A stretch of 63,841 bases of DNA, counting the filler, from Octopus bimaculoides (taxonomy: Eukaryota), in assembly GCF_001194135.2 (NCBI RefSeq). It is 6 parts of 6 records of this genome, joined end to end, with 100 filler letters (N's around TTAATTAATTAA, not from the genome) between each part and the next. Parts side by side here need not be neighbours in the genome. Positions count along the whole stretch, not along the records: positions 10,860 to 32,508 come from NC_068990.1; 5 more parts are not named here. One strand, written 5' to 3'. Positions 1 through 63,841 of this stretch are shown in pieces. Position 1 is the first letter of the stretch. Each line of letters begins with the position of its first letter. The notes beneath the pieces were generated by a model that saw only the letters and a list, made by a program, of their open reading frames with translations, was not told where the DNA came from and made no database searches. The position numbers and the translations under genes are program-made.

Positions 1-11625: not shown

Positions 11626-11745
11626 TTATTTTAACTTTTTTAAAACGGTTGACCTAAATTTACGCACGCAATATACATGCTTTAAATCGGTCGACGTAAT
11701 TATACGCCGCCTGAGTGAGTACCGGTTTCACCAGCCAATTGGAAA

Positions 11746-11976
11746 ATGGACAAAATTTGGCATCGCTGTGTTGTCAATTACCGACAGAACAAGCGTTTAG
11801 CTCCCGAGGACATTCATGTTGACATGGTTGCTACATAAGGGGATTATACTATAGCTTTATCATCAGTGCGAAAGCGGGCAGCTGAATTTAGGAAAAGAAG
11901 GGTGAGTCTTGAAGATGATCCATGGTCTGAACGTCCTGAAACTGCCATCACCGAGGAAAACATTGATCCTGCATAA
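11746..11976 (+). mobile_element. Mariner transposase N-terminal (HTH) remnant
   Basis: MDKIWHRCVVNYRQNKRLAPEDIHVDMVAT*GDYTIALSSVRKRAAEFRKRRVSLEDDPWSERPETAITEENID aligns by eye with the N-terminus of the transposase at 61809. Confidence 0.8.
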
Positions 11977-11999
11977 CTCGGTTAAGTCGCCCCCTGTGA

Positions 12000-12330
12000 G
12001 CTCCGTCACTGCTCATCCCTTGAATCACAAGTTCCCTATCGGACTGCCCCTTTCCCATGTGTCGTCAAAATTCTTCTCTTACATTTTTATCAATTTCTGG
12101 TGCATCTTCGGGTTCAGTTATATCTTTCCCACGATTCATTAACGACCTTTACATCATCACTTTTAACCTTAAAAACTCTTATGTAAATCATATCACCCTT
12201 TACTCCTCGACAGTCTTACACACACCGGAAATATCCACACGCAACTTATTCACTACTGAAATCATCCTTCAATTAAAATTTAAAAAAACCGTCTCCTTCA
12301 TCAGTGTCAACATGTACTCGTTATACATAT
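12000..12330 (+). mobile_element. Decayed Penelope-like reverse transcriptase fragment
   Basis: FPIGLPLSHVSSKFF resembles G.PMGSPLSP.LANLF and PRFINDLYII resembles RYIDDIFII, in shifted frames. Confidence 0.4.
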
Positions 12331-13764
12331 AGAAATATTCCGACTAGATGCCCTCGACCTGGTCACTCAATCTACTAAATGAAGTAGTAAAATCTCCCTG
12401 AAACCACACGCTACAACTTTAAAAAAAAAATTAATTGAATAATGTAGCACGGAATATTCTATTCTTAATTTTGAAAATAATGAGATGGGCTTTTCATGGT
12501 TTGATCAATAATAAATATTTAAGATTGATCAGGGATGACTTGGGATTACACAACAACCACAAATAGTTTTCTTTCTCATGAATAACGTGCTTGATTAAAC
12601 TTTCACTTGCCAATAAGCTGGAGCCCTTTTCACACTTATGTACTGTATCAGCTCTCAGTATCTTCTACAACTGCTACACAGTTTATGCTCCTTTGAATTA
12701 GCTAGTGTGTAAAATACCGTTAAGATTCACCCAATAATCTCTCTTTTGTCATTGTCTCTGTCACTAAAACCTCGTACATGCATGTGTTCTAGATGGAACT
12801 GTTGTACAGTGCACATAGTTATCTGTCGCCGAAAGGCGTTCGCTAAATATTTTCGTAAGGAAGGACATAAGTGTGCCAGCTATATACCTAACCCATTTTA
12901 AATTATGGCCTTACTGGAATGTGGCAACTCCAGGAAACAGGAGTGTTCTACTGGAAGTGTTCCACTATTTCTTGAGCATTGGGCACTGAAAGCGACAGGT
13001 AAATTAAGAGTTCCGTTTCATACAATTCCTTCTTTCTTCTGGCCGTTCTTTTCATTGCTTCTACTGATTCCTATATTTGTATCCTCTGACAAAGTGAGTT
13101 GCTCCGTGATCACTTGGTAACTTATGGTTATTCTGTTTTTAAATGGTATAGTTGACGGTGTTGTTGTTGTTGTTTAATCTTAAGTCATTCCTGGCGAAGC
13201 AAATCTATGATATAAAGAAATCCAGCTTTGACTATTCCGTCTTTTTGTATATGTAGAGTCAGATTATCCAATGTATACTTCTCATTTTAAGGAGTGATTT
13301 GAGGGAATTTAACAGTTATTTGAAACAGGTCGATACATCGTAGAGACTTCGCCGTTGACTCCTTTAGTTGAGATCTGATACTCCTGTAGGTCTCTACAAT
13401 CTTTATAACGATGAAAGACACATTATAAACTGATGAGATAAAAGATAAAATGGTCACAGTTAGACTGTCTTTGAATATTGGTTTGATAGATCACAACTGA
13501 CTTGAAGAGTAGCAATAACAGCAACCACAATGTTGTACAATATTAACTTTCGTCCGTTCATATACTGAGTTCGAATTTCGGTTACATCCATATAAGGTTT
13601 CAGCCATTCACCCTTATTGTTTTTTAACCCAAGTCAGATTAATCCATACATTGCAATCTGCTTCATCTGGTCTTTATTTATTCATTTATTTATTTACTTT
13701 TACACCTAGTACCTTACTGTCATTGATATACAAAAACGTTTTAACGAGCTTATAAAAACCTGAG

Positions 13765-15665
13765 GGTTGTCTTGTCCCAAAAGAAAACTCAGAAAGACTT
13801 GATTAGCTTTGAGAGGTCTCTCTTTTGGACTCTGAAGGGAAAACCTTTTGGGCTATCGTTGCCAACGAGTACATTGACACGAATGTCCAGAAAGAACGGG
13901 TCCCAGGCTACTCTGGATATCTCGAACACACATCAGCGAGCAGCCATGTTATTAAGTAAGTTATTTCTTTATTGCCCACAAGGGACTAAACATGGAGGGG
14001 ACAAACAAAGACTGACAAAGGGTTTAAGTCGATTACATCGACCCCAGTGCATAACTGGTACTTATTTAATCGACCCCGAAAGGATGAAAGGCAAAGTCTA
14101 CCTCAGCGGAATTTGAACTCAGAACGTAACGGCAGACGAAATACCGCTAAGCATATCGCCTGGCGTGCTAACGATTCTGCCAGCTCGCCGCCCATGTCAT
14201 TAAGGAAGTAAAGTGGAACAATAACTCACTCTCCGTTGTATGGTTGGATCTTACTAAGGTGTACCCAAATGTGCTGCACCAGCTTCTCCAAAGTGCATTG
14301 GAATACTACCAAGTACCTACAGAGGTAATCAGACTCATAATGTCCCACATGGATTCACTGAGGATGAGATTCATCGTGAGAAATTTCACCACTAAATAGC
14401 AGCCATTGGAAAAAAGGCATTATGGCAGGGTGCATAATTTCTATAGTGCTATTTGCGGTGGCCATGAATCTACTGCTAAAGGTAGGATGGCAGCAGTCGA
14501 GAGGTTCCGAAATTGACTGAAGCACGGGAAATCCAGTCTGCAGGGTGTTTATAGACGACGTAACGGTCATGACACTATGAATAGAAGGGACACGGCGGAC
14601 ATTGTCACACCTGAAGTTCAACCCAGCGAAATTTCGAGACCTGAATATCCAAAAAGAAAGCTGACAAATGACACCTTCAGCATTCAGAACTCTGAAATTA
14701 CGACAATCCAAGAAAAAAGTAGTCCGGTGCCTTAGGAAAAGTTACGATCATACATTTAAGGATATTGGCAATACTGAAGACACGGAAACCCAACTAGGCA
14801 ACTGGCTAAAAGCAGTTGATAAAAGCTAGCTACTTGGATGGTTCAAAGTATGGTGCTTCCAATATAGCATCAGACTCAAACTTCAGCGACCATTTTTGCT
14901 TTATGGTTTTCCCATGACTCGGGTAGAGGTAATGGAAAGGTTGTGCAGTAAGTTCGTGTGAAGAGGCTGGACATTTCCCCAAATTTCAGCTCAATCTGTA
15001 TAGCAACACTTCTAAGCTCCACATACCAATTTCATCAGTGCTGGAGGAATTCAACGCCACAAAGGCAAGAGCAACCACCACATAGCTCCTGTTTGAGGAT
15101 GAGAAAGTCAGACACACCAACAAGACCATTAAGTTTTGGCAGAAAATGGAAACCCCAAGAAGCTGTGTAGGAAGCAGAGATATACTGGAAGCATCAGGTG
15201 ATTGTTGGAGTAATCTGTTAAGGACGGCTGGGACTTGGCAATTACAGTACCAAGAAGTGAGAAAACACCAATACCAGTAGCAAGAGAAAGCTCATAGTGC
15301 AAAGGGTCCGTGACTTAATTGAGGAAGACCGCCAGTTAAAGGCAGTAGGGCTTGCCCACCAGGGTAAATGGAAGTAATGGAACTAGGAACTTGAGCACCT
15401 ACTGTGGAAAGAACTCTGGAGCACTGTCCAGGGAAGATTGTCCTTTTTCCTTCGTGTTATCAATGGCCTCTTGCCAACCCCAAACAACCTTAAAATATGG
15501 GGCAAAAAAAAAGACCATCTTGCAGGTAGTGCGGAGCAACTCTGCACCCTAAACTACATTTTGACCGGATACTCTTGGGCACTGGGAGAAGGCCTATACA
15601 AGTGAAGACGTGATAAGGTTCTTGCAGAAATTGCCAAGTGGGCTGATCTGCAAAGGGACTGATTC
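13765..15665 (+). mobile_element. Hero-clade (RLE-type) non-LTR retrotransposon remnant: RT through C-terminal knuckle region, many stops and frameshifts
   Basis: NEYIDTNVQKERVPGYSGYLEHT, LSVVWLDLTKVY, LEKGIMAGCIISIVLFAVAMN, VFIDDVTV, GRKWKPQEAV, LPTPNNLKIWG and CTLNYILTG...RRDKVLAEIA match Hero ORF motifs. Confidence 0.8.
13961..14193 (-). mobile_element. tRNA-derived SINE (GGCGGCGAGCTGGCAGAATCGTTAGC family) inserted in the Hero remnant
   Basis: Same family as 36540-36760; degenerate TSD CCATGT(T/C)ATTAAG(T/G)AAG at 13944-13960 and 14192-14208; the LINE frame resumes across it. Confidence 0.85.
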
Positions 15666-16029
15666 TTTTTAATGCGGCCGAAGGCAACGTATCTTTAGAC
15701 CTACGTTTAATAAAATAATTTTCATCCTTGAACCGTCTTCTTAGAGATTATTCTTATTGTAGACATCAAATCGGTTCTGATTGATGCGTAAGAAACATTT
15801 CAGCTCATATCTTTTGACTATTTCATTATTCTCAATTCACCCACCTAACTAAAATGTTTGCTGTTATTAATATTGTTGAAGCTAATTGTTTCTTCTTAAC
15901 TTACTATTACTATCGATCATTTAACATGTTAATTATAACATGACTACAAACGGTATGTTCGTGAGACCAACGCCTTAACCACTCGGTTGCGCGTTTCACA
16001 TTACCGTTTTATTTTTTCGCACAGTAAGG

Positions 16030-16160
16030 TGAAGGCACATGGCCTAATGGATGGAGCATTGGACTCACGATCATAAGTTAGTGGGTTCAATTCCTACACT
16101 AGGGCAAGACACTTCATCTTTTGTTGCTCATGCCTACGCAGTTGAAATGAGTACCATCCA
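16030..16160 (+). mobile_element. Decayed tRNA-derived CORE-type SINE head
   Basis: TGGCCTAATGG A-box-like, GGGTTCAATTCC B box, then GGGCAAGACACTT core motif. Confidence 0.6.
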
Positions 16161-17499
16161 GATCTTTACGCAGCTCTTTCTCTTTCCAGCTGTCACATCC
16201 TCGATGCTTTACTGAGTGTAGGGTTTTGAAAACCGAGGAGTTGTCTTTGTCTGCTCACAGCTACAATAACACCTAAAACAACTAGCGAAAAACATGGCAA
16301 ATGCTACCACTTTATACTTCTTGCGAGTGATGGCTTAGGTTTTGTTTTACCATGTTTAGAAATAAATACTAGAGTCAATATCATTCACTAAAAATCCTTC
16401 AAGGCGGATCCTCAGCATGACCGGAGTATAGTTGACCGGAACGAGCTAAAGAATAAACTAAGAAGAGGTAATATATTAACCGGAAAGCGTTATAGGACAA
16501 CAGAGTTGAACATGCAGTTTCGTTTCCATTCTCGGCAGAAACCATTCCAGTACTTCATTAGTGTACCTGGGAAATGGATCAACTACACGGACTCTTATTT
16601 CCCGCACCTATAACTCAGAAGGTTTATATCCATGGGGGATATTCATGTCTTGAGGTGGCTCTTAGAATCATATCTTGTTGCAGACGTTACACATATTGTT
16701 CAATTTAGAAGTTGTTCTAGAAATAATCATACTGCCCTTTAGTTCCAGAAATACTGTATTTAAGACATTATTATCCAACGTGTACTTCCAATTTGTAAAA
16801 TAGTAAGTTGTAATTTAGGGAGATTTAGCTACTATTTAAAGCAGGTAAGTTGCCGAGGAGCTGGAATTGTGACATCGTGTTTTAAGCGAACGAAATCAAC
16901 ATCCTGTTTCCTTTATACGTTTGAAGAACATCACTGCCTCCCTTGAGAGAGGACTTTTGAACAGCACAATGTCCCAATCCGCTAGTCTGTGGCCCAGAAT
17001 GTGTAAATATGAAAAAAAAATTGATGTTATAATGGTAGGTAGCATCACAGAGTAAGAAGTTATAACTCCAGGCATGGCACAACCGCAAAATGGCTTCAGT
17101 TTTTGTTATTTCATTTCATATATTTTATTGAAGCCGCTAATGCTCTTGGGAAAGCATATACATCACGGCATTTTATTTTCTCATTCTTAAAATATAGGGA
17201 TTTCTTCCACTGGCAAAATACCACACCATTTTTAGAATAGAGATAAAGACGCTTTAATCAGTATCGATACTTATGTTATCGATACTGGGAGGATATAAAA
17301 CAAAGTCGACTTCGGTATGATTTGAACTTGGATCATAAAAAGGATCTTTTCTGTTGCTGTCACAGTTTTGAAATTTTAAAATAAAGTGAAAAATTTTCAA
17401 ATTGGGTATATAGATGTAATTTTTCACGCTGAATCTAAGAAATTTTGAAGTTTTAATGAACAAAGTCATGTGAAATGTTGGAACAGGCATGTAAACAAT

Positions 17500-17950
17500 A
17501 TAAAAAGGTAAAAATACCCTCCACAAGTTACTGAAAATTGCGGTTACTGGAAGAACCAACTGACGTATGTATCCTCTACTGTGTCGCGACTCCGAGACAT
17601 GACACGATATAAAGAAAAGCATGCCTGGTTCACAACACACTCCTCCGAAAACCCACTGCTCAGGTAGCAAGCTTCCTTCCTCAGTTTTATTTACGTTTTC
17701 AGAAGAGTGTTTCGTCTATCTCAATAATCTTCCCAGGATCGCCTATCTGAACTGGGTTATAGAGCAGGTCCTCCGCACATGTTTCACAAACATAGCTGTT
17801 GTAATCAGCAGCTGTGCAGTGGCTCGTCCCCAGTTCTTGCAAGTAAGAAACCGCCTCCTCCTCCTCGATTTTCAACTTCTCCATCATATTCGGAAGGTTA
17901 AACGAGATGGCTGCGGTCATTCTTGGTTGGAAAGGTCCAGAAAAATACAT
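17500..17950 (-). mobile_element. Merlin (IS1016/IS1595-like DDE) transposase remnant
   Basis: IGDPGKIIEIDETLF, LLPEQWVFGGVC and VLPVTAIFSNLWR match the Merlin G.G..VEIDES.F / QWVFG / LPGT.I.SD.W motifs; the last catalytic D is changed and stops are present. Confidence 0.8.
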
Positions 17951-18338
17951 GGTTCAAAAATTATGAAAATGAGATAGTGATAGGACAGCACTCGAAAATA
18001 TCTGTTTGTTTCTCAAAAAAAAAAAAAAAATACAGGTGAAAATGACAAAAATGAGGTAGTATAAAAGTTAAGAAAATAGGTGTTTATCAAAGAAAATTGA
18101 CAGGTAAAGACAATACGCGTGATTGTAATAATTTAAGCAAACTTTACCTTAGCTTGTTATTGGGGAATAGACACCTATATATCTGTGGCTTTCGATTGGC
18201 TAAAATTACCCAAAATTTGCAAATTTTAAAAGCTATTAACTTTTTATTTATTAATTTATTGCAAAAATGAATTTCATTTCCATAGTTAGCAAAAAAAATT
18301 ACACCAGTACACCAAATTTGAAACCGATTGGAACAAAA

Positions 18339-19019
18339 TTAAAAGAATTGAAAACTAATAGCAACAGAACGTAACATGGCAGTGTGTCCTACGTTCCACT
18401 GATTTTGCCATTCAGAAGATGAAGTTTCGAGTACGACAGAAGACATAGAAAAGTTACAGTAGGGCTGGATGAAAAAAGGAAGACATATTAAATACCGTAC
18501 CATTCCACAAATGAACTGGTTGCATGTCATTGGATAAGCACCATTTTTCGTCAAAACCTGAAACAAGGGAACTATTCGGCCTGTTTTGTACAGTGACCAG
18601 GAAATGAATTGTAAAGTCAAAGCATGTAACTTATTACTATCCGACAGATACGACTTGACTGTGTTCTGAAAGTCTAAAAGATCTCGTTCTTTTTGCTTCA
18701 TTTTCTTTTTGTTTTTGGTTTTCTTTTTGTCTTCTTTCGTAGATTGTTGTTTTGGAACTTGTGGAACAGTTATTACCTCGACAGTTTCACCTGCTGATTC
18801 TTTTATGTCAAGCGGAAAGACTTTCTTTAAATCCATGTCATATCCCTGGCTGATAAGGTTTTCCTTTGAAACAATTTTCGAGACGTCAATAGAACTTCTA
18901 GGAGTTGAAACAATTTTCGAGTCGTCAATAGAACTTCTAGGAGTTGAAACAATTTTCGAGTCGTCAATGGAACTTCTAGGAGTCGCTTCAGTTCGTACAA
19001 CTTCCAGAAAACCTGCCAT
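18339..19019 (-). CDS. Orphan 226-aa ORF (possible large exon) with 3 x 13-aa repeat and Lys-rich cluster; function unknown
   Basis: Long uninterrupted frame in AT-rich, non-microsatellite DNA; (TPRSSIDDSKIVS)x3; the frame stays open 19 more codons upstream to a TTCTTAG possible acceptor at about 19077; no family recognised. Confidence 0.4.
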   Translation of the reverse strand: MAGFLEVVRTEATPRSSIDDSKIVSTPRSSIDDSKIVSTPRSSIDVSKIVSKENLISQGYDMDLKKVFPLDIKESAGETVEVITVPQVPKQQSTKEDKKKTKNKKKMKQKERDLLDFQNTVKSYLSDSNKLHALTLQFISWSLYKTGRIVPLFQVLTKNGAYPMTCNQFICGMVRYLICLPFFIQPYCNFSMSSVVLETSSSEWQNQWNVGHTAMLRSVAISFQFF

Positions 19020-19735
19020 CGTCTGGTTTTGTGTGTATATAAGAACCTGTTCTCTTTTTCTTTCCCAGGTTAGAACCTAAGAATATCCGTGTGTGCGTGT
19101 GTGTGTGTGTGTGATATATGTCTGTAAAGATCTCGAAATACAAAAGTCTGCTGATTATTAATTAATTTTCTAAAAGGAAGCAAGATGTTCTAATTTTCAA
19201 GTGGTGCATGAAGGGATCCTCCACAAGTTACATCAATGAACTTCAAAAGTTACCAAAGAAATAGCACGAAATTACTAGTGTTGCTGCAACAACAAGTAGT
19301 AGTTGTTAATTATGAGAATAAAGCGTCGTTGAATATATTAGCAATCTCAAAAAGAGAAATCTTATGACGTCATAAATACATTAAAAAAATTTTTGTATAA
19401 AGAAAAAAGAAAGAAAGAAAGAAAGAAGTGAAATGAATTGATGTCAACTCATTAATCCTGATTACATACCAATCTACCTCACAGATATTTGTTGCACTTC
19501 GACGTAGAACACATAATTCTAGACATGTTGGTACGTTTCTGACTCACACACTCTATATCCAAAGGTTAGTAGCGTCCACTAACCAGCGATGGCAGGTACA
19601 CAGGAAACACAGGAAAAATATTGGACACATGGATATTCGTAAAGACAAAAAAGACAACAGAGCAGTCAATTATGAAGGCTTTACTTCAGCATGGACTTGA
19701 TCGGGATTCTGAAAAAAACTAAACAAGAAAGAACT

Positions 19736-20010
<275 letters not shown>

Positions 20011-20029
20011 TGCACTGTTCCGTTATGTT

Positions 20030-21215
20030 AAGATCAATAAAAAAGTACTCCATCTGGTGAGAGATAAATATTATTTAATAAGCACAATATGTTTTTATGT
20101 GCTACTATTAGTTTCATGTGCTGAGAACATGCCAAACAGTGTTTTATAACGCGTCTGGTGTCCCAGCATAACCATCAGACACTGCCCACATGGCATAAGG
20201 AACTAAAATGGGACGAGAGAAAAGGCGAGAACGAAGTATTTATAAAAGGTGGAAGGTTGAAGCAACAACCTCAACAACAGAAGCAGTTGTTGGAATTGCA
20301 GAAGCAACAGCAACTGTCAATGCAACTGCTATTCAACAAAACAGAAAATACATCATGTTCGTTCACCCCCGATACGGTCGCAAACTCCAGCGGAGAATTC
20401 GCATATAATTCAGATGAGGGTACTACCTTTCCTGCTTACTTTAAAAGGTATGAGAAAATGTTTAAAGACGAAAAATAAACCCGACTTTTGTCGAGAAAGC
20501 TGGCACGAGCAAGAAAAATATCAAAGAGACCGGGTGAAGTCTGTTTTGAAAGAACTGTTGCTATTCTATCAAAAGTTTTCAGCGAGAAAAGCTCTTTATT
20601 TAATACGTGTTGGCAATGCATGAACATTACAAAAAAGAGGACGCTGCAATCGTTAGTATAGAATGCGAGAGATTTGGGATCTTTCTGATTTGGCGGGCGC
20701 CACTTTTTATTTATGTTTTATTTAATGTGTTTTCTACCGAAACACTTTAAAATTTCGTATACTTGTATATTTTATCTTCTAGAACAGAGAAAAAATTTTT
20801 ATATTCGAACTTATTTCATGTTAAAAGTTGTCGTATTTCGGTAATTTCAACCAATCACTGACGTCTATTGACGTGAAAACAATTACTGCTGTGGAATGTA
20901 AACAAGACGTTCTAGCGGTGTAATGGGATCTTTTCCCTTGAATAAAATTAGTGCCGTTGTTTGTCAACAACAACTATCGGCGGTACTGTTATTTATAACA
21001 TCTTTCGTGCGTTTGTACCGGTTTTAGCTTTAGGGTTTTAGGGTTAGGGTTTTAGAGTTAGGGTTAGGGTTTTATGGTTAGGGTTATGGTTATGGTTTGG
21101 CAAAAATACTCATAACCCTAACCCTAACCTTAACGAATTGTTCGCCAGATATGGTATTCTTGATACCATTGTATCTGATAATGGAACTCAGGTTACTGCC
21201 TCCAAGTATAGATGG
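20030..21215 (+). mobile_element. Gypsy/Ty3 LTR retrotransposon remnant (possible LTR end, gag, integrase fragment), interrupted by another repeat at about 20660-21135
   Basis: NSSGEFAYNSDEGTTFPAYFKRYEKMF and TRLLSRKL...SKVFSEKSSLFN are typical invertebrate Gypsy gag; LFARYGILDTIVSDNGTQVT at 21138 is an integrase core motif. Confidence 0.75.
21024..21133. repeat. Interstitial telomere-like TTAGGG/TTTTAGGG repeats switching to CCCTAA orientation
   Basis: TTAGGGTTTTAGGGTTAGGG... to about 21097, then TAACCCTAACCCTAACC at 21113-21129. Confidence 0.85.
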
Positions 21216-21269
21216 TCGACCCTATCGAAAGCTTTAATTTGATGTAAATTTATCAGAGCCTCAACAATA

Positions 21270-21805
21270 ATAATTTCATTTTATTAGTCACAGGAGCACA
21301 GATAGGCGGATATCACAAGAGCAGTCAACAATTTCCATAGTGATTTACATAAAAGACGAGGTGAAAGAAGTGGAAAAGATAATGACAAGCGATAAAAGAA
21401 TATAATGTACAAATATATAGTAACATGAATGATGTAATCCTCCTGATATAGGAGAAACTCCAGCTAGAGCCCCTTAAGGAAGCCCAGATTCAGGATTACC
21501 TAGACCACCAAAGGCAAATGCCCTCTCCCAACTGTTGCCATCCAATCTAATCGTGCTTGCTCAAACACTAACCATCCTTTCCACAGTCACCCATCTTTTC
21601 ACTAATTCACTGGGAAGTAGCACTTCCCTCTCCATCTTCACTTTCCTCTCTAGGTGGAACTCAAGAAAGTCGATGAGAGCTTGAAAAGAAGGTGTCTCTA
21701 TTTAATCCTTTCAACCCCGTCTACCACACAAACTCTTTCGCCATGGCCACCAGACAGAGGAACACCGCTTGTCCTACCTTCATCTGAGTGTAGCTGAATC
21801 CTTTT
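21270..21805 (-). mobile_element. L1/Tx1-like LINE 3' end (ORF2 C-terminus and 3' UTR)
   Basis: AVFLCLVAMAKEFVW...FHLERKVKMEREVL...KRW resembles Tx1 ORF2 C-termini; 3' UTR motif TCCTCCTGATA.AGGA is shared with 57780-58095. Confidence 0.6.
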
Positions 21806-22112
21806 TAAATGATTAAAATATTTTTAGCGATAAGTACTGTCAATGTCAAATGTTTTGGTGCGCTCATCAAATAGTGACATTTAAGTCGCATGCTGATTGG
21901 TTAGGATACTGTTCGTAAGACTCAGCTTGGTTAAAATATCGTCAGGAAGTATTTAAAAGTCAAATTCCACTACAGATATCAATTGTGAAGCAAAACTTTG
22001 AGTCAATATTGTGACTACATAAACCTGAAGATTGCGGAAAGTACTTGTATTATATTAAAATTGTAAAAAAATACAAGAATGAAACGGAATAATGATATTA
22101 TGTTGGATTTTC

Positions 22113-22540
22113 ATAGGCGTAGGAGCGGCTGTGTGGTAAGTAGCTAGCTTACCAACCACATGGTCCCGGGTTCAGTCCTACTGCGTGGCATCTTGGGCAA
22201 GTGTCTTCTACTATAGCCTCGGGCCGACCAAAGCCTTGTGAGTGGATTTGGTAGACGGAAACTGAAAGAAGCCCGTCGTATATATGTACATATATATATA
22301 TATATTTGTATGTGTGTGTATATGTTTGTATGTGTGTGTTTGTCCCCCCCCCCAACATCGCTTGACAACTGATGCTGGTGTGTTTATGTCTCCGTAACTT
22401 AGCGGTTCGGCAAAAGAGATCGATAAAATAAGTACTAGGCTTCTAAAGAATAAGTCCTGGGGTCGATTTGCTCGACTAAAGGCGGTGCTCCAGCATGGCC
22501 ACAGTCAAAAAGACTGAAACAAGTAAAAGAATAAAAGAAT
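22113..22540 (+). mobile_element. Full-length tRNA-derived SINE with CORE-like domain, internal microsatellite and (AAAGAAT)n tail
   Basis: GGCTGTGTGGTAAG head, GGGTTCAGTCC B box, TTGGGCAAGTGTCTTCT core, tail GACTGAAACAAGTAAAAGAATAAAAGAATA. Confidence 0.9.
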
Positions 22541-22559
22541 ACCCATATTATATATTATT

Positions 22560-23060
22560 ACACCCTATACACTCACCCACAAAACCTATTTATGTCTATC
22601 ATATTTTCATGCTCCATATACACGTTTGCATACTGTCTATCGCTTCAATATGAATACATCATTCAAAATACTGCCAAAATGCCACTTGGATTTACCTAGG
22701 ATTTTAACTAAGGACCCGTACTTTCATGGAAGCACCGACCAACATTCATATCCTCTGGAAAAAGATGAATTGTGAACATTATTCGCTTGTGTTCTACCTT
22801 TACTCTTTATACGTCTATTTACACCTTTATTCTTCTATTTTATTCCCTATAAACTGTGAATATATTTTATCCCTTGTAAACTGCAAATTTTCCCTGTCTA
22901 AAGTATTCATACATTGTCTCTGATAATGGTGTATCCAGTGCGTAGACATGCTAACCTATCACTTGGTTTATCCCAGAAACGGCTGGAAGAATTCAAATTC
23001 ACTTTAACCTAATTAAATTATTCTAAATGGCTTCAGATATTCGTTCTGACTTGGTTTTGC
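22560..23060 (+). mobile_element. Penelope-like 3'/pseudo-LTR remnant with degenerate hammerhead motif at about 22916-22990
   Basis: GTCT-CTGATAA-TGG...CCA-GAAAC-GGCTGG-AAGA has type I hammerhead order; long pyrimidine-rich tract upstream. Confidence 0.45.
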
Positions 23061-23184
23061 TTTTTCCTCTAATATAATATATACCTACTGTAACGGATCC
23101 CTAATAGATCCAGTCTCAGTTGTGAACTTGAAATCTAACGGACGACCAACTATAGTACTTACTCAGTGTACCTATTCGTTTAGA

Positions 23185-23220
<36 letters not shown>

Positions 23221-24072
23221 NNNNNNNNNNNNNNNNNNNNNNNNNNNNNNNNNNNNNNNNNNNNNNNNNNNNNNNNNNNNNNNNNNNNNNNNNNNNNNNN
23301 NNNNNNNNNNNNNNNNNNNNNNNNNNNNNNNNNNNNNNNNNNNNNNNNNNNNNNNNNNNNNNNNNNNNNNNNNNNNNNNNNNNNNNNNNNNNNNNNNNNN
23401 NNNNNNNNNNNNNNNNNNNNNNNNNNNNNNNNNNNNNNNNNNNNNNNNNNNNNNNNNNNNNNNNNNNNNNNNNNNNNNNNNNNNNNNNNNNNNNNNNNNN
23501 NNNNNNNNNNNNNNNNNNNNNNNNNNNNNNNNNNNNNNNNNNNNNNNNNNNNNNNNNNNNNNNNNNNNNNNNNNNNNNNNNNNNNNNNNNNNNNNNNNNN
23601 NNNNNNNNNNNNNNNNNNNNNNNNNNNNNNNNNNNNNNNNNNNNNNNNNNNNNNNNNNNNNNNNNNNNNNNNNNNNNNNNNNNNNNNNNNNNNNNNNNNN
23701 NNNNNNNNNNNNNNNNNNNNNNNNNNNNNNNNNNNNNNNNNNNNNNNNNNNNNNNNNNNNNNNNNNNNNNNNNNNNNNNNNNNNNNNNNNNNNNNNNNNN
23801 NNNNNNNNNNNNNNNNNNNNNNNNNNNNNNNNNNNNNNNNNNNNNNNNNNNNNNNNNNNNNNNNNNNNNNNNNNNNNNNNNNNNNNNNNNNNNNNNNNNN
23901 NNNNNNNNNNNNNNNNNNNNNNNNNNNNNNNNNNNNNNNNNNNNNNNNNNNNNNNNNNNNNNNNNNNNNNNNNNNNNNNNNNNNNNNNNNNNNNNNNNNN
24001 NNNNNNNNNNNNNNNNNNNNNNNNNNNNNNNNNNNNNNNNNNNNNNNNNNNNNNNNNNNNNNNNNNNNNNNN

Positions 24073-26930
24073 ATGATTAGTATGGTGTGTAGCATCATCA
24101 CCAGCGGCCTGGTAGTCAATCATCGGTCTTGCTTTATGACTACGAAGATGACTCATAAGCCCAGCTTTACTGAGGCACGGTCTTGCACAGACACTGCATG
24201 TCAGTGTCATAGGAAGACCCTTGCCATCTGGAAGTGCAACAACAATGCCCTTCCTGACATCCCTCCTTAATTTCTCATGTACAATTCGTGATTTCTCAAA
24301 AGTAGTTGTCCCCTCATGCACAATCCTTCTCCACCTGTCACGGTCAATAGCTATACCTTCCCATGTGTTAGGAGAGATGTTGGCATCTCTCAAGGAAACC
24401 TTCAGTAAGTCTTTATATCTCGTTTTGGTTTATATGGAGGTCGTTCTCCTTTAGTTAACTCTCCATAAAAGAGTTGTTTTGGCATCCTTGAATCTTTCAT
24501 CCTGACCAGATGACCACTCCATCTGAGCCTTTGCTTCAACATAAGAACTTCTATACTTTCACACCGAGAGCTTTCCAATATCTCAAGATCACTGATGCGG
24601 TCCTCCCACTTAATGCCATAAATCCGTCTGAGATACATCTGATGCAAACGTTTCAGTTGTTTCAGGCGGTATCGATATGTTACCCAGGTCTCGCAGGCAT
24701 AAAGAAGAGAAGAGAGTACACACGCCTTGTACACCTTTATCTTTGTCTTCTTGCATATGTCTCGCCGACCCCAGAGACGCCTTTCTAGCCTTCCGAAAGT
24801 ATCACTTGCTTTCCTAATTTTGTATGGAATTTCATTATCCAAATTGCCATATCTATTAACAGTGCTTCCCAAGTAGACAAACTGATCGACTACACCAAGT
24901 CTTTTACCATACACATAGATATTTGGTTCAATATACTGCTTACCAGGGACAGGTTGGTACATGACAACAGTTTTCTTGAGATTGACTGTCATTCCTAAGG
25001 CAGTGCAAGCATCAGNNNNNNNNNNAATGTGGTGCATATCAATCTCTGTGTGCGCTACTAAATCACAAACATCTGCATACAAAAGGTCTCTTATGATAGA
25101 GGTAAATACCTTTGTTTTTGCAGCAAAGCGCCTGATATTAAATATGCTGCCAGAGGTTCGATAATGGATGTAAACACCATATCTACAATTTCTGAATGCA
25201 ATACAGAAAACCATCGCAAAATATATGGCGAATAGTGTCGGTGCCAGAACATCCCCTTGCTTCACTCCATTTTGTATTGAGATGGGCTCCGACATTTTAC
25301 CTCTAGCATTAACCCTACCCTTCATGTCTTCGTAAAAAGACCTAACCACAGCAACGAACTTTTCAGGACAACCAAGTTTCTGGAGGACTTTCCATAGTGC
25401 TTTTCTATTAACTGTATCAAAGGCCTTTGACAGATCGACAAAAACCTGATATAAATCGAGACCCTGTTCCACACACTTTTCCTGAAGCTGTCTAGCTGAG
25501 AAGATCACATCAGCAGTGCCGCGTCCCACACGAAAACCAGATTGACTTTCTAGAAGAACATAGTCTGCAACGTATTTCAGCAGACGGTCCAGAAGTACCC
25601 TGCATAAAACCTTTCCTAAGACAAAGCAATGATATTCCCCTATAGTTACCACAATCATTCCTGTTGCCCTTTCCCTTATATAAGACCACCATTACTGTAT
25701 CTCTCCAGTCCTCGGGTACAGATTCACTATCCCATACCCTGCCGAACAAGGAGTGAAGTTGCTGTAGAAGTTTCTCACCACCATGCTGCAACAACTCTGC
25801 ATGAATGCCATCCATACCCGGAGACCTCCCATTATTCATCTTTGAGACAGCCACCGCGACTTCTTCCAACATAGGTGGCTCTGCAAGAGCTGCCCTCACA
25901 GGTAATTCAGGGATGCGATTGAGAACATCCTCACTAACTATAGACTGCTGATTCAAGAGTTCATCAAAGTGTTCTTGCCACCTTTGCAGAATTCCTTGTG
26001 AATCACGAAGAAGTTCTTTACCATTCCTGCTTCGAAGTGGTGTCATCAGAGAAGAAGTTGGTCCATAAAACTCTCGCAAGAGACCATATAGCAGCTTTGT
26101 GTTATTGGAATCCGATGCCGCCTGTATCTCATCAGCCTTCTTACTCCACCAGGTATCCCTCACACGTGATTTCACATCCTTGAGTTCCCTATGCAATACA
26201 TCTCTCTCCTGTGGCTTTGCTGACAAATAGCGCAACAAAGTACGTCTTTTAACAGCCAATAAATCATCTATATGTTCATCATTTTCTTTAAACCAATCTT
26301 GATGCTTTCTTTGTATCAATCCCAGAACTTTCCTGCCTATATCATAAACTGATTTTTTGAGGGTCGACCAATCTTCCCCAAAATCTGCAACATTCATTTC
26401 CTCTCGTAAAGTTCTCTTCACGCCATTACAACTAAGACGAGCAACATTCAGTCTTTTAGGCAGGGCAATACCTGCAGCCCGGATTTTACGTTTTGTGATT
26501 AATTTGACTTTTGCACGTACCAGGCGGTGGTCAGTCCAACACTCAGCTCCACGAAGAACACGAACACACCGCACATCACGTCTGTCACGCATCCTAACAA
26601 GGATGTAATCCAGAATATGCCATTCTTTAGATGCAGAATGCATCCATGTGGTCTTAAACTTATTCTTTTGCTGAAACATGGTATTGGTAACACACAGACG
26701 CAGCTCCTCACACATCTGCAGTAGAAGCATACCATTACTATTACACTTTCCCACCCCATGCTTTCCAATTACTGTCCATGTGTTAAAATCCCTACCCACT
26801 CTAGCATTAAAGTCACCCAGTACGATGACTTTATCTGCCCGAGGGATATTTCTTATAATGCCCTTCAAAGCATGGCAGAAAGAAACTTTTTCGTCATTAG
26901 TAGAGCACATAGTTGGAGCATACACACTCA
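24073..26930 (-). mobile_element. 5'-truncated RTE-clade LINE (partial APE, RT, C-terminal C2H2 finger), frameshifted
   Basis: APE motifs SVYAPT, VLGDFNARVG, HILDYILVR, TDHRLV; RT motifs NYRGISLL, QSGFR, FVDLSKAFD, GVKQGDVLAPTLF, LYADV (YADD mutated); CSVCARPCLSKAGLMSHLRSH; frameshifts near 25630 and 24400. Confidence 0.97.
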
Positions 26931-26932
26931 CA

Positions 26933-26963
<31 letters not shown>

Positions 26964-26972
26964 CACACACAC

Positions 26973-27210
26973 ACCAAGATTACACACAGCTTCTTTGTAG
27001 ACGACTTGATCATGTAAACCAGGAATATGCATGATATGAAAAAGAACCTTGACCTGCTTACAACAAACCCAAAGAAATAATAAAGATTGACATTTGGTAG
27101 GGTAAGGAAAACTGCAAACCAGACAAGCAGACTCTTTTGCGGAGCCGCTAAGTTACGAGGGCGTAAACATACCAACACTGGTTGTCAAACGATGGTGAGG
27201 TACAAATTGG
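26973..27210 (+). mobile_element. R4/Dong-like RT fragment, copy 1, starting after (TACA)n(CA)n
   Basis: KITHSFFVDDLIM*TRNMHDMKKNLDLLTT is an RT domain-5 (F/Y.DD) region of R4/Dong type. Confidence 0.65.
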
Positions 27211-27299
27211 CACAAAGGCACACACACAAAACAATTGTGTGCGTGTGTGTATACATACATACGTACGTACGTACATACATACATACATACATACATGTA

Positions 27300-28500
27300 C
27301 CAAGGTTACACCCATCTTCTTTGTAGATGATATGAAGCTGTAAACCAGGAATATCTCTAATATATAAAATAGAGATGTGTGTGTATTCGCTTATCACGTA
27401 AAAACGGCTTCACCATTTACTTCCATACTTGTGATGCATGAATAATTTGACCTCGGATAAATGTTAGGCGCTTCATTTGATTTTTTTTTTTATTAAAAAT
27501 AAATAACATTGCTTTATATTTATGATTCACTTCTTTAAAAAGGTTCCTCAATATCAACTTCCGGTATTGACGTAACAACGGCACAAAGCTTCACTCTCTA
27601 TTTGGACGTTTTTGTACCAAATGCTTACATACTTGTGATGAAATGTCAACTTCCGGTATTGACGTAGCTTGCATGTAGTATTTACTCTCTCTCTCTCTCT
27701 CTCTCTCTTTCATACACACGCACTCACACACAAAGATCTATGCATATTTATGCATGTACGTATACATGACCTCTCTCTCTCTCTCACTCTCACACACACA
27801 CACACACGTCCATTTCATCTGATGTGTGATACTCTGTGTGTGTGTGTGTGTGTGTTTATGTGTGTGTGTGCGTGCGTGCGTGCGTGTGTGCGTGCGTGGG
27901 GGTTCCACAATCGCCATTTATTTCAATTACTCTTGTGAGGATATTGACGTAAATCATTTTTTTCATTTAATCCCTACTTTAATTTTCGTAAAAGTTTCCA
28001 AGTATCAATGAGGCTTTTTGGCGCATCTTCAATTTTCCCATTCATGAGAGGCGCCCAGCCATCATTCATCTGAGAGTCCATCTACAGAATGTCCTCAAAT
28101 TTCTATACAGCATATTTTGCTTTTTTTCATCCAGTATATAAGCAACAGTTTCATTCCCGAGCAACACCGGGTGCCTCTGCTAGTACATGATATAAAAAAA
28201 AAGAACTTTGACCTGCTTACAACATTCTCAAAGAAATAATAAAGATTGGCGTTTGGTAGGGCAGGGAAAACTGCAAACCAGACTAGCAACACCTCCATCA
28301 ATGAATTGACTGTTCCGCCTATATTTGATGAAGAATGATGCAACAACCTAAGGGTAGATGAAAAAATATCTTACTATGATAACTAAGAGCGTATCACTAA
28401 TGAATAATAATAGCCGGATAACAAAAATAGGACTCATTGCATACAATAAGATAGTAACTCGCAATGTGTGCTCCCCTGAACCCACAAGAAAAAAAACATA
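27300..28500 (+). mobile_element. R4/Dong-like RT fragment, copy 2, interrupted by the Helitron at 27354-28183
   Basis: KVTPIFFVDDMKL, then after the insert the same sequence as copy 1 (AAGAAC.TTGACCTGCTTACAAC...GAAAACTGCAAACCAGAC), continuing VDEKISY...GLIAYNKIV. Confidence 0.65.
27354..28183 (+). mobile_element. Non-autonomous Helitron, 830 bp, with both termini
   Basis: 5' TC after A; 3' hairpin CCCGAGCAACACCGGG then CTAG before T; no TSD; RepHel relic NEAFWRIFNFPIHERRPAIIHLRVHLQN at about 28005-28090. Confidence 0.9.
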
Positions 28501-28747
28501 TTGCCTACAGTAGACCCTAAAGTATACCACCCCCACCAGCTACGCTAGTGCCAGTAAGAATACTAACGTTTGGACTATTCGATTAGACCCTTGATGATAT
28601 CCAAGCTATTGATGTGAAAATCTAGAAGATACTAACCAGCACAGATAATTTTCTCATCAACAGTGGCGTTGACCGTCTCTAAGTAAAATGAAAAAAAACG
28701 GAAGTAGAGAATTAACATCGATTCAGGTAGCTTTTGAATGTTTTATC

Positions 28748-28935
28748 ATAGGTGCAGTTGTGGCTGAGTCGTAAGAAGCTTGCTTCCCAATCACATGGTT
28801 CCATGTTCAGTCCCACTGCGTGGCACCTTGGGCAAGTGTCTTCTACTATAGCCTCAGGCCGACCAAAGCCTTGTCAGTGGATCTGGTAGGCAGAAACTGG
28901 AAGAAGCCCGTCGTGTGTGTGTGTGTGTGTTTGTT
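28748..28935 (+). mobile_element. SINE 5' half (same family as 22113); its 3' tail is at 30135-30215, beyond the TIR element
   Basis: GGCACCTTGGGCAAGTGTCTTCTACTATAGCC core; tail CGACTAAAGGCGG...GACTGAAACAAGTAAAAGAATAAAAGAATA. Confidence 0.8.
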
Positions 28936-28956
28936 TGTTCCTGAGGTTAATTAGAA

Positions 28957-30134
28957 ATCTAGTCTTTCTCATTCGCAAAATGAGCCCCCCTTAATTTTGC
29001 TCAGATTGCTTTCAATTTTGGTATATCGACGCAACTCTGAATTTTGATTACGATCAACCAATTACTTTATCTCGTAAATTAAAGAATCTTATGTTATTTG
29101 GAATTAAAATCGCGAAATTTGGATAATTTTAGCCAATCAACAAACAGCGTGGCATTAGCAAATTGTTACCATGACGACCGCACTCTGTATTGTGGTTCAC
29201 TGTTGTCTATGCTGCTACACTTAATTCTTCAAACCGCAAGATTCTTTTCACCAACGTGTTTTGTTTTAATTTTTCTGTTAGTATATTACATATTTTTCTG
29301 TACTTCTGTGTGTTAGTATTTATCTATACTTTTCCTGTGTTAGTATTTTTTATATATTTTTCATTTCATATATTTTTGGGACTCGTTGACTCAGATAGCT
29401 GGATTTATAATTTCACTAGGTTAATTCCATTCATAAAAATTTTAATTAGGAGTATTTCAACAGCGTAACTGAAATTTAACCCACGTGACAGGAACGGAGA
29501 GCGATATCGTGGAACAGAGAAACTGTGGGTGATACAGATAATTTGACATTATTTTTGAATTCTGTTACAAAAACGTATAAGATACAGATATCCTTTTCTT
29601 GGGACAAATTCTTTGTTGACCAGTGTAATTCTTATCGAAGTTTACAAATCCAAGCATGAAAACGTTACTCAACTTAGGAGTTTTGGAGACAGACTCCTAA
29701 GTTTTCAAATACACACACACAATGAAGAGACAAAAGAAATAGTAAGATGATACATGTTGATTTTATAAGATATTTATGTTTATTTAGAAACCTACAATGA
29801 AATTAGGTATTTCTGTTTATTTAGAAACCTACAATGAACAGGTCAGACGCTAAACTACAAATTTCACAGGGTACAACTTTGAAGTTGACACCGCTCCGCT
29901 AAACGCAGAAAATTTCTATCTCGCTATTGGCTATAAATACAGGGGTTTTTTTNNNNNNNNNNNNNNNNNNGTCGACTTTTAAACCTCTGTAACTTTTTTC
30001 TCCAATTTTTTTCTTCACAACATCATACCTTCAAAGCAATGAGACTGGAAGACTACATTATTATAGCCCATTTCCAGATTTTTTTTTATTTCCTTTTAAA
30101 AACATGCTTATTTTGCGAATGAAAAAAACTAGAT
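28957..30134. mobile_element. About 1.18-kb non-autonomous TIR element (MITE-like) nested in a SINE
   Basis: ATCTAGTCTTTCTCATTCGCAAAATGAGC (28957-28985) versus the reverse complement of 30106-30134, ATCTAGTTTTTTTCATTCGCAAAATAAGC (3 mismatches in 29). Confidence 0.75.
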
Positions 30135-31184
30135 CCTTAATTTGTTCGACTAAAGGCGGTGGTTGAGTATGACCGCAGTCAAATGACTGAAACAAGTAAA
30201 AGAATAAAAGAATAACTCCCTGCGGAAGTGCATCCATTGACTAAGTCCGTGCACATGAGACTTGGAAAGTAGCTTCTCGAGAAATATTCCCTGATAACTT
30301 CGAATACATACTCAAAAAAGTTTGTAAGAACGGCCGTGCGAACTCAAAAAGGAGAAATGGTGACGAATGGAAAAACAGAGGACTCCTTTTATTTAAACAC
30401 GTCACACGGTTGAACACAAAATAATATATCAATGATGATATACATGATATGTTATACTACGATAACATAGATGACCAGTAATGAAAGACCACAACCGTAT
30501 GCGATGAATAACAGAGATATTTATTGTGGCGTTAAGGATGTATGTGTATGTGAGAGTGTGAATGCGACATATAAGAACATAATCAAAGACAGGCCGCCAT
30601 ACAAAGAAAAGTGTGTATGTGAGTGATACATGTATGTGTATGTGAGTTGTTACAGCAGATAGAAAGAGTCAATAACACGTGAGCATTTATACCAGTTCTT
30701 TGAGTACATTATAGGAAAAGTCTGTATGTGAAAGTAGTTGAGGCTGTGAGTGTGGCAGAGCGATCACTAGTTGTGATGTTGTGGCTTCCATGCCGGGTCG
30801 TGATTCTTGTTATACAGATGTTCGTCGTTCGTCGCTGGNNNNNNNNNNGGTGGAGATTGATGCTGGTTAGTAGTAATCGTGGAATCGTGTTGGTCATGAC
30901 GATGATGCTGGTTAGTAGTCGTAGACTCGTGTTGCTGATGTGGCGACGGCGGTGGTCATCGTTGGCTGGACGAAGCTGTTGAAGTGGTCGCTGGCTGATT
31001 GTTGCTGCTGCTGTCGTGTGGTACACGGAACAGATCTCAAGGAGAACTGAACCGAGACCAATTTGCTGGGTATGAGTTGATCTATTTATAGCGTTCAGGG
31101 GGCTCCAAGACCGTAGTAGAAAAACACTATCACGTGACCTTATTAAGGGCTGTGATTGGTCAGTTTGCGTTCTGNNNNNNNNNN

Positions 31185-31330
31185 AGAAAAACACTATCAC
31201 GTGACCTTATTAAGGGCTGTGATTGGTCAGTTTGCGTTCTGGCGGGAACGGTTCGAAGAAGTTGCCGCTTCGAATATTAATCAGTCACGTGATGACAAGG
31301 AGATGGGTTCTCCACTACGCCCGCGCGTGT
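31185..31330. promoter_or_regulatory. CpG-enriched promoter-like motif cluster (E-box, CCAAT, E2F-like)
   Basis: ATCACGTGAC, TGATTGGTC, CTGGCGGGAA and GTCACGTGAT within about 100 bp; motif presence only. Confidence 0.3.
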
Positions 31331-32508
31331 TTATATTTAAATGAAAAGATGTATGTAATGGCGATAGTAGTTTTGTATCTAATGGCGATAGGTAGTTTCA
31401 CTACAAGTTGTACAGCTCTACAGCGGTATATCACCAAGATGAAAAGATGCAGAAGATAATGCATGGATATGTTAGTAGAAAGCTTCAGGATGACAGCAAC
31501 ATTTATAATTAAAGTAGTCTAATTTGGACCAACAACCGTATCATTAACTCTGACTTTGAAGGGTATATGTTTGTAATCCGGGAACAGGTAATATATACCA
31601 AATTCCTGATGCACAAACGGGACATCAACGCGGGTAAAAAGCGAAATATAGTAACCGTTACAATAGTTGTGGAGTTAGCACCGAAGATATCACACGCATC
31701 ATAAGTAGCCGTCTGAAAATATCATTCAACGATGAGACATGAGGTAGATGCCAAGACACTATACAATGAGATCCGTCGGAGATCAAAGATATAAGAACCC
31801 ACGATGCAGTAGAGACCATAACTATTCGTAATGTAAAAATAGTACTGGTGGAATATCCTAGTGAAAACCTCAATGCAATGCAAACATAATAGTCCAAGCA
31901 AAGTGATTTGGAAGTGTGAGAAGAGAAACTATGTACAAAAGTAGAAATCAGTATCAGTTGTTCTGCGAATATCAAAATAAAGATCAGCGAAAAAGGAAAT
32001 ACGTTGAACTATTGAGAAATTTGCTGCTACTCTACTCGGATTCAAATTTGTTCCCGTAATTATTTGGGCAATAAGATATGAAACAAACTGCTTTAGCACC
32101 AGTCTCAAGAAATTAGGGTTCTCAAAAAAAGAAAGCGATAAAGGGAGAACAAACGCGCACGCACACACGCACACACATATATATATGTATGTGTGTTTGT
32201 GTGTGTAACAAAGGAAAGACAGAAAATGGAATATACGAGAATATATTATTAATCACAACAATTGTTTCGACACATCTAGCATCGATCCCTCTTGCGAGAC
32301 ACTCAACAACTGGTTCAGGAGTGTCCGATGATGCAGACGTATCTCGTCGGGTGATAAATAAAATTTAAAAACTCGTTAAAATGACTGTTCCATAATGCAA
32401 CTTTCTGTTTTGGAGAGAGAAAAACAGCCAGACGGAGGAAAATTCTTCATATATATAGAAGATCCAAAAATAAAATTGCAGAAGACAAAAAGAGAAACGA
32501 ACACTTAA

Positions 32509-32608
32509 NNNNNNNNNNNNNNNNNNNNNNNNNNNNNNNNNNNNNNNNNNNNTTAATTAATTAANNNNNNNNNNNNNNNNNNNNNNNNNNNNNNNNNNNN
32601 NNNNNNNN
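32509..32608. other. Artificial scaffold linker N44-TTAATTAATTAA-N44
   Basis: Identical to the other four. Confidence 0.95.
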
Positions 32609-33293
32609 AATATACCAAGAAATACTGAAGATATTTCTCATTTTTATCAATATCCACATTTAGTTTCATATACGTGCATACAAATATATTTACTTTTACA
32701 CATATACATTTCTAATTAAGTGTGCGTAAATGTGTTTATGTGTATATATATTCATGTGTATATACACAAGCACATACTGACACACACACGCACGGATACA
32801 TATGCAACACATCTAACTTATATATATATATATATAATATATAATATATATTTATGGACACGTATACGCATGGATATATGCTTTAGCTATTGAACATATA
32901 TACAAGTTTGTATTGCTTCTTAATAGCTTTTGATTTCTTTGTAGAGATATCTACGAAATATTATCTCGATATTCATCGCCACTATATTTATGTTCCGCTT
33001 TCTTAAACGATCCATTCTCATAGAAAATTTATTCATTATTTAGGCTGAATAAAAGTTACTTTTCATAAATAGACATACATCACGTGCATATACACTTCCT
33101 GGTCCATACACACATATATACACCTATGCCTATGCATACATACGTACATAATTACATATATACATGTACTTATTATATCATACATACATAACTGCATATA
33201 TACACATATATATATAATTGAATAAGAGAGAATCAACGGGAAGGAATACGGTTGGACAGATATTTTTTCATCACTACACATGTATATCCATCC

Positions 33294-33363
<70 letters not shown>

Positions 33364-34953
33364 ATATATATATATATATATATNNNNNNNNNNNNNNNNN
33401 NNNNNNNNNNNNNNNNNNNNNNNNNNNNNNNNNNNNNNNNNNNNNNNNNNNNNNNNNNNNNNNNNNNNNNNNNNNNNNNNNNNNNNNNNNNNNNNNNNNN
33501 NNNNNNNNNNNNNNNNNNNNNNNNNNNNNNNNNNNNNNNNNNNNNNNNNNNNNNNNNNNNNNNNNNNNNNNNNNNNNNNNNNNNNNNNNNNNNNNNNNNN
33601 NNNNNNNNNNNNNNNNNNNNNNNNNNNNNNNNNNNNNNNNNNNNNNNNNNNNNNNNNNNNNNNNNNNNNNNNNNNNNNNNNNNNNNNNNNNNNNNNNNNN
33701 NNNNNNNNNNNNNNNNNNNNNNNNNNNNNNNNNNNNNNNNNNNNNNNNNNNNNNNNNNNNNNNNNNNNNNNNNNNNNNNNNNNNNNNNNNNNNNNNNNNN
33801 NNNNNNNNNNNNNNNNNNNNNNNNNNNNNNNNNNNNNNNNNNNNNNNNNNNNNNNNNNNNNNNNNNNNNNNNNNNNNNNNNNNNNNNNNNNNNNNNNNNN
33901 NNNNNNNNNNNNNNNNNNNNNNNNNNNNNNNNNNNNNNNNNNNNNNNNNNNNNNNNNNNNNNNNNNNNNNNNNNNNNNNNNNNNNNNNNNNNNNNNNNNN
34001 NNNNNNNNNNNNNNNNNNNNNNNNNNNNNNNNNNNNNNNNNNNNNNNNNNNNNNNNNNNNNNNNNNNNNNNNNNNNNNNNNNNNNNNNNNNNNNNNNNNN
34101 NNNNNNNNNNNNNNNNNNNNNNNNNNNNNNNNNNNNNNNNNNNNNNNNNNNNNNNNNNNNNNNNNNNNNNNNNNNNNNNNNNNNNNNNNNNNNNNNNNNN
34201 NNNNNNNNNNNNNNNNNNNNNNNNNNNNNNNNNNNNNNNNNNNNNNNNNNNNNNNNNNNNNNNNNNNNNNNNNNNNNNNNNNNNNNNNNNNNNNNNNNNN
34301 NNNNNNNNNNNNNNNNNNNNNNNNNNNNNNNNNNNNNNNNNNNNNNNNNNNNNNNNNNNNTATATATATATATATAAATATATAAATATATATATATATA
34401 TACATACATACATACATATATGTATTTATATATTATATGTACATGTATGTCACCTACTATATATGTGGGAAATTCTGTGTGTGGGTTTGTTTGTGGAATT
34501 GTTAGCTAACTCCTCCTACATATCTTTATCGATTTTGATGAAACTTTATATGTGAGTAGAACTCATGTCTGGAAACCTCATAGCATACTCAGATTGTTGC
34601 AAAAATCGACAATAATCCCTCTGGAAGGGATCTGTATGTATATCTAATATATTTCACTTTAACAGTCAAGGGAAATAACGCATTCGCCCGATTATAACAG
34701 CCAAGGGAAATAACTCATTCATTTTCCTAAATCATTTGGTATAAATCAAATCGAGTATGCTTATTTCTTAGTATTTGAACTGTTATTAGTATTTGAAGAG
34801 TTATTTTCGCAACTTTTCCGGTACAATCCTTAAAGAAGTAAATAGTACTTTTGTAAACAATAGATCCACTTATTACGGTTAGTAACTTATTCACAAATAT
34901 ATATATAGAGAGGGAGATACATATACATTTTTGTTTATATATTATGTACATGT

Positions 34954-35005
<52 letters not shown>

Positions 35006-35792
35006 NNNNNNNNNNNNNNNNNNNNNNNNNNNNNNNNNNNNNNNNNNNNNNNNNNNNNNNNNNNNNNNNNNNNNNNNNNNNNNNNNNNNNNNNNNNNNNN
35101 NNNNNNNNNNNNNNNNNNNNNNNNNNNNNNNNNNNNNNNNNNNNNNNNNNNNNNNNNNNNNNNNNNNNNNNNNNNNNNNNNNNNNNNNNNNNNNNNNNNN
35201 NNNNNNNNNNNNNNNNNNNNNNNNNNNNNNNNNNNNNNNNNNNNNNNNNNNNNNNNNNNNNNNNNNNNNNNNNNNNNNNNNNNNNNNNNNNNNNNNNNNN
35301 NNNNNNNNNNNNNNNNNNNNNNNNNNNNNNNNNNNNNNNNNNNNNNNNNNNNNNNNNNNNNNNNNNNNNNNNNNNNNNNNNNNNNNNNNNNNNNNNNNNN
35401 NNNNNNNNNNNNNNNNNNNNNNNNNNNNNNNNNNNNNNNNNNNNNNNNNNNNNNNNNNNNNNNNNNNNNNNNNNNNNNNNNNNNNNNNNNNNNNNNNNNN
35501 NNNNNNNNNNNNNNNNNNNNNNNNNNNNNNNNNNNNNNNNNNNNNNNNNNNNNNNNNNNNNNNNNNNNNNNNNNNNNNNNNNNNNNNNNNNNNNNNNNNN
35601 NNNNNNNNNNNNNNNNNNNNNNNNNNNNNNNNNNNNNNNNNNNNNNNNNNNNNNNNNNNNNNNNNNNNNNNNNNNNNNNNNNNNNNNNNNNNNNNNNNNN
35701 NNNNNNNNNNNNNNNNNNNNNNNNNNNNNNNNNNNNNNNNNNNNNNNNNNNNNNNNNNNNNNNNNNNNNNNNNNNNNNNNNNNNNNNNNNNN

Positions 35793-35851
<59 letters not shown>

Positions 35852-36539
35852 AACAAAGACAGAGACAGAGAGATAGATAAATACACTCAACACATATATG
35901 CTAAAATGTATGGACAAAAATACATCTGTATATACACGCACGCAGGCATTTCTGTCTTTGTATTATTTCATTATGTTATATATTACATAAGCATGTTTTG
36001 ATAAGTATTGTAATATAACGTTATGTGTAATATTATGTTATGCGCATATTAGTAACAAATAGATAATTGTATTTTAAATTAAATATTTTACTGTATTCAG
36101 CCTCTTTCGATGTCAGACTTAGTGTTAATAAACCAGCACTAGTTTCACATCATGCATCCCTTTTTTCTCTTTGCTACTAGATCCCTTATTCCAGTAAAGA
36201 CTGCGCTAAACATGTTAGCATTCTCCACCAAACAACAGTTGCAATAGAATGTACCGTAGATTATGTCTATTCACAATCTAATTAGAATGTCTTAAAATAG
36301 GAATCTAGTTTACTTTCCTACTAACGTTAGCCAGAATTAACCTGTAGTAGACTATATAATGGCTTGATTTCGCGACGAAGTATCTGATGGCAATGTCTTT
36401 GACACTACACAGGGTTTTTTTTCTGTTGAGTGTAACGAAATTTACTTCTAGCAGAAATTCAGTGAATTAGAATTTAATTTGTGCATTTCTTGCACATAAG
36501 ACTCTTCGTGACAATATTGATAATAAAAGTTGAGGTCAT

Positions 36540-36760
36540 TAAGGCGGCGAGCTGGCAAAAACGTTAGCACACCGGCCGTAACACTTAGCGGAATTTCGTT
36601 TGTCTTTACATTCTGAGTTCAAATTCTGCCGAAGTCGACTTTGCCTTTCATCCTTTCGGGGTCGATAAATTAAGTACCAGTTGCGTACTTGGGTCGATCT
36701 TATCGACTGATCACCTTCACCAAAATTTCGGGCCTCATCTTTAGTGTAGAAGAAAAGTAG
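36540..36760 (+). mobile_element. tRNA-derived SINE (GGCGGCGAGCTGGC family)
   Basis: GGCGGCGAGCTGGCAAAAACGTTAG head, GAGTTCAAATTC B box, GACTTTGCCTTTCATCCTTTCGGGGTCGATAAATTAAGTACCAG body. Confidence 0.9.
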
Positions 36761-39651
36761 GTTAGGTCATATGTATAGCTTGCAAGTTTCACTCACAAAC
36801 TGAACAAAGATAATTAGTAATGTGGGAGAGCGGAGTTCAGTAAAGTGCTGTTCACTATTAAGGGAATCTGACTATTAAGTTATGAAAATATATTCTTACT
36901 TTTGTACGTACTTTTTGATATCTTAATTTGCAGTAAAGCAGTGTCTCTGAATGACAATATGCATAGAGTGATAGATGTTATCCTTTAACGAGCTGCTGTT
37001 TTGGATAACTAGTTCTAATTTGTATAAAAGTGTACACACTGATAAAGTGAAGTGATTAATAAACTTAATGCAATATACAACAATTATTTGATAATCTTAG
37101 AAATAATATATTCTAACGTTGATTAGTTTGTTCCCTATTTTACATTAGTTTTAACATGAAGAGTGCGTGGCAAATCTTGTATACGCCATATAAAATCACA
37201 TCCTACAATTCACTCCGTAGACGGAAGATGTATAGCCTTTTGTTCAAAGACATTATAACCTAGTAATTACGTTCTCATAAACTCTTCCCATAGATAAACA
37301 AAGCTGAAGTATAATCCATTTGTTTACTTTTCAATGTGCGCTTAAAATAGAATGTTTATGAATAAACGAACACAACACTTTCAAATTAGCAATAAATACT
37401 CTATATTTCAGTATCAATTAATTAAGCGGAATAATCTCATATTTTTCGGAGTGAATACTAACAATCGATTGCATGTTTTCATTCAAGCATAGCGCAGATT
37501 AGGTTTCTGTTGATTTTTCAATATAAATTGAAAGATTATACTTTAAAATATTTAACTTTTGGAATATGTAACATGGCTGCAGAAATATTTAATTTCAGTA
37601 ATATGGAAAAAGAAACCTAATACAGTATTTAAAAAATCCCCAATCGCCAAAGGACATCAATATAAAATGAAAGAAAAAAACTAATGAATTAATAAAATAT
37701 ATAAAAAAAAAGACATGCGAATTAATATTGGGCGCACAATAAGATTAATCGCCATCTTTATATTGCAGGAATATATGACTTCTGTAAATCCTAGTTTGGC
37801 ATATATGCCTTAGAGGTTTACAGTTGGAAATCTATTTTAAACCAGATTATAAATGGTGATTTTAAATATACAAGGTATGTTAGCAGAAATATTCATATTG
37901 GAAAGACACACACACTCATTTTCGCACAAACACTCACTCTCTATTTTTCTCTCTTTCTCTTTCTCTCTCTCTCTTCCTCTCTCTCTCGCTCACACACACA
38001 TACACAAACACACAGAGAGGCAATCAAATATACACAACGACTCAAATGATTGCACACATATACTCATACATAAACACACAAAGACCCGCATGTTCATGTA
38101 TGTAAACACAAATGCATGTGTGTATACATATACGCCCGAGTGCATGTGCATATGCGTGTATATATATATATATATATATATATACATAAAGATGTATGCA
38201 CACACACACACAAACACACACACACACACGTGATATATGTACGAGTGAGATCTGTTGGTCTGTGCAATGAATATAGCTGGCATCTAGAAATTGGGTACGA
38301 AATAGATTCTGTATTGTTAACGTTAGTCACGAATTACATCAACACACATACTCTCTCTTTCTCTCTCTTCATCTCTCTCTCCCCTCTCTCTCTCTCTCAC
38401 ACACATACAGACACATACAAACACAGACAGACAAATATATTCGCACATACATTCATGCACAATCACGCATAAACAAACAACGCAAACACAATCTGACATC
38501 TGCACACGATTGCACAAATGCCCACCGATATTTCCTCTTCAAAGATACACAGATGCATAATAACATAACACAACGTTCTATACAGACATATCTTCCTCTA
38601 TACACACAGTTATATTATTTTCAGAGTATTTCGGGAACGTCAGGAATAGACAAAATAAGCCAAAAGGATAATAGAATTGAGTGAAATCATTACAATATTT
38701 TCGGTTGTAAGTACACTTTAAATAAAGTCACAAATGTACCCGGCATTTACTAGTACATAATGCGTCTGGAAATAAATCAATCTTTGAGAAACATGATTTA
38801 CTTATAGACGACAAAGAACACCCGATGTGAACCAATGTCATTCTATCCAGCCCAGAGGTATTGTGAGCCAATGATAATAAATTGAGCAGGACCAGGTAGC
38901 CAACCAGCACAGCAGCACATACGCGCGTGCATGCACACACATATACACACAGCAAGAGAGAGAGAGAGAATGAGAAGGAGAGAGAATGAGAAGGGGAGAG
39001 AAAGAGACAGTGAGATAGAACGAAAGAGATACATAGATAGATGTGTGTGAGATTTTGTGTGTTTGTCCTTACGTATGAATGCAACAGCTTTGCCGCCACA
39101 TGCCAGCAGGTATGGCCTGGTAGATTGTACCCCTACCCGTTAGCTATTCTGGGAGCCTAGATAGTCGTAAGAAGCACAATCTTGGTTCTCATTCTATGTA
39201 ACCAAATTTACATACAAAATGCGCGGGGATGGGGAGAAGAAAATTGGCGGGCAACCTTTCTGGTACACATTCGAGGATGAACAAGAATGGAGTACCATGA
39301 AAAGGGTGACATACTCAGACACATAATGGGATCCCAGATCAATAATCAAATCCACGACATAATGATCACGACTACAACATTCCGAGACGATGGATTAACT
39401 GTCGTGAAGTTACACATACACAAACACACGTATGCACACGCACACACACACGCGCACAAACACACATATAACCATTCACGCTCATAGAGAAGGAATGAGG
39501 TNNNNNNNNNNNNNNNNNNNNNNNNNNNNNNNNNNNNNNNNNNNNNNNNNNNNNNNNNNNNNNNNNNNNNNNNNNNNNNNNNNNNNNNNNNNNNNNNNNN
39601 NNNNNNNNNNNNNNNNNNNNNNNNNNNNNNNNNNNNNNNNNNNNNNNNNNT

Positions 39652-39719
<68 letters not shown>

Positions 39720-39724
<5 letters not shown>

Positions 39725-39905
39725 TCGAAAAATACCTTAGGAGTGAAAACCCAGGTTCGAAATTTCTCCAAGACACCTCATGAAGGCTGGATGGTATAAC
39801 AGCCGAAATGTTGTGTTAACAACAAAAAAGATGAGGACAAATATCTGTCAAATGTAAATAATGTAAATAATGTACATAATTCCTAATCTCTTAAATATAG
39901 AACTG
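39720..39905 (+). mobile_element. Short repeat carrying a degenerate minimal type I hammerhead ribozyme motif (39772-39817), following (CAA)n(TAA)n
   Basis: GACAC-CTCATGA-A-GGCTG-loop-CAGCC-GAAA-TGTT-GTGT: stems I and II are complementary; the core differs from CUGAUGA/GAAAC at 2 positions. Confidence 0.65.
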
Positions 39906-42400
39906 TTTTCTCTTCTTTTTCTCTCATTCCATTAATGAATTTATCTTCGATCTGCCCTTTTTGATCGTTGCATTTTGGTTTGTCACTACTTAACCGCTCA
40001 CACATGCATACACACATACTCACCGACACTCCTACACTCACACATACATATTTGATTATATACAGCGATTTAGAGTTAATGCATACCAGAAATAATCTGA
40101 ATCACAAACTATGTGTATTTTTTTTTTAGGCCTATACTGATGGAACGTTTGATGGACTCATATTATACTCAGAGTATCATTTTGTTTGAGTCTACTATTG
40201 TTTAGTTTACAGAGCAAAGCTCTGTTCTTTTGTGTTATTTTGTATATGTCCTCTGTGACATATGCGATTGTAGATTCTAATCTCGTGTACACCTCACGCA
40301 TTTGTTTACCATTCAGTCATAATGTCGAATAATAATAAATAAATGCATAATATCAGTCCACAACCCTTTAGTCTAATTTAAATTCAATCATCGAATTGGC
40401 TGTTACTGCTATTCCTCAAGTTATTGTTAATTTTGTTGTGTTGTTGTTGTTGTTGTTGTTGTTGCTGTTGTTGTTGTTGTTGCAGTTGTCGTCTAAGCAA
40501 CCTAATTACCTGAATGCCGAGTTATAGTGTAAAATTCGCTAAAGTTTTGCATTTGTTATCATTTTTGACAAGCAATACATTTTAAATCAGGAAATTTATT
40601 TTATTTCAATTATTAATAATAATGCAGTTATCTTAATTTTTTTTCTCTTTTCGTTAGCGTTTACTCACATTCTCTACAGAACTTTATTCTACTTTGACAA
40701 ATGATTGATTAAGATGTAAATATTTCATCAAAATGCAATATTTTGTATATCCATCACAGCTATCTGAAAGAACTCTGCAACAATTCTATTCAAATTTAAA
40801 ATTGAATAGATTGAATAGCGTATTTATTCAATTCATGTTTGTCTCGAAAGAGAAATGCATAATACAATACAGAAATGCTCACTTTCTATAAATTGTACGG
40901 TTGTTGTCATTGTTGTTGTTCTTCATTGTGGTGGTGGTGGTGGTGGTAGTGGCGTTTAACCCTGATCGTCCTTGATCAAGCAAACTATGATCAAAGAAGT
41001 GCTCTAATGATCTTATCTCTTTGATTTTCATACGCACTTATCCTTTATGTAAGATTGTATGATGTGATATGACGGAGGGGGCCTGGGGAGGTATTTTCTA
41101 ACACACCGAGAGATTACGTGATAGCCTCCTCGTTTGGTGTGAAAGATACACTGTAAGATATATTGTATTGATATTTTTGTAAAACGATTCATAAATTATT
41201 TTCTAAATTGTGAGAAAAGAAATGTATATCAATGTTGAAAGGAGCAGCAATGCGGTTGCGTTTGGTGAGGCACATTAATGATGAGTTTATAGCTTGCATT
41301 CACACCAATTCCACAATACAAGGTTGTTAATTGTGGGTGATTTCTTTGGAACGAAAAGGTTTTCTATGCAGATTAATGGTAGCATTGAATAACTTCATTT
41401 CCGGGATTCGTTTTGGTTCTCTAAGATCTGAGTTTAAAAACCACTCAAAGGTGAAAATTAATCTCCAATATTTACTAACGATAAATAAAGTACAAATTCT
41501 TTAGAGGGGAGGACGTTATTTTTCCCTCACATTTTCTTTCCGACTTTCAAACTACGGGAAGTAATCGGTTGACATTTGACTTGGAGACTGAAGTGCCACG
41601 CTTGGCAAGAGAAACCGGATGTCATGACAATGTTTCTAAGTCTCACTGAATTCGGTGAGAAGCCAAGAGAAGTCAAAGGTAGATATCACATCCCGATGGC
41701 ATTTAACATATCCTATGTCATCATTTTCGGAGCAGTTTACGCACTGTATTTAGTATGTTTCTGCTAAGAGGTCGACGTTTCTTTCATTAAGCATATTTTA
41801 TTTAGATGGTCTTCAGAAGATAACCTATAGATTTAATACATTTATGGCTATTGACCTGCGGATAGCTGCGGCTGTCCCGTCACTGCATTGAGGTAACTTC
41901 AGGAAATAGGTATTACAATAAATCCGCAGTTTCTTGGGCTTACGCGACCATTCATAGCTGCCAAGTTGTAGTTACCTTCAATTATCTTGTATAATTTATG
42001 ATCTGTGAATTCAAATTTTCTGTCCCGATACAGCAATGTTCGTTTTCTATATACCGACCGTGGAACGGATATGGAGTATGTAGTACACAGATAAATTCTT
42101 GCATGCGTCTTTATTGTAGACTTTGTTTGATCGGACATTCCTCTCATACTTTTAATTGAAATCTACTACTGTAAGGAGGCCAGTGTCTGAGCATTTTATG
42201 CGGATTCGTATGCTGTTATCTAGGCATAGAAAGGTAAGTTGGAAAGCTCTTAGTAGGTCTGGTCGAAAGACTAGATTAATGTCGTCTTGTCTACCAGATT
42301 CCTTTTCTAGTCATTGCGCAATCCTGTAAGCAAAACAATAATACTCAAAAACATCCAACATACATGCTCTCTCTAACTCTCTTTCACACACACACACACA

Positions 42401-42445
<45 letters not shown>

Positions 42446-42896
42446 ACACGCATATGTAAATGTGTTTATATTCATTTTTGTTTTTTCATTTTATCTAGTT
42501 TCAGCTCATGAGCTGTGGCCATGCCGGGGCACCGCCATTTTGCTGAAACTTATATGTATATGCGTATATAAACATACGTGTATGCATATATATATATTTA
42601 CACATATACACAGGTATTCATATAATATATATATGTGTGTGTATGGTGGACTGTGTAATTAGCATAAATTAAACAAAGTTAGCTAAGAACCCAAACTTTT
42701 TCGATTATTCATTTCTATTGTATGCTTAAATTTGTTGCATGTCATGTTTTAATTAACCGGCTTAATTAATTCGTGTAACTTATGTGTGTATGGTAATGGA
42801 AGTCTCTGATATCTCGATTGCATTTGTTTACCAGAATTCTGTGTTCAAGTATTTCATGCCATATCGTATTTAGAATGAAATTCGATGTCGATGAGT

Positions 42897-42946
<50 letters not shown>

Positions 42947-43216
42947 AAGAGAGGCAAAGAGAGTTTGAGGGAAAAATAGAAACTAACGTACTGAGATAAT
43001 GTGTGTAAGAGATTATATAAGGAATATATGCCAACAGACATGGAAACGTGTGTGTACAAATGTATGTGGGTTTATAATACATGAAAACACAGAGACTTAC
43101 GCACATACATATATATATATATATATATAAAGAGAGAGAGAGAAAGAGATACATATCTGCATATACATATATATATATANNNNNNNNNNAGAGAGAGAGA
43201 GAGAGAGAGAGAGAGT

Positions 43217-43260
<44 letters not shown>

Positions 43261-43669
43261 AAAGGGATTGAGAGAAATAGATTTTTTAATTGAAAATAAA
43301 TAATTGCATTTGCTTGCAGATATTTACATAGATCATCTAATGTTACCTAGATAATGAGGAAATATGTAAACGCTGCTGTAGACAGCTGTCTGTTTGTTTT
43401 CATCATCGGTTGGCAAAGGTGAGAAAATAGCCTTAGCTTGTTTAAGCAATGAAGTGATGCGGAACATCCACTTGTGTGCTTAGCTGAGAAATCATTTAAC
43501 CAAATCGATCTAGGAGGTGAGAGAAAAGAAACCAAAAATCACCAGAAACTACACAACAGTTATTAAAACATTCAACCGTGTATGTTCAGACTTTGAGAGT
43601 GTTTCATATCAGCTGGTGACTAAGACATTTCACGAACACATAAAATGAATTTCTTTTCCAATAGCTCCT

Positions 43670-43952
43670 CTCCTTTGTCTTTGACGACACTTCTCCCCTC
43701 CTCTTCCACTTGCTCTCTCCTCTTCCTCCTGTTCTCTCCTCTTCTTCCTGCTCTCTCCTCTTCCTCCTGCTCTCTCCTCTTCCTCCTCCTCTCTCCTCTT
43801 CCTCCTCTACTTTCCACTTCCTCCTCCAATTTCCTCTTCCTCCTCCGCTTTCTTCTTCCTCCTCCTCTCTCCTCTTCCTCCTCCTCTCTCCTATTCCTCC
43901 TCCTTTCCGCTGTTCCTTCTCCTTCCACTTTTCCTTCCCCACCTCCTCCCCC
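43670..43952. repeat. Long polypyrimidine/polypurine (CTC/CTT) tract
   Basis: About 280 bp almost purely C/T on the + strand. Confidence 0.9.
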
Positions 43953-43963
43953 TAGTATATTGT

Positions 43964-44310
43964 CATGAAAATATAGCAACGATTGTCCATTGGATACTTC
44001 GCAACAAGTATGGACTTGACAGAGCAAAAAGGTGGTAAGTTCATAAACACGAAGTCATCATCGAAAATGATAATGCAAAGACCCTTATTGGATTGTTTGA
44101 TTCAGTGGAACCATGAGATAGGGAATAAGAAACCAGACATAGTGTTAATTGAGAAATATTACAAAAGTTTTGTCTCCTTGGCTCGGCCAGAAAAATCAGG
44201 AAAGTATTAGATAGTTGAAAGAACAGGTAGCATGGTAGCGTACGCTGCAGGTAGTAAGCTCGCTACGCATGCAAAACTCCAGGAGCTCAAACAAACCATG
44301 TGATACAGAG

Positions 44311-44392
<82 letters not shown>

Positions 44393-44400
44393 TAATAATA
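43964..44400 (+). mobile_element. R4/Dong-like LINE 3' fragment (RLE domain) with (TAA)n tail
   Basis: HENIATIVHWILRNKYGLDRAKRW*VHKHEVIIEND...IQWNHEIGNKKPDIVLIEK (PD motif of restriction-like endonuclease). Confidence 0.75.
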
Positions 44401-44409
44401 TGACAAACT

Positions 44410-44990
44410 GTATATGCCAGGATGCAGTACCAGGCAGTGGCTCTCATGGCTTCTGATCTCAATTGATTGGAAGTGTTATCATGTACATTGTTTTATCTTG
44501 GTATAAAAGATGGGCTACAGCAAATATTCTACTCAATACCACAGATTTGCTTGTCAGTTGTTTGACCATAACCAGTTGAGCATGTCCCTTGGTGGCTAAC
44601 GATATGTGCATCTCTGATCATGAGCAGAAGTAGTGGGGGAGCATCATAGTCATGTTTTGAAAGGAATTCTTTGGGGTTTGAATAATTTACCTTTGGAAAC
44701 ATGGGTGTTTTGCTCAACATCCTTAAACAAACATTGAAGGACCTTTTGAGCGTGATGAGCTACTCGACCTGAAGAAAATTCTAACTGGGCCCCACCTGCG
44801 AGGCCATGCGCTGTTTATTATCTTGATATGAGATCACCATGTCACACACATGTGGTTGTGTTCCAATGCCTTGTGTACTCTTATCAGACGAGTAGTCATG
44901 ATGGGTATACTGGGCTTCGTATATTTTAACCCAGTGTCACTTTGATGGCATGTGCCACTCTCTCACTCAGTAATAATAATAATAATAATA
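44410..44990 (+). mobile_element. SINE-like family D, longest copy, with (TAA)n tail
   Basis: Homologous to 10290-10759(-), 56802-57105 and 57334-57615. Confidence 0.85.
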
Positions 44991-44995
44991 ATAAC

Positions 44996-45030
<35 letters not shown>

Positions 45031-45500
45031 TAATAATAATAATCATGATAATAATAATACTTTCTAACATAGGTGTAAGGTGTAAACTTTTTGGAGAGGA
45101 GACTAGCCGTGCGTGACTGGGTTTTTCTTTTGTTAAGATTTGATTCGACTTAAAACATTTGCTCTTTCTTTACGATTGCAGTATAAGTGCCGCTACCATT
45201 GTGGGGAGCCATTTGTTTGCGTTTTTCCATATCTTCATGAATTATAAAAGATAGTCATGGAAAAACAAAAGAAATGATAAAATATCAATCAATGACGAAC
45301 AACATTTGTTTCATGCCTATGTTAAAGCAGAGGGTCACGAAATGTCAAATCCGTGTCCTGGTAAAAATATACTAATAGATACTTTTCCCAGGCGGTAATT
45401 TTTTTGTCCTATTTCTTAAGGAGTCCCATAATAATTTCCTATTTCTTAAGGAGTCCGATAATACAAGACTACACATAGAAGGCGATAAAACATCACCAGC

Positions 45501-45575
<75 letters not shown>

Positions 45576-46996
45576 TGATGATGATGATGACAACCACCAC
45601 AACAACAATTCTGATGACGATGATGATGATGCTGATAGTACTTCATTGCTGTACAAGATCAAAGCCTTCATAACCGAAACCACCAAAAGCATGTAATGAA
45701 GCGGAATACATTAAGTAAATGCATAATATGTGGTAGTTAGAGAGAAACAATTAAGCGCATTGTCTCTAACTGCCCGGTATTAACTAGGAAAGATTACGTT
45801 TATGAGCATGACAATTTCAGGGCTTCAGAACACTGGAAGTTATGCTGGCACAGAATACAAACAGTAAAGAGGTGGTATAAATGTACATAGAAAATCATTC
45901 ATCGAATGTCATAATGACCATGCTAAGGGGACGAAAAGGCAGAATCGTAAGGGCGTAGGACAAATTGCCTGAGCAATAAATTATACCGATTTTCTACGCT
46001 CTGTGTTCAGTTCCCACTGAAATTAACTTTGCTTTCATTCCCTTCATGTTCGACAAGGTTTCTGTGAATTGGAGTGTTAGGTAGACTTCAAGGGGGACTT
46101 TCCTTGTGGCTTCTATTTCCGTCTTTGTGCTTTGTATTCTGGGAGAAGTAGTGTGGTACTTGGTTGACTTACGTGTAATTCAGTTTGCTTGAAACATCCA
46201 AAAAGATCGCTGACTGCTGAGAAATGTCCCGATTCTCCTCACACTAGTCTTGAGAAAAAAACAAACGAAAGAAAAAAAAACTTAAAGTGAAAATTTCTGT
46301 TTTCTAATGCGGTAAAATGAAAATACCATTTTCTATTTTCTAAATCTGTACAATTTATTATCCAACCCACATATGTCAGAAGTGGGTATTATTATCAAGG
46401 AAACTGAGGAATCGAATGCATCTTAAATCCGATAATGTCTCTTTAGAACTGGAAAATAAATCCCGAATTAATCTCTATAATAATAGTACCTTGGGGACAA
46501 TTCTCAGACTTTCTGAGACTTCGAGAAAAATACATACTCAAAATCACAGTATTGACAAAAATTGTCGAAAAAATAGAATATCTGGAAAATTCTATATAGA
46601 GGGTTCTCAGTAAATTACATTATACTAATAATAGAAAATACGTACATATAACGTAGAATATTATCATTGTAGCAGTGTGCAAGAACAAAACACAGAATTA
46701 AAAGTAACTGTGCTGCGTTCTGTTATGAAGTGAAAGCCTGCAGTAAAAAAAACTAAAAAATGAAATGAGTGAATGAGAGAATGAATGAAAATTCCAGTCC
46801 CCATATCAGAGGTTGACAAGTCTCAAATACTGCGGTTACCATTCGCATATAAAGAAGTTTTGAGCTGATGATCATATCTGGATGAAAAGAGTCGGTGAGC
46901 TTCTATAAGTCTATCAATACCACCGAATGAAGAACCCATAGTTCCAGGGCGAGATCTTTTAAACATTCGACTACAGTATGCTTAAGTGATATATAA

Positions 46997-47035
<39 letters not shown>

Positions 47036-47640
47036 CATAAACATATAGATAGATAAATAGATAGATGGATAAATGGATATCTGTAAATATATGCATATGT
47101 GTGCGCGTATGTGTGTGTGAGTATGTGTGTGCGTGCGCGCGCGCGTACATGGATGTGCGTATGGGTTAATGGTTGATTTTATGCTAAGTTATAAGAGAGA
47201 CAATTTTACATTCCCGAAGGATTACTAGACACTTTCTTGGCATATTTTTTTAATTACTATTTTTTACAAAAATAGTATTAATAATGACATCAAAGTTTCG
47301 GCGTGCTGAACCATCATATAAATGATTCATACATGCGCACACACACACGCGCACCTAATCAGAGAGTGAGACAGACAAACAGACAGACACACACGCACAT
47401 ACACACACACACATATGTAGTATGTATATAATTGATGATTTGATGATACTGATTTCATTACTTCTTAGGAACTTCTTGTCAAAGACTGACGAAATATAAA
47501 TCTACCTTGGTGAAATCTGAACTCACTATCTCATGAACCATTATATAGCAATATATCTGTTTGTATGCGCGCGCGCGTGTGTGTGTGTGTGTGTGTGTGT
47601 GCCCGTGCGCTTGTGTGTGTGTGTGTGTATNNNNNNNNNN

Positions 47641-47678
<38 letters not shown>

Positions 47679-47959
47679 GTTTGTATACAAACTTCTTGCC
47701 AGTTCAAATAAACGTGAGACATATTCGAATCTGTAAGCAAGCTATTCACCATATATTGTCACGGACAAAATTTTCTCGCAGGAGACACTTAAGCGTAAAC
47801 AGCCAGATTCAGTTTGAAGCGCACCCTAACCAAACTGATGGATGTCTGCATTTCGAGATGGTTATTTCCTCTTCAGGATCAGATACTATAAAGCTGAACG
47901 CTTCGAACTAACAAGAGATAGGTTTCTCTTATTATTATATTTGCCACATCGTAATGTGA

Positions 47960-48150
47960 GCCCCTACTGAAATTGTTTCTCTTAGGGATAGCAAGGATTA
48001 TCAGGAGAGTCCTAACCACTTGAAAGATTACTGAAAACTTATGGATATCTAAGGATTCAGGTATTAACTCGCTATGAATATAATTCTTACCGAACATGTG
48101 CCAAACCAAAATATTAATAATGATAATAATGATAATAATAATAATAACAT
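47960..48150 (+). mobile_element. R4/Dong-like extreme 3' end with (TAA)-type tail
   Basis: LGIARIIRRVLTT* matches the LGTARI.R.VL C-terminus; the UTR resembles 59427-59570(-). Confidence 0.6.
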
Positions 48151-48218
48151 ATTTACTGATTTGCTGAGAGAGGTGTACGTACATACATACATACATATAT
48201 ACATACTTACATACTTAC

Positions 48219-48249
<31 letters not shown>

Positions 48250-48257
48250 CATACATA

Positions 48258-48790
48258 CATAGACCTGACATTGTGATTTCTGATTGAGAAGATAAACTGT
48301 GTACACCTGTGCAAATCAGGTGCCAAGCAGATGTTATTATATAGCTAGAGATCAGCGAGAAAGGAAATAACTACGCTGAATTATTGGCATATGTAACACA
48401 CTGCCTAATTACTAATCTTGCGAAATTAGTCTTCTCAAAACCAGAAAGAAGAAAGCTGATTCGAAGTGTACAGATCCAAGTCATCACTGGAACTGTAAAA
48501 ACCTGCAAAATCTTGAATTTTATCATTTAAATATACATGAACATGTCTAGATATGAAACTACATGCATGAGAATACATTGATAAAACAAAACATACAAAT
48601 CTGAACCTGCATAGACTCCAAATACTGAACATATACGCACATACCTGCAAAAATAACATGTCAATGTTATTGAAATTCAAATGAAGGATATTGGATCTAG
48701 GTTAGAAACCGGCTTGTTCTCCATTGGCAAGAAATCTTGAAATAAGACTGAATAATAACATACATATATTCATATATGCATACATATATA
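48258..48790 (+). mobile_element. 5'-truncated Dong-like LINE (RLE domain to 3' UTR) flanked on both sides by (TACA)n
   Basis: RPDIVISD*EDKLCTPVQIRCQADV and ERRKLIRSVQIQVITGTVKTCK; (TACA)n at about 48178-48258 and 48780-48826. Confidence 0.7.
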
Positions 48791-62111: not shown

Positions 62112-62994
62112 TGTTTATGTGTATATATTTCTGTGAATGTATATATAGGAAGAGAGAGAGCTAGATAGATGTGTATTCGTACATACGGTCCCTCAGTATG
62201 TTGTATGTGTATGACTGTATATGTGTGACCGTGCAAACAGAAATACACTCGGGAATACGTTCACTTTATTCTAGAGACAAACTCTCACGTGAGCAATAAA
62301 ATCCTAAAGTATCTGCAATCTCTCTTTTCGGAATTAACGAAATTGCTGTATTAGGAATATTAAGGCCAATCTGTCACAGACACACAATTTAATTATCCTA
62401 TAGAGTGCACTTACTGGAGTAACACGTTTAACGCACTCTCTCATGTACACATACGCAAACACACGTATATATACTGTTTTGGGAGAATCCTGAACACCCC
62501 CACGTGACTGGAGGTGGACTAACCGATCACAATAAATAAGAACTGAGTGGACTGTTATGGGGATAGTTGACGGGTGTTACAATGAGAATTGAACCTCGGA
62601 ACCAGAGATAGAAGAAATTAGTGAAAAAGACAGAATTAGACAGGAGAAAATGGAAGAGTGGTTGAATAAAGTACATGAGCAAAGAGTAAAAGCAAGAAGA
62701 ATGGGATGACCTTTGGGGCGAAATTTAAGGACGTTAATGATATATAAGGATATATAGAATTGGAAAAGAGAATAACGAAGTTAAAAGGTGTGATTAGAGT
62801 AAGATTGGAACCTGAAATGCTTGAACCAGACGAGAAAGCAGTGTTACTGGAAATAGAGAAGATAGAAAAACTATGTGGAGCGTTCCCGGAATCAATTTAC
62901 CATACAGATATATATGTTCGATATGAGACGGCCATAACTTTTAACTGTCAAATGTATACATGTGTGTGTGTGTGTGAGTGTGTTTGTGAGTGTT

Positions 62995-63205
62995 TGTGTG
63001 TGTCCCCCACTACCGCTTGACAGCCGGTGTGGGTGTGTTCACGTCCCTGTAACTTAGCAATTATGCTAAAGAGACCGATAAAATAAGTAGCAGGCTTTAA
63101 AAAAAAGCAGAAATAGGGATCGATTCCTTCAACTAAAAATATTTCAAGTCAGTGCTCCAGCATGGCCACAGACTATCGACTGAAAGAAGTAGAAACCAAG
63201 ACATA
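62995..63205 (+). mobile_element. SINE 3' half (same family as 22113-22540)
   Basis: TGTCCCCCACTACCGCTTGACAGCCGGTGTGG...GTAACTTAGC...GTGCTCCAGCATGGCCACAG. Confidence 0.8.
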
Positions 63206-63275
63206 GAAAAAAATACCTGTATTTCATTTAATTTCATTTAATTATTCAAGTAAATTTAATATTTGCTTAGATTAG

Positions 63276-63360
63276 AACATGGTGGCCAAGATGGCCGCCC
63301 CACGTTCAGAAAAAAGTCAGCATTGCACAAAGGCTTACGGGACCGAACTTTCCGGAAAAA
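63276..63360 (+). promoter_or_regulatory. Tandem YY1-like motifs plus ETS-like site; candidate core promoter
   Basis: AACATGGTGGC and AAGATGGCCGCC adjacent at 63276-63299; TTCCGGAA at about 63350; motif presence only. Confidence 0.3.
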
Positions 63361-63738
63361 TCGATGCTGTTACTGTATTGACATTATTGCTTTTTAGTTA
63401 TCGTTTATAATGTTACTCCTGCCGCAGCTGTTGTTGTTTTCGTTATAAACAAGCAAATTTAACATTTAGATATATATATATAGAGAGTAAAGAAATATCT
63501 AGGCGCGAGTTTATACGTGAAATTATGTGGAAAGCAACGCACAGAAAAAAAACACATTGTAAAACAGAATCGCATAAACCGCACTCATATATATGTAAAT
63601 AATCCCGTGCACGCAGATATATTATTATGCATAAATGATCCCTATTACATACGCATTCAAACACAAGTATATACATATGTAAGTATGTATGTATGTATGT
63701 ATGTATGTATGTATGTATGTATATGTGTGTGTGTGTAT

Positions 63739-63787
<49 letters not shown>

Positions 63788-63841
63788 CATATATATGTAT
63801 ATATATATATGTGTGTATAGATATATGTATGTGTATATATA

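What the first reader, a model, noticed from the sequence alone, without database searches (positions are those of the whole stretch)
18339..19077. Orphan 226-aa ORF with a frame-preserving 39-bp triple repeat and Lys-rich patch
Seen: the only long non-TE, non-microsatellite ORF in the window. Three near-perfect 39-bp units (18867-18905, 18906-18944, 18945-18983) encode TPRSSIDDSKIVS, followed by KEDKKKTKNKKKMKQKERD (NLS-like) and a more ordered-looking C-terminal half. The frame extends upstream to TTCTTAG|GTT, and internal sites (TGTTTCAG| about 18560, |GTACGG about 18500) allow alternative splicing. Inference: an exon of a lineage-specific nuclear/phospho-repeat protein, or an accessory ORF of an unrecognised mobile element (it lies about 390 bp upstream of the Merlin relic on the same strand).
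Basis: partly seen in the sequence, partly recalled or inferred. Interest (0 to 1): 0.7.

Follow-up and report, generated by a model that had tools for sequence, protein, structure and literature searches.

The report
Orphan ORF with recent in-frame triplication
A 226-codon reading frame with a recently tripled 39-base unit is real and is kept open in one related species, but it has no other relatives, no recognisable domain and no sign of amino-acid-level selection, so it is at best a young lineage-specific gene candidate.

Summary
On the minus strand an ATG-to-TAA frame of 226 codons (19019 to 18339) contains three 39-bp units at 97% identity and a Lys-rich patch.

It is longer than any open frame in 300 composition-matched simulations. 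One relative exists: a 171-aa ORF on a 1.6-kb Logan contig that is colinear with window 19912-18237. That copy has the same ATG, one repeat unit and an earlier stop.

Evidence is mixed.
- **For coding:** the frame stays open despite 110 substitutions (P about 0.01). All ORF indels are multiples of three, against 2 of 17 in the flanks.
- **Against coding:** dN/dS is about 0.73, substitutions fall evenly on the three codon positions, and amino-acid conservation equals neutral expectation. Non-coding flanks are as conserved as the C-terminal half.
- **No identity:** nothing turned up in Pfam, NCBIfam, PDB or Rfam, and the structure model is poor.

The upstream coding extension and the 18560 acceptor are not conserved. 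The ORF lies beside a confirmed IS1595/Merlin-type transposase relic, not inside it.

Best reading: a young, lineage-restricted intronless gene candidate with a recent slippage triplication. Interest is low to moderate.

The parts
18339..19019 (-). ORF, 226 aa, ATG to TAA. The ATG sits in an A(-3)/G(+4) context that is conserved in the relative.
18866..18983 (-). Three tandem 39-bp units (13 codons each). The relative has a single copy, so this is a recent lineage-specific triplication.
18681..18737 (-). Lys-rich, NLS-like patch (aa 95-113). The relative keeps a basic K/R cluster here, but with a different sequence and a 15-bp length difference.
18399..18683 (-). C-terminal conserved segment (aa 113-207), 87.6% DNA identity to the relative. 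It is moderately hydrophobic, has 4 Cys, and substitutions are spread 11/12/12 over the codon positions.
18339..18398 (-). 19-codon tail present only in the window. The relative stops here (TAG where the window has TGG). The last 11 codons lie in arm R of the inverted repeat.
19077..19079 (-). In-frame TAG that closes the frame upstream.
19115..19619 (-). Upstream non-coding block, about 86% identical to the relative. It contains a perfectly conserved CRE-like palindrome, TTATGACGTCATAA, at 19375-19362.
18243..18260 (-). Two AATAAA signals, 80-95 nt after the stop and conserved in the relative. All three relative contigs end 3 nt after the second signal.
18290..18372 (-). Arm R of an approximately 80-nt inverted repeat. 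Its partner is 17348-17430.
17348..17430 (+). Arm L of the inverted repeat.
17500..17950 (-). Decayed IS1595/Merlin-type transposase fragment: N-terminal part only, with one frameshift and stops.
19737..19956 (.). SINE-like interspersed repeat, with other copies at 22127-22343 and 28761-28938. It is present at the same place in the relative, which argues that the two loci are orthologous.

Best explanation
This is a lineage-restricted, intronless open reading frame: a young 'orphan' gene or proto-gene.

**Shown**
- The ORF runs from the conserved ATG at 19019 to the stop at 18339.
- It sits in a roughly 1.4-kb block shared at 86-88% DNA identity with one related species.
- The 39-bp triple repeat is a recent, window-lineage-specific triplication of a unit that is single-copy in the relative.
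- The frame has been kept open in both lineages, while the residues themselves show no detectable constraint.

**Inferred**
- If translated, the product is a small basic protein (pI about 9.3). It would have a fast-evolving, probably disordered N-terminal half, a K/R cluster that could act as a nuclear localisation signal, and a more hydrophobic Cys-containing C-terminal 95 residues.
- The triplication arose by replication slippage or unequal exchange. It is tolerated because 39 bp is 13 codons.
- Transcription would start in the conserved upstream block and end at AATAAA signals lying just inside a neighbouring transposon-derived segment.
For: - **Length:** the frame is 245 codons stop to stop, against a maximum of 203 in 300 simulations.
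- **One colinear relative:** P0001/L001 has the same ATG in the same Kozak-like context and an in-frame stop just upstream, which marks the ATG as the start.
- **Frame retention:** with the observed 110 substitutions placed at random, the frame stays open in only about 1% of trials.
- **Indels:** the ORF indels are 78, 12, 15 and 3 bp, all multiples of 3. In the flanks only 2 of 17 are, which is Fisher P about 0.009 on my own count.
- **Frame uniqueness:** the other five frames carry 6-16 stops in both species.
- **Weak coding-like composition:** the N-terminal half shows three-base periodicity (p = 0.0025).
- **Other conserved features:** the AATAAA signals and a basic cluster are kept in both species.
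- **Copy number in the relative:** only one sequence variant was found across three sequencing runs.
- **Age of the triplication:** repeat units differ by 1-2 bases, while the two species differ by 12-31%, so the triplication post-dates the split.
Against: - **No purifying selection seen:** dN/dS is 0.73 overall (0.71 N-terminal, 0.73 C-terminal) and is not distinguishable from 1. Differences by codon position are 41/36/37.
- **Neutral-looking protein divergence:** BLOSUM score and identity between the two proteins equal those of neutral nucleotide simulations.
- **Flanks equally conserved:** non-coding flanks are as conserved as the C-terminal half, at 11-13% non-CpG differences.
- **No periodicity in the C-terminal half** (p = 0.72).
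- **Stop positions differ by 19 codons**.
- **No identity:** there is no domain or structure match, and the AlphaFold model has mean pLDDT 38.
- **No expression data** could be consulted.
- **Thin evidence base:** only one relative is available, so every test rests on a single pairwise comparison.
Confidence: 0.45

Rival explanations
1. This is non-coding DNA whose frame is open by chance. On this reading the locus is a slowly evolving or DNA/RNA-level constrained block, such as a promoter, UTR, lncRNA or regulatory element. The 226-codon frame, lengthened by the in-frame triplication, has no protein function.
For: - Substitutions are spread evenly over the codon positions and dN/dS is near 1.
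- Amino-acid conservation matches neutral simulation.
- Flanks, C-terminal half and 3' block share the same 11-13% divergence, about half that of the adjacent orthologous SINE at 24%. The constraint, if any, is therefore not codon-structured.
- The stop is not conserved.
- There are no homologues or domains.
- In a large genome a few frames of this length arise by chance, and the first-stage scan selected this one for its length.
Against: - The open frame survives 110 substitutions (P about 0.01).
- All ORF indels are multiples of 3, unlike those in the flanks.
- The ATG and its context are conserved, with a stop just upstream in the relative.
- Even without the extra repeat units, the frame exceeds every simulated frame.
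Confidence: 0.33
2. The ORF is a remnant or accessory reading frame of a mobile element. That element could be the adjacent IS1595/Merlin-type element or an uncharacterised clade-specific transposon. The two sequences compared would then be element copies rather than orthologous host loci.
For: - A confirmed Merlin-type transposase relic lies about 390 bp downstream on the same strand.
- The region is dense in transposable elements: SINE, LINE and a gag-like fragment.
- Homology with the relative covers 'UTR-like' flanks as well as the ORF, as it does between transposon copies.
- The protein collection barely contains this clade: the window's own LINE finds nothing above 55% identity. A clade-specific transposon protein would therefore look like an orphan.
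Against: - The ORF has no transposase or other transposon domain, and a profile search of 1.84 billion proteins found no relative.
- The ORF lies outside the approximately 80-nt inverted repeat that brackets the transposase relic.
- Merlin elements are described as carrying a single transposase gene (PMC8101967).
- There are no other copies of the block within the 21.6-kb piece.
- Only one variant appears in three runs of the other species.
- A SINE sits at the same position in both sequences, as expected for orthologous loci.
Confidence: 0.14
3. The ORF is one coding exon of a larger multi-exon host gene. This is the reader's first reading: an acceptor at 19077, with internal alternative sites at about 18560 and 18500.
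For: - The AG at 19078-19077 and the GT at 18500-18499 are both conserved in the relative.
- A T16 tract followed by CAG at 18030-18002 could serve as a downstream acceptor.
Against: - The relative has an in-frame TAA between the putative acceptor and the ATG, so the upstream extension is not coding.
- The acceptor at 18560 is lost in the relative.
- Joining the 18500 donor to the 18002 acceptor in phase 0 reads IFSSAVLSLSHFHNF and then a stop, so no fusion to the transposase relic results.
- The frame already has its own ATG, stop and AATAAA signals.
Confidence: 0.08

Closest known systems
Taxonomically restricted ('orphan') genes and proto-genes (concept from the de novo gene literature; cited from my own knowledge, not tested against a database)
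   Same: It is a short intronless ORF with no homologue outside close relatives and no known domain. Structure is predicted to be disordered or low-confidence, dN/dS is near 1 while the frame is retained, and it sits in transposon-rich sequence.
   Different: There is no expression or translation evidence here. No outgroup is available to show a non-coding ancestral state. Only one orthologue is known.
Merlin / IS1595 superfamily DNA transposons (PMC8101967)
   Same: A fragment of a DDE_Tnp_IS1595-type transposase lies 390 bp downstream on the same strand and is bracketed by an inverted repeat of about 80 nt. Reported Merlin TIRs span 24-462 bp.
   Different: The ORF has no DDE_Tnp_IS1595 similarity and lies outside the bracket. 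The arms do not begin with the conserved GG, and no 8-9 bp target-site duplication is visible. Merlin elements carry a single transposase gene.
Coding minisatellites: in-frame tandem repeat expansions in proteins
   Same: The unit length is a multiple of three. The copies are near-identical (97%), copy number differs between close relatives (3 against 1), and the repeat sits in a low-complexity, probably disordered segment.
   Different: Coding status is itself unproven here. The encoded S/T-P motif is not present in the relative's single unit, so no conserved function of the motif is indicated.

Membership tests
Merlin / IS1595 transposon (ORF as a component) | Protein carries the DDE_Tnp_IS1595 (PF12762) domain | tested here: not met
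   Pfam and NCBIfam scans of the 226-aa ORF gave only noise. The profile search found no transposase relative.
Merlin / IS1595 transposon (ORF as a component) | The ORF lies between the element's terminal inverted repeats | tested here: not met
   The only significant inverted repeat (18372-18290 and 17348-17430; 0 of 300 shuffles reached its score) encloses the transposase relic. It excludes the ORF apart from its last 11 codons.
Merlin / IS1595 transposon (the neighbouring relic) | Transposase homologous to DDE_Tnp_IS1595 proteins | tested here: met
   The stitched relic hits P0124 (precomputed PF12762) at E = 8e-12, and BLASTP gives 35% identity over 93 aa including IDETL and QWVFGGVC. Pfam and NCBIfam do not hit the relic directly.
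Merlin / IS1595 transposon (the neighbouring relic) | TIRs starting with 5'-GG and flanked by 8-9 bp target-site duplications (PMC8101967) | tested here: not met
   The arms start TTTCTGTT, and the flanking 9-mers differ (AAAGGATCT against GCACTCTGT). The arms are old and decayed, so this does not exclude a TIR origin.
Protein-coding gene under purifying selection | dN/dS clearly below 1, with an excess of third-position changes | tested here: not met
   dN/dS is 0.73, codon-position differences are 41/36/37, and BLOSUM score equals neutral simulation.
Protein-coding gene under purifying selection | Reading frame retained between species (no stops, only in-frame indels) | tested here: met
   P(no stop) is about 0.01 by simulation. 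The ORF indels are 78, 12, 15 and 3 bp, against 2 of 17 flank indels that are multiples of 3.
Orphan / de novo gene | No homologue outside a narrow lineage | tested here: met
   There is one hit among 5.8 billion clusters. The exhaustive profile search of 1.84 billion representatives added only a spurious tandem-repeat protein. The caveat is that the collection holds little of this clade.
Orphan / de novo gene | Transcribed and translated | not testable with these tools
   No RNA-seq, Ribo-seq or proteome data are reachable. The library type of SRR11869390, SRR11869391 and SRR11869394 could not be established.
Orphan / de novo gene | Orthologous sequence is non-coding in an outgroup | not testable with these tools
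Classical monopartite NLS | K-K/R-x-K/R cluster | tested here: met
   KKTK and KKMK occur in the window, and KKKRRR in the relative. This is a sequence motif only. The stretch is also simply A/G-rich DNA, and nuclear import was not tested.
Known structured RNA families | Match to an Rfam covariance model or a tRNA | tested here: not met
   There were no Rfam gathering-level matches and no tRNAs across 10860-32508.

The most novel reading that the evidence does not exclude
A genuinely translated young gene that is born beside, and terminated within, a decayed Merlin-type transposon. Its N-terminal half evolves faster than neighbouring neutral DNA (31% against 24% for the orthologous SINE), which would indicate diversifying selection. 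In one lineage it has just tripled a 13-residue S/T-P-containing module. That would be a snapshot of gene birth plus repeat-driven elaboration.
Probability: 0.15. Interest if true: 0.45.

Novelty: new member of a known kind. Interest (0 to 1): 0.25.

Why it matters
If the ORF is translated, it would be a clean example of a lineage-specific gene caught early. It has an open frame maintained across two species without residue-level constraint. It has a three-fold, frame-preserving module expansion that post-dates the species split. Its 3' end and polyadenylation signals are supplied by transposon-derived sequence. Such cases are useful for studying how new genes arise in transposon-rich genomes. 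If it is not translated, it is a caution that long conserved-looking ORFs in AT-rich repeat-dense DNA can owe their 'conservation' to the surrounding DNA rather than to coding. Either way it does not bear on a long-standing open question.

Tried and rejected
- **Domain and structure searches on the ORF.** Pfam and NCBIfam gave only sub-threshold noise (Tub_N, poxvirus I2-L1 and similar). The PDB sequence search gave E above 0.5.
- **Exhaustive profile search.** The second hit, P0002, is a translated tandem repeat matched in 13 stretches, so it is spurious.
- **AlphaFold2 on the two-sequence alignment.** Mean pLDDT was 38 and pTM 0.26. This is too poor for a fold search, so none was run.
- **Structured RNAs.** Rfam and tRNA scans of the piece found nothing.
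- **Exact look-up of the window's ORF in public assemblies.** It is not on record.
- **Identifying the SRR1186939x runs from the literature.** There were no hits.
- **The ORF's C-x4-C segment as a degenerate transposase zinc-finger.** I considered this after reading P0123's N-terminus, but the profile search found no such link.
- **Splicing the 18500 donor to the T16/CAG acceptor at 18002 to fuse with the transposase relic.** The frame stops after 15 codons.
- **Confirming the inverted-repeat arms as Merlin termini with contigs L004 and L005.** Only the transposase core of L005 matches, at 69% over 204 nt.
- **Antisense ORF 18709-19080.** It mirrors the repeat and shrinks to 61 aa in the relative.

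Full report
**1. What is there**

The feature is on the minus strand. An ATG at 19019 opens a 226-codon frame that ends at TAA 18341-18339. The frame is open upstream as far as a TAG at 19079-19077, which makes 245 codons stop to stop.

Tandem Repeats Finder reports 18866-18983 with period 39, 3.0 copies, 97% matches and no indels, and the repeat finder gives the same three units. They encode TPRSSIDDSKIVS, TPRSSIDDSKIVS and TPRSSIDVSKIVS. The Lys-rich stretch KEDKKKTKNKKKMKQKERD is at aa 95-113.

In 300 first-order Markov simulations of the piece, the longest open frame averaged 134 codons and never exceeded 203. The frame is therefore unusual for this piece even without the 26 codons added by the two extra units. 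It is the longest frame in the piece outside the LINE at 24402-26970.

**2. Relatives**

- A word-indexed search of 5.8 billion protein clusters found one hit. This is P0001, 171 aa, 58% identical, and present on three nearly identical Logan contigs from runs SRR11869390, SRR11869391 and SRR11869394.
- A profile of the two proteins, scored against 1.84 billion representatives without any word filter, added only P0002. That hit is a translated tandem repeat and is spurious.
- Pfam, NCBIfam and the PDB sequence search gave nothing above noise.
- AlphaFold2 gave mean pLDDT 38, so no fold search was attempted.
- Rfam and tRNA scans of the whole piece were empty.

One caveat matters. The window's own LINE protein finds nothing better than 55% identity and no cephalopod-named protein. 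The collection therefore barely samples this clade. 'Orphan' here means no relative outside close kin, and it says little about copy number in the source genome.

**3. The relative is a colinear locus, not just a protein**

Contig L001 (1585 bp) aligns over its whole length to window 19912-18237 on the minus strand. The alignment includes a SINE-like repeat at 19737-19956. This repeat has other copies in the piece at 22127-22343 and 28761-28938 and sits at the same position in both sequences. That argues for orthologous loci in two species rather than two transposon copies. None of the three runs yielded the window's version of the protein, which fits a different species.

Differences at non-CpG sites, by segment:

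| Segment | Non-CpG difference |
|---|---|
| SINE | 24% |
| Upstream block 19619-19115 | 13% |
| 5' leader | 15% |
| ORF N-terminal half | 31% |
| ORF C-terminal segment 18683-18399 | 12% |
| Tail plus 3' block | 11% |

**4. Is it coding? Evidence for**

- The ATG and its A(-3)/G(+4) context are conserved.
- I placed the observed 110 substitutions at random, using the flank substitution spectrum and keeping the N- and C-terminal halves separate. The frame stayed open in about 1% of trials.
- The four ORF indels are 78, 12, 15 and 3 bp, whereas only 2 of 17 flank indels are multiples of three. Leaving out the 78-bp repeat change, which is in frame by construction, Fisher's exact P is about 0.009 (my calculation).
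- The other five frames carry 6-16 stops in both species.
- Two AATAAA signals, 80-95 nt after the stop, are conserved.

**5. Is it coding? Evidence against**

- Nei-Gojobori dN/dS is 0.73 overall, 0.71 for the N-terminal half and 0.73 for the C-terminal segment. Differences fall 41/36/37 on codon positions 1/2/3.
- The observed synonymous count (28.5 of 114) is about one standard deviation from the neutral expectation (my calculation). The transition bias (62 of 110) pushes the true ratio closer to 1.
- Conditional on no stops, neutral nucleotide simulations reproduce the observed BLOSUM62 score and amino-acid identity in both halves. The fraction of simulations reaching the observed value was 0.23-0.79.
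- The C-terminal 'ordered-looking' half is no more conserved than the non-coding flanks and shows no three-base compositional periodicity (p = 0.72). The N-terminal half shows some (p = 0.0025), and the LINE control is strongly periodic (p = 8e-8).
- The stop is not conserved. The relative has TAG where the window has TGG at codon 208.

In summary, the frame is kept but the residues are not detectably constrained.

**6. The repeat**

The relative has one unit, ALADSIDKLNVVS, flanked by the same residues as in the window. The window's three units differ from each other by 1-2 bases in 39, far less than the 12-31% divergence between the species. The triplication is therefore recent and specific to the window's lineage.

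The mechanism (replication slippage or unequal exchange) is inferred. Because the unit is 13 codons, frame preservation carries no information. The T-P site is absent from the relative's unit, so a conserved 'phospho-repeat' role is not supported. The basic cluster is retained in character (KVKKKRRRNK), but it is also simply purine-rich DNA.

**7. Splice-site suggestions**

- The AG at 19078-19077 is conserved, but it leads into sequence that is closed by a stop in the relative.
- The acceptor near 18560 is CAT in the relative.
- The GT at 18500-18499 is conserved (GTACGG in the window, GTATGG in the relative).
- Joining that donor in phase 0 to the good-looking acceptor after the T16 tract (AG at 18003-18002) reads 15 codons and then a stop. 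No fusion to the downstream transposase relic results.

**8. Relation to the Merlin relic**

The minus-strand translation of 17950-17500 reads ...VQIGDPGKIIEIDETLF, then a frameshift, then ...LPEQWVFGGVCCEPG...SNLW. Pfam and NCBIfam do not recognise it. A search with the stitched fragment does find two relatives:

- P0124, which carries PF12762 (DDE_Tnp_IS1595), at E = 8e-12 and 35% identity.
- P0123, at 53% identity.

An inverted repeat of about 80 nt brackets it. One arm reads 18372 down to 18290 on the minus strand and the other is 17348-17430 on the plus strand. Identity is 63-71%, and no shuffle out of 300 reached the observed score. The ORF lies outside this bracket except for its last 11 codons. 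The AATAAA signals lie just inside it.

The arms do not start with GG, and no 8-9 bp target-site duplication is visible. Both are defining Merlin features (PMC8101967), so calling the arms Merlin TIRs is unproven. Merlin elements are described as having a single transposase gene. With no homology between the ORF and any transposase-bearing protein, an 'accessory ORF of Merlin' is unlikely. A clade-specific unknown transposon cannot be excluded with these databases.

**9. Verdict**

Probabilities for the competing readings:

| Reading | Probability |
|---|---|
| Young, lineage-restricted, intronless gene candidate or proto-gene, with selection for an open frame but not for residues, and a recent slippage triplication | about 0.45 |
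| Non-coding, DNA-level conserved block with a chance ORF | about 0.33 |
| Transposon remnant | about 0.14 |
| Exon of a larger gene | about 0.08 |

Everything rests on one pairwise comparison, and more orthologues and expression data would settle it. The unexplained point is that the N-terminal half diverges faster than the flanks and faster than the orthologous SINE at all codon positions. Interest is low to moderate.

Noticed in passing
window 18290-18372 and 17348-17430: An inverted repeat of about 80 nt (63-71% identity, 0 of 300 shuffles reach its score) brackets the transposase relic. Its outer end overlaps the last 11 codons of the ORF. No terminal GG or target-site duplication was found.
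   Followed up: partly
window 17500-17950 (-): An IS1595/Merlin-type transposase fragment (N-terminal part, with a frameshift and stops). Pfam and NCBIfam miss it, but a homology search confirms it (P0124 with PF12762, E = 8e-12).
   Followed up: yes
window 19362-19375: A perfect CRE/ATF-like palindrome, TTATGACGTCATAA, lies about 350 nt upstream of the ATG inside a 24-nt stretch that is 100% conserved in the relative. It is a possible promoter element.
   Followed up: no
window 19737-19956, 22127-22343, 28761-28938: A SINE-like interspersed repeat family (about 80% identity between copies) adjoining a long (GT)n tract at 19890-20011. No tRNA-like structure was detected by ARAGORN.
   Followed up: partly
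window 18684-19019 against L001 898-1140: The N-terminal half of the ORF differs at 31% of non-CpG sites. That is more than the orthologous SINE (24%) and the flanking blocks (11-13%), and it holds at all three codon positions. This is unexplained.
   Followed up: partly
L001 end (equivalent to window 18237): All three independent Logan contigs end at the same base, 18 nt after the first AATAAA and 3 nt after the second. This could be a poly(A) site if the runs are RNA-seq, or a repeat boundary if they are genomic. The library type is unknown.
   Followed up: partly
window 20158-20478 (+): A 106-aa ORF with a weak DUF7083 (retrotransposon gag-like) match (E = 0.002), probably an LTR-retrotransposon relic.
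   Followed up: no
window 24402-26970 (-): A LINE with endonuclease and reverse-transcriptase ORFs, interrupted by assembly gaps. Its best database relative is only 55% identical, which shows how poorly this clade is represented in the protein collection.
   Followed up: partly
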